Below are positions 1 to 64,000 of a stretch of 64,000 bases of DNA, piece by piece. The notes under the pieces were generated by a model. That model was not told the DNA's origin. It saw only the letters and a list, made by a program, of their open reading frames with translations, and did not search any database. Each line of letters begins with the position of its first letter. Position 1 is the first letter of the stretch. Source of the stretch: Scyliorhinus canicula (lineage: Eukaryota); the NCBI RefSeq assembly GCF_902713615.1, contig NC_052162.1, positions 86,095,240 to 86,159,239 on the forward strand. The letters are read 5' to 3'. The position numbers were made by a program, and so were the translations under genes.

Positions 1-173
1 GTGGTGGGCCACGTGTTTGCCTGTGGTGTAGTGGAGGAATTAATGGTCGTGCGGGACCCTCCTGTGTCCCAGAATAATTCTATGGGCTTTCCCCGAATTT
101 TCGCCGTGACTACTGGTTGTCCGGATCGGTCCCAGAGGGTGTCACAGACCCAAGTGGGGGAGCCCAAACACCA
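1..173 (-). CDS. Aspartic protease (start of pol) of retrovirus-like LTR element, partial, runs off the window
   Basis: Manual translation past the TGA at 174-176, in the Gag frame, gives WCLGSPTWVCDTLWDRSGQPVVTAKIRGKPIELFWDTGGSRT. The D-T-G catalytic motif is at about 60-68. Confidence 0.85.
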
Positions 174-1139
174 TCAGTCCGTTCCGTCCACATTGGTCTG
201 TCCTGACTGCGTCCCTATACTGTGGATAGGCTTTGCTTTGTTCCTGTTCAGAGTGCCTGTCTGCTGGCCTCTCTGAAATTTCTGCGGGGCGTTGCATTCC
301 CTAGCAAAATGCCCTAACTGTCCGCAGTTAAAACATTCCTGTGACTTCTGTGGGGGGCTGGTCTTTCCCTCATTTACAAATGCGGGGTTTTGGTGCGTTC
401 TCACTGCCTGAATATCTGCTGCAGCCTGCGCTTCTTCAGGGTCCTTAAATGTTACCTTGCCATGGACAGATTGCTCCCAAGCGTGGGACAATTTTTTCAA
501 TACCCATTTTTCATTATGGGCCTCTTCTGAGGGGTCGTAATTGGAGCAGACATTCTGTCCTGCATCTGTGGTGTGGGAGATGATGGTGCGGGTCCATTTA
601 ACCATGTTATCCTGGGTCAAATGTGAGCGGTCTAATTCACCGAAAACTGCAGTGAAGTGAATCCACAGCCTTCCTGCGAATGCTGTGGGGTGCTCGGTCC
701 TTTTCTGCCTACACTTATTTAGGCCTTCGACGGGGTCTCCTCTGTTGTACCCTATCGCGTCTAAAATAGCTGTATGCATCTCTTCGAGGGTGCCTCCTCC
801 AATGTTCTGTGGGTCGGGGAGGGCTGCTACAACTGATGAGTCTAAACTCAAAACTGTGAGCTTAACCTGCTCTCGCTCATCCAGGCCGTACATGGTCGCC
901 TGCTGCTTCACTCTTGCGAAGAATTGGTGGGGGTCTGAAGTGGGGAGGAATGGGGTGATTTTCTCACATGCGTCCCTTAGTTGAGTCACGGTTAAGGGGG
1001 TGGTGTAAGTGATCTCGGGTGCGCCGTCTGCGGTTGCTTTTCGTTGGCTGGTGACTGGGTTCATTGGTACGGCTGCTATCTGATCTGTGGGGGGTTGGGG
1101 CACTTTCCTTTTCTGCTGCGCTGCTAGCGCACATTTCCC
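174..1139 (-). CDS. Gag C-terminal part (capsid-like region plus CCHC nucleocapsid knuckle)
   Basis: ORF 174..1103 contains CFNCGQLGHFAREC (CX2CX4HX4C) and a capsid-like CRQKRTEHPTAFAGRLW segment. The frame stays open upstream to at least 1139. Confidence 0.9.
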   Translation of the reverse strand, partial: GKCALAAQQKRKVPQPPTDQIAAVPMNPVTSQRKATADGAPEITYTTPLTVTQLRDACEKITPFLPTSDPHQFFARVKQQATMYGLDEREQVKLTVLSLDSSVVAALPDPQNIGGGTLEEMHTAILDAIGYNRGDPVEGLNKCRQKRTEHPTAFAGRLWIHFTAVFGELDRSHLTQDNMVKWTRTIISHTTDAGQNVCSNYDPSEEAHNEKWVLKKLSHAWEQSVHGKVTFKDPEEAQAAADIQAVRTHQNPAFVNEGKTSPPQKSQECFNCGQLGHFARECNAPQKFQRGQQTGTLNRNKAKPIHSIGTQSGQTNVDGTD

Positions 1140-1918
1140 TGAACATATCGCTGCACTGTCTCACTTAACTCCTGCCAATCTGGGGCATTCTCTTCTTCTA
1201 ATTGTGTTCCAAACGTTTCTTGGAAGCCATTCTGCACAGAAAGCAGAGATTGCAACTCCGCAATCTGCTTCCTACATTTTGCATGGTCCACTGTGCTTTG
1301 CCTTTGCTCAGTGGTGGCAGCATGGAGTGCCCTTAAAGCTGCCTTTAGGTCGCTACACTGCTTTTTCAGTGTCTCTACCTGTTTTTCTGATTCTTCTCTT
1401 ATCAAGACTGCATGCTGCTCATCTTGATAGGCTTTTTCGTACTGAACTTGAGAGCAGCTCAGATGGGCTAGACAAGACTGATGTGCCCTCTTGGCATCAT
1501 CCACCTCTCTATCCTTATCTGCCAACCTTTCCCTTAATTCTGAATTATCTGTCTCAATGTCCCTGACATCCACTTTGCTCATTCTATTTTTCTCCTCTAA
1601 ATCTGCGCGGAGCGTCCTGACGACCTCCTCTGTGCCTCGTAATTGTGCCAAGCAGGACACAATTGCCATCGGCTTACGTGCTTTACTCAAACCTTTCTTA
1701 TGAATTTCAGACAGGTTCTCCCACCAAGTATGCCCTATACTCCCGGGACCTGTCTCCTCATTCAAACAAAACTCACTCCAAAGGGGCCATCCTTTCCCTT
1801 TGAGGTACTTCATGAGTTCCAGCTCCCAAACGGGACACTGACCTACTCTGCTGCTGTTGGTCGCTGCGACCACGAACTGCTCTGGGTTCATGAGGCGTTC
1901 CATTGCCTGCATGGCCAT
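1124..1918 (-). CDS. Gag N-terminal part with long coiled coil; one frame out of register with the downstream Gag part
   Basis: 264-aa ATG-initiated ORF about 290 nt downstream of the PBS, with an E/K/Q/L-rich heptad-like C-terminal half. It overlaps the downstream Gag frame. Confidence 0.8.
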   Translation of the reverse strand: MAMQAMERLMNPEQFVVAATNSSRVGQCPVWELELMKYLKGKGWPLWSEFCLNEETGPGSIGHTWWENLSEIHKKGLSKARKPMAIVSCLAQLRGTEEVVRTLRADLEEKNRMSKVDVRDIETDNSELRERLADKDREVDDAKRAHQSCLAHLSCSQVQYEKAYQDEQHAVLIREESEKQVETLKKQCSDLKAALRALHAATTEQRQSTVDHAKCRKQIAELQSLLSVQNGFQETFGTQLEEENAPDWQELSETVQRYVQGNVR

Positions 1919-2204
1919 TTCTTTTTCTCTTATGCTCTCTTAAATTTGGAACGAGGGATAATAAGGCAGTTATAAAAAATGGGTGCGGCTTTCGCTATTT
2001 TCCGAATGATAAACTCCCGACAGTTTGTCGCAACAAAAATCTCTCGGTTTTACCTTACAACCCTGTTAGTTACGCATGCAAAAGCACATTTCCGAATTAT
2101 GAGGATTGATTTGAACTACTTGAACACTTGTGGTTTTTCCTTTTCCCACTTGGATTTCAGATTCAAATTTCTGGGTTCTCTCGGAGTGGGGGGGCCACTT
2201 CTAG

Positions 2205-2227
2205 TCGAGTCCCATCAGAGTCTGCCA
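2205..2227 (-). promoter_or_regulatory. Primer binding site, tRNA-Arg(TCT)-like
   Basis: + strand TCGAGTCCCATCAGAGTCTGCCA vs vertebrate tRNA-Arg(TCT) 3' end TCGAGTCCCACCAGAGTCGCCA (recalled): one substitution, one inserted base. It lies 5 nt from the LTR terminus. Confidence 0.75.
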
Positions 2228-2232
2228 CTAAA

Positions 2233-3075
2233 TGTGGCTCGTTCTGGGTGAGTGTGCTTTACACTCAAATTGACTCTGTTTCGTTCCTTAGCTCTAGAGT
2301 CGCCAGGTATCGTTAAAATACCGCCACAAGTTTCAAGTTCAAATTCAGACCAATAACTCCATACACCAGTTAGTAAGTTCAAACAAGACATGTTTATTAT
2401 AATAGTTATCTACTAATTATGCATATAAAACTACAAGACTAGGCTAATCCTACCACTAACAGGCCAATACTTATCTGGATAAGGGAACTGCCGGATCAGG
2501 GAACAACGGCCTCTTGCTTTGTCCTGGATCCGCAGGCTTCCAGTCGGTGTGGACTAAAGGGGTCAGGAGTGTCTACTCTCGTAGCGTGCGTTGTGTGACA
2601 CTTACTTGGTGGCAGCTGCTGACCTCTCCTCTCCGTGGTCAAGTTCGAGAGCTACTACAAAGGTGTTCTTGTTGGGAGGGCCGGCTGAGAGAGCTGGTCA
2701 AGGAGAGGCTGGCAGAGAGAGAGAGCTGGGTTCTGGGTCTCTGTCTTATACCTCTCCCAGGGTCTCGCACCCACCAGAGCGGACCCTCTATACACTCGCA
2801 ATCGATTGGGTCTCTTCCCAATTGATTGATTTGAATTTCCCCAATAACGGTGCAGTCCCTCGATCACTGGGCGGTTCTTGGGGCTTATTGTTTTGGACTT
2901 CTCTTGGCGCCGAGAAGTCTGGCCTTCTATTCACTGTAGCGATTTGAGTTAACTTGTTTCTATTGTACCTAGGAATCACCCGGTATCGCCTCATTAGTAT
3001 GCTAACTTGTTTTCTTTCACAGTGCTGTCTGGTTTCTGCAGCAGTCAGAATACACAAGTGCTTTTGCAGGCTGCT
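2233..3075 (-). mobile_element. 5' LTR of the retrovirus-like element (outer edge uncertain, about 3056-3075)
   Basis: Ends in ...CCACA next to the PBS on the - strand. AATAAA(-) at about 2393-2398 and TATAAG(-) at about 2745-2750. Abuts a SINE head fragment at 3076. Confidence 0.7.
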
Positions 3076-3104
3076 TGCTAACCCACTGCTCCACCGTGCT
3101 GCCC
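3076..3104 (-). mobile_element. 5' fragment of tRNA-derived V-SINE
   Basis: Reverse complement GGGCAGCACGGTGGAGCAGTGGGTTAGCA matches the head of other SINE copies in the window. Confidence 0.7.
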
Positions 3105-3129
3105 TTTAATACAGAATATATGGCAGCCG

Positions 3130-3670
3130 CATGGGTTAATGACCAACTAATGTATTTTAAAGAGTTTTGGTGAGGGGTAACTAATGTTCAGGGCACTGAG
3201 GAGAAAATCTTCAAATAGAGCCATGGGATTGTTATGTCCGACGAAGAGAGGAGGAAGACAGGATAAGAAAAGCAAATTACCGCGGATGTAGAATCTGAAA
3301 CAAAAACAGAAAATGCTGGACAATCTCAGCAGGTCTGACAGCATCTGTGTAGAGAGAAGGGAGCTAACGTTTCGAGCCTGAATGACTCTTTGTCAAAGCT
3401 GGAGAGGACTGGAAATAGGATCAGATTGATACTGTTCTGGGGGTGGGGGGGGGGGGGGGGGGGGAGTGGAGCGGTGGGGCTGGATAGGGGGGCCAGCGAT
3501 AGGTGGAGATTGACAAAGATGTCGTGGACAGAAAGACAGGACTTCAGTTTAATGTTTAATTGAAAGAACATCACTGCTGACAATGCAGCACTCTCTCAGT
3601 CCTGCACTGGTATGTCTGTTGGGATGATGTGCTAAAGTCCCTGGAGTGGGAATAGCTATCTTTTGCATGA
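3130..3670 (-). mobile_element. Old DeuSINE-like (SacSINE1/AmnSINE-type) relic, interrupted by a Penelope-type fragment
   Basis: 3545-3610 (CTGACAATGCAGCACTCTCTCAGTCCTGCACTGG) resembles the reverse complement of the Deu central domain as I recall it. Confidence 0.5.
3262..3540 (-). mobile_element. Penelope-type element end with degenerate hammerhead-like core
   Basis: AGAAAATGCTGGACAATCTCAGCAGGTCTGACAGCATCTG motif is shared with 4925-5030, 7637-7960 and 53240-53330. The - strand reads TTGACAA-AGAGTC-ATTCA-GGCTC-GAAAC. Confidence 0.6.
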
Positions 3671-3720
3671 TGGCGCACTTGCTGGAGCATGGCAAAAGAC
3701 ACCCTCGGCAAAAGTGAGGT

Positions 3721-4066
3721 CATAGACATAGACATAGAACAGTACAGCACAGAACAGGCCCTTCGGCCCTCAATGTTGTGCCGAGCCATGATCACCCTAC
3801 TCAACCCACGTATCCACCCTATACCCGTAACCCCCCACACCATTAACCTTACTTTTATTAGGACACTACGGGCAATTTAGCATGGCTAATCCACCTAACC
3901 CGCACATCTTTGGACTGTGGGAGGAAACCGGAGCACCCGGTGGAAACCCACGCACACAGGGGGAGGACGTGCAGACTCCACACAGACAGTGACCCAGCCG
4001 GGAACCGAACCTGGGACCCTGGAGCTGTGAAGCATTTATGCTAACCACCATGCTACCCTGCTGCCC
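3721..4066 (-). mobile_element. HE1-like V-SINE with CR1-type tail
   Basis: tRNA head with A/B boxes, V-domain GTGGGTTTCC..GGTGCTCCGGTTTCCTCCCACAGTCCAAAGA, and a tail ending in TCTATG repeats. Confidence 0.9.
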
Positions 4067-4477
4067 CTATGTAGAGAGAAGGGAGCTAACGTTTCGAGCC
4101 TGAATGACTCTTTGTCAAGCCCATTGTCAAGCCGACGCAGGTCAATGAGCTTTAAAGGAAACACTCACCGTGGAGTCTTTTCTTCAAATGCAATATGGAA
4201 TCATTCCTCTGAATGTGAAATGACTATTTTCCAAGGGAGGAAACAGGTGGAAGCACACATCAGGTTTGTTTGCATCTGCAAAGAAAATGGAAAGGATAAT
4301 ATTGCTGGTTCAGAACTGAGAAGGAGGCAGCCTCCTCGTATAATAATCCTCGTCAAATCCTGACAGCAAGAGGAGGGCAAAATGTAGTATTGTAGTTAAT
4401 GCGATTGTCAAGGATTGAAAGCCTCAACTGTAGAACAGGAGGTGATCCACGAGCGGAACAAGAGTGTTAGACATAGA

Positions 4478-4852
4478 GGGCAGCACAGCAGCATTGTGGA
4501 TAGGGTTTACAGCCCTAACAGGGTTACTGGCTTCACAGCTCCAGGGTCCCAGGTTCGATTCCGCTTGGGTCACTGTCTGTGCGGAGTCTGCACATCCTCC
4601 CCGTGTGTGCGTGGGTTTCCTCCGGGTGCTCCAGGTTCCTCCCACAGTCCAAAGATGTGCAGGTTAGGTGGATTGGCCATGATAAATTGCCCTTACTTCA
4701 GTGTCCAAAATTGCCCTTAGTGTTGGGTGGGGTTACTGGGTTATGGGGATATGGTGGAGGTGTTGACCTTGGGTAGGGTGCTCTTTCCAAGAGCTGGTGC
4801 AGACTCGATGGGCCGAATGGCCTCCTTCTGCATTGTAAATTCTATGATCTAT
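4478..4852 (+). mobile_element. HE1-like V-SINE
   Basis: GGGCAGCAC head, GGTTCGATT B box, V-domain, and GATGGGCCGAATGGCCTCCTTCTG tail. Confidence 0.9.
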
Positions 4853-4924
4853 ATCCTTCAAGAAAGGAAGCAAAGCTGGTATACTGTGCCTGCTCACACA
4901 TTATTCGGTATTAAGGAAGGTAAG

Positions 4925-5030
4925 ACACTTGAAACACTTACTTGTCTCTACACAGATGGTGGCTGACACACTTGAGTGTTTCCAGCATTTTCTCTTTGCA
5001 TTTCAGATTTTCAACATCTGCAATATTTTG
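4925..5030 (+). mobile_element. Penelope-type end fragment
   Basis: TTTCCAGCATTTTCTCTTTGCATTTCAGATTTTCAACATCTGCA is similar to the reverse complement of 3280-3350. Confidence 0.5.
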
Positions 5031-5312
5031 TCCCTGAGCAAAGTTTACAGAGGAAGTGGGCAGGAAGAATTGTTAACAATATACTCGAACATCAATGACT
5101 TGTGTGTGTTTTTTTTTAATTGTCTGGATGTGAAGTTGTATGCTGACAACATGTAGCTTCAATTTTGTAGCTACCATGGAGAGAGCTTGATATGTAAACT
5201 GTTAATACACTCTAACACTTTCAATCTTATTAGTGCTGTCAGGAGCATTCTTTTCAGTTTTGAAATCTGTATGAGAACTGAACCGTCTTTTTTTTTGTTA
5301 AACCCTATTCAG

Positions 5313-5776
5313 GATTTCATCTCTACATCAAACTACCCTCTATTGTACCTGAAAGCTGTCTGCTTATAATCGTGGGCCTGATAATGGGAGGAATAATCTA
5401 TGGAGTGAATGGGAGATCTGCACCAGTTATGAGCACTGATGTCTTTTTTCTTTACCTGCTGCCCCCAATCGTACTCGACGCAGGCTACTTCATGCCTAGT
5501 AGGCCCTTCTTTGAGAACATTGGGACAATCCTGTGGTATGCGGTCGTGGGAACCATGTGGAATGTTTTTGGAATTGGCTTGTCCCTCTACGGGATTTGCC
5601 AGATCGAGTCCTTTGGCCTAAAGGACATTTCCCTGCTCTACAATTTACTGTTTGGCAGTTTGATTGCAGCAGTGGATCCAGTGGCTGTCCTGTCCGTCTT
5701 TGAAGAGATCCACGTAAACGAGCAGCTGCACATTCTGGTTTTTGGGGAATCACTCCTCAATGATGCCGTCACCGTG
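5313..5776 (+). CDS. SLC9A2: Na+/H+ exchanger (NHE2-like) internal coding exon, transmembrane region
   Basis: Polypyrimidine tract and CAG acceptor at 5310-5312; GTAAGT donor at 5777. Translation (G)[77 protein letters not shown] and CQIE.FGL fit NHE2 better than NHE1; SLC9A4 is not fully excluded. Confidence 0.95.
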
Positions 5777-5929
5777 GTAAGTAGCCCCCTGAGCGATTTG
5801 GCTTTGGACCACACTTGGAGCAGGCAAGAGGCATTAAAGCCCTGGTTCATGGACTCATAATTCTTGGACTCATTATTCTGGTTAATCAGCAAAAGATTCT
5901 CATTCTGGAATAATGGTTGTCCAACCCAA

Positions 5930-6590
5930 ACAAAATCATAGAAAGCTACAAGGAGGCCATTCAGCCGATCGTGTCTGTGCTCACTCCTTGATAGCGATGT
6001 CATGCTTAGCTCCACATTCCCCACCTACTTCCTTGGTTGCCGTGTGCACAAATACTAAAAGTGCAAGGCATATGGATTACCCGGCTTTATAGCTGGAAGC
6101 ATAGACGATAAGAGCAAAGAGATAATGCCAGAACTTTGAAGTTCAAGAATTAGGCCATAGCTGGACAGTTAGAGACAATTCATAGGCACGAAAAGATGTA
6201 ATGGCCAATGCCAATTCTAGTTCATCCATAACTATCCCAATCCCTTTCAGAATTATTTATAGAATCAGCTTTCATCTCCTTTAGGGGGGATTTCCAGTTC
6301 CCAACTAACATCCCATTTGGAAAAGTTTGCCTCATCACTCCTCGAGATCTTTTGCCAGTGATTTTAAATCTATGACCTTTGGTTACTGATCCACTTGTCA
6401 TGGGGAATAGCTTTCCTCAAACTGTACCATTAAGACCTCTCAATGTCTGAAAACCTCGATTCGGTCACCTTTTAATCTCCCCTATTCCACGGAGAAGAGT
6501 CCTAACTTCTCCAACCTCTTCTCATGACTGAAGTCATCACCCTTCAAGGTAACAGACTTGTGAATATCCTCTGTACCCTTTCCAAGGGAA
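5930..6590. mobile_element. Old CR1 LINE 3' fragments in both orientations
   Basis: Tail motif GGAGGCCATTCAGCC at about 5952, plus degenerate RT C-terminal segments similar to 39678-40493. Confidence 0.55.
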
Positions 6591-6636
6591 AATGTAGGCA
6601 CCATCATAGGCAGTTTTACACACTACACCCACCGAC

Positions 6637-7245
6637 AACTTGCATTTATATAGTGCCTTTAACATAGTATGATATCCTTAAGTATGTTGCAGGAGCGTTG
6701 TCAACAATATTGGACCCAAATCACAATAGGAGATGATAAGTTAGGTTGGTCAAAAGCTTGATCAAAGAGGTAGGTGTTGAGATGTTGTTTTAATGGTGGA
6801 CAGAGATGGAGAAGAGGAATGGAGAAGGGAAGGAATCCAGAGGTTGGAACCGAGGCAGATGAGAGCAGGATCGTCAATGGTGGAGCGACTAAAGTCAGGG
6901 CTATGTAAAAGGGCAGAACTAGGTAGAAATTGTAGCGGGTCATACGGACCGAGAAAGTTGTGAGGAGGCGTTAGGGAGAGGCCACGGAGGTGTTTGAAAA
7001 CAAGAATGAGAATTTTAAAGTTATGCATTGCCAAACTGGGAGTCAATATAGATCAGCAAGCTGAGGGGTGATGGAGAAATGGGCCTTACTTCAAGTTAAG
7101 ATGTGGGTAATAAGGTTTTGGATGAGCTGAAGTTAAAAGAGAGTAGGAGGCCAGTAGGAGTCCATTGGAACAGCCAAGTTCAGATGTTAAGAAAGGCACG
7201 ATGAGGTTTCTAGCAGCATATAACCTGGGCAGGTGCAGAGAGGAG
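6637..7245 (-). mobile_element. L2-type LINE 3' fragment
   Basis: 3' end GTTAAAGGCACTATATAAATGCAAGTTG on the - strand; ORF 6762..7046 has the L2-like NFKILILVFKHLRGL. Confidence 0.7.
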
Positions 7246-7284
7246 TCTATGGACTTGTCTCTTACAAATACGAGGGATCATAAT

Positions 7285-7532
7285 TTTCAGGTGATTGGAG
7301 GAAGGTGTAGGCTAGATATCAGAGGTTGATTCTTTACACAGAGTGGTAGGTGCGTGAAATGCACTGCCAGTGGAGTGAGAGTCATTAGGGACATTTAAGC
7401 GACTCTTGGACTGGCACATGGACAGCAGTAAATTGAAGGATGCACGTTAGGCTGATCTTAGATTAGGATAAGTGGTCGGCACAACGTGATGGGCCGAAGG
7501 GCCTGTTCTGTGCTGTATTGTTCTATGTTCTA
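7285..7532 (+). mobile_element. CR1 LINE 3' end
   Basis: TTTACACAGAGTGGTAGGTGCGTG ... GGGCCGAAGGGCCTGTTCTGTGCTGTATTGTTCTATGTTCTA. Confidence 0.8.
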
Positions 7533-7636
7533 AATAGGTGAATGGCACAGGACGCAGAGGAATATTATAACGTGCACTGAATATTTATTATAACCAACAA
7601 TCATTTATAACTTCCTCATGACATAGTTATGCCTTC

Positions 7637-7932
7637 AACAAGAACAGAGTGTGCTGGAAGAACTCAGCATGTCTGCTAGCATCTGTAAGGAGAGAAACAA
7701 AGTTAAAGTTTTGAGTCCATAGACTCTGTCAAAATTGAAATGAGGCAGAATGTGTTAGAGCTCTGGAAACACTCTATAGAAACACTGCGTTAGAGTGTTT
7801 CCACAACTCTTACACATTCTCCCTCCTTTCAAATCTGATGAAGAGTCCATGGACTCAAAACTTTAACTTTGTTTCTCTCCTCACAGGTGTTGCCAGACCT
7901 GCTGAATTTTTAAAGTGCCCTCTGTTCTTGTT
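7637..7932. repeat. Long imperfect inverted repeat of Penelope-type ends
   Basis: Outer ends AACAAGAACAGAG / CTCTGTTCTTGTT; inner ends GGAAACACTCTA (7765-7776) / TAGAGTGTTTCC (7791-7802); 14-nt loop. Confidence 0.85.
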
Positions 7933-7984
7933 TCAGATTCCATCATCCGCAGTATTTCCCTGATTTTGGTTGCACCTGTCCTGG

Positions 7985-8247
7985 TTGTGGCACAGTGCTT
8001 AGCACTGCTGCTTCACAGTGCCAGAGACCAGCTTTCGATTCCAACCTTGGGTGACTGTCTGCCTGGTTTCCTCCGGGTGCTCCGGTTTCCTCCCACAGTC
8101 CAAAGATGTGCAGGTTAGGTGGATTGGCATTGCTAAATTGCGGGATAGGGTGGAGGATTGGGCATAGGTAGGGTAATCTTTCAGAGGGTCAGAGTGAACT
8201 TGATGGGCTGAATGGCCTCCTTCTGTACTGTAGGGATTCTATGATTC
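7985..8247 (+). mobile_element. Degenerate V-SINE with internal deletions
   Basis: V-domain and GATGGGCTGAATGGCCTCCTTCTG tail. Confidence 0.8.
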
Positions 8248-8339
8248 AATAAGAATGTGTGACATTGGTCAAATCTGTGGAATCATGGAGATTTGCCCAG
8301 CACTCTGCTATGTTGTGCTTTATTTCAGGTGTCACCGAT

Positions 8340-9180
8340 AGATTCATAGAATTTTTAGACCAGAGAAAGAGGCCCTTCAGCCCATCATGTCTGTGCTGGC
8401 CATCAGACCCCTATTTGCTCGAACCCCATTTTCCAGCATTTGGCCCGTGGTCTCGTATGCTATGGCATTTCAAGTGTTCATCTAAATCAAGAAGGAATTA
8501 GATATAGCCATTGTGGCTAAAGGGATCAAGGGGGAAGGTGGGATCAGGGTATTGAATTTGATGAGCAGCCATGATCATAATGAATGGTGGCTTGAAGGGC
8601 CGAATGGCCTAATCGTGCTTCAATTTTCTATGTATGTTTCTATATATGAATGATTGAATCCCTACAGTGCAGAAGGTGGCCATTCAGCCCATTGAGTCTG
8701 CACCAACACTCTGAAATAGCACTCTACCCAGGCCCACTCCCTCACCCTATCCCTGTAACTCCACCGAACCTGCACATTCCCAGACATTAAGGAGCAATTT
8801 AGCATTGCCAGTCCACCTAACTGTTTCTATTACCCTTTCAGGCATTGAGTTTGAGATTCCAAGCCACTGTGGGTGAAAAGGTTTCCCCTCACATCTCCTC
8901 TAAACCTCCTGCCCCTTACCTTAAATCTACGTCCCCTGGTTATTGGCCCCTCCGCTTAGGGGAAAGTTCCTTCCTATCTACGCCCCTCATAATTTTGTAC
9001 ACCTCAATCAGATTCCCCATCAGCCTTCTCTGCTCCAAGAAAAATAACCCAGCCTATCCAGTCCCTCCAGCCCAGGCAACATCCCGGTGAATCTCTTCCG
9101 CACCCTCTCTGGCGCAATCACTTCCTCCCTATAATGTTGCGACCAGAACTGCACACAGTACTCCAGCTGTAGCCTAACCA
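8340..9180. mobile_element. Cluster of nested CR1 3' ends and a SINE tail
   Basis: - strand CR1 (8340-8490, resuming 8823-9180) is interrupted by a + strand CR1 tail (8490-8645) and a - strand SINE 3' part (8650-8822). Confidence 0.6.
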
Positions 9181-9674
9181 GATATCATGGTCAGATAGGC
9201 TGAGCTCAGATATTATAAGCACAATAATATCAGCATTTCTGAGGGTCAGAGGGATAATTTATTCAGTCGTAAACAGCCAACATATCGTGGAAATTGTGGA
9301 ACATGTCTGTGCAGTACAAAACTATTTAGGATTAGAATCACGCTTCTGTGATTATGGTTGTGTATTCAAACCAATGTGTTTCAGACCCAACAGGAAACAA
9401 ACCATATGATGAATAATGAGCCAGAATTAGTTAACAAACTGACAGGAAGGGAACATTTTGGTGACTATAAAATGATTAAATTTGATACCAGATTTGAGAG
9501 TAAGAAGTTAGAGTCACAAAATTAAGATTTTAAATTTAAGCCAGAAAAACGTTTGAATCAATGAGACTTAAATTAACCGCAGCACACTAGACTCTGCTCT
9601 TAATGGTTAAACCCATAGACAATCAGTGGGAAGACTGATAGAAGTGCTGGTACAATATAAAGCTGGGACATAAC

Positions 9675-9902
9675 TGTGATGTTTGTCCCCTTTCAAGGGG
9701 CGATCTGCTGAGAGGGTTATGTGGCCCGGGTAACCAATCAGGGACCAGGGAGGGAGAGTGCCCCAGGAAGTATGGGTTTCTGTATCAGTTCGACCCTGGG
9801 AGCTGATTCACAGTCACGAGGTTGCAAACCTCTGCAGTGTAATTACATGTAAATAAATGTTGCAGTTGTTTTTCAACTAACTGGTGAATGGGAAATATTA
9901 CA
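9675..9902 (+). repeat. 5' LTR of Mag-type Gypsy
   Basis: TGTGATGTTTGTCCCC...ATATTACA, with AATAAA at about 9852; homologous to 18820-19045. Confidence 0.9.
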
Positions 9903-10330
9903 TTGGCGATGAGGATTTAAAAAAAACAAAGCAGTCCCAAGTTTGTGAGTATTCAGTCACATTGGAATTCAGTTCGAGTTCAGAAAGAGAACAGTGTTTG
10001 CAGATATGCCCTTATTCGAACAGATAGATCCTTGTGATGCCTCTGTGGAGAGCTGGACACAATACATTGAACATTTGGGCTACTTTTTCAGGCCAACAAA
10101 ATAGAGGAGGGGAAGAGAAAGGCAATCCTTCTCTGCGTGTATGGGACCCAAGAGTACAATTTAATACGCAGCCTCACATTCCCCAAGCACACCTGACTCC
10201 AAGTCATTCACTGAGATTGTTGAATTGGCAAAAATACACCTACGACCTGAAACCAGTCGGTAATATTGCAGCAATTTAAGTTTAATTCAACTGAGAGCCC
10301 ATGGGGGGTCTACTGCAACTCATAATATCA

Positions 10331-10530
10331 GTTTCTTTTTGTAAAGTTAGAGTATCCAATTATTTTTTTCCAATTAAGTGGCAATTTAGCGTGCCCAATC
10401 CACCTATCTTGCACATCTTTGGGTTGTGGGGTGAGACCCACGCAAATACGGGGATAATGTGCAAACTCCACACAGACAGTGACCCGAGGCCGCAATAAGG
10501 CAGCAGTGCTAACCATTGTGCCACCATGCA
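10331..10530 (-). mobile_element. Short A-tailed V-SINE variant inserted in Gypsy gag
   Basis: Reverse complement matches 24027-24260 (CCCCACAACCCAAAGATGTGC...TTAATTGGAAAAAA). Confidence 0.8.
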
Positions 10531-11194
10531 TACCCAATAATATCAAGTTATGACAGATTGCAGAGCACTGCGATTTCGGAATCTGCGGAATAAATAATGA
10601 AGCCACCCAAAATAAACTATGTGTAAAGATAGATATACATTTTAAAAGGCACTGGTGATAGTGTTTGTGATGGAGAACGTGGAGAAGGGAGCACAAGAGC
10701 ACCAGAGCATGCAAAGTGGCATAGTCCACCAGTTGGGTCAGGAAGCTGCAGTCAGCAGTGGCGTCAAAAATGAAGATGTCATTTCACAATAGGAAACAAA
10801 TGCAGCGAGATTGAAGCAAGAAGATTAAAGGGAGTCAATCAATCACCTAGGATTAAAGGGAGTCAATCAATCACTGGTGCGGGGGTGATCACTCCCCTGA
10901 AGCTTGTCTGTATAAAGAGGTTGAATGTTTTTTCTGCCACAGGAAAGGTCACTTAAGGCACTGATGTAAAAGTAAGTCAAGACTACCCAGTAACGCGGTT
11001 AGTAATACATCACAAGTGCATAATATGGAAGAGGTCAATAGTACGGATTTAAATGTTCACTCATTGTTCATCGTGAAAGCGGGAAAAGTGGCCCCCGTCA
11101 CTGTGATGCTTTTGGTAAGTGGTAGGCCCTTAAAGATGGAAGTTGACACAGGAGTCTCTGCCATGGGGATAGGAGAACACATTTCGATATTTAC

Positions 11195-13240
11195 AAGAAG
11201 GAGTCCCACCGCCAGCACTGGCCAACAGTGCAGGAAGAAGCTGCATGACCTCCTCGAAGCAGCCAGGGTGTGTCACCAACTCCATGCCCCTGGCACCACC
11301 TCTTCCACACACCCAATACCCATAGTCCGCCCCCACCGACCCACTCCACCATCAACGCGACCCCACCAGGCACCCTGGTAGGCAGTGCTGGGTGAGGGTG
11401 AGCAAGCCCCCCCTCCCAGGCTAGCCAGGACGTGCCACCTCCACGATCCCATCCCAAACACCCATAGTTCCCGTCTATCTACCAACTAGAGGCCGATCAA
11501 ACCCCACTTTCCGGCAGTCCATGTGTACTCCACCCTGCACCACCTGTCAACATCCTTGGCCCGGTGCCCTGCGCACACAGTCCACCACCCGCTGACCACC
11601 TGTTCTGCCCACATCTTAGTGTTTCACACTGTGCATTTTCCCCCCAGGAGAATTTGTCCCACCAGCCCTGGGAGTGGGTGAAAACTGGAGGGGGCCCACT
11701 GGACCTGCAGACCCTCACCATCGTAGAGCAGAGGGCACTGGACTTGGTCGGTGGGGTCGGAGATTGGGCAGTCTCTGAGGCCGAGATTGGCAGAGATCCA
11801 AGTGAACCCGCAATGAATCTTGATGACCCTATGGCACGTGAGACCATCCCGCCCGTGATCTAACCATGTGTCTTGCCCTTTGCATTTCAGGATCACTTGG
11901 GAATGAAGCGGGTCCATCTGGTGTCCCCTGCCCCAGCCACAACCCTGTGATTCATCCGACAAGGCAGGATCTGCTGGTGAACTGCACCTCCCAGCTTCAA
12001 TCCCGCGACACCTTGGAGCACAATTTCGGGGATGACACCGACTTCTTGGCACTGCTGCCACTAACACCCTCCACCATCCCAAAGACAATCACCTTGGTTG
12101 TTAATGAAGAGTTCTGGAGTACGTTATGGTGTGCGCCATGGTGAGGGATGAGGAGGTGATGGGGCCCGTGCCAATGACTCCCGTAAGGGAGGTGCTGGTG
12201 CAGTGGTACATCAGGTGGAGGTAGGAACCCCCGAGGAAGCGGAGGGTTGGAGAGCGGCCCGACCCAGGGACTAGCTGCCATCCAGACAGGTCTCGGGCTG
12301 CTGGAACGTTCAGGCCCATCAATGTTGGAGAAGCAGGCACAGAGCCGGAAACTACATGAGAGAGCGCCAGCAACCATCAAGCGCCTGCAGGTTCAGTTGG
12401 AGGAGTTCAACCGCCAGTATGGGGAGGCGGCTGTGCCGAACGTGCCTGCCACCCAGACTAACTGAGCTGGTGGCGACCTCAGTGGGGCTTTCGTGGCGAA
12501 GTATCGTTCATGGGTCATGATGTCCAAGTCCTGGGTCACAGTGTACAGGCAGTGGCTGAGGCACAGGACAGGGTGGCCATGTCACAGGCAGCCATGTACC
12601 AACGCCACATGGACATTGCTGTGGCACTCCAGAGCATAGCCTACTAACAACGGGCCTTGGCTACGGACGTCGAGAGCATTGGCCTGGCGCTAGCTGACCT
12701 GAGCCAATCACGGGGAGCTGTTAAGGTTCCTGAATGATGTGGCAGGGTCCCTGAGTCACGTAGCACTGTCCTAGAGGGATGTAGCCCGATCCCTGGGCTC
12801 CTTGACAATGAGCATGGTTGAGACGAGAGCTGACCTCCAGGACTGACTGCCAGGTGGCATTGGAGGCCCCAGAGCTCGATCCAGCCACGCACACGTCCCA
12901 AGGAGTAGCCCTGGGGCCATCGGGCACTCTGAGGGATGAGGAGGTGATGGGGCCCGTGCCAATGACTCCCGTAAGGGAGGTGCTGGAACACCTCAGTGTC
13001 TCCAAATCCCCTCCCCCCAGTCCATCTGATGGGTAGCGGGCAGAACAGGGTGGCACCACTCCACCTGTGACACCCCATAGACTGGCGGGCCCCTCCGGGC
13101 CGGTTGCTCCAGAGGACCAAGGTCGCAGGATGGGGATTGCAGCAGGCCACCTCCACTTCTGATGTACCACCTGGAGACCCACCTGGACGGAGCATTAGGA
13201 CATGTAATGCTCAAAAGTTCGGCACCAGTTAAGTTGGCAC
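11195..13240 (+). pseudogene. PIF/Harbinger Myb/SANT-like (MSANTD/NAIF1-type) gene relic with introns, 5'-truncated
   Basis: TGQQCRKKLHDLLEAAR, then a GT..AG intron (about 11269-11648), then ENLSH..KTGGGPLDLQTLTIVEQRALDLVG. Polyadenylation-like ATTAAA at about 13294; convergent with the transposase. Confidence 0.75.
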
Positions 13241-13997
13241 GGGTGAAGCACATAGGTTAGCGATAGGGGCTAGTGCACAATACCAAAAAGCAGATTAAAC
13301 AGCTGTTCACCAATGTTCCGACCAGCCCTGGTGCCCGATCAGAATGGCGGGGGGGATGGGTACCGAGGGTGTGCCGGGTGTGGGTTGGGAGGGCGCTGGT
13401 GTGGGGCGCAGGTGTTGGAGGAGGGCACGCGCCAGGTCCACGAGGCCACCCCTGGTGTCACCCCTGGAGGCGGCAGGGGAAGGGGCTAGATACGCGGGGG
13501 CACCATGCGGTAGGGCTTACCTGGTGCATGATCCACCACCGCACACCGCCCCTGTACCCAACCCTGCTGCCCTCCCCCTCTCCCGCACCCCCCCCACCCC
13601 ATCACCCCCAATCTCCCCAGGGGTTTGATGGGACCGTCAGGTGGACTGGCTTGCACGCGTGCAGAGGTCGCCTGGGTGGATGGTGGAAAGTGCTACCGAG
13701 GGCAGGAGTCAGATGTGTCACATAATGAGGATCACTAGAGCTCATGAAGAGCGGGTTGTCAGCATCCTCCAGCCCAAGGACCAGACACATTGATATTGCC
13801 AACTCAGGGCCAGCACCATGAGTGAAGCAGGTAGAAAGCATGGAATGGGGTGAAGGTGCAGGGAAGAGGACGGGGAAACACGTTGGTGCAGGGATGGCGG
13901 ACAGGGAAGGGGGGGTGACTGGCCGGGGATCGGAGGAGTTTGGTTTTGTGTGAGGCTGGGTTGGGGCGTTTGAGCTGCCGCCGGCCAGGCCCCCTGG

Positions 13998-15200
13998 TCA
14001 GCTAACCTGGTGGCGATTAGATTGTTTCATGTGCGCTGGCCCTGGCGCATGCGTTGTGTGGCCTCCTGTGGTTTCCCTGGCCCCATGCCCTGCCCATCCT
14101 GGCCTTCCGCCACATCTTCCCATTGGACGAGGTCTGGCATTCATCTGCCTCCTCCTGCATGTTGCCCCTCTGCTGTGCAATGTTGTGGAGGACACTGCCG
14201 GCCTCACACTATGGGAGATTCTCCTGGGGCTATATTGGAGGGCCCCTCCAGAGCGGCCCAGGCACCTGGACCGTATCTTCAGGATGCCGATGCAGCACTT
14301 GATGATGCTCCTGGTCATTGCATTGGCATCATTGTAGCCGTTCTCCATGTTGGTCTATGGCCCCTGGCTAGGCGTCATTAGCCAAGACCGCAGCAGATAA
14401 CCCCTGTCACATAGGAGCCAACCCCTCACCCAGGGGAACGGCTCCAAGTTGTCAAGTGTCATCGAGTGCACCAGGATGAAGGCGTCATGTATGCTGCCCG
14501 GTATCGAGTGCAGGATTGTGCAGCTCGTGGTCACACACCAGCTACCCATTCATGGGGTGCTACCCCTTGCGGTTCGTGAAGTGCACCCCCTCATGCAGTG
14601 GTGTTCATACGATGAAATACATTCCGTCGATCATCCCCTGGACTTGGGCAATCCCAGCGATGGCGGCGAACCCCGATGGCCGGGCAACTAGGTGGGTTTG
14701 AACCATGATCAGGTTGATGCATTGTGCCCCCCAGGCATACAGGGCCTCCATTACGGCACAGGTGCGCCTGTGCACTGAGATCTGTGAGATCCTCGACAGG
14801 TTCCCACTCGCCGGCTGGAAGGACCCCGTGGCGTAAAGGTACAGGGCGACTGCCACCTTGACGGCCACCGAAAGCAGGTGTCCTTCCCCGTTCCCCTGCA
14901 GTCCCAGGTGCACCATGATTTGGGAGATATGTCGTACGGTCTCCTGGGTAGCCGGATATTTTGACAACACGCCCGGTCAGACAGATCCCCAAATGACAGG
15001 CGCTATCAGTACACACAAGTCCTGATGCAGCACTGCCTTTCCTCTTCTTCCTCTTTGGCTCTCCATCCTCACCAGCTGGCTCCTGTCTTACCTGCGGCAG
15101 GGCCTTCCCGGAGCAGCTCCCGCTCGTACAGCCTCATTGCTTCCACCAGGTCTGCGGTGGCCAGGCAGATGCCAAGCATGAATACCGAACTCCATTGTCT
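13998..15200 (-). pseudogene. PIF/Harbinger DDE transposase (HARBI1-like) relic
   Basis: Frameshifted motifs LSVAVKVAVALYLYATGSFQ, VQGMIDG, PGSIHDAFIL, CDRGYLLRSWLMTP and YNDANAMTRSIIKCCIGILKIRSRCL..GGALQYSP. Confidence 0.9.
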
Positions 15201-17895
15201 GCAGGAGGTGAAAGGCGGACATGTTAGCATGGCGCGTACACCCATGCCCAACGAGGCCTGACTGGCTGCATGATGACCCCGATGTGTATTTCAGTCCCTG
15301 CATGTCCTCCTGCCCCCACCCCAATTCCTACCACCAATCCCGATCATTTCCACTGAGCTTTGCCCTCCACATTGCACCCCTGGCCCCGTCAGTCTGCCAC
15401 CGGTGGGTCCTCCGACCCTGGCACCCATCCTTGCCAGCAGTGGCTGGTGCACCCATGCCAGTAGTACACTCTGGGGCCCCGATCCTCTGCTCTCCTGTGG
15501 CATCTACCATGCGCATCCTTCCTGGGTGGTCCAAGGGATGCCCCACCAGCAGGATGGTGCCCTGTTGTAAGTGGAGGGGGAATGGCCGGTGACTCTCTGC
15601 ACATCATGCTATGGAGGGCATTCAGTGGGGTGCGCAGATGGATGCTGCAAACATGACGGTTCGTGCCTGGTCTCACGGTCATCTCAATCCCATGGCTCAC
15701 CTCCTGGTCAAACCCTACATATTTTTGGCTGTTATTGGCTCAAGGTACTCAAGTTAAACTGGATGGAGATCTTCCAAGTCGGGGAAAAGTTCCTGAAGAA
15801 ATAGGAGAAAGTTTTTCACAATGAGCTTGGTAAAATAAAGGGTCTCCAGGCGACGATCCATGGAAATCCAGGAACAACTGCTCACATTTTTAGAGACCAG
15901 TAGCATATGCCTTGCCAAAAAGGTTGATCATGGAATTAAAGAGATTGGAACAACTGGATAATATCTAGCAAGTTCAATTCGCAGAGTGGGCAGCACCCAT
16001 AGTACCTGTGATAAAGCCTGACAAGACCGTCTGCATTGTGGAGACTATAAATTAACAGTTAATCAGGCTGCCAGGGTCCATAAATGTCCAATCCTCAAGT
16101 CTGAAGACTTGCAAGCATATTTGGCTGGAAGTCAGTCTTATACAAAGTTAGATATGAGCCACATTTACCAGCAACTTGAGTTATACGAGGCTTCCCAAGG
16201 TTCTGCAATTTGGTGTGTCATCGGCAATGCAAAGTCTATCGCATGGCCTGGCTCGAGTTGTAGTATACCTGGATGATGTATTGATATCTGGATCGTCAGA
16301 AGCTAAGCCCCTGGCTAATTTAGAGGAGGTATGAAAAAAATTTCAAGAGGCTGGACTACGCCAAAAGAAGGAAAAGTGCACTTTTCAGGCCACTGAGGTA
16401 ACCTTTCTGGAGTATTCTGTAGATGGACAAAGATTACAACCCATGGAAGGCAAGGGCGGAGCAATAAAGGAGGTGCCGGTTCCCAGAAACACATCTGAAC
16501 TCAAGTCATTCTCAGGAATGCTGAATGACTATGGACGTGTTTTCTGCCAAATTTGGGTGTTTTGTACTAAATTTGTCAACATTACTCGCCCATTTGCATA
16601 TGCTACCAAAGGTGCACCAATGTAAGATTTGGAAGACGTCCCTGAGAGAAGCTTTTAACACAGTGAAGCAATTGTTACATTCATTGAGTTTGCTGGTGCA
16701 CTTTGACCGGTCTAAGATATTGTTTTTAATCTGTGGCGCCTCTCCATATGGCGTCGGTACAGTATTATCCCATTAGATGGATGAGGGATCTGAAAGATCT
16801 ATAGGGTCTGTCTCGAGAACCCTCTCACAGGCCAAATAAGGCTACATTCAGATTGGAAAAGAAGCTTGTCAATATGTGGGGTAAAGAAGTTCCATCATGT
16901 GTATGGGAGGCAGTTTACCATTGTTACAGATCACAAACTACACATGGGTCTTTTAAAGAAGATAAAGTGAGTCCACAAATCGCATCGCCAAGAATTCAGC
17001 GTTGGGCATTAATTCTGTCTGCCAATGAATATTCATTCAGGCACTCGCAGGAGCACATCACTAATGCGGATGCACTGAATCAACTGCCTTTACCAGAGAG
17101 CATAGCACCTCCCCCAGTACCACAGGAAATTGTTATGGTGATGTATTTTTTGGACATGTTGCCAGTTTTGTCGCAGCAAATCAAGTAGAGGCTGGACCTT
17201 ATGAACCAGTTTCTGAAGAGATGAAATCGCGCCATGTACGGAAGGAGGAATTAAGTTGCGAAGATGGTGTCATATTTTGGGGAGCCAGAGTAGTTGTCCC
17301 TGTATCAGAAAGGGAGTTGCTCCTAGCCGAATTGCATAGTGCCCATCTGGGTATTTCTAAGGTGAAGATGCTTGTCAGGAGTTATATATGATGGCCTGGC
17401 ATCGATGCCGACATTGAGAGTCTGATGAAGCGCTGCGAATAGTGCCAAATGCAACACAGGTTGCCTGCTACAACCCCACTGAACCTTTGTGAATGGCTGG
17501 GATGGCTGTGGGCACGGGTTCATAGTGATTGTGTGGTGCCATTCCTTGACACAATGTTTATGCCCATTCAAAGTGGATGGAAATATTTGAAACAAAGTCT
17601 TCAACATTGCATGCCACAATTGAGAAATTGAGTCTGTTTCTCAACACACAAAGTCATAGTGCCGGATAATGGAACAACCTTCACGACTGCTGAATTTCGA
17701 AATTTCTCCTCCTTAACTGGAGCAGATCAGAACTGTGCCTGACCACTCGGCATCCAATGCACTGGCTGAATGAGAAGTCCAAACCTTAAAGGCGGGCCTT
17801 AAGAAGCAGTCAGAGGCAACCCTGGAGACCAGAATCTCATGATTCTCCCTAGGCTATAGAACGGGAGTGCCACCAACAGAGTTGTTGATGGGCTG

Positions 17896-18216
17896 ACATA
17901 GAACATACAGTGCAGAAGGAGGCCATTCGGACCATTGAGTCTGCACAAACCCACTAAGTCCTCACTTCCACCCTATCCCCGTAACCCAATAACTCCTTCT
18001 AACCTTTTTAGTCACTAAGGGTAATTTATCGTGGCCAATCCACCTAACCTGCATGTCTTTAGTACGTGTGAGGAAACCGGAGCACCCGGAGGAAACCCAC
18101 GCAGACATGGGGAGAATGTGCAGACTCCGCACAGACAGTGACCCAGCGGAGAATCGAACCTGGGACCCTGGCGCTGTGAAGCCACAGTGCTATCCACTTG
18201 TGCTACTGTGCTTCCC
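17896..18216 (-). mobile_element. HE1-like V-SINE inserted in the Gypsy integrase 3' region
   Basis: Full head, V-domain and CR1-type tail. Confidence 0.9.
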
Positions 18217-18819
18217 AAAATCTTAGCACCAGACTAAACCTGGTGTTTCTGAATTTGCCGAGGAGGGTAGAAGCCAGTCAGAAGAAAAATCATGATTCAG
18301 GCAATTCAACAAGGTTGTTTTCAGTGGAGGAATCCACGTGTGTCAGAAATTTTGGAAGTGCTCGGGTTGAGCCCCAGGAGTTGTTGCATCAAAAACAAAA
18401 CCTTTGTCCTATGATGTAAATGCACAAGGAAGAATTGTCTCGAAGCATATAAACCATTTACCAGGACGCAAGTTGTCCCAGAAGCAGTGCTGTCACCTGA
18501 AGCCACGCTGCCAACAGGAAACGTTGGCTTTCCAAGCAGTGAAGTACTGAGCCAACCTGTGACAGGCGAATCTGTCGTCCCCTTGGAGACGGATGAAGAT
18601 GAGTTATCAGAACCTGAGGAGGTGCCGGGCATTTTGGTTTCTGAAGAAAGTTGCCCAGTGGAAGCACCCCCGACAGAGGAGTTACACTGCTCCACGAGAA
18701 ATCGTGAATCACCCGAAAGACTCAATTTATGATGGACTGATTGCGTGTGTTTAATGTTCTAATTATTTGGGACGAAGTAACTTAATTATTATCAATGTAT
18801 AAAACAACTTAGGGAGGGA

Positions 18820-19045
18820 TGTGGCGTTTGTCCCTTTAAGGGACGATCTGCAGATAGGGTCACGAGACCAGGGTAACCAATCTGGATCCAGGGTGGGGGA
18901 TCACTCTAGCAATTATGGGTTTCTGTATCGGTTCGATCCTGGAAGCTGATTCACTGCCACGAGGCTGCGAGCCTCTGTATAGTGGTTGTATGTAAATAAA
19001 CATCGCAATTGTTATTTATCTAAATGGCGAATGGGTAATATTACA
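18820..19045 (+). repeat. 3' LTR of Mag-type Gypsy
   Basis: TGTGGCGTTTGTCCC...ATATTACA, preceded by the PPT. Confidence 0.9.
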
Positions 19046-19131
19046 ATACCCCGAATAACTTGTGTAGTTAACCAACCACGGTCAACAAATGAGGTGAGAA
19101 ACAGTATTAAACTGTATTAAACAGTATTAAT

Positions 19132-19476
19132 GGGCAGCACGGTAGCATGGTGGTTAGCATAAATGCTTCACAGCTCCAGGGTCCCAGGTTCGATTCCCGG
19201 CTGGGTCACTGTCTGTGTGGAGTCTGCACGTCCTCCCCGTGTGTGCGTGGGTTTCCTCCAGGTGCTCCGGTTTTCTCCCACAGTCCAAAGATGTGCGGGT
19301 TAGGTGGATTGGCCATATTAAATTGCCCGTAGTGTCCAAAAAAGTAAGGTTGGCGGGGGGGTTGTTGGGTTACGGGTATAGGGTGGATACGTGGGTTTGA
19401 GTAGGGTGATCATTGCTCGGCACAACATCGAGGGCCGAAGGGCCTGTTCTGTGCTGTACTGTTCTATGTTCTATGT
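19132..19476 (+). mobile_element. HE1-like V-SINE
   Basis: Complete head, V-domain and GTTCTAT-repeat tail. Confidence 0.9.
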
Positions 19477-19657
19477 TAAACGGAAAGAAACAGCTCATAC
19501 AAAGAAAGGTGGAAATTCAGCAGACCAGGAAAGGGATAGACAGCAATAAAGGGATAAAAGAAAACAAAACCAGAGACAAAAAGCACAAAAAATAATTGCA
19601 AGGAATACTAAAGCGAATCGTAAACATTTTAAAAACTATGGTCATGGATGATATGGG

Positions 19658-19881
19658 TGTGGTAAACCACTGTTGCACCTATATTAGGTGATGTATGGTA
19701 GGACCTGTACTACAGGTACAACGGTAATCCCTGCCTGCGGGCTCCGCCCAGTAGGCGGTGTATAAATATGTGTGTCCTCTATGCAGCAGCCATTTTGCCA
19801 GCTGCTGTGGGAGGCCACACATCTTTGAGCAATAAAGCAGTTGTATTCAGCTCTCATCTTTGTGCAATTGATTGTGCATCA
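19658..19881 (+). mobile_element. Solo LTR
   Basis: TG..CA ends, TATAAA then AATAAA, perfect 5-bp TSD ATGGG (19653-19657, 19882-19886). Same family as 50950-51180. Confidence 0.9.
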
Positions 19882-20687
19882 ATGGGCTGATTCTTAAGTG
19901 GTTGAGCAACCATAATAGAATTGAATCACTGAGGTACCATTATCTGATGGAATAGTGGGACAGGGTGGAGGGGCTGAATATTCCTACGACGAAGCTCACT
20001 TACAAAGAGTGGCTTCTTAACTCAAGTTCCCAAGAATACGTGGCACCCAGGATGCTGTCAGTGGCCTCAGGTGCGTGAAAATAAAGGACGGCTGAGCCAT
20101 CGTTCACCGCCTGGAACATAACATAGAAAAGGACATCTCATCGAAACATTTGAATAGCGAGAAACCATTTGCTGGCTACTGCTAAAACAAGTCAATGAAT
20201 AATCCCATTAAAAGCTACAGGCTAATTTTAACACTCATCCACCACAATACACTGGCAGTGTATTTCATGCTGAACCCGATAATCATTTTTTCTGAGTTGC
20301 AGCACTGCGTACCCGATGGAGTTCAGTTGGCCTGCTGGAGGCTGCAATGTGACTCACACTGAACAAAATCTTTTGAAAGTCTTTGATTTCAGTGTTGGAA
20401 TATTGACGGTTTGGTTGGCTGAAAATGGCTCAGGAGGGCTACTCTTTAATGAGCTTAAAATAGTTTCTGGCTGCTGCCGGCATATCATACTGCAGCTCCA
20501 GATTTCAATGCCTGGTGGAATAAGATTGCTTTATTTTTATCAATTGGGCCGGGACCCCCAGAGTTTTGACTCACAGATTTAATAGGCGACTTTTATCATC
20601 TGGAATGAGAAGATTTGGAATGTCATGTTCATACCAATGACACAGTGCCACAGTTCCCCACAGCTAACCATGCGAACACTTTCAGTA

Positions 20688-20978
20688 TTAGATAGAGAAA
20701 TACAGCACAGAACAGGCCCTTCGGCCCACGATGTTGTGCCGAACTTTTGTCCTAGGTTAATCATAGAATTTTGGACACTAAGGGCAATTTATCATGGCCA
20801 ATCCACCCAACCTGCACATCTTTGGACTGTGGGAGGAAACTGGAGTACCCGGAGGAAACCCACGCACACACGGGGAGGATGTGCAGACTCCACACAGACA
20901 GTGACCCAAGTCGAAATCGAACTTGGGACCCTGGAGCTGTGAAGCAATTGTGCTATCCTCAATGCTACTGTGCTGCCC
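20688..20978 (-). mobile_element. HE1-like V-SINE
   Basis: Head, V-domain and CR1-type tail. Confidence 0.9.
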
Positions 20979-21287
20979 TTAGACACAGTATTAGGACACA
21001 GGCTCACATAGAAGAGGTAGCGATGTCACTGTCTGATCGCCACCATTGGTTTGCCTTGAGAGAGTGGCCAAATATGTCAGCCCCTTAACAATCTTGCAGT
21101 TGTGGCAAACGGGTAATTCTTGCGGTTAAGACTACCCATTTTTCCTGCCATCCACATATCCACTTGATGCACTAGCTGCCCAGAAGGAGAAAACTGTAAA
21201 AACGGGAAAATAAGAATACTGATCCGAACTGTTTTTTCCTATTGGGTAAGAGCACACAGCACAGATACCAGCACTTCACTCCCTTTA

Positions 21288-21460
21288 GGGGCTGGTTTAG
21301 CATGGTGAGCTGACAGCTGGCTTGTAATGCAGAACAAGACCAGCAGTGCGGGTTTAATTCCCGTACTGGCCTCCCCGAACAGGCGCTGGAATGTGGCGAC
21401 TAGGGGCTTTTCATTAACTTCATTGAAGCCTACTTGTGACAATAAGCAGTTATTATTATT
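21288..21460 (+). mobile_element. Short tRNA-derived SINE, second family (GGGGCTGGTTTAGC head)
   Basis: Homologous to 43498-43673 and 59725-59903; tail AAGCCTACTTGTGACAATAA plus (TTA)n. Confidence 0.85.
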
Positions 21461-21630
21461 AATATACTCATGGCACGTCACTAGCAGTACAGCTCTGTTA
21501 CCCAAGCAGCTCTCGCAACAGCTCTTTTGTCCTTGCCAATCCCGGATTAGACTGAGAAAGGCGTAGGGAGCAAACTAGGAGATGGTCAGCTTCTCGGGGC
21601 TATATTAAATGAAGTAATCGTAAAAAAATG

Positions 21631-21960
21631 AGCGGAACGGTGGCACAGTGGTTGGCACTGCTGCCCCACCGCATCAGCGATCCCGGTTCAAAATTGGCAT
21701 TGGGGTGACTGTGTGAAGTTTGCACGTTCCCCGTGTCTACGTGGGATTTCCTTCGGGTGCTCCGGTTTCCTCCCACAGTCCATAGATATGCAGAGTTGGT
21801 GGATTGGCCCTGCTAAATTTCCCCTTAGTGTCCAAAAATGTGTAGGTTAGTAGGTTAGGTTAAGGGACTATTATGTTAGGGCGGGAGAGTGGGCTTCGGT
21901 GGTGTGCTCTTTGAGAGGGTCGGAGCAGACTTAATAGGCCCAATGGCCACCTCCTGCAGT
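21631..21960 (+). mobile_element. Older V-SINE
   Basis: V-domain GGGTGCTCCGGTTTCCTCCCACAGTCC with a diverged head and tail. Confidence 0.85.
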
Positions 21961-23539
21961 CGAGATCTTCTAAGAAAAGGCACATTTATTTCTAAGCCTG
22001 GTGCAATGATGAAGCAGATGTGCAAATGCATCATTGTGTCACTTCTTTGTGATGTTACTGATTGGTGCTCTTCTTGGTCCGTCCCTTAATCGCTTCAAAA
22101 TTGTTCTTTGGAAGATAATGGGGAAGAAATTCAATTTGGGCGGCAGCTCAAGGCAGGAGTTAACGAATCAGAGGCCTGTTTCATAATCCATTGACATTGA
22201 TTGAAAATAAAATTGGGCAGGTACCAACCGGAAAATCCTGCCCATGGTCTGCACTATCGCTAACGACTGAACCAAACTCGTCCAAACCATGCACAATGGA
22301 TTATACAAGGCAACACTACCAGAGTGGCAATAATGGTGCCCTCATTGACATTTATCATGATCAGCCCCTGGGCGAGGTCCTCAAATTTGTCACCCTCGTC
22401 AGCTCTGTGGGAACTATCTTGGCATGAGCCCTAATTTGTCAAATTCTGGATGGGATACCCCTAAATTGTTCTGCCCCCTGGTAAGTGATGAACTCCCTTT
22501 TCTTTTATTCAACCACCTTGCCTGGTTGCAATAGGACAACTTCAAAAGGAAGTTCCTTCCTTAATAAACAACTTTTTCCCAGTCCCAATGTATTGCGTTT
22601 TAAATAGTGCCAATTTAATAAGGCTTTCTGGCGTTGCAGAAAGAGTGAGTTTATCAGCTGCTAAACGTGAGAAAAATAGTGAGAAAAGCACATGTATTCC
22701 CACAGATTAGAAATGGGAAGGGACTACAAAAATAGGTTTAAAAAAAAGAGATATACAAAAAAGTCTTTGATTTGTCCATGAGGAGTAGATTGTGGAACGT
22801 TCCAGCCGTTTGAGATTTGTGATTCTAATAGCACTGATATCTGCAGTTGAATAGTTGGTTTTGGGATTCCAGGGTTTAGCTCAGGTTCTGGTTCTGGTTC
22901 CTTTTCAGCTGTGGTTTTGCTGAATTTACTTGCTTTCAGCAATCAGATAGACAGCAAGACTTGCATTTTTACCTGCCAGAGCAGGGGTGACTATTGTTGT
23001 CTTCCCTTGCTTATGTGCCACACATTCTGAGATACCCAGTACTAGACCAAGTTTGCAGCTCCTTTTGATCCCAATCTCCTGTGTAATCATGAAAAAAGGG
23101 GAGAACCCACAACCAATTCTGAGACATAATTTGCAGGATGTGATTCCTGATAAGATGGTCAACAGCTTCCATTATCTCCAGAGGAGATTACAGTTGGTTA
23201 CTGCATGGCTTTGTGCCTTCCTGTCATAATCCATTGTGTGATAATCCATTATCTCTCAGGATTTAGTATCAATTGCACAGGAACCCCTCAGACAGTCACT
23301 GAATTTACATTCCCAGAATTTACATATTTAGCTATTCTTGATTTGCAATGAAATATTTTCATTTTGCTAGAAAAATTCAATATGTCCATTCTTAAATCAA
23401 GGATTTGCTTAATGATTGTGATACATTTGTAAAGATAGATGGAGACAATTCAATTGAGACGATCACTAAATTTTCATGAGACTATTTAATTGCCCTGCTG
23501 CACCCTTCACAAAATAAAACTTCTTACTCTTAGAATGTG

Positions 23540-23765
23540 CTGGTGACAACATCCACCATTGACAATTTTTCCTTCAGCTATCCCGGCCAAAGCTCTGGAA
23601 CATTTCCAAAAGCTCGTCCTCCCCTCTTAAGACAGGGCCTACAGTGAGCTCTTCGTCAAGATGCAAATTGGTCACCTATCTCCTGATGTGTTGTGTGCCA
23701 GATTTTCTCTCACTACTGTCCGATCAAGGTTTCACTATGTTACAGGGCCTATTTATGTGAATGCG
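23540..23765 (+). mobile_element. Old L2 3' fragment
   Basis: CCTTCAGCT..AAGCTCTGGAAC.. and a terminal TATGTTACAGGGCCTATTTATGTGAATGC resembling the L2 end at 6637. Confidence 0.45.
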
Positions 23766-24026
23766 TCTCTGATTCACTTGTCTCTCAGTCCGGAAGAAAC
23801 GGTCTCGAACACGTCCGTACATCAGAATATTCTTTATTGCGATCGGGGCAGCTCTCTAGGTATTCCGGAGAACCACCTCGGAGAGTGCCAAAGTATTGCT
23901 CAAAACATCCTTCTTTTATATGTATTATTAGGGGGCTGTCCCTTACATTCACTTGAGCTCACCCCCATTACAAAGCATAAACTTGTTTTTGCCATAGATC
24001 CAATACATGATTAACTTGTTATTGCC

Positions 24027-24260
24027 GGGCAGCACGGTGGCCTAGTGGTTAGCACAACCGCCTCACGGCGCTGAGGTCCCAGGTTCGATCCCGGCTCTAG
24101 GTCACTGTCCGTGTGGAGTTTGCACATTCTCCCCGTGTCTGCGTGGGTTTCGCCCCCACAACCCAAAAATGTGCAGAGTAGGTGGATTGGCCACGCTAAA
24201 TTGCCCCTTAATTGGAAAAAATAATTGGATAATCTAAATTTAAAAAAAAAAAAAAAAAAA
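24027..24260 (+). mobile_element. Young poly(A)-tailed V-SINE with 14-bp TSD
   Basis: AACTTGTTATTGCC at 24013-24026 and 24261-24274; about 20-nt A tail. Confidence 0.95.
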
Positions 24261-24657
24261 AACTTGTTATTGCCATAGTTTCCATACATGATTTTACAGA
24301 CTTTGAGGTTATCTATTGGCACATGAGTATATAGTAGTCTTAGCATAAACCGCAGGTGTTTAGCCATAGTTGCAAGCGGCTCCCACATTTCCTATTCCGT
24401 CATCCGGCCATCTTCCTTGTTTCTCAAGGCTATTCGGCTTACAGTCAATGAGTCGGCTCACAAATTCAGATATCAACTCACTTATCTCAACAAGTTCATC
24501 CTCCTTCAATGGCTTCAATAACAAACTCCTCTACTGGTGATTTTCCACTAATGTATCCCAATGTATCCCATTCATTCTGGCTCGTTCGAGCTATTAACCC
24601 TTGCTTCACATCCTCATTTAGATTGGAGAAGTTTTGGCCTCAGAGAAACAAAGATGG

Positions 24658-26040
24658 AGGGCGCAATTTATCGGGAAATAATGCACCATTTTTGGGTGCA
24701 TTTAGAGGGGTGTTTCTTGGTGTCTGCGGCAACGAGAGCCACCCCGCAATCAAACCGAACTCTTTTTTTTTTCTGGCCTTGGCGAGGAAAATCCTGCCGA
24801 GGCCACACTTACCTTGCCTCCTGCACTGATGAACTCAGCTTGTCCGCGCAGGAAGAGATCGGGCCACTATTTTAAAAAGTCGCCTTGATCTCTCACCACG
24901 AAATCTGGACACCCCCAGTATCCCACCTCACCTGTTAGGGGGTGAGGGCAGGGCACCCTCGGGCCCAATCCCTGGCACTGCCACTGGGCACTGAGGCAGT
25001 GCCAAGGTGCCAGGCTGGCAATGTCAAGGTCTCTAGGTAGCAGCGGGCTAGTGCTGTTACACCTGGTCCACATTTGTGTGGACCAGTTTTAAATGGCACA
25101 ATGTGAGGTCTCCCAGGCGTGGGTGTTAGTTCCGGGCCCCGGCAGTATCGAGCGGCGACCCATTTAAGTGAGCCTTACTGCTCACTTTTTAAGAATAAAT
25201 GGAGAGTACCCAATTATTTTTCTCCAATTAAGGGGCAATTTAGCGTGGCCAATTCATCAAGCCTGCACATTTTTGGGTTGTGAGGGTGGAACCCATGAAG
25301 ACACGGGGGCGGGCTCCCCTGATCCTGAGGCTAAGTGTTGACGCGTTTCTCGACGGCATCAACAAGGCCTCAGGATCAGCAATTCTCGCCCCTGCAGGGG
25401 GACAGCAGGACGCTGGAGTGGTTCACGCCGCTCCAGCTGTTGATCTGGCTGTGGAATGGGCGCCGGGGGATGCGCACATGCGCAGTGGGTCCGGCACGAT
25501 CCCGCGCATGCGCAGTCCCACCGGCGTGATTTGCGCGCATGTGCAGTGTCTCCCTTGTCCACGCCGGCCCCAACCCAACATGGCGCAGGAGTACAGGCGC
25601 CGGCGTGGAAGAAAGGAGGCCGGGAGACAGAGAGGCCGGCCCGCCGATCGGTGGGTGCCGATCGCGGGCCGGGCCACATCGAAGGCCCTCCCCCGGGGTC
25701 GGACACCCCCCCCCCCCCCCCCCCCCCCGCCACAGGCCGTCCCCGGACCCTTCAACGCCGAGGTCCCGCCGGCTCAGAGCATGTTAGAACGGCGGCGGGA
25801 CTCAGGTTTCTTTTTACGGCCGCTCGGGGGGGGGGGGGGTGGTTGGGTGGAGGCGTAGAGTGGCCCCAAACCGGCACCGTGCCAACCACGCCTGCCCCAA
25901 TTGTGCCGATTCTCCGCTCTGCGGGGTCGGAGAATCCCGTCTGTTGAGTTTACTGCTCACTTAAATATGTAAATCTGGATCACGCTCAGCGAGATCCAGA
26001 CTGCGACATATGTGTAACTGAGTCAGGCGGGATGAGGCCT
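24658..26040. mobile_element. Nested GC/CpG-rich non-autonomous DNA elements (MITE-like, probably Harbinger-related) with a SINE fragment at about 25188-25310
   Basis: GGGCGCAATTTA and GGAGAATCCCG termini resemble those at about 44421 and 60859-61050; no coding motifs. Confidence 0.5.
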
Positions 26041-26400
26041 TTCAATCACGCTAGGAGAGGAGATTTGATATAGGGGTTCAAAATCACGAGAGGCATGGCC
26101 AGAGAAGACAGGGGGAAATTGTTCCCATTGGTCACAAACCAGATTGGCAAAAGAACCAGACATGACATAAGTAAATAGTTTTCACACAGCAAGTGGGTAG
26201 GATCTGGAATGCGCTGCCTGAGAGTGTGGTGGTTGGAGGCAGATTCAATCATGGCTTTCAATAGGACATTTGCTAATTATCTGAAGAGGAAAAATGAGCT
26301 GTCGAATTGCAGGAAATAGGCAAGAGTGTGTGACTAGCTTGCTTGGGTACGAAGGGCTGAATGGCTTCTTTCTCTGCTGGAAGCATTCAATAATTCAATA
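26040..26400 (+). mobile_element. Old CR1 3' end
   Basis: GAGGAGATTTGATA..GGAATGCGCTGCCTGAGAG..GGGCTGAATGGCTTCTT. Confidence 0.75.
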
Positions 26401-26403
26401 AGC

Positions 26404-26696
26404 GTTCGGTTCCCGGCTTGGGTCACTGTCTGTGCGGAGTCTGCACATCCTCCCCGTGTGTGCGTGGGTTTCCTCCGGGTGCTCCGGTTTCCTCCCACAG
26501 TCCAAAGATATGCAGATTAGGTGGATTGGCCATGATAAATTGCCCTTAGTGTCCAAAATAGCCCTTAGTGTTGGGTGGGGTTACTGGGTTATGGGGATAG
26601 GGTGGAGGTGTTGACCTCGGGTAGGATGCTCTTTCCAAGAGCCGGTGCAGACTCGATGGGCCGAGTGGCCTCCTTCTGCATTGTAAATTCTATGAT
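26404..26696 (+). mobile_element. 5'-truncated HE1-like V-SINE
   Basis: Starts at the B box; nearly identical to 4550-4850. Confidence 0.9.
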
Positions 26697-28519
26697 AATA
26701 AGCAGCGCTCCTGCTGAAAGGCTTGCTGAGATTGCTGCATCCCTCAGCTATTTATTGCATTTGCTTCGCACGTTACATGCTTCAGTTTCGATGCTGCTCC
26801 CCGCAGCTAATATTAATGTTATAACCTTATTTCCTCCCTATTTAATTTTTCCATTCAGTTAAAATAAAAGGCCGCAATGCAATTAGGTATTAAAAATATA
26901 TAATTGAATTGGACTTTGATGCCTTGCTGGCTGAATTAGATAAAAGGATTGGAACGTAGCCCTGGATTTAAAAATAGTGCTGCCCGTAACCTTGAGACAA
27001 TTATTGAGGCACCTCATTAACTACGGCCTACTGGGGGCCTGAAAAGATTAACAAATGGATAAGACTCTCCAAACTCAGTGTATTCAGAGATCGGCAACAA
27101 ACGCTGGTCCAGCCAGTAACGCCTACATCCCATGAAAGCCTAAAAAAATGTTGTTCCTAAGAAATTTTGCTCTCTTTACCACATAATTTTAGCCTCCTCT
27201 TTGTGAGCTTAATTTTGCATTTGTGAAGAAAGTTTGCAACACAACCTTTCATAATGGACAAGATTTTAAAGTACACTTTAAGACACTTGGGATGTTGGCT
27301 TCGATGGCAACACCAGCATTTACTGATGATGCATTCTGCTAACAGGTTGTGTCGAATAGCTGAGAGTTTGACGATGCAGTATAGATGATTATATTTTGTT
27401 TCTTAATGACTTGAGCAGTGAAAGAGTATTGGTTGACCATGCGAGGGAGATTGACCATTTTAATAGCGTTCCAATTTGTTCTTGCAATGACACAGAGAGG
27501 AATGTGTCCCATTCAATTTACTTCTAATAGTGTAAATTTCAGGGTTTATCACGAACATCAGGAAAACTTTAGTATCGACTTGGCAGGCTACCATGCAGTC
27601 CTACATCATTTAATCTATTCCACTTTGCGTGAGTGAAATGTAGGTCTTGTTCTCTATCTGCCCAGGAATACTAATCTTTTCACCTCAACAGCTTGATTAA
27701 AAACATTTTAGAAATTTTAAACAAACTTGACAGAAGACCTTCTTCAATCAAGCTATCATTGGCTTTTGATCGTCAATAGATACAGAGCAACATTATGTTG
27801 GTCATATCGCTGAAGCACGAAAAGCAATGCGTCACCTCGCTAACCGATAACAAAAACCTTGCCTTCTAGTCCAGTACGAGGGGCTTACATGATTCATGTT
27901 CATGGTACGAGCCCACAAAAACACCCACTTAGAGATGTTGTAAGGGTGACTTCTCTGCTCTTCCCCAGTAGCATAGCTGGATGCAGTTTATCGTGCAAGA
28001 CTTCATGGATTGAGTTTACATTTTATGCTATTGTTTTGAGTTATATGCAGATTTCTACTGCTTGCTCATGTTCACTAGGAACAGGACTGAGGCAATCCAA
28101 ATTCATTTTGTGCAAACTGTCACAATCAGCAGACAGATTTCCATCAATCCAAATCAAGAAGTCTAATTCTTGCAAAGGAAGGTTTCGATTTTCAATACAG
28201 TAACCAACACGAAATAAAGGAAGGTGCCAACCCAAAAATACAGTGCAATCTTTTTCCCCCAGATTTTTTGAACACTGAAAATGGAGAGCACTCCAATTGC
28301 ACACATGAATGGCCACATACCGGCTTTATTGACATATCCGTGGAAAATGCACAGGATCCCTCAGAGATGTGCAGCATCATCGGGACTTTCAGATTCTGTG
28401 ATTCTTGTTGCTAGGACTTGTAAACTGAATAATCAGCTGGAAATCCAATATGGAACTGCAACTCGCAATATATTATACAATGGGCAAAATTTTCAGTTTT
28501 TTTAACTACAGATCGTTTT

Positions 28520-28853
28520 CATAGAATCTGCAGTGCCGAAGGAGGCTACTCGGCGCATCGAATCTGCACCGGCCCTTACGAAGAGCACCCTACTCAAGCC
28601 CATGTAGCTACTCTACCCCGTAACCCAGTAACCCCCTCTTAACCTTTTTTTTGGACACTTAGGGCAATTTATCATGGCCAATCTACCTAACCCGCACATC
28701 TTTGGAGGTGGGAGGAAACCCACGCAGACACGGGGAGAACGTGCAGACTCCGCACAGTGACCCAAGCTGCAAAGCGCACCTGGGACCCTGGAGCTGTGAA
28801 GCAACTGTGCTAACCACTATGCTACCGTGCTGCCCTACTATGCTACCGTGCTG
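28520..28853 (-). mobile_element. HE1-like V-SINE with tandemly duplicated 5' end
   Basis: ACTATGCTACCGTGCTG occurs twice at about 28816-28853. Confidence 0.85.
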
Positions 28854-29424
28854 TCTGTTTTGGGAAGAAAACGTGGCGAGTAACCCGCTGGCTCCACTAA
28901 CCGCGTTCCCTGCCATATTTTTCAAACAAGTAGTTGAACAAAACGCTGGGGATAGGTGACGCCCTGTGGCGCTGGCAGAGCGGTCTCTTCCAGCAAACTC
29001 CGCTTTCAAGAGTGCGCCCTGATCTCACACAAATAAAAATAAAGAGAAGCCCCCTCCCATGCACAGAGGGCCCCGCCCCATGTGTGCACACGGGTAAACC
29101 CTCCCCAAAAGACACATGGAACACCTAACCGCCCCCGCGGATCTTCCCAAACGAAGTCATTCCCCAGCACTGTCACTGCCCCTTGGCATTGATGCCTGGC
29201 ACCGTCTAGTGGCACAGGGCAGTCCTGGAGGCAGCCTAAGGCGGTCAGGATATTACCCGGACATGAACCCCTCCTCCCCAGGGGGCTTACTTACCTATGC
29301 GGCCCCGACTGGTTCTCTTTGCCATTTCCCCTATTGGGGGAAAATACAAATGTGGGTGGTGGATGCAGCAGGGAAGCCTGCGAATAATATTCAGACGTAT
29401 TTAAATATGGACACGTACTCCTAA

Positions 29425-29652
29425 AGAATACACAGCTGATTAATAACATCTAAACTACACTCATCTACAGCTAATCTCACTGCTGGTTTAAACTATGCTC
29501 TGTACTCACTTACACTATCGGTACCTCTGACTCTCACCAGCAAACTCCTGTGCACACACTCCCACAGGGCCTTATATAGTTGTGGCGCCCTCTAGTGGCT
29601 GCTCTCGACTATTCATTAACCCTTGCAGTTCTGACAGTTATGATAATACCAC
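29425..29652 (-). mobile_element. Probable partial solo LTR
   Basis: Ends ..TACCACA (TGTGGTA on the - strand, like the other solo LTRs); TATATAAG(-) at about 29570-29578. The other end is not resolved. Confidence 0.5.
29583..29599 (-). promoter_or_regulatory. CTCF-like motif
   Basis: - strand GCCACTAGAGGGCGCCA matches the canonical CTCF core. Confidence 0.55.
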
Positions 29653-29740
29653 ACTGCCCAATAAAACCGGCGGGGTGGGGGGTCATAAAATTCCAGCTGA
29701 TATCTATAAGTTCTAATCTATAATATCTATAATATTTATT

Positions 29741-29845
29741 GGGCCGCACGGTAGCACAATGGTTAGCACTATGGCTTCACAACGCCAGGGTCCCACGTTC
29801 GCTTCTCGGCTTGGGTCACTGTCTGTTCTCCCCGTGTCTGCGTAG
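29741..29845 (+). mobile_element. V-SINE 5' half, split by the Gmr1-like insertion
   Basis: Stops at ..GTGTCTGCGTAG and resumes as GTGGGTTCCCTCCGGG at 36242. Confidence 0.9.
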
Positions 29846-30418
29846 TATTATGGGCCAGGGTTTAGAGAACCCCGAAGTGTATCATGGAGTTCACCTGACC
29901 CACAACTTTTAATAGATTGTGGTATGGGGAGCACACAGCCCACTCCACAGGTGTGGGATAGCAGAAATCAAAAAGTATTTTTTTTAAAGCAAAACAGTGT
30001 TTATTTTATGAACTCAAATTAACCTTTTTAAAACATACAGTGAACATCTTAGCAAGCATTAATTCAAATACAATCCCCAATGAATACAACACTAAGTAAT
30101 CCTTAATACCTTCCCAAACAACATCCAGAAGACAAAAGAAACACATGTTAACAGAAGCACATTAGGTTTACATTCACTACTGAGAATATTTATAATTCTG
30201 AATTTATCAAATGATCAAGAGATAGTCTTTTCATGGCAGAGAGATCAACAGTACACCTGTTTTGTCTGGCTTCAGCTCCAACACTGAAAAAAAACCTAAA
30301 ACACACTCTGCAGCAAACAGCCTAAAACAAAAGTAAAAAGCTGACAGACAGCCCAGCTCCATCCACACTCTGACATCACTGATAAACACCCATTTCTTAA
30401 AGGTACTCTCACATGACA
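29846..30418 (-). repeat. 3' LTR of Gmr1-like element
   Basis: Direct repeat of 35645-36241. Confidence 0.95.
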
Positions 30419-33206
30419 CCTCCGCCCAAGAAAAAAAAATAAACCATCAACATCAAGATGGTTTCATTTTCCACCTTTTCACTATCCTTTAAGAAATACA
30501 TACAGTAAAGATGCTTTTCCGTTTCAAAAAACAACGCACACAAACAGGTACAATAATATCGTCAATTTTCTTTTTCTTCTTCCTCCAACTGGAATCCCTC
30601 TAAATTGAACAAGAAGGTCTCTGTACGATCCATGCATTCCTCTATGCCTCGGCATTTCTCTTTAAAGTCAGATACTTTAGTTCAATCTGATCACAGAGAC
30701 CCTTGTAATTCTCCAACACAGGAGCAGTGACTATCACAGCTTTCAGGCAGTCAAATGCCTGTTGACACTCGGCTGTCCACTGAAATTTTCAACGTGTATT
30801 CAGCAGGTCAATCAGTGGAGCAACCACACAATAAAAACTTTTCACAAATGTTCGATCAAATCGACTCATGCCATGAAATCGCATTATTTCCCTTCGTCTT
30901 GAGGGTATCGGAAACTCCTCAATAACTGTTGAGTTCACATCTCAACAGTTATTGACCATTCGACACCGTCCATTTGTATGTCTATTTGTATACTTGGGCT
31001 TTCCCAAATTCACTTTTGGCTAGGTTTATCACCAAACTCGCCTCCTGAAGTCAATCGAATAACTCCATCAGATGTTTTCAATGTTCTTTCCATGTCTGGC
31101 TGAAAATTATCAGATCGTCGATGTATACCGCACAATTGGGTAATCCTGAAATGACTTTGTTAGTTAACCGTTGAAATGTGGCTGGGGTGTTTTTCATGCC
31201 AAATGGGCATAACTTTGAATTGGTATATACCATCTGGAGTCAGAAAAGCTGAAATCTCCTTCGCCCTTTCAAATAAAGGTACCTGCCAGTAACCTTTAAG
31301 TAAATCCAATTTGGAAACAAAAGCTGATTGTCGCACTTTCTCAATTGAATCCTCCAAACGTGGGATAGGATAAGAGTTCATTTTTGTAACTGCATTAACC
31401 TTTCTGTAGTCCACACACCGTTGGGTACCGTCTGGTTTTGGTACCATCATTATGGGTGAGCTCCATTGGCTGCAACCCACTTCAATTATGCCCTTTTTAA
31501 GCATACTCTCAATCTCTTTGTTAACCTGTGCCAATTTTGTGTGGATGTTGTTTGATTGGAACAGCCTTTCCCACATCTACATCATGTATAACCATTTTAG
31601 ACTTCACAATTTATCTCCACAAACATGCCCACTTGATATCAATAACTCTTTCAGGTCAGTTTGTTTTTCCTCTGGAAGGCAACTCAACAATTTATCCCAA
31701 TTTTTAAGAACATCCTTATTTTCCAATTTAATTTGAGGTATGTCAAATTTCAAGTCATGTGGATTTGGTTTGTCACTTTGAGTTAGAATCATTAAAACCT
31801 CCTTTTTTTCTCCTTCCCTTTCAAAGTACCTTTTAAGCATATTCACATGACACACTCGGTGAGCCTTCCTTCTATCTGGTGTTTTTACCGCATAATTCAC
31901 CTCACCTAATTTTCTTTCAATATGATAAAGTCCACAAAACCTAGCTTTTAAAGGTTCACCTACCACTGGTAACAACGCTAAAACTTTATCTCCAATGGCA
32001 ACACTACGAACTTTGGATTTCTTGTCCACTACCCGTTTCATCACATTTTATGCAACTTTTAAATGTTGTCTAGCCAATTCACCTGCTCTAATTAATTGTT
32101 CCCTAAAATTTGACACGTAATCCAATAATGTAATTTCTGATTTCTCACTCACCACTTTTTCCTCACCAAAAATTAGTTCAAAAGGACTGAATCTGGTTGA
32201 CTCATTAGGTGCATCCCAAATTGCAAACAGTACAAATGGAATTCCTTTATCCCAATCCACTGGATAATCTTGACAATAAGCCCTCAACATTGTCTTTAAT
32301 GTCTGTTGCCAACTTTCTAATGCTCCTTGCGATTCTGGATGGTACGCAGTTCATATAAATTGTTTTATTCCGAAGCTATCCATAACTTCTTTGAGTAACC
32401 AGGAGGTAAAATTTGATCCTTGATCCGATTGTATTTCTGTGGGTAGTCCATATCTAGTAAAGAATTGAAGTAACTCCACAATCTTTTTAGCTGTAATATT
32501 ACGTACTGGAATGGCCTGTGGAAACTTAGTAGATACATCCATTATTGTCAAAAGATATTGATTCCCACTTTTTGTTTTCGGAAGCGGTCCTACACAATCA
32601 ATTAGGACCCTTGCAAAAGGTTCCTCAAATACTGGAATGGGTATTAAGGGCGTTGGTTTTAACACTGCTTGAGGTTTTCCTATCACTTGACATGTATGAC
32701 ATGATTGACAAAATTTAACTACATCTTTATGTAGTCCAGGCCAATAAAAATGTTTTTATATTTTAGCTTGAGTTTTCTTGATTCCCAAATGACCTCCCAC
32801 TGGTTCCTCATGTGCAACTCCGAACACCTCCTTTCTATACTCTACCAGCAATACTACTTGATGAACTTCTGCCCACTTTTCATCCACCTGCATATGTAAA
32901 GGTCTCCATTTTCTCATCAAGACATCACTTTTACAGTAATAACACTCTGTATCTACTCAGATTCCTCTTCCGTGTATGCTTTCTGATACATCCATTTGAT
33001 TTCTACATATTTCTGTTGTAACTCCGCCAATTTTCCCGAACTAAAGATATCTGCTCCATCCTCCACCTGTTCTTTTCCAACCATCTGATCAAAAATCATT
33101 TCTGATAATTGCACTTCACCTTTATCTTCACTCTCTGATTTCCTCTCTTGTCTTAACCTGTGACTTTGCAACCTTGTTACTACACAATCTGGAAACATCC
33201 CAGGAT

Positions 33207-33758
33207 TTACTGCGTACAGTTATGGTCGCCACATTACTAAAAGGATGTGGATGCTTTGGAGAATGTGCAGAGGAGGTTCACCAGGATGTTGCCTGGTATG
33301 GAGGGCGCTAGCTATGAAGAGAGGTTGAGTAGATTAGGATTATTTTCATTAGAAAGACGGAGGTTGAGGGGGGGGGGGATCTCATTGAGGTCTACAAAAT
33401 CATGAGAGGTATAGACAGGGTGGATTGCAAAAAACTTTTTCCCAGAGTGGGGACACAATTACTAGGGGTCACGAGTTCAAGGTGAGAGGGGAAAAGTTTC
33501 AGGGAGATATGCGTGGAAAGTTCTTTACCCAGAGGGTGGTGGGTGCCTGGAACGCATTGCTGGCGGAGGTGGTAGAGGCCGGCACGATAGCATCATTTAA
33601 GATGTATGGAGACAGATACATGAATGGACAGGGAGCAGAGGGATACAGATCCTTAGAAAATAGGTGACAGTTTTAGATAGAGGATCTGAATCGGCGGAGG
33701 CTTGGAGGGCCGAAGGGCCTGTTCCTGTGATGTAAGTTTTCTTTGTTCTTTGTTCTTT
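33207..33758 (+). mobile_element. 5'-truncated CR1 LINE inserted in Gmr1 pol
   Basis: FFTQRVVGAWNAL motif and (TTTGTTC)n tail; host sequence rejoins with a GAT duplication. Confidence 0.9.
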
Positions 33759-35644
33759 GATATTCGCCCTAAAAACACTTCAGTTGTCTGATTTTGCACT
33801 GGTGTATCGACCACAGTAGGCATCACTCCCACCTGCAATCCAGCTATATCATTACCCAAGCTAAACTGTATTCCTGGACAAGATAGTTTCTCTATTACTC
33901 CTACTAGCACTTCACCACTCTTCAATGGACTTTCCAACCTTACTTTATAATAATAGAACACTACTCCTCTCACCCTGACTTCCACATATCACCGCATTTT
34001 CTAGCAATAGTCGTCCCAAACTACATAACTCCTCATCTCTTACCATTAAAGATTGACTAGCTGCCATATCTCTTAAAATTGTGACTTCTTTACCTGCTCC
34101 TCCTGATACACATGAGTAAACTTTACCCACACAAGTACATTTTTAAAGAGATCTGGCACCTTCTTATCAATCACCTCTTGATCAGGCTGTAAAATCTTTT
34201 GCACCTCCTTTGCTTCACTTGGGCTTTCCTTTGCCACTTTAACAAACCCCACTGTCTTATCCTGTTTTACCACATCAGCCTTTGCAGTGCTTTTCTTCAA
34301 CCACCAACACTGTGACTTTACATGACCTAGTTTATTTAGTGAAAACATTTGAAATTTTTCATTTCTTTTCCACCCTCCGAGATTTCTTTTTTAATCTGAG
34401 GTACACTCTCCTTATTACCTCCCACCTGATCGCCTTTACCTTTACCACTTGAGTATTTCTCATGTCCCCAGTTTCTATCCCTCACAGGCTGAAACTGACG
34501 TTAGAAACCAAGCTTTGATTTATGAACTAATTCATAATCGTCTGCCATTTCTGCTGCTTTAACCCTCTGCTCTTCCACATGAGTTCTCATTAAACAGGAA
34601 TTGAATTTTTAAACTCCAAAAGTATAATTTCTCTGAGAGCTTCATACACTTGGTCTATTTTCAAAGCCCTTATCCACCTATCAAAATTACTCTGTTTGAG
34701 CCTTTCAAATTCCATATATGTTTGACCAAATTCTTTCCTTAAATTCTAAACCTTTGTCTGTAGGCTTCAGGCACTAGTTCATATGCACCTAAGATGGATT
34801 TTTTTCATCTCCTCATACATCCCAGATACCTCCTCCGGTAGTGATGCAAACACTTCACTAGCCCTATCTATCAGCTTTGTTTGAATCAGTAATACCCACA
34901 TGTCCTGTGGCCATTTCATTTGTTTAGCCACCTTCTCAAATGAAATGAAAAAGGCTTCCACCTTCTCATCAAAACTTGGCAATGCTTGGACATATTTAAA
35001 TAGATCCCCACCAAGCCTTCGAATTTGACGCTCTTTCTCACTATCCTCATCACTATCATCCAACTGTTTCCCTTTACATCTGCCAATTTTAACTGACTGT
35101 CATGTTTCATGGCCATTTTCTGCAGTTCAAACTCTCTCTATCTTTTCCCCGATCTATATCTCCCTTTCTCTTTCTTTTTGTTCTGCGTGGGCTATTCTTT
35201 CTTTTCTCCTTTCTTCTCTCTCCTTTTCTTTTTCCTCTCTTTCATATTCAAGCTGCTTTAATTCTTTCTCATGTTCCATTTGTTTAAGTTGTAACTGAAG
35301 TTTTGCCATTTCCAATGAGTCAAACTGTATCTCAGGCAACTTTAAATGCTTAGCCACCACCTTAATTACCCCATCTATTCGCATTTTTTCAGGTAATGTT
35401 AACTGCAATGTTTTTGCCAAATCTACCAATCTGCTTTTAGTCTCTGCCCGTAAGGTACTGCGTGTGACCGTCTCCACCCCCAAAAATTCAGAGCATCTGA
35501 AAGAGCCATTGTCCAAAACATACTCCCTACTTAAACTGAAATACCACACCTGAAAAGCAACCACAATATGCTCACTCCTCACTGTCTTTAAGTTCAGTCA
35601 GCCAATCCAATAGATCGACTTCTATCCTGGACAAGCCCCCAATT

Positions 35645-36241
35645 TGTTATGGGCCATGATTTAGAGAACCCCAAAATGTCTCATGGAGTTCACCTGACCC
35701 ACAACCTTTAACAGATTGTAGTATGGGGAGCACACGGCCCACTCTACAGGTGTGGTACACCAGAAATCGAAAAGTATTTTTTTAAAGCAAAACAATGTTT
35801 ATTCTATGAACTCAAGTTAACCTTTTTAAAACATACTGAACATCTTAGCAACCATCAATTCAAATACAACCCCCAAAGAATACAACACAAAGTAATCCTT
35901 AATACCTTCTCAAACAACATCCAGAAGACAAAAGAAACACCTTTTAACAGAAGCACATTAGGTTCACATTCACTACTGAGAACATTTATAATTCTGAATT
36001 CACCAAATGATCAAGAGATAGTATTTTCATGGCAGAGAGATCAACAGTACACCTGTTTTGTCTGGCTTCAGCTCCAACACTGAAAACAAAACTAAAACAC
36101 ACCCTGCAGCAAACAGCCTAAAACAAAAGTAAAAAGCTGACAGACAGCCCAGCACCCACAGTCTGACATCACTGATAAACACCCATTTCTTAAAGGTACA
36201 TTTCATAAACACCCATTTCTTAAAGGTACTCTCACATGACA
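35645..36241 (-). repeat. 5' LTR of Gmr1-like element
   Basis: TGTTATGGG..ACATGACA on the + strand. Carries an extra 30-bp tandem unit (ATAAACACCCATTTCTTAAAGGTAC twice) absent from the other LTR. Confidence 0.95.
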
Positions 36242-36430
36242 GTGGGTTCCCTCCGGGTGCTCCAGTTTCTTCCCGCAAGTCCAGAAAGACATGCTGTTCG
36301 GTAATTTAGATATTCTGAATTCTCCCTCAGTGTACCGGAACAGGCGCCGGAATGTGGCGACTCCGGACTTTTGATAGTAACTTCATTGCAGTGTTAATGT
36401 AAGCCTACTTGTGACAATAAAGATTATTAT
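36242..36430 (+). mobile_element. V-SINE 3' half with AAGCCTACTTGTGACAATAA tail
   Basis: Continues 29741-29845; homologous to 61249-61557. Confidence 0.85.
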
Positions 36431-37279
36431 TGTAACCAGCATTATTCTAAGAAAATAATTAAGCATATATGACAGGTATATGTTGGGTTTTGTTTCAGTC
36501 TGTGATTCTAACTGCTATGTTAAACAAGAACTGGAATGAGGGGAATAATTTTTGGAACACAGCAATTCCTAGATGAGCATAAGGTCTATTTAGTTCACCT
36601 TAGTCTCATGGTACAATGATAATGGAGCACTTGATTAATTGTAGCAATCTATCAATATCAATTAGTCCATGCTCTAGCAAGAGAACCAAAGTGTTTGGGC
36701 CTATGTTTTGAAATAAAATTAAAACAGCAGAGATAAATTTGGTAATTTTTACAATATTTCACAAATCGCAATATTTAAAGTTTGTTTGGGCTGGAAATTG
36801 ACTCGTCAACATTGACTAACACATGCTGCATTCACATGTTCTCACTCTGGCTACTATTTCAATGGCATGATCAGCTAGTTTGTTTGAAAAGTAAAGGTAC
36901 AGATGGACACAGACATGCAAGTACATTAAAAGGGGCTATTCACTGATCTAGGAGCCCTGTGGCAGAGAACATTGGTCATAAATTTAGCAACAGAGAGTTG
37001 GAGGCCCACCTCTAATCTCTATGAGTGAAGCTCTGCTGGGAGTGCCTTGGTGAATTTACCATCGAGTGGTCATTAGTCGATATTATCAACAGTAATTTAC
37101 AGCTTCTGTTATGTTAAGTCAAAACTTAACATATGTTAAGTCAGTGGTGTGTTATTCTTTCAGTACAGTCTTTGAATGTTTTTATTCTTCTCTACTGAAT
37201 TTGTCTTCAAAAGGATTACTATATACAGGATAATCAGTAATAACATATTTGAATCTTTTCATGATTTTTTTTGTTGCAG

Positions 37280-37530
37280 GTTTTATACAAACTCTTTAAG
37301 ACTTTCTGCATCATGCCCTCAGTTGGAGTGTCAGATATTTTGATTGGAATTATAAAGTTCTTTCTCGTGGGATTCGGCGGTTTATTGGTGGGCATTGCTT
37401 ATGGAATCATCGCGGCACTCACTACTCGTTTCACAGAGAATATCCGTGTGATTGAACCTCTCTTCGTATTCCTGTACAGTTATTTATCATATCTGACCGC
37501 TGAAATGTTCCATTTCTCTGGCATTGTGGC
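37280..37530 (+). CDS. SLC9A2: Na+/H+ exchanger (NHE2-like) next coding exon
   Basis: TTTTTTTTGTTGCAG acceptor; GTAAGT donor at 37531. [47 protein letters not shown] continues NDAVTV in phase 0. Confidence 0.95.
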
Positions 37531-38639
37531 GTAAGTATTGCATCTATTAATGCGTTAATCACTGGGGCTAACAATCTACCCGTGTGAAGTTTAAAATCTA
37601 TGACTGTAATGTCATGGATATGCTCTAGTTGAACCTATGTATAGGATTTCTTGACAGAGAATGAACTGCTCATGGCCATAAGTTATTGATTTTCCCAATA
37701 AAGGTTGCATTGCACCTTTAGTAATATCCTCGGCTCTTCACAAGTGTTTGAGGGGAGATTTGGTCCAAGAGTGAATCTTCACGATGGGTTATAAAGGATG
37801 AAATGGTGGAAGAGAGACAAATTGTTTTTGGGAAACAGGACAAAAATTTTCAGGGAACAATTGGAAAGTCATTCAATTGTGTTTCAAACAAAATGAGTGA
37901 AGTTGTACTCTGAGTTCCAAATTTAAATAATGGCTTTTAAAATTATACAACCCTGTTATATTGCGAATAACATATATTCCTTTTTTGAAGTGCTTTGTAC
38001 ATATATGGATTTTGTATTAACACACTATCACCAGCTCTGTGAGTGCAGTAATGGTTTGAAACTCATTGCATTCTGAATTTCCTTGCCCAGCACATATATA
38101 TTTTTCAATACTTTGCTGAGCGGTACGTTACTGGTTATACTCCCCTACATGTTAACACAACATATTTGATCGATGAATAAATAGATTAATAAATAATGTA
38201 ATAGTCTCCTTTGCTATCACGACTTGCTCATGAATATTAAGACTATTTAACAGGGGTAATTTTGACCCAATACTTTAAGTACGAAAGATCTTCCTTGGTG
38301 TCCAGGATTTGATCTTGAGCTGATGCACTTGTTTGGTGTGGTTTTTTTTGGATTTTAAATTTATTTTCTTGTACTTATTTCCATAGACATTTAAGCATCG
38401 GCAATTGTAACCTACACTTCTACACCAGAAAGTAAATCAATCAGACACTTGCGGACCCTTTAGTGCATACATTAGTTGACATGCATTGGGAATATTAATC
38501 AGGATCATTAAGAGACGACTGATTGACAATTCAATTGTCAAAAGTGACTGGTAGAGGTCATTTCAAATGATATCAGTTGTATCTGTAAAACCTCAGATGC
38601 TTCGACCAGTATATTAATCAAAAATTTTACCTAGGTGCC

Positions 38640-39058
38640 CTTATTTGCAAGATGAACAAAGGACAAAACAGGTTCGTGGTTTAACGCAATTTTATTCACA
38701 ATTCTCTCACTCAACAAAGTATGACTCAGACACCGTGGAGCTTTAGGTTTTACCCGCACTTGGTGAAGGAGGCTGGCCAGGCTATGATCACTGGATATGG
38801 GTGTCTTCGCAGGGCTTCGAAACCCAGGGTCCTGCCTTCTTGCGATGGTTGTGCCTGGGGGACTCCCAGGCTATCGCTGAAGGTCGGTTCTGATGTTCCA
38901 TTCTTTAACGTGAGTGGGGTAATCACAAAGTCCATATAACAATAATGGGTTTATGCGTTGACTTGAGTGCTCTTGCAGACGATTCCAGCCAGGGCCTCAT
39001 GTGATAGTTTGTGTTCCTGGCCTATGTCCCTTGCCAGCCTGACCCCTATAACCTAACA
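38640..39058 (-). mobile_element. Possible solo LTR
   Basis: AATAAA(-) at about 38691-38696 and a ..CCTAACA end. No clean TSD and the other terminus is unclear. Confidence 0.3.
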
Positions 39059-39569
39059 GTGACCAGCTGAACAGGAATGAAACAAGTCATTATGAGGATT
39101 GTGAGTACAACTTAAACCTATGTTCAGCTTTCGTGTCCACTTGGTGACTAAGATGCACTAACTGCACAGTGTTAGACAAGTTTAGGGGACTTCAGCAGCA
39201 ACACCTTCTCAACATTTCTCCTGGAAATTTATCTCGGAGCTTCACTTAAAATGAGTCAACATTGTGCAACTCTATCTGATTGAACAACCTACAGGAGTCA
39301 CCAAGAGAAAGAAGTGCATTGGCCATCTTGTGAGTGGGGGTGGGGGGACCCCCATTCTCTGTATGAGCACTGGAGGAGGAGGTCAGGTCAGGTATGTTGT
39401 GTATTGTTGGCAGCCTTGTAGTTGAATAGGGGCACTTTAAGAGAACGTCATCGGAGTTGACACATCGGCCACTTGCGCGGGCTGTCGAACATCGCAGCCT
39501 GTTGTGCCAACATCTTCTGAATAAACCTCTACGTTTTGGTTGAACTTCCAAGTCCTGCAGACCCAATTT

Positions 39570-41200
39570 TGAATCCGCCAAAGGGTAGAGCAGCACCAAC
39601 TGCTGGAGGAGAGACGGGCATGAGGGTGAGGAGGGCCCATTCACCCAAGGCCGCCAATGAGTACTTCTCCTATATTCACATAAGAACATAAGAACTAGGA
39701 GCAGGAGTAGGCCATCTGGCCCCTCGAGCCTGCTCCGCCATTCAATGAGATCATGGCTGATCTTTTGTGGACTCAGCTCCACTTTCCGGCCCGAACACCA
39801 TAACCCTTAATCCCTTTATTCTTCAAAAAACTATCTATCTTTACCTTAAAAACATGTAATGAAGGAGCCTCAACTGCTTCACTGGGCAAGGAATTCCATA
39901 GATTCACAACCCTTTGGGTGAAGAAGTTCCTCCTAAACTCAGTTCTAAATCTACTTCCCCTTATTTTGAGGCTATGCCCCCTAGTTCTGCTGTCACCCGC
40001 CAATGGAAACAACCTGCCCGCATCTATCCTATCTATTCCCTTCATAATTTTAAATGTTTCTATAAGATCCCCCCTCATCCTTCTAAATTCCAACGAGTGC
40101 AGTCCTAGTCTACTCAAATTCTCCTCATAATCCAACCCCTTCAGCTCTGGGATTAACCTAGTGAATCTCCTCTGCACACCCTCCAGCGCCAGTACGTCCT
40201 TTCTCAAGTAAGGAGACCAAAACTGAACACAATACTCCAGGTGTGGCCGCACTAACACCTTATACAATTGCAACATAACCTCCCTAGTCTTAAACTCCAT
40301 CCCTCTAGCAATGAAGGACAAAATTCCATTTGCCTTCTTAATCACCTGTTGCACTTGTAAACCAACCTTCTGTGACTCATGCACTAGCACACCCAAGTCT
40401 CTCTGAACAGCGGCATGCTTTAATATTTTATCGTTTAAATAATAATCCCGTTTGCTGTTATTCCTACCAAAATGGATAACCTCACATTTGTAAACATGAC
40501 CCAGGACCAATACATGAAGACCCTGCACTTCACCAAGGAGATCAGTAAAAGTGACCTGTGGCCCCATGGAATGAAGACTCAAATACAATGGAACAGTCAG
40601 AACGCATTGCCTGTGGCAGTCATGATCAGATTCACACTTACTTTTTATGTTACTGGAAATTTTCAGGCTATCACAGGTGATATCATCCATACCTCACAAT
40701 CCTCTGCACAGTTTTACATAAGGAAGATCTCTGCAATTGCACATACAGTGACTATTATTGCCTGTTGCCAGAGACAACTAGTGGCAGAGAACTCTAGAAT
40801 TCAACAAGATTTCAGGATTTCCATGTGGCCATTTGAGCCCCTGATTTAAACCTGGATGAGTTCTGGAACAGACAGGCATTTCATTCTCAACAGCAGGTAT
40901 TCTCGCCAATCAATGGCAGGAAAATGGCTGCTAGCAGAGGTTGATGGGCTTCTTCGGACAGAACTACCTGTGCCACAGATCTTTAAGCTCCCCTGTAATG
41001 TGCATCAATGACTACGAAGTGACAAGCCATACCATCTGATGCCAATGCTCGTGACTCTTGAGGAAGTCACAGGCTCCCAAAACAAGACGGATTTTCCCGT
41101 TCGAGACGTGAGCCCACCACAGACCGATTCCCGGGTTATGAACCAGGAAGTGTGGAGGCCAATTAAGAAGCTTCCTCCAACAGCCCTGTCCAATTAGGGA
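39570..41200 (+). pseudogene. Second, older Harbinger transposase relic interrupted by CR1
   Basis: Joined across the CR1 it reads EYFSYI|HMTQDQYMKTLHFTKE..ALPVAVMIRFTLTFYVTGNFQAITGDIIHTSQSSA, the HARBI1-like N-terminal region. Confidence 0.65.
39678..40493 (-). mobile_element. Young 5'-truncated CR1 LINE
   Basis: Uninterrupted RT C-terminus (RDLGV, LVRPHLEYCVQFWSPY, TRGH, FFTQRVVNLWNSLP), (TTCTTATG)n tail, ACAT duplication. Confidence 0.95.
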
Positions 41201-41302
41201 CAGCAGGCAGCCTGAGGAATTTGTGGCACATTGTGCATGCGTAGGTCGTTCCATAGTGAAAGATGGTGGGGAGTTTTGGCGCAGTGGATGAGAATACGGT
41301 GA

Positions 41303-43250
41303 AATAGCCTGAAGTTGCCATCATGAAGGATACACCAGTGGAGAAATGAATTGAGAGACTGGGTGAAATCTCCTGAAGATTGATACCCTGTAAAACTCAT
41401 GAGCGATGATGGGACGCAATTCATTTTGCAAGATTTTGTACACTACTTGAAGTAGAACAGAATTCAACATATCCGAGCGATGGAGCTGTTATTCAGAGAG
41501 ATTCAACTGTTTTGTTCAAGCAAACAAAATAGCAATAAATATAAAAGCCCCAACTTTTCTGAGCATAGGGGGTGGGGGGGGGGGGGGGGGGGGGGGGGGG
41601 GTACATATTTAACCGCCTGAGGATTCTAGTACAGCTGGAAAAACTATGCACGAAAACCTACGATGAAATCGTCGAAATATTGCAGGGCCGGTATTCACTA
41701 TTGACAAACGCAACCAAGAAGAAGGGGAGGCACAGTGGCCAATGGACAGCACTGCTGCCTCACAGCACCCGAGGACTTGGGTTCAATTCCAGCCTTGGGT
41801 CACTGTCTGTGTGGAGTTTGCACATTCACCCCGTGGTTGCTTGGGTTTCCTTCGGGTGCTCCGGTTTCCTCCCACAGTCCAAAGATGTGCAGGTTAGGTG
41901 TTCTGGCCATGCTAAATTGCCTCTTAGTGTCCAAACATTGTTGGAGAAAGACTTCAGAAACAAACCCTGAGCCATATTCCACTTGAAGCCTTGAATTATC
42001 TGTATTGGCAGGTTGCCACCTCTGGGGAATGACAGTCATCTTTCCACCACTACTAAAAAAATTGGATTAAATCAATGACACAACAACAGTGTGACATTGT
42101 AAGGATGACAAATGTAGCCAGGAACTATTTTTGGTGGCTGGAATTAGTTATCAAAATCAAGGAAAAGGCAGAAATGTGTTCGTCTTGAGAAAAAGTGCAG
42201 GACCTGCCACTGTTAGTCTCATTACACCTGTTGGAATGGTCAGATGAGGCCTGGTAACGAGGACCATGCTGATTTCCCCTGACCGGTTGGAAGGCACATG
42301 TTTCTCATTCTAGTCAATGCTCACTCAGAATAGCCTGAAGTGGCCATCATGAAGACTACATCAGTGGAGAAATAAATTGAGAGATTGGGTGAAATCTCCT
42401 GAAGATTGGATAACCTGTAAAACTCATCAGCGATGATGGGCCGCAATTCATTTTGCAAGATTTTGTACACTACTTGAAGGAGAACAGAATTCAACATATC
42501 CGATCTGCTCCTTATCAACATGCCACAAATGGGCTGTCAGAACATTTTGTACTGACGATGAAACATTAATTGAAGGTAACTGAGAACAAGATTGATTGCC
42601 TGAACGCTTAAGCCAATTCCTGCTCACGGACAAAAATACTGTGCATTCAACAACCCAAGTTTCTCCAGCATTGTTAATGGTGAGACATCAACTACGCACA
42701 GTATTCCATTTGATAAAACTACCTAAGACAAAATAAATTGTCGACAAAAAGCAGCAGGATCAGGTCATACGACGGGAGAATAAGGTGAAACATTGACATA
42801 TTCACCAGGATCAAGCAGTTCTGGCAAGGAACTATGCCACCAGTGTAAAGAGGATCCCTGCCACCGTTTTAGTCCAGACAGGACCAGTTTAAGACACTAT
42901 ACAAACCCGAGACGATAGAATATGGAGGCGGCAAGAACCAATCTGCCAGAGACAGAACCGACAGAGAGTCCAAATCACACTTTGCCAAGAGATGACCTAG
43001 ACCTTCCCAAGAACCTGACACTAATTGATCTATTTGGGGAAAGTAGTATCTCAGTTGTGAACCAGACGCCAAGTTAACCTCAGAACATTTGTGTTGACTC
43101 AAGTTAAGACGGCCACGGATGACGTCGAAACCAAGTCAAAGACACCAGAGTTTTCGGCTAGCAGTAAAAGGGAGACGCCTGAGGTTCACCAAAACCACAC
43201 AGAGAATGATGGCCTCTGAAGTGCTCACCCTGCCTCTGGACATGGAAATG
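41303..43250 (+). mobile_element. Heavily deleted Gypsy relic (gag start plus integrase)
   Basis: Gag-like KTYDEIVEIL at about 41650. Integrase remnants *PEVAIM and SDDGPQF, and an SAPY..ATNG-like segment, at 42330-42540. Confidence 0.7.
41724..41935 (+). mobile_element. V-SINE, 3'-truncated
   Basis: Head and V-domain. Confidence 0.85.
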
Positions 43251-43497
43251 TCTCTGGAGCTGTGGACCACTCCTGGTTGGTCGGATGTTGGCTGCTGTGT
43301 GTGTGGTGGTGCCTCCTGCAGTGTTCCGACACAGTGTCCAGGCATCAAGTTGTGATTGGGATGCTAGACAATGACTCCCACATGCTACATGACCCGCCTA
43401 CCCATGGGAATGCACGTGGCATGTGTCACGTGCTCACTTAATCACGATTAACCCTATTGGCAATTGCCTTCAGCCATGCAGCCAGAGTCTGCAACCA

Positions 43498-43673
43498 GGG
43501 GGTGGTTTAGCTCACTGAGCTAAATCGCTGGCTTTTAAAGCAGACGAAGCAGGCCAGCAGCACGGTTCGATTCCCGTACCAGCCTCCCCGGACAGGCGCC
43601 GGAATGTGGCGACTAGGAGCTTTTCACAGTAACTTCATTGAAGCCTACTCGTGACAATAAGCAATTTCATTTC
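43498..43673 (+). mobile_element. Short tRNA SINE, second family
   Basis: Nearly the exact reverse complement of 59725-59903; (ATTTC)n tail. Confidence 0.9.
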
Positions 43674-43679
43674 AGAGTC

Positions 43680-45110
43680 CTTAGCAGTCGGTGGGGGTTA
43701 TGGGTGATCGGTGGGGCAGGTGGTCAAATACAGCGGTTTTTCCCGGAACGGGGTTGGAATCCAGGGATTGGAATGATGGTGCGATGAGCGATTGCCTCCC
43801 CGGTTTTCCCCCAAGCGCCTCCCCCACCCCCCCCCTCCCATGGTGGCCCACCCCTATGGAGGGACCCCCAACCCCGCCGAGCATTGGGATGTCAAGACCA
43901 GCACACCCGGACTCTTTCCCTGTGAGCAAAGATTGCTACTCTCCTCCTTGGCTCCCCACGGAAACCCTTCCGCAGGTTCACGTTTTTCAAAAGGAGTACC
44001 AATCGGTGCCAGCGTCAGCACTCGCTGGGGAGGCCGCTGAATGACGGGGGGGCTGTTGGATATAGGGTCGCTCTCTATGGAAATGGAGCTTAAGAGGTGA
44101 TAATTGGTTTCATGCCACACTCCAGCGAGATCCCAATACCGCCTACAGGAGTGGGCCGGTTGCATCGCAATCTGCTTGGCGCCCAGTGCGTATCTCATTT
44201 TTGGCCTCTCCCATTATTCGCTGACCTCGTTACGCTTGAGCGTGAGTGTAACGAGGCCGGAAGATGTGTATGTGAGATCCTGCATCCTGCCGCACCCGTT
44301 TTCTGGTGTGGCATGCCCCGGCCGTCAGCCGGCGAATTGGATTTCCCATTGTGGGCAACCTCACGGCGTCGGGAAATCAGCGGCGTGAGTGCGCTAGTGG
44401 CGAAATGGAGGATCCCGCCGACAGAGAATCCAGCCTGGTGTTCACCCGCAGGAGGGGAATTGCAACCGATTTACAAACTACTCTTGAGAGTGCAAATCGG
44501 GAAGCAATTCCGTATCCGTTGCCATGCAAATTTATGCGTGGCGAAGAACATGAGCGATTCCTGAGGGAATCCCAGAATCAGGCCGCCATTTTGAGCGGGC
44601 AGCCCAATAGTGAAGTCCTGCGGCCTGCAACCTCCCCCCATCCCCACCCCCACCACACCACAAAGCAACCCCGGCACCCTGGATTGCCTGGGTGCCCTCC
44701 TTCCCCAAAATACAGGTGTGACCTGACCTACCTTCAAGGATCCCCTTTATATTGAGATCCCCAGGACCCTTTAATATGGATACCTCCCTCAGGACCCCTT
44801 AATAACCTCTCCCGGGACCCCCTTCAGAGAGAGAGACCCCCTCCCCAGGGACCACCTTAATAGGGAGACCTCCCCGTCGGGAACCCTTAGTAGGGAGACC
44901 CCCCAGGGATCCCTTTAATAGAGAGACCCTGACCAAGGGCTCCATTAATATGGGGAACCCCTGAGAACCACCCCAACGAAGGGACCTCCCCACAGAGACC
45001 TCTAACTAAAGGAACCCCCACCACAGAGACACCCGAACTAAAGGGACCACCCACAGGGACCCCTGCATTTTGGGAGCCTTGTGAATTCCCCGCTCCCATC
45101 GCTGATCTTC
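43680..45110. mobile_element. GC-rich MITE-like elements with an internal GGGACCCC-type minisatellite (about 44740-45065)
   Basis: AGAGAATCCAGCC terminus at about 44423; recurring (A)GGGACCCC / GAGACC units; similar to 24658-26040 and 59910-60470. Confidence 0.5.
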
Positions 45111-45404
45111 CCTCGCTGCAGGTGAAATATGTGATTGATTTAAAGAAGCAATAGTATTTGAACTAACTTTATACACCTGTTTGTTATATTGTATAATATT
45201 CAACAGTACTAGCGGGGAAAGTGTCTGATCTTTGAGAACTTGAAGGGTATATTATTGCCGGATTAAAAATACAGTACAGTCAACTCACAACATTGAGTTT
45301 AGGGGTGGGCTATCAGTTTACGGCAGCGGGAATTCTCGCTCCGATTGTCTCCGCCACACCCACCAGTGATATAAAGCGAATCCAGACGTTCAACGTCAGG
45401 ATTC

Positions 45405-45540
45405 CCATTTGAATATATATTGGGAAGACAGCAGGATTAGGCTATTGAGTTGGATGATCAGCCATGATCGTGATGAATGGCTGAGCAGGCCCGAAGGTCC
45501 AAAAGGCCTCCTCCTGCTCCTATCTTCTATGTGTCTATGA
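45405..45540 (+). mobile_element. CR1 3' tail
   Basis: GATCAGCCATGATC..GGCCTCCTCCTGCTCCTATCTTCTATG. Confidence 0.75.
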
Positions 45541-45884
45541 ATATAATTAAATATTCCTCTTCTTCCATCTGAGCAGAATTCTCTGACGCGATTGCTGGCA
45601 GAGACAGTTGGCTTTCTCGTTACGTTCAGAATGTGGCGCATACAGCAAATCAGGATAGCTTCTGAGTTGAGGACTGCAGGCCACCTCCTGACCACTCAAG
45701 GCATCTAAACCTCTTTCGGGATGCTAAGAATCTGCCCAATAATAATGCTGGTGACTGGGAGCCCCTGATTGTAGAAACATTTCCCAGCACTTCTGCAGGC
45801 AGCATTGGAAGTGCGGACCACAAAACCAGCGCAAAAAACGCTTACCTGGAATACCAATGTGTTTCTGCCCAGGGTCCAGATGCC

Positions 45885-46105
45885 TGTGTGGAGAGCAACC
45901 CATCTGGTCGGCCGGCTCGTGATGTGGAGCATCGCCAAGAGCATGGGTTCAATTCCCATACCGGTTATCCGGGCAGGGCCCGTCTTCTCAACCTTACCCC
46001 TCACCTGAGGAGTGGTGACTCTGAGGTTAAATCACCACCAGTCAGCACTCTCTCAAAAAGGGGAGAGCAGCCTGTGGTCCTCGGGGACTATGGCTTCTTT
46101 CATTT
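45885..46105 (+). mobile_element. Third SINE-like family
   Basis: B-box GGTTCAATTCC followed by CCCCTCACCTGAGG..GGTTAAATCACCACCAGTCAG..GGACTATGGC. Confidence 0.5.
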
Positions 46106-46879
46106 AATTGCGTTTAGAATACATTGTGAGCAGAGAGATTTAGAACACCACTTTGAGTTCTAAACCTCTCTGCATTGAGGAACAAATATTACTGCGGCTA
46201 CAAATCACGCTGATTGTCCCAGTCATTGGGATGGTGTGGGATATGATGAAGTTCAAACCTGGGCAGGGGCACTGACATGGAATAAAAGTGATTTAATCTC
46301 ATCAAATCGATTTGAATAAACCTCTGAAAAGCAGATCCTCGAGAGCTATAATTGGAATTCTGAACCATATTTCATGTATTCCCTGTCACTTGGAAAAACA
46401 GCAATCAGCATTTAGCATGAACAATAGGATTATACAAATAGAAGGATGAGGCTAACAATGCTTCAAAGCGTTAGTGGCATCTGATTTGTTCAGATTTATT
46501 ATATTATGCAACATCAAATTTACTGACTCATCTTTCTTAACTTAGTTTCCATTCCTATTTTCTTTCATGGACAGACAGCCTGCTGAGCGAGGAACAGATC
46601 TGTCGTTTGATTGCACTAATTGGACTGTATTCTATCCTTCCCTTGTTTTCCATTTCTTGCCTGTTGCCAAATACAGTGCTTTTGGAAAAAAGCTTCAACA
46701 GTTTTACTTCGTGGTGCAGTCACATTATAAACTTGTCTCACTTGTGTTGGGCGTCATGCCACCTGAAGTAAGATTGAGACATCTTCCAGAAACCCTACTG
46801 TACTTCCCACTGGTAGGGCCCTGATACCAGGTTTGGGCTCCATTTGCCATTGAAATCACCTAACCCTGAACTATGCAGA

Positions 46880-48830
46880 CATGGGACATGGGCATTGTTG
46901 GCTGGGCCAGCATTTGTTGCCCATCCCATAACTGCCCTTGAGAAGGTGATGGTGAGTTGCTTTCTTGAACCCCTGTGGTCCATGTGGCTCAGGAACAATA
47001 CTTTTAGGAAGGATGTTCCAGGATTTTAACCCAGCAACAGTGAACGAACGGCGACATAGTATCATGTCAGGATGGCTTGGAGGAGAACATGAAGGTGGTG
47101 GATTTCCTATGTGTTTGCTGCCCTTGTCCTATTCAGTGGTTAGGTCATGGGTTTGGAAGGTGCTGTTAAAGGAGATTTGGTGAGTTCCTGCAGTGCATCT
47201 TGTAAAAGGTACACACTTCTGACACTGTGCATCGGGGATGGAGGGACTGAATGTTCATAGAAGAGGTGTCAGTCAGGCGGTCTGCTTTGTTCTGGATGAT
47301 ATTTAGCTTCTTGGGTGTTGTTGGAGCTGCACTCATCCAGACAAGTAAGGAGTATTCTGGTATTCGGGCAGCACGGTAGCATAGTGGTTCGTACAATTGC
47401 TTCACAGCTCCAGGGTCCCAGGTGCGATTCCTGGCTTGAGTCACTGTCTGTGCGGAGTCTGCACGTTCTCCCCGTGTGTGTGTGGGTTTCCTCCGGGTGC
47501 TCTGGTTTCCTCCCACAGTCCAAAGACGTGCAGGTTAGGTGGATTGGCCATGCTAAATTGCCCTTAGTGTCCAAAATTTCCCTTAGTGTCGGGTGGGGTT
47601 ACTGGGTTATGGGGATAGGGTGGAGGTGTGGGTTTGGATAGGGTGCTCTTTCCAAGAGCTGGTGCAAACTCGATGGGCCGAATTGCCTCCTTCTGCACTG
47701 TAAACTCCATGATTCTATGATTCTATTCCAGCACATCCCTGACATGTGCCTTGTAGATGGTGGACAGGCTTTTGGGAGACAGGAGGTGAGTTGCTCATCA
47801 CAGGTTTCCTAGTCTCTGACCTGCTCTTGTGGCCACAGTATTTATATGGTTAGTCCAGTTCAACTTGTGGTCAATGATAATCCCCAGGAGTTGATGGTGG
47901 GTGATCCTCTTTTTTAGGAGATGGTCATTGCCTGACACTTGTGGTGGCACAAATGTAACTTGCTGCCAGTCAGTCCCAGCCTGCATATTATCCAGGTCTT
48001 GCTGCATTTGGACATGGACTGCTTCATTTCCGAGGAGTCACAAATGGCATTGAACATTGTGCAATCATCAGCGAATATGCCCACCTCTGACTTTATGATG
48101 GACGGGTGGTCATTGATGAAGCAGCCGAAGATGATTGGGTTTAGGACATTACCTTGAGGAACTGCTGCAGTGATGGCCGGGTACTGAGATGATTGACTTC
48201 CAACAACCACAACCATCTTCCTTTGTGCCAGGTCTGTGTCTAACCAGTGGAGAGTTTCCCCCCTGATTCCCATAGACTCCAGTTTAGCTGGGGCTCCATG
48301 ATGCCATACTCTGTCAAAAGGCAGTCGCTCTTACCTCACCTCTGAAGTTCAGCTCTTTTGTCTATGTTTGAACCAAGGCTGTAAAAATATCAGGAGTTGA
48401 ATGACCCTGCCAGAACCCAAACTGAGCATCAGCGAGCAGGTTATTGCTAAGCAAATTGCCGCTTGATAGCACTATTGATGACCCTTTCCATCAACTTTAT
48501 TGCTGATTGAGAGTAGACGGATGGGGCAGTAATGTACAGGACATACTTGGGCAGTTTTGCACATAGCTGGGAAGTGCCAGTGTTGTAGATGTAGATGTAC
48601 CGGGACACGCCGTAAACTCTGGAGCACGTCTTAAGTACTATTGACGGAGTTCTTGCAGTGCATCTTGTAGATGGTACACCGCTGACACTGGGCATCGGGG
48701 ATGGAGGCAGTGGATGTTTGTAGAAGAGGTGTCAATCAAGCGGTCTGCTTTGTCCTGGATGGCCAGTGCCTTCAGCCATTTTGTCACATCACGTGGGGTG
48801 AATCGAATTGGCTGTGATGTTGGGAACATT
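46880..48830 (-). mobile_element. Decayed CR1/L2-group LINE (RT to 3' end)
   Basis: VPQGNVLNP and FADDC motifs in ORF 47914..48273; 3' tail ACAAATGCTGGCCCAGCCAACAATGCCCATGTCCC. Confidence 0.85.
47366..47722 (+). mobile_element. HE1-like V-SINE inserted in the LINE
   Basis: Complete element; TATTC flanks both ends. Confidence 0.9.
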
Positions 48831-49899
48831 TGGAGCAGAGTTACAGTGAGTGGGACCCTGTGCTCGCCTTCATTTCAGCACCCCTCCCCAGCAACCTCAC
48901 CATCCCCACCCCCCCCCAACCACCTCATCCCTCCTCATCCATCCTCACCCCACAGCGTAAAGGTGGAAACCACAAAATTACACAAACTGATTTTCCACGT
49001 AAAAACATGCCTATATGAATAATTACTGAAATCCAAGCTTATCTCTTGTCAGTGACAGTAAAGTGCGGTGTATGAGTCATTAGGGCGGTGTATGGGTTTT
49101 GAGGCGAGCAAACATGGAACTTGCTGATGAGCAATGAAATGGAAAAATCGGCCGATGACACCGCTGCAGCACAGACCAGTACAGCTAATAAAAACATCGC
49201 CTAGCAACTCTTTATTTTAAAGGTTCATGCATCACAAATAGGGTTTGTTCAGAATGAGTCATTGCAGGAGGGAATACTCCAATCGACAAGATGCATACGC
49301 GGCCATTCTGTGTATTTCTCAGAGTCTCGTTCAGATTCAACAAAAAAAGTTAACTTCCACTCACAAAATCCAAAAGGTTATTGCCGTAAATTCATCTGGG
49401 TGAAGTCCAGTGAGTCCGTGAAGGCCAGTCTGGAGGGCGATGGTGGTTAGAACTACCAGCATGTGACCAGCTGCAGCCTTTATATCAGACCAGCAATGGT
49501 CCATTTCGAAACACAGAATTTAAACAAGAGAAGATGGGAGAAGGATAGATTTTGAAGATCGTCTTGCTTCATCCCTCGTTGGCATGGCAATTTAGAAAAC
49601 TTTTTCTCTACACTTTTTCTTTACAAAATCACCAATTACATCATCAGAGGTAATAAAACTATATTTTTGCCCAAGCTTCATCCTCTTGACTTGCCTTCAA
49701 TTTTCAGCGTCTTTGACTGCCAGATTGATAATGTCGCTTCATATTGCTAAAGAAATTGATCTTGATTTTAGGCAGCTAATAAAGTATTTGAATGAGCAGA
49801 CCTTTGCACATTCACTCCCAGGCTATTATCAGGTAAATGTCTGCAAATATGGGATTAATTTTTATTATTAAACTGCAATTCTAATCATGGATTTCAAAC

Positions 49900-52800
49900 A
49901 ACACTCAGTCTACTCTCCTCCTGCTCATTACACCCTCACACACATTCCTATCCCACAACCCCTTCACAAACTCTCCCTCCCCCAACACCCTCACAAACCC
50001 TCTCTCCCTGGCAACCCCTTCACAAACACTTGCTACTCCAACCCGTTCACAAACTCTCCCTCCCTGGCAACCCCCTCACAAACTCTCCCTCCCTGGCAAC
50101 ACCTCAAACTCTCCCTCCACCAACCCCCTTCACTCAACTACCTTACAAACTCTCCCTCCCTGACAACCCCTTCATAAACTCTCCTCCCCCAACCCCCTCA
50201 CAAACACTCCCCCAACCCCCTCATAAACACTCACTCCCCAACCCCCCACAAACTCTCCCTCCCCCTCACAATCACTCCCTCCCCAACCCCCTCACAAACA
50301 TTTCCTCCCTGAAAACCCCTCACAAAATCTCCCTCTCCAACTCGCTCAGAAACTCTCCCTCACCACAAACCTTGAACACAATCGCCCTCCCTGCAAACCC
50401 CTCACAATCACTCCCTCCTCCAACTACCTCACAAACCCATCCTCCTGCAACCCCCTCACAACTTTCACCTCCGTCAACCTGCTTGCAAACATTCCCTCCG
50501 CACAACCCCCTCAAAAACACGCCTTCCCTCACAATCCCCTCAAGCAGTGTGCCTCCTCACAACTCCCTCACACACTCTCCCTCTGTCTGCAAACTGTGCA
50601 CAAACTTTCCCTGCTCACAACATCCTCACAAACTCTCCCTTCGTCCAATCCTCTCAAACTCTTCCTCTATCTGTAAACCCCTCACAAACTTTCACTCCCC
50701 TTAATCCCCTCATAAACACTACCTCTGTCTGCAAACCCCTCACACCCTCTCCCTCCCTGCAACCTCATCACAAACCCGTCCTCTCCACAACCCCCTCACA
50801 AACTCTCCCTCCATCTGTAAACTCCCCACAAACTCTCTCTCCCACAACCTCCTCAGAAACACCCCACCAAAAACCACTGACAGACTTTCTGTCCATCTGC
50901 AAACCCCTCACAAACTTCCCCTCCATCTGAAACCCACTCACAAACTCTCTGATGCACCATCAATTACGACAAGACGAGAGTAGAGAGTAATCAAGGCTTT
51001 ATTACGCAGAGATGTGGAGCCTCCCGCAGCTGCTGCTGAAATGGCTGCAGCTCGGAGAGCCCACACATTTATACTCCGCCTACTGGGCGGAGCCAGCAGG
51101 CAGGGATCTACCCTGGTACCTGTTGTACAGGGGCCGTACTCGTATGCAGTATACACAATACAACAGTGGTGACTACCACACCCTCCCCATTAACTCCCTC
51201 ACAAACTCTACCTCCCCCTTAATTCCCTCGCAAACTATCCCTCCATCTGCAAACTCCTCTGACACTCTCCCCGCAAACTCATCAGAAACTCATGCTTCCC
51301 ACAACCCCATCACACACTCTTGCTCCATCTGTACCCCTCACAAACTCACCCTCACTGCAACCCCCTCACACACTCACCCTCCGTCTGCATGCTCCTCACG
51401 GACTCTTCATCTGCAAACTCCTCTGATACGCTCTCTCCCCGCAAACTCCACACAAACCCACGGTCCCCACAATCCCCTCACACACTCTTGCTCCATATGT
51501 GCCCCTCACAAACACATCCTCCCTCACTCTGCTGAACCCCTTATAAGCATACCTCGCAAACCCCTCACACGCTTTCCCTCTGTCTGCAAAACTCTTTAAC
51601 TCTCACCCCCTCATAACCCCCTCACAAATTGACTCTCCCTCGGAAACCCCTCAGACACTCTCCCTCCCTTGCAACCCCCTTACAAACTCACCCTCCCCAG
51701 AACTACTCACAACATTTCCCTAACCCTCAACGCAAATATTCCCTTCCCGCAACCCCCTCAAAAACACTTCCACCCCAACCCCTTACCCAAACTCTCCCTC
51801 CCTGCAAACTCCTCGCAAACCCTCTCTCCCTGCAAACGTCTCACAAACTCTCTCTCCCTGCAAACCCCTCACAAACTCTCCCTCCGTCGCAAACCCCTCA
51901 CACATTCTCCCTCCCTCCGAACCCCCTCAGAAACTCATCTTCCCTTGCAATCCATGCACAACCTCTCCCTTCCCCTTTCGCAAACTTTCCCTCACCACAA
52001 CCCCTTTAAAAACACAGCTTCCCCCAGCAACTTCAAAAACTCTCCTCGCAAACCCCTCACAAACTCTCCCACCCCCAACTCCCTCACAAACTCTCCCTCC
52101 GTCGCAAACCCCTCACATACACTTCTTCCCTCACAACCCCCTCACAAACTCACCCTCCCCTGCAACCCCTTCACAAACTCTTCCTCCAACTGCAAACCCC
52201 TCACAAACTCTCCCTCCATCGCAAACCCCTCACAAACTCTCCCTCCCTGCAAACCCCTCATAAACTCTTCCTCCCCAACACCTTCACAAACTCTCCCGCC
52301 CCCCGCAACCCATACAAAGTCTCCCTCGCAAACCCCTCACCAAATCTCCCCTCACACACAGTATCCTTCCCGCAAACCTCCTCACCCACTCTCCCGCCCC
52401 GCAAACTCCTCAAACTTCTCCCTCTCCTGCAAACCCCTCACATACTCTCCCAGCCTTGCAACCCCCTCACAACCTCTCCCGCAAATCCCTCACTGACACT
52501 CCCTCCCATGCAAGCCCCTCACAAACTTGCTTCTCCCGCAAACCCCTTATAACCTCTCCCTCCCTCACAACCCCCTGAAACACTCTGTCTGCCCACAACC
52601 TCTCACAAAATCACCCTCCGTATGCAAACCCCACATAAACATTCCCTCCCCAACCTCCTCACAAACAATGCCTCCGCCTATACATCCCTCACACACTCCC
52701 TCTGTCTGCAACCCCCTCACAAACTTTCTCTTCCCACAAATGCTCACACACTCTCCCTCCATCTGCAACCCCCTCACAAACTCTCCCTCCCTTGCAAACC

Positions 52801-53110
52801 CCTCATACGCTCTCCATCCCTGCAAAACCTCATAATCTCTCTCTCTCGCAACCCTCTCACATCTTCAATACCCTCACAAGCTCTCCCTTTCCTGAAACCC
52901 TCAAACACACACTCCCTCCATCGCAAATCCCTGATACATTCTCCACCCCATAAACCTCTCACTTTTGCCTTCCGTCTGCAACCCCCTCATACTCTCTCCC
53001 TCCGTCTGGATGACCCTAACAAACTCTTTCTTTCGCGAACCCCCAGCAAACTCTTCCCCCCCCCTCAACATGCTCACTCTCTCCCTCCCATCCCCATCCC
53101 CTCCGAGCCT
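49900..53110. repeat. Degenerate C/A-rich minisatellite (unit about CTCCCTCC(ATC)TGCAAACCCCTCACAAACT)
   Basis: AACCCCTCACAAACTCTCCC variants recur throughout; the + strand is strongly G-depleted. Confidence 0.95.
50950..51180 (-). mobile_element. Solo LTR inserted in the minisatellite
   Basis: Reverse-complement homolog of 19658-19881 (GGCTCCGCCCAGTAGGCGG.GTATAA); flanks CTCTC/CCCTC. Confidence 0.9.
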
Positions 53111-53239
53111 CCCCCGAAGCCGAAGTCCGCTCATACTCTTCCATTCTCACCTCGCTCGCCAGAGGTCCTCGAGGCAGCCTGCCTTACCTACACGTGCCTG
53201 CTGCTGGCCTGGGGTGAGATTGGGGTCTGCTCTGCCCCC

Positions 53240-53330
53240 TTCTCTCTTCACAGATGCTGTCAGACTTGCTGAGATTGTCCAGTATTTTTTGTTTTTCTTT
53301 GTGATTCTAGCATCCGCAATAATTTGTTTT
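53240..53330 (+). mobile_element. Penelope-type end fragment
   Basis: ACAGATGCTGTCAGACTTGCTGAGATTGTCCAG is a reverse-complement match (one mismatch) to about 3316-3348. Confidence 0.6.
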
Positions 53331-53599
53331 ATCCCCAGTAATCAACCTCTGATTGGCTGCCCTGCAAACTGGCCATGTTGACATGCAGTCCAGCTTATTT
53401 GACTCTGAGTGTTCCAGTACCATATGCGACCGTACAACAAGACAGCCAATGGTTGGGGGCCCCACCCATTGATCAGGGCTCTGTGCCCATAAACAGTGTG
53501 TTTCATTGTAAATCTGCTCCTGCTCCGGAGAAGATCGAGATAAATCATCACCACAGCACTTCTGGTTAAAGACTGTTGTGAATGCCTCAGCCTTATTTC

Positions 53600-53944
53600 A
53601 TAGAATGTACAGTGCAGAAGGAGGCCATTCAGCCCATCGAGTCTGCACCGGCTCTTGGAAAGAGCAACCTACCCAAGCCCACACCTCCACCCTATCCCCA
53701 TAACCCAGCAACCCCACCCAACACTAAGGGCAATGTTGGACACTAAGGGTAATTTAGCATGGCCAATCCACCTAACCTGCACATCTTTGGACTGTGGGAG
53801 GAAACCAGAGCACCCGGAGGAAACCCCCGCACACACTAGGAGAACGTGCAGACTCCGCACAGACAGTGACCCAAGCCGGGATTCGAACCTGGGACCCTGG
53901 AGCTGTGAAGCAATTGTGCTAACCACTATGCTACCGTGCTGCCC
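53600..53944 (-). mobile_element. HE1-like V-SINE
   Basis: Complete element. Confidence 0.9.
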
Positions 53945-54800
53945 TTTATCTTTTGTATATATGTGTTGGACGTGTCCATCATTGAGGATGAGGATATTTG
54001 TGGAGTTGCCGTCTCCAGTGAGTTGATAATTGTCCACCACCATTCACAGCTGGTTGTGGCTGGACTGCAGAGCTTAGATCTGATCTGTTGGTTGTGGAAC
54101 TGCTTAGCTCTGTCTATTACTTGCTGCTTATGCTGTTTGGCACACAAGTAGTCCTGTGTTGCAGCTTCACCAGGGAGACACCTCATTTTTCGGTGTTGTT
54201 CCTGACATGCTCTCCTGCACTCTTCATTGAACCAGGGTTGTTCCCCTGGCCTGGTGGTAATGGGTAGAGGGGGGGATATGCCGGGCTATGAGGGAGCAGA
54301 TTGTGGTTGAATACAATTCTGCTGTTGCTGATGACCCACAACACCTCATGGATGACCAGTTTTGAGTTGCTGGATCTGTTCAAAGTCTATCCCATTTAGC
54401 ACAGTGGTAGTGCTGCACAATATGATGGAGGGTACCCTTAATGTGAAGACAGAACTTTGTCCCCACAAGGGCGGTGTGATAGCCACTCCTGCCGATTCCA
54501 TCATAGACAGTTACATTTGTGGCAGGCAGTTTGGTAAGGATAAAGTCAAGTATGTTTATCCCTCTTGCTGCTTCATGTGATGTCTGGGGCATTATCTGTA
54601 GGGTATGATTTCGTGAGTAAATGTATGGCAGACTCATCTGTGCTCTTCCAATTTTGGCACAATTGCAGATGTCAATAAAGAGGACTTTGCAGGGTTGACC
54701 GGACTGAGTTTGCCTTTGTTGTTTCAAGTGCCTAGGTCAACGGCAGATCGTCCGTCCAGTTTCATTTAGATCTTTTAGCAGTTTGATGCGATTGAGTGGT
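53945..54800 (-). mobile_element. Decayed LINE fragment (endonuclease to linker region)
   Basis: RGINILDFILT..GIGRSGYHTALV (APE SDH-like region) and IRSKLCSPATTSCEWWWTI. Confidence 0.7.
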
Positions 54801-54803
54801 TTC

Positions 54804-55560
54804 CTAGACCTGTTTCCCGTCGAAACGGAGGACTCTGAACCAGTCTCGCTTCAACAAGTTTGAACCCAGTCCCTGCACCACAGCCAAAGGAAGGCAGACC
54901 AACTGCTTCCCGTACGTTATCGGAGTCATGGTGGTCCCTACAATCTCCAAAGTCTCTCCCATGTAGATTGCCAATCTCGTTCTAGTGTCACGCAATGCCA
55001 GTGGCATGATCACAGTGCTGAGCCGCCGAAATGTGCGGAGATTGACAATGCAAACGGCAGCTCCAGTGTCCATTTCCATCAGCACTGGATAGTCATTGAC
55101 CTGCAAGGTGATCGTGATTGGTACAACTCTCGGAGCCAAGACACAGTTTAATTGCATTAATCAGTCATCCTCATCTGGGGCATCCACGTGCAAAGCCCTG
55201 GTTCGTGGCGACCTAGGTAGCTACCATGATCTGTGCTTCCTGCATCGAACTGGGTGACCCTGACCCTCATGACTCATTTGACTACACAGTTGGCATTACA
55301 GCCGGCTATCTCCTTCATCCTCGGGTAAGACTCTCACCGGGTAGCGGCAGAGCTTGAGACCCGAACTCTACCTCAGAATTGCCTTGGAGCTGATCTGTCA
55401 GAGGAAGTCTGGTCAGTCCAATATCATCCCGTGACTTGGAGGGAGGTCGAAAGGGTGAGCAGCCCAGACTGTGGACGCCATAGTCCATGGAACCCTGCAG
55501 TTCCTGAATACCTTTATTGATTAATCCCCCACATGAGCTGGTCCCTCAACAGAGATGGCT
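54804..55560 (-). mobile_element. Gypsy gag-protease fragment
   Basis: MEMDTGAAVCIV...LPLAVVQGLGSNLLKRDWF. Confidence 0.8.
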
Positions 55561-57599
55561 TGAACTCGCAGTTTGCAGCCAAACGCCACAGGTGGGTCAA
55601 AACGTCAGTGACTGATTCACCTGGAGACGAGACTGCACCACTATATTAAAACAACAACATTTCATAATTATGGAAGTTATTGAATCATAGTGTTCAAAAA
55701 CAAAGCAAACAACTCCTGAAAAGACTTGGAGTCCAGTGCAGCCGGGTAAATCAAGCTTTTTATGATCCCAAGCATCTGGACCCTGTGAGGTAGTCAGGTT
55801 GAGAACATCCTGTTGGTCTTCCCCAAAAATCCCATTCACCTGGAAAAAAATACCTCACGCGTGGTTCCAATCTTCCAGATGCATCAAAGGCTTCCAACTT
55901 TCCAAGTGATGGCATCCTAACCGGCATGACGTTATATTCTCAAACAATAAATTTCTGCTGAATCCCGGAACAAATGCGGAGCTTCCTTTAATCCTTGTCG
56001 CCAGTTTAATGATTCCGCTAAAGCTGGCAGTAAACAAACATAGATTTATTTACACTATTTACAATGGTCTGCATAATGCAGTATTTCACTCCCATGACAA
56101 TCCTAGCTGGGAGGATTAACCACACCAGGCCCCGTTTTGGTCAGCTTTTCTGTTAGCTCATAACGAGCCCCAGGTGTTGACCTCTGCCCCGTACCTAGAG
56201 AGCCCGTATTCCACTGGCCCCAGAGGAAGATCAATAATGGTTTCCCCATGATCCTTGTGGGATTATGACAATCGCTATACTCTTTACCTGGTTGCATAAA
56301 CACTTCTCTTTGAAATTTCTCACCGTACAAAAAATAAGTATTTGTATAATTCAATTTACGTTCTCAGGAATATGTTACTGAAAGACCAAGGAAAATCTTT
56401 AAGCACATTCTTTCTGCAGTGGAGGAGTCCACACTAATATCTTAATCACTGAATACTTCTTTGAAACCCTGAGCTACTGGTTTAGCCTTAAACGTGCCAT
56501 CAGCAGGTACCTTTTCTGTGCATTGCACCTGTGATAAGGCTGGCTGTCCACCGTCTGGTATTTCAGTGCATAGACCAAATTCTTTACAACTCTTTTGTTT
56601 GACATGCCTTATCAAGTCGTCTTTGAATTTTTTAATAGCCACTCCAACTTCTCAATCATAAGGGCTTCTACTTCTAGTGGCATTCATTGCCTGTTCTGTG
56701 GTCCTTGTTCTTATCAAACTACGACCTCTACTTGCCCTCCCATCTCTTTCTGGACTAATGTTACATTAGTGTTAATGTTCTCCCTCTGACAATCAGAATC
56801 CATGATCTTTTCCAAGGGCCATCATCACTTCCAATCCCCCTTTCGGAACTCAGACTGTTTTTTGTGGCCCTCCACATCTTTACCTCATTTTTCCAATGTT
56901 GGGATCTTACCTCCTACCCCTCATCTTGCGCATTCAGCCAATGCTTCTATTTGCCAGTATCTTTTTCTGCTCTTCCTATAGTGGTTGTGTCTGTCCATAC
57001 ACTGCCCCCTACTGGCATACTCTGGTGACAAATTTGGGTAGTTGTCCTTTGGGATGAATAGCCTCATCCTGCCTTTCAGCATCACTTTGTTCGTTCAGTC
57101 AGCCTTTTATCCGCTATAGTCTGCTCCTGATAATTGTACAATATATGCATATGTTAAGTACATGGTACTTCTTCACTTTCTATTGCCTGTTTAGATTTGG
57201 CAGATGTATAATCGGCGCCAATTAGCCTTGTGGAATGTACCCTAACAATTCGACGTTGTAAAATTACTGTTTGTCCATCACTGCCTAGAACCTTATTCAA
57301 GCCTTTACACTCTTCCTGCCCTTTTCTATTTGCAATATACTCCAGATTAAAATGTATTTCTGGTGGCCTTAGCTTGTCCAATTGTCTCTTAAATCTCAGC
57401 CTTGAGAAACCGCATTCTCTCTCCAGGCAGGGTATTCAGATGCTCAGATAAGAATAACTAAGCATAATCTCTTCCAAGGCCGGGGAATGATTCCACATGA
57501 CCGAAGGTTTTTTTGATTTCCCCATGAACTAAGAGAGAGGAACTGTAACCCAAATCACTTGAAGTGTTCTTCACATGGACTGCCCATGCCAGGGCAGAT

Positions 57600-57913
57600 A
57601 ACATAGAACATACAGTGCAGAAGGAAGCTATTTGTCCCATCGAGTCTTCACCAACCCACTTAAGCCCTCCCTTCCACCCTATCCCCATAACTCCTCCTAC
57701 CCATTTTGGACACTAAGGGCAATTTAGTGTGGCCAATCCACCTAACCTGCACGCCTTTGGACTGTGGGAGGAAGCCGGAGCACCCGGAAGAAACTCACGC
57801 ATACACGGGGAGAACGTGCAGACTCTGCACAGACAGTGACCCAGCAGGGAATCGCACCTGGGACCCTGGCGCCGTGAAGCCACAGTGTTAACCACTATGC
57901 TGCCATGCTGCCC
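57600..57913 (-). mobile_element. HE1-like V-SINE inserted in Copia integrase
   Basis: Complete element between integrase segments. Confidence 0.9.
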
Positions 57914-59724
57914 ACGGTAGCATAGTTCACAGCTCGGTTGATCAGCTAAGAATTTGCAAAGCTTCTCATCCATTACTGTGTGATTTATTTCACAAATCCC
58001 ATTACTAAAGAGACTATCCGCTGCTGTGTCCATTACTACGATGATCGTATTTTCACACGTACTTTTAAATGAATCGATGGCAAATTCCCCTCCGTAGTCA
58101 GTTAGGGATTTAACCGGTGACCCCAGTTCCTATCTTGTCTGCAATTACATTTTTGCCTGTGCTATATGTTACTGTTGACAGACTAAATCTAGTTGCTATG
58201 CCTATAAACTGCTAGATAAAAATGTTTTTGGCCTTAAACGATACTTTCAAGTCCATTGCTGCAATGTCAGGAAAGCATCTTGCTACTGGGAGACTCACTA
58301 TGGGCCGTGATGGAGTCCTCATATATTTTCTACACTTCTCGCACTTCTCACTGATCTCTTCTATAGGTTTACAATGTTCATCATCCACTTGCACCCCTCA
58401 GTAGCATTTTTACCCTATGACAAGATAGAGGGGCAAACTGCCAATGTAGTTTTTTTCCTTTGATCTATCAAAGTCATCAACAATTCTTTAACATTGTGAT
58501 TTGAAGTGTTATTTTTGATAACAGGATATAATAATGTCCCGACTGTGTAAACTACAGATTTCCCCAAAGTAGTCACTTCATCATGTTTCATATCTAATTT
58601 CATTTGAGCCTTTTTCATAGGCAGCTTATTACATCTGTGCCGATGAAGTGGTTTGCCCTGGCTGTTTTATATGGAATCACCTCTTTAGTGAGTTCGACAT
58701 GTTATTGTCCCCAATCCTGAAATGTGGAACTTTCATAAGCCTTACATTGGGCTTTACTATTTAGAGAATCCAGCTAACACTTTAACCAATCCACTCCAGG
58801 TAGTGTGTATCTGCACCCACGGGCTAACACAGCACACTGGACTCTAGTTGACCAGCACAGTTCCATCTGACTCTTCAGTATCATCATCTTTCCCCTCCAA
58901 TCCTTCCTTGTCATGTTTCATTTCAAAATTAGGAAGCCGGGCGAGAGATGCTAATAATTTTTCGATTTGTAAACTGCGAGGAAAGGAGACTTCGCTCCAG
59001 CACTGATTCTGCGGACAACTAGTTATCTTTTATATTAAAACAAATTTTATTATCAACATAGAATTTGCCCCATTAACATCCAAGGGAAAAATAGTTCCAT
59101 TAACAGTTAAACAGTTCTTCCAAAAAAAGAAAGGTCTTTGAGCTTACTTTCCCATCCACTTTTAAATTTTCAATTAAGCAAAATCCATACTCAAGTCAAA
59201 TGCCACTTATTAATACAGTCAACATTCAGTGGCTTACAGATTTATGCACGAAGTCCTTGGGAACAAAGCTTTCAGAAATCAGTCTGAGAAACACACCTTT
59301 TCTCAGAAACCAGGGCAGAACTCAAAAAAATCAAACTAAAAACAACAGGCACAGGGCGTAGCCCATGAGTGAATCACTGTCTACCTAGCTGTTAACCCTT
59401 TAATTACAGCTTTAGCAGCCATTTCCTACATTCATCACATTCTTCTTTTATATTAATGTTTATGCTCCATATCTTGAAATGCCACCAGCGTTGAATCCTC
59501 CATCTTTTGTGTTACCGCCGTGTCTCATGCAAATGGTTGGAAATGAATGTTACCCGGGAGTTTCTTCTTAAAGCTTCAGGCATCTATTTCAAAAGTAAAT
59601 CCCTTTCTGAGAGTTTAACTCCTGTCAAGACCAGGAGCCTCTCCATGTTCCATACTTTAGCACAATATAACAATTTGAAAGTTAGGGGTCTCGAGATATA
59701 GGACAGAATCGGATGGCGTTGTTG

Positions 59725-59903
59725 AAATGAAATGAAATGAAAATCGCTTAGGCTAGGCTTCAATGAAGTTACTGTGAAAAGCCCCTAGTCACCACATTCC
59801 GGCGCCTGTCAAGGGAGGCTGGTACGGGAATCGAACCGTGCTGCTGGCCTGCTTGGTCTGCTTTAAAAGCCAGCGATTTAGCCGAGTGAGCTAAACCAGC
59901 CCC
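59725..59903 (-). mobile_element. Short tRNA SINE, second family
   Basis: (GAAAT)n tail on the + strand; homologous to 43498-43673. Confidence 0.9.
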
Positions 59904-60858
59904 TACTTGGTACACGATGAGGCGGGTAAATCTCAAGAGAGGCCTCTAGTGACACTTACGATGCTCATTACGCCTTGCGATATCTAATGCGATCTCGCAA
60001 AGCATGGCGATATGGACCTCACCCTCTATGGGCGGGATTCAGATTTTCATATTTGAGTGTGTAGTTAAGCTCGCTTCAGTATGCTCGTGCGGAGTTACCC
60101 AAGGCGCGGGACCTAATGGCCTGGCCTCGGAGACTCCGAGTGGGCGCCATTAAGCACTGTTTCCTCTAACGTAGACTATTATTAGACTTGGAGACTAATT
60201 TCAGAACCAGTCCTGTCCACTGAAGTTCTGGCACTGCACGGACCAGGGAGCTGCTGGCCAATCAGAAAGATGAGCCATTCTCTGACGCAGACGTCTTCTC
60301 GAGTGAGGGGTGCACGCCCTGCCTCCAGCCAATCAGTGCTCATTGGAGTGTTAAAAGGCTGCAACACAGGTGCCAGAGAGGAAAGGTTCCCTGCCAACTC
60401 TTCAGATGGTGGTGAAGGAGACCCCGCCATCTTAAAAATTCTAGCCAAATGTTTATCCAATCCTTCCTCAGTGTCCAATTGATGAGCTTCTATCTCTCAA
60501 ATATTTTACACTTTATCCTGCTTCTGGTGAGAAGCGAAAATGCCAAGGCCATTGCTGGCTTTTTATTTGGTAAGGACATAACCGATACCCACATAGCTAC
60601 TTCATTCTTCCACCGGTTATTCAGCTTCACAGAGCAATGGTGGAATATCGTTTTCTGATACTTTCAACTTGGTTTCTGCCATTCTTCTCCAAAGTATCTC
60701 TGATGACAATCCTCTGTCCATAACTGTGATTACAATCTTTCAGTCGTCTGAAAAATAATTCTTCCCAATTTCTAATCTTCACCTTCAGGCAACCATTCTC
60801 TGCTCCCATGTTACAAGGAACTAAGCCAGTTGATGAAGTCAAAACTAAGATAGAGGAC

Positions 60859-61055
60859 AGGATTCTCCGTCTGTTCACGACAATGGGATTCTCCGGTCCT
60901 TCTGCAGTGAGTTAGGGATCTGGCTGAGTGCCAAACTCTCTGAGCTGGATTCTCGACCGGCATGATTCTCCGTTGCGCCAGCAGCGCACCCCACCATGAG
61001 TTTCTCAACGGTGTGGGGTGGCCACAAGCAGCTGGAGGATGGGAAAACCCGCCCT
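60859..61055. mobile_element. MITE-like elements inserted in the putative Copia LTR
   Basis: Repeated GGATTCTC starts (about 60860, 60886, 60947) and a GGGAAAACCCGCCC end. Confidence 0.45.
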
Positions 61056-61248
61056 TTGCCTTTGCCAGGGACATACTCACAACATAAAATCTTCACCACA
61101 GTGCCTTTCCTCACAGAGCGTTTATTGATTTAGTACAGAAGCAAGGCTCCTCTTCCACCCCCTCCTCTTCCAGTGTCCCACTTGTTGCAATTTATGGGTG
61201 GAAAAATACCCATCACTTGTTAAACAATGTAATTGCTATTAAATCTCA

Positions 61249-61557
61249 GAATAATAATAATCTTTATTAGTGTCACATGTAGACTTACATTAACACTGCA
61301 GTGAAGTTACTGTGAAAAATCCCCAATCACCACACTCCGATGCCTGTTCTGGTACACGGAGGGAGAATTCAGAATGTCCAATTCACCTAACAGCACGTCT
61401 TTCGAGACTTGTGGGAGGAAACCGGAGCATCCGGAGAAACCCACACAGACACGGGGAGAATGTGCTGACTCAGCACAGACAGTGATCCAAGCCGGGAATC
61501 GAACACGGGTCCCGGGCGCTGTGAAGCAACAGTGCTAACCACTGTGCTACCAAGCCG
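61249..61557 (-). mobile_element. V-SINE with (TTA)n / GTGACA.TAATAAA tail
   Basis: Same chimeric structure as the split SINE at 29741/36242. Confidence 0.85.
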
Positions 61558-61909
61558 CTAACAACACGTCAACAGGAAATTCCGGTTGATGCAAGGGTTT
61601 CCCGGCAACGATGGGTGCTGTCCAATTGACAGCAGCAGCATCGGCAGATCCTGCTGGCGGATCCCCTCCCCCGTGGTGGCTGCTAAGTCCCACCCAAAAT
61701 GTCCATGAAACCTGAACAATGTAATTGCCAATAATGTTGTACATGATAAATGCTATGTTAATTCCGAGATTGTAAGAACATAAGCATTGTGAAAGCACCA
61801 ACACCGCAATAAAACCATCACTGCAATAGCATCAAAACTGTTTTTAAATCAGCAGGGTGGTAATTTTACAACGGCACTCAAACAACACCAAATAATGTCT
61901 CCCTGTTGA

Positions 61910-62712
61910 TGTTATAACTGGATGGAAGAATGGAACTCTGCCTCAAAAGACCGTCATTTTATTTTTTTAATATAAAACTTGGAGGAACTGAGTCACAGGA
62001 CTGCAAATCACTTTTAATAATAAGAAAAAAATAATTAAACCTGAAAAGGTGGATTATTGTAGAATATGTCTTTTCTCCTCCCTTATCTTAACAATTTCAC
62101 ACAGATTTTAATATTAACATGGATTACAAAGTGCATCTTAAGCTACATTGGTCTCATTAACACACATTAGTTTCCTCTGTTCCATTAACTCCAGACTTCT
62201 TGAAAACTTTTCTTCATTTCTCTAGTTTCCTTAACTAGCTGGAATTTAGATTCCTAGCATCTGTTTCCTTAACCATTTCTCCATTGTATGGCTTTTCCTT
62301 CAGCACGTCAAAGAGAGATGATCCCTCTTAAGCCTTCTCAAACCAATTGTTTCAAGCAGAGCTGTGAGAGCTGCCTTCTCTCTCATTACCTATCTCCAAT
62401 TGCTCTGCTTTCCAGCTAAAGCTCAGAATAAAGGAAAGCACATCCCACTGGAAAGTGGCCTCTGGTTGCTAAGTAATGACTTACTTCTGTTTACTTTTCA
62501 CACTGTAACCCTCTCTAAGCACAATACAATCACAGCTGGAATTAAAACCAACCCCTAACATCCAAACACCTTTGTCCAGCATGGATCTAATGAGAGGTTT
62601 TACCCTTCCAAGCTCAGAAACATAAAATTAAACCTTCTTAAAACTATACCTTATTTCTAATGTTTATCGAAACAAATATAAATCACTTAAAACCACCCTT
62701 GTTTTCCTAACA
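61910..62712. mobile_element. Possible long solo LTR
   Basis: TGTTA...TAACA terminal inverted repeat interrupting an (AACAC..GC)-rich stretch; no TSD found. Confidence 0.3.
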
Positions 62713-64000
62713 CAGCCAAACTTTGATAACAGCAGCACTGGAAGAACACCAACTCTGTGCCGACTGCAATTTTACTGAAAATGCAATACCATCAACACTG
62801 TGATAGCACTGACACTACATCAACGCCACCACTGCATCAGAAATCTACACTACAACTACATTGACACTGCGATAACATGCACATGGCAATGAGACCAAAA
62901 CTGGGACAGCAAAAAAACCTAGGAAAACACCAACACTTCCACTACTCGAATGCTCGGAACACCAACACTGTCCCAAGAGTTTGGTCTCTACCTGGGTCAG
63001 CCAAAATATCAGACAGTTAGCGGCCATGATCAGAGGCTCACACAACATAATCTGAAGTGGGATGTTAGGTCACTCTCCAAGTATCACAAGATTGCCCTAG
63101 CAGATCAGATTGTCGATTAAAGAATGATCATTGCTCATGGGAAGTTGATGTGCTTCAGTAAGAACTATTGTGTAGTTTCCACAACCGCAAGGAAAAGAGA
63201 AAAGATCCATTTGCCGACTCTTTTTCTCATTAACTAATTCATCAGCATCTGCGACATATCTTGGCCCAGTGTACAGCTCAGTCAAGTTTCTCATTAATTT
63301 ATCCTTTGAAAGGAGGAAACCTTTCAAAAGAAGAAAGGGTGCTTCAGCAGATTACTCCCTTCGCTCACACACTTGGCAACTGGCCAAATCTAGATCGATC
63401 TAAAATTTCTAGCAGCAGAATGTCACTTCCATCCTGACAATTAGTGCTGAGGAATAACTTTCACATTGTGCGTTCGCAAAAAAGGTATGCATTCACCATT
63501 GTAATCAACCAAATGAATCCAAACCATTCTGAATGCCTCACACATCTGTTACCAGGACGGTCCTCTGAACTTACAAATCTTTCAATGAGCAGGAGAAACC
63601 TTGGACTAAAAACTGGTTTTCGACAAAGGAATTTTGATTTGCGAGCTGCACGTCCTGTTTAGAGATGAGAAATACAATTATTTGCGTGCTCAACATGTCT
63701 GCATAATTTAAGAACCAGCTAAGTGGATTGCGCCTTGCTTCTTTCCTTGTCCTACTGCTGGCTGCTAATGTGCTCAGCAGGGGAGCCTATTAGCGTTGTT
63801 CAGCAGCCAATCCAGTTTTGTTAAAGATTTACCCGCTGTTAAAGCTGGGCTACACTTCTGACCTGAAGGCTGTTGGTAATCAATTGGGAAGAGTAGAGGT
63901 GAAAGGGAATGATGCCACAGACAAGAGGCAGTGCTCCGAGATTCAGGGATGCTATCTCAAAGTCACTGGTAACCCAGGAGGGAGGGAGTGTTGTCATGGG

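Follow-up and report, generated by a model that had tools for sequence, protein, structure and literature searches.

The window analysed here, a 64,000-nucleotide stretch of Scyliorhinus canicula NC_052162.1, holds the 5' end of a 9.9-kb defective copy of an endogenous retrovirus (ERV), and the element it represents is very probably an env-less endogenous retrovirus of a shark. In the env slot, behind a conserved splice acceptor, lies an open reading frame (ORF) of 112-116 codons that is under purifying selection and is almost certainly a functional gene. Its predicted product is a small membrane protein of some 115 amino acids that may, with a probability of about 0.4, anchor capsids at membranes and aid their passage between touching cells.

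All parts of the element lie on the minus strand in the order LTR-PBS-gag-stop-pol (PR, RT, tether, RNase H, IN)-small ORF-PPT-LTR. The element continues for ~6.9 kb to the left of the window in locus L011, where window position equals L011 position minus 6940.

Within the window:
3076-3104, minus strand: head of a SINE-like repeat, the target of the provirus insertion (left flank, right flank and another in-window copy of the repeat compared)
2233-3079, minus strand: 5' LTR without its first ~79 nt, with terminal CA (95.0% identical to the 3' LTR; K2P 0.041 over 839 sites)
2600-2605, minus strand: GTAAGT, predicted splice donor inside the LTR, upstream of the PBS (sequence motif)
2205-2227, minus strand: PBS complementary to tRNA-Arg(TCT) with one extra base, 5 nt past the LTR (tRNA gene comparison)
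174-1918, minus strand: gag, ~581 codons, no Gly2, ending in TGA (reading frames; one frame break near 1160-1124)
1304-1567, minus strand (approximate): Gag coiled-coil region, residues ~118-205 (predicted continuous helix; proline-free, 3.5-residue periodicity)
411-1028, minus strand (approximate): capsid-like helical region (Retrotrans_gag/Ty3_capsid neighbours by features; no Pfam or fold match)
294-335, minus strand: single CCHC zinc knuckle (Pfam PF00098, E=1.8e-7)
1-173, minus strand: start of pol, in frame past the gag stop (protease W-D-T-G at 71-60)

Left of the window, in L011 coordinates:
6782-5817, minus strand: RT
5674-5252, minus strand: tether
5237-4476, minus strand: RNase H
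4369-2509, minus strand: integrase and C-terminus
1749-1722, minus strand: splice acceptor block
1653-1306, minus strand: small membrane ORF
~970-961, minus strand: PPT
960-29, minus strand: 3' LTR, 932 bp

An earlier note, made from the window alone, had described an LTR of ~0.8 kb. The LTR is present but 5'-truncated: since 3079-2233 matches only positions 80-932 of the 3' LTR, it represents the 5' LTR minus its first ~79 nt, for which no match was found anywhere in the window. The LTR and the SINE-like repeat head meet through a common AGCA, and the 5' junction and target duplication are deleted in this copy; other copies carry 4-bp duplications. GTAAGT recurs at a similar LTR position in five of seven other copies scanned. 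The Arg(TCT)-like PBS proposed earlier is borne out, as 2227-2205 is complementary, with the extra base, to the 3' end (CCA added) of the tRNA from an intron-bearing tRNA-Arg(TCT) gene in the genome. ARAGORN labels one tRNA gene as Arg-TCT and the closest one as Thr; the closest was read as Arg-TCT from its sequence. A search for tRNAs matching drifted PBS variants returned 0 hits and two non-tRNA hits, and an Rfam search of the element gave 0 matches. In a young subfamily the LTRs are 99-100% identical, and a metagenome scan yielded 76 loci with a best-segment identity of at most 44%.

Gag begins with M-A-M-Q, and its single frame break divides the window copy into frames of 271 and 328 codons between the ATG at 1918 and the TGA at 176-174. 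The earlier estimate of ~590 codons is slightly high, because unbroken relatives encode 578-582 amino acids. The missing Gly2, the long coiled coil and the lone CCHC knuckle were all read correctly. The structure model of Gag is poor overall (mean pLDDT 43, about 70 in the helix at 118-205) and has no PDB match, while a PDB sequence search matched knuckles only. A capsid described as Gypsy-like has no Pfam capsid match, although its language-model neighbours are Retrotrans_gag/Ty3_capsid clusters at 0.90-0.94, a lead only. The FWDTGGS protease is confirmed at 74-54 (Pfam aspartyl protease, E=2.8e-9), and W-D-T-G occurs in 13 of the 14 loci having a detectable protease motif among 23 examined. 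At the gag stop, UGA-CGG is found in 16 of 20 loci. This is a documented read-through context in the available part of PMC13517186, and Gag-Pol may be made in this way; 3' of the stop, no stable RNA structure was detected in the window copy (z=-0.82).

RT was found beyond the window, as anticipated, along with a tether domain that forms the first of two RNase H-type domains in Pol (PF17917 then PF00075 by Pfam). Rather than lying near the retrovirus/Metaviridae boundary, RT sits inside canonical Retroviridae on a 99/99 branch that excludes Loki-motif and Gypsy rows, the latter forming a separate 100/99 clade. These trees comprise a quick first tree of 45 retrovirus-like and 28 Gypsy rows, a second of 28 retrovirus-like, 6 Gypsy, 3 element and 7 (of 17) foamy rows whose bootstrap had not settled, and a later tree thinned to 29 rows in total; Loki rows were assigned by motif, not by name, and named ERV-L, ERV4, class II and CmiERV rows were not included. 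Viral contigs scanned for an ERV-L motif gave no match. With the basal forks of these trees left without firm order, membership in a broad clade Huo, alongside snakehead virus and class III ERVs, is possible. The nearest Pol relative by tree is P0006 (99/97). Sister placement to snakehead retrovirus is not rejected on RT alone (p=0.064) but is on RT, tether and RNase H combined (p=4.5e-4). Grouping with foamy viruses is likewise rejected (p=0.016 and 0.019).

That the element is a lokiretrovirus or an atypical Gypsy element, as the earlier note also allowed, has next to no probability. Lokiretroviruses do have dual RNase H and a coiled-coil Gag, and the capsid feature neighbours are Ty3/Gypsy-like; against this, grouping with Loki-motif rows is rejected (AU p=3.9e-5 under LG+G4), the RT motif PQGFHNSP differs from published Loki rows, and lokiretroviruses were present in 0 of 3 chondrichthyan genomes. 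No frame or Pfam match resembling the paramyxovirus-F-like env of that group was detected. Ty3/Gypsy elements have a single RNase H and an RT in Gypsy clades, neither of which holds here. The 4-bp duplications and one CCHC also differ from the 5-bp duplication and absent zinc finger of ERV3/ERV-L and ERV4 (PMC4299795 Table 1). LTRs, PBS, PPT, target duplication (absent from the window copy), tether and second RNase H are all retroviral features, and the element is a derived env-less ERV inside canonical Retroviridae, not an infectious member. The proposal that this is an elasmobranch lineage of retrovirus-like kind, poorly described so far and snakehead-like in some traits, is supported.

The env that the earlier note expected beyond the window was not found there, nor in any of 43 fetched copy loci, all 43 of which lack a tblastn match to snakehead Env. 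Both the pol end and the PPT were found in 21 of the 43; the gap between them is 1,481-1,704 nt with a longest frame of 117-233 codons, which is too short for env. A query with the snakehead Env TM subunit found nothing in this genome.

The protein encoded in the env slot has a predicted layout of a signal-peptide-like helix, an ectodomain of ~35 residues (35-36 in five examined copies, assuming signal cleavage), a transmembrane (TM) helix and a polybasic tail. There are about 5,400 candidate copies of the ORF; the element is likely present in thousands of copies, and the ORF persists in the young subfamily. Among 29 open copies, a glycosylation sequon and a polybasic patch each occur in 28, a tail Cys in 22 and a single Cys in the inner TM half in 21; no dicysteine motif was seen in the alignment. 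Membrane-proximal cysteines of this kind, if palmitoylated, might serve as a lipid anchor in place of a myristoyl group. TM residues including a Glu are invariant (29/29), in a motif that doubled as the ORF-finding filter yet is kept in a second species. The N-termini are of four different kinds, all hydrophobic, and the ectodomain is predicted to be disordered and S/T/P-rich, with no obvious fusion peptide. Searches found nothing in Pfam under E=0.06 and no fold at E<=0.001, and neither sequence nor fold ties the protein to a fusogen. The only homologs detected are in catshark gene models, and host gene models in two catshark species apparently use the splice acceptor of the ORF.

Selection on the ORF is visible in variants shared among copies, with dN/dS ~0.28 against 0.71 for singletons (Fisher p=0.012); the same test on a PR-RT control gave 0.13 and 0.64, and other frames gave 0.93 and 1.19. 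Shared frameshifts number 0 in the ORF and 8 in the spacer. Between subfamilies dN is 0.19 and dS 1.30 (dN/dS ~0.15), and the window element compared with 13 young copies has pN 0.14-0.19 and pS 0.40-0.64. An upstream frame of ~100 codons, ORF-X, was rejected as a gene: it is open in many copies, but its shared dN/dS is 1.24, another frame had 0.31 from 10 changes (p=0.26), and the region is read as a splice-signal region. Since ORF-X is open yet unselected, open frames alone mislead here, and this lends something to the idea that the small frame is preserved for a signal in the RNA or DNA and not for a protein. Neither a peptide nor a spliced read was seen; four RNA runs (two studies, tissues unknown), aligned to an older copy, gave no read joining donor to acceptor and no raised coverage over the ORF. 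Such a signal is nonetheless highly improbable and largely refuted, given frame-specific constraint with synonymous sites near saturation, hydrophobicity retained over unrelated N-termini and a 47%-identical version in the second species.

Under the preferred reading of a capsid anchor and aid to transfer, the ORF would be expressed from a spliced RNA in which the LTR donor is joined to the acceptor immediately 5' of the ORF. Once cleaved off as a signal peptide, the N-terminal helix would leave a type I protein with a glycosylated stalk of ~35 residues outside and the polybasic tail inside. Because the element has neither an Env nor a myristoylation signal on its Gag, the tail is proposed as the particle recruiter; its bringing particles to the plasma membrane, and their direct transfer from soma to germline or between cells of the germline, on the model put forward for insect sORF2, are the most conjectural steps. 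In a stronger form, a vertebrate retrovirus would have swapped env for an independently evolved FAST/sORF2-like miniprotein, with cell-to-cell germline spread still ongoing, a scenario we consider doubtful. Counting against a transfer role, Gly2 is absent from the small protein (0/29), while the sORF2 screen required a myristoylation motif (available sections of PMC11952523), and the authors of the sORF2 work did not themselves reproduce its fusion in cultured cells. FAST proteins are not known to have a cleaved signal peptide, and the disordered ectodomain, the missing link to fusogens and the RNA runs described above weigh against this reading too. Env-less ERVs are also reported, through the accessible part of a citing paper, to amplify more easily, so that high copy number needs no transfer protein. 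A complex prediction for Gag 1-130 and the small protein, run without alignments, scored 0.00 and counts neither way.

Two rival readings concern the role or origin of the protein. Copying may be intracellular, with the small protein acting as an accessory factor, Vpu- or glyco-Gag-like in role, that weakens a restriction factor or an immune signal of the host. Complex retroviruses commonly carry small single-pass accessory proteins, and the selection data signal a benefit without specifying its kind. The invariant TM residues including Glu would suit an intramembrane partner, and the nearest Atlas feature neighbours, all under 0.9, are host proteins of a generic single-pass type, glycophorin among them. 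This role is possible but rather improbable, as the ORF sits exactly in the env slot behind an env-type acceptor and an intracellular cycle would less obviously need a surface protein. In its position, acceptor and type I layout the ORF matches env, and it may instead be a shrunken env that kept signal peptide, anchor and tail and lost its ectodomain, serving to anchor assembly of non-myristoylated Gag or depending on an Env supplied in trans. An env gene is present in snakehead retrovirus and in the snakehead-like ERVs of sharks, and foamy Gag requires Env for membrane targeting. We regard this origin as unlikely, since the four longer homologs are all catshark host isoforms spliced onto the ORF and include no Env, the protein bears no likeness to snakehead Env, and the TM subunit of the latter was not found in the genome with the query used.

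Current ERV theory, in the part of PMC10435555 available, recognizes three ways for an ERV to spread: reinfection by means of env, retrotransposition that does without it, and help in trans. An env-less family that keeps another membrane gene under selection suggests a fourth, which the available text of PMC11952523 proposes only for insect Metaviridae and non-enveloped viruses. Such elements would escape any screen that demands env (Han 2015; available part of PMC10435555). Even as an accessory factor alone, the product would be a viral membrane protein not yet characterised, encoded in probably thousands of copies, represented in a young subfamily and preceded by an acceptor that catshark gene models apparently use.

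The closest known systems are snakehead retrovirus and the snakehead/Ovex1-related ERVs (clade Huo of Xu et al. 2018; elephant-shark CmiERV lineage I), which have in common with the element a non-myristoylated coiled-coil Gag, one CCHC, an in-frame gag stop and dual RNase H. Snakehead retrovirus is primed by tRNA-Arg, with a PBS sequence that differs from that of the element. RT is 49% identical between the two and Gag is alike at the knuckle only; the element has UGA for UAG at the gag stop, WDTG for VDTG in the protease, a predicted donor inside the LTR, and no counterpart of the 1,134-codon env. The Gag feature set is not new, being known for snakehead retrovirus and partly for Ovex1 (PMC2717909, as far as available). 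Unclassified Pol proteins of frog, coelacanth and other sources, annotated 'NYNRIN-like' and with P0006 among them, reach 52-58% RT identity and have the same Pfam set including both RNase H domains, but an L/V/I-DTG protease. Foamy viruses resemble the element in their W-D-(S/T)-G protease (read in 5 of 7 foamy-motif loci), in a coiled-coil Gag that is not myristoylated and in a splice donor, predicted in the element, that precedes the PBS; they differ in that the element has a CCHC where foamy Gag has no zinc knuckle, gag and pol in frame, and no env. Odin retrotransposons and lokiretroviruses also have dual RNase H, and Odin is also env-less, but both belong to a different RT clade, and the element lacks the fusion-glycoprotein-like env of lokiretroviruses; the accessible portions of the literature on both mention no small membrane ORF. 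Finally, sORF2 and FAST proteins have an ectodomain of ~30 residues and a polybasic patch, and are sometimes encoded downstream of pol (PMC11952523 sections 10-11, in part). The element shares with Drosophila MDG1-group sORF2 and reovirus FAST a small single-pass protein with a short ectodomain and a polybasic juxtamembrane patch, and with the MDG1-group the env-less state. Its protein differs in having no Gly2, a signal-peptide-like helix, a glycosylation sequon and no homology to either, and whereas sORF2 elements are Metaviridae, the element is by its Pol a member of Retroviridae.

The features that the earlier note had read in the window were found, and sequence to its left, contained in locus L011, supplies the rest of the provirus, including a short frame (the small ORF) in the position of env. 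The coordinates are as follows.

Window 3079-1, minus strand: LTR, PBS, coiled-coil Gag and WDTG protease.
Window 3104-3076: SINE-like repeat around the provirus, also in the right flank of locus L012.
Window 2227-2205: PBS, 5 nt from the LTR.
L011 ~2705-3070: ~370-nt insert that breaks the C-terminus of pol.
L011 1653-1306: small ORF of the window's element.

The second LTR lies 9.1 kb to the left of the window's own. The full-length LTR is 932 bp with TG...CA ends. The window's copy has lost its initial ~79 nt, because the provirus lies within the SINE-like repeat and its 5' junction was removed by a small deletion at AGCA microhomology. In L067, another copy, the first 10 nt of the right flank are identical to those of the window's element. 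The PBS, called Arg(TCT)-like in the earlier note, shows complementarity, interrupted by one extra base, to a tRNA-Arg(TCT) gene of this genome. It has drifted across the family, with extra bases in several variants, and in the young subfamily only the initial 7 nt and a block further along match tRNA-Arg(TCT); a search for a tRNA better matched to the drifted variants found none. The single Gag frame break was seen as well, while unbroken relatives encode a Gag of 578-582 aa. LTR divergence in the window's copy (K2P 0.041) corresponds to ~9 My if the mammalian rate is applied and to 93 My under the shark rate that the accessible text of Han 2015 (PMC4422223) assumes, the age being rate-dependent. 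At another locus, L008, two LTRs are ~1.3 kb apart and the full internal region is absent.

In L011, pol continues in the gag frame beyond the TGA and is split into at least 7 pieces. Pfam recognizes protease, RT, integrase and a weak SH3, together with an RNase H-like tether of Ty3 type (E=8.7e-18), a domain the earlier note had proposed to look for, and a second RNase H (E=5.5e-15). The insert in pol resembles the 3'-terminal part of a CR1-type LINE. Among 20 loci picked by RT, the gag stop context is TGA-CGG in 16, TGA-TGG in 2, TGA-CAG in 1 and out of register in 1. UGA-CGG is a documented read-through context in the available portion of PMC13517186, and Gag-Pol would be made by read-through of the gag UGA. 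Target duplications are 4 bp long. Of the six older loci that show both ends, four have exact duplications and two have a single mismatch; in younger loci they are exact in 4/4.

No env was detected: a snakehead Env match was present in 0 of 43 fetched loci. The end of pol and the PPT could both be located in 21 of these, leaving a gap of 1,481-1,704 nt in which the longest frame spans 117-233 codons; truncation, rearrangement or motifs that failed to match account for the remaining 22. A single 617-codon frame at one locus ends in what is presumably a LINE-like motif. The gap holds the small ORF of 112-116 codons; 16 of 30 older loci and 13 of the 20 RT-picked loci have it open. Its product, a predicted small membrane protein, is modeled as a helix (2-18), a disordered stretch (~19-48) and a second helix (49-98). 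A glycosylation sequon and, following the TM helix, a polybasic patch each occur in 28 of the 29 open copies, and Gly2 in 0/29. The N-termini come in four unrelated-looking versions, every one hydrophobic, and the N-terminal helix may be a cleaved signal peptide. Most young copies carry a second ectodomain cysteine, 11 residues N-terminal to the conserved Cys of WC, with which it could form a short disulfide loop.

Judged by its substitutions, the small ORF is a gene. Across 30 older loci, variants present in at least three copies give a dN/dS of ~0.28 (17 synonymous and 15 non-synonymous changes, no stops), whereas the singleton value is 0.71 (33 synonymous, 74 non-synonymous, 9 stops; Fisher p=0.012 for shared versus singleton, within a test covering 15 region-frame combinations). 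The PR-RT control behaves similarly (0.13 shared versus 0.64 singletons), the other two frames of the small-ORF region give 0.93 and 1.19, and in the same 30 loci no comparable signal was found in the upstream frame, the spacer or the 3' UTR. Comparison of 16 older with 13 younger copies gives a dN of 0.19 and a dS of 1.30, the latter near saturation; for the window's element against the 13 younger copies, uncorrected pN is 0.14-0.19 and pS 0.40-0.64, the pairs being non-independent. Since this pS is mostly higher than in PR-RT (0.37-0.45) and old and young LTRs are alignable only in parts (68-78%), the divergence suggests recombination between the subfamilies.

The family has amplified recently. 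A first look at the 4.2-Gb genome gave 5,227 LTR, 4,086 3'-region and 5,380 small-ORF candidates, and all of those scored (the best 40, 40 and 150, respectively) matched. In an RT search, 35 of the best 150 rows scored had a pol frame of at least 1,400 codons, counted by eye. Twenty of the 150 were fetched with preference for long frames; most belong to the young subfamily, whose RT identity is ~85% at the DNA level and 93% at the protein level. Of the 20, 9 have an open gag, 15 an open pol and 13 an open small ORF; in 7 all three are open. Identity between paired LTRs could be measured in 13/20 and is 98.5-100%, at least 99% in 11 of these, compared with 92.7-98.5% for older loci (12/23).

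The earlier note had placed the element near the retrovirus/Metaviridae boundary, as snakehead-like, lokiretrovirus-like or an atypical Gypsy. A 44-row RT phylogeny puts it inside the canonical retroviruses (99/99, the bootstrap not fully settled), not at that boundary. The element is separate from Loki (100/98), Gypsy (100/99), foamy (100/100) and a gamma/epsilon-like clade, Loki and foamy rows being assigned by motif, the former by those of published Loki rows. The AU test rejects the lokiretrovirus grouping (p=3.9e-5, RT), and the Gypsy rows form a clade of their own. A foamy grouping was also rejected (p=0.016 on RT, 0.019 on RT, tether and RNase H). The snakehead grouping, with P0009 as the protein matching the published snakehead RT row and pointing to the natural snakehead genome (L052), survives on RT (0.064) and is rejected on RT, tether and RNase H (4.5e-4). 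Over the 606 columns of those three domains, the element is sister to protein P0006 (99/97). The nearest Pols, from frog, coelacanth and other proteins, share 52-58% RT identity and have both RNase H domains but lack the element's W before the catalytic Asp, a residue common to the element and foamy viruses. Named rows for ERV-L, ERV4, class II and elephant-shark elements are absent from these trees, which do not decide membership of clade Huo (PMC6001957, accessible part). Because the Gag traits are already described for snakehead virus and Ovex1 in the accessible part of PMC2717909, the combination listed in the earlier note is not as unusual as it had seemed. In the openly searchable literature, with subscription journals and Repbase outside this scope, neither a description of the family nor a small membrane gene in place of env in a vertebrate retrovirus was found; bioRxiv supplements could list the family. 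The comparison covered accessible portions of PMC7947760, PMC9040795, PMC12440569, PMC11089739, PMC10435555, PMC8278194, PMC4299795 and two preprints.

A branch-point/acceptor block lies 68-87 nt upstream of the small-ORF ATG in 26/29 copies, and the LTR contains a predicted donor, GTAAGT. In catshark gene models, host exons join at about the acceptor point, as deduced from protein sequence. A search of 1.84 billion representatives returned five small-ORF matches, four of them catshark models (47-89% identity); the fifth was discounted as low complexity. In a second catshark species, proteins P0152 and P0168-P0170 are predicted isoforms of mutually unrelated host genes (HEPACAM2-like, succinate-HMG CoA-transferase, PTGER3) that end in the viral small ORF, and the junction peptide is identical in two of these and P0151. 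On these gene models, exonization into host genes is possible. Two studies supplied four RNA runs, of unspecified tissue, which were mapped to one older copy and covered all 30 bins; in the three oligo-dT runs, internal reads fall mostly on the strand expected of sense RNA in common stranded libraries. The reads come from other copies, because they are mostly 90-95% alike to this one and about half or more continue into unlike sequence. Neither a donor-acceptor joint nor extra depth over the small ORF was seen in these runs on that copy.

Selection among copies implies that the small protein benefits the copy that encodes it. The favored reading, to which we give a probability of roughly 0.4, is that the small protein would anchor at the membrane and promote cell-to-cell transfer. 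An accessory factor directed against the host is a somewhat less probable alternative, and a shrunken env is less probable still. With these rivals live, and because it lacks Gly2, begins like a signal peptide, has a disordered stalk and yielded no homology to sORF2/FAST proteins, the small ORF is not filed among the latter. The transfer role is favored because the env slot is filled, Gag is without a myristoyl anchor, and the small protein matches sORF2/FAST proteins, as described in the accessible parts of PMC11952523 and PMC12945298, in size, ectodomain length and basic patch.
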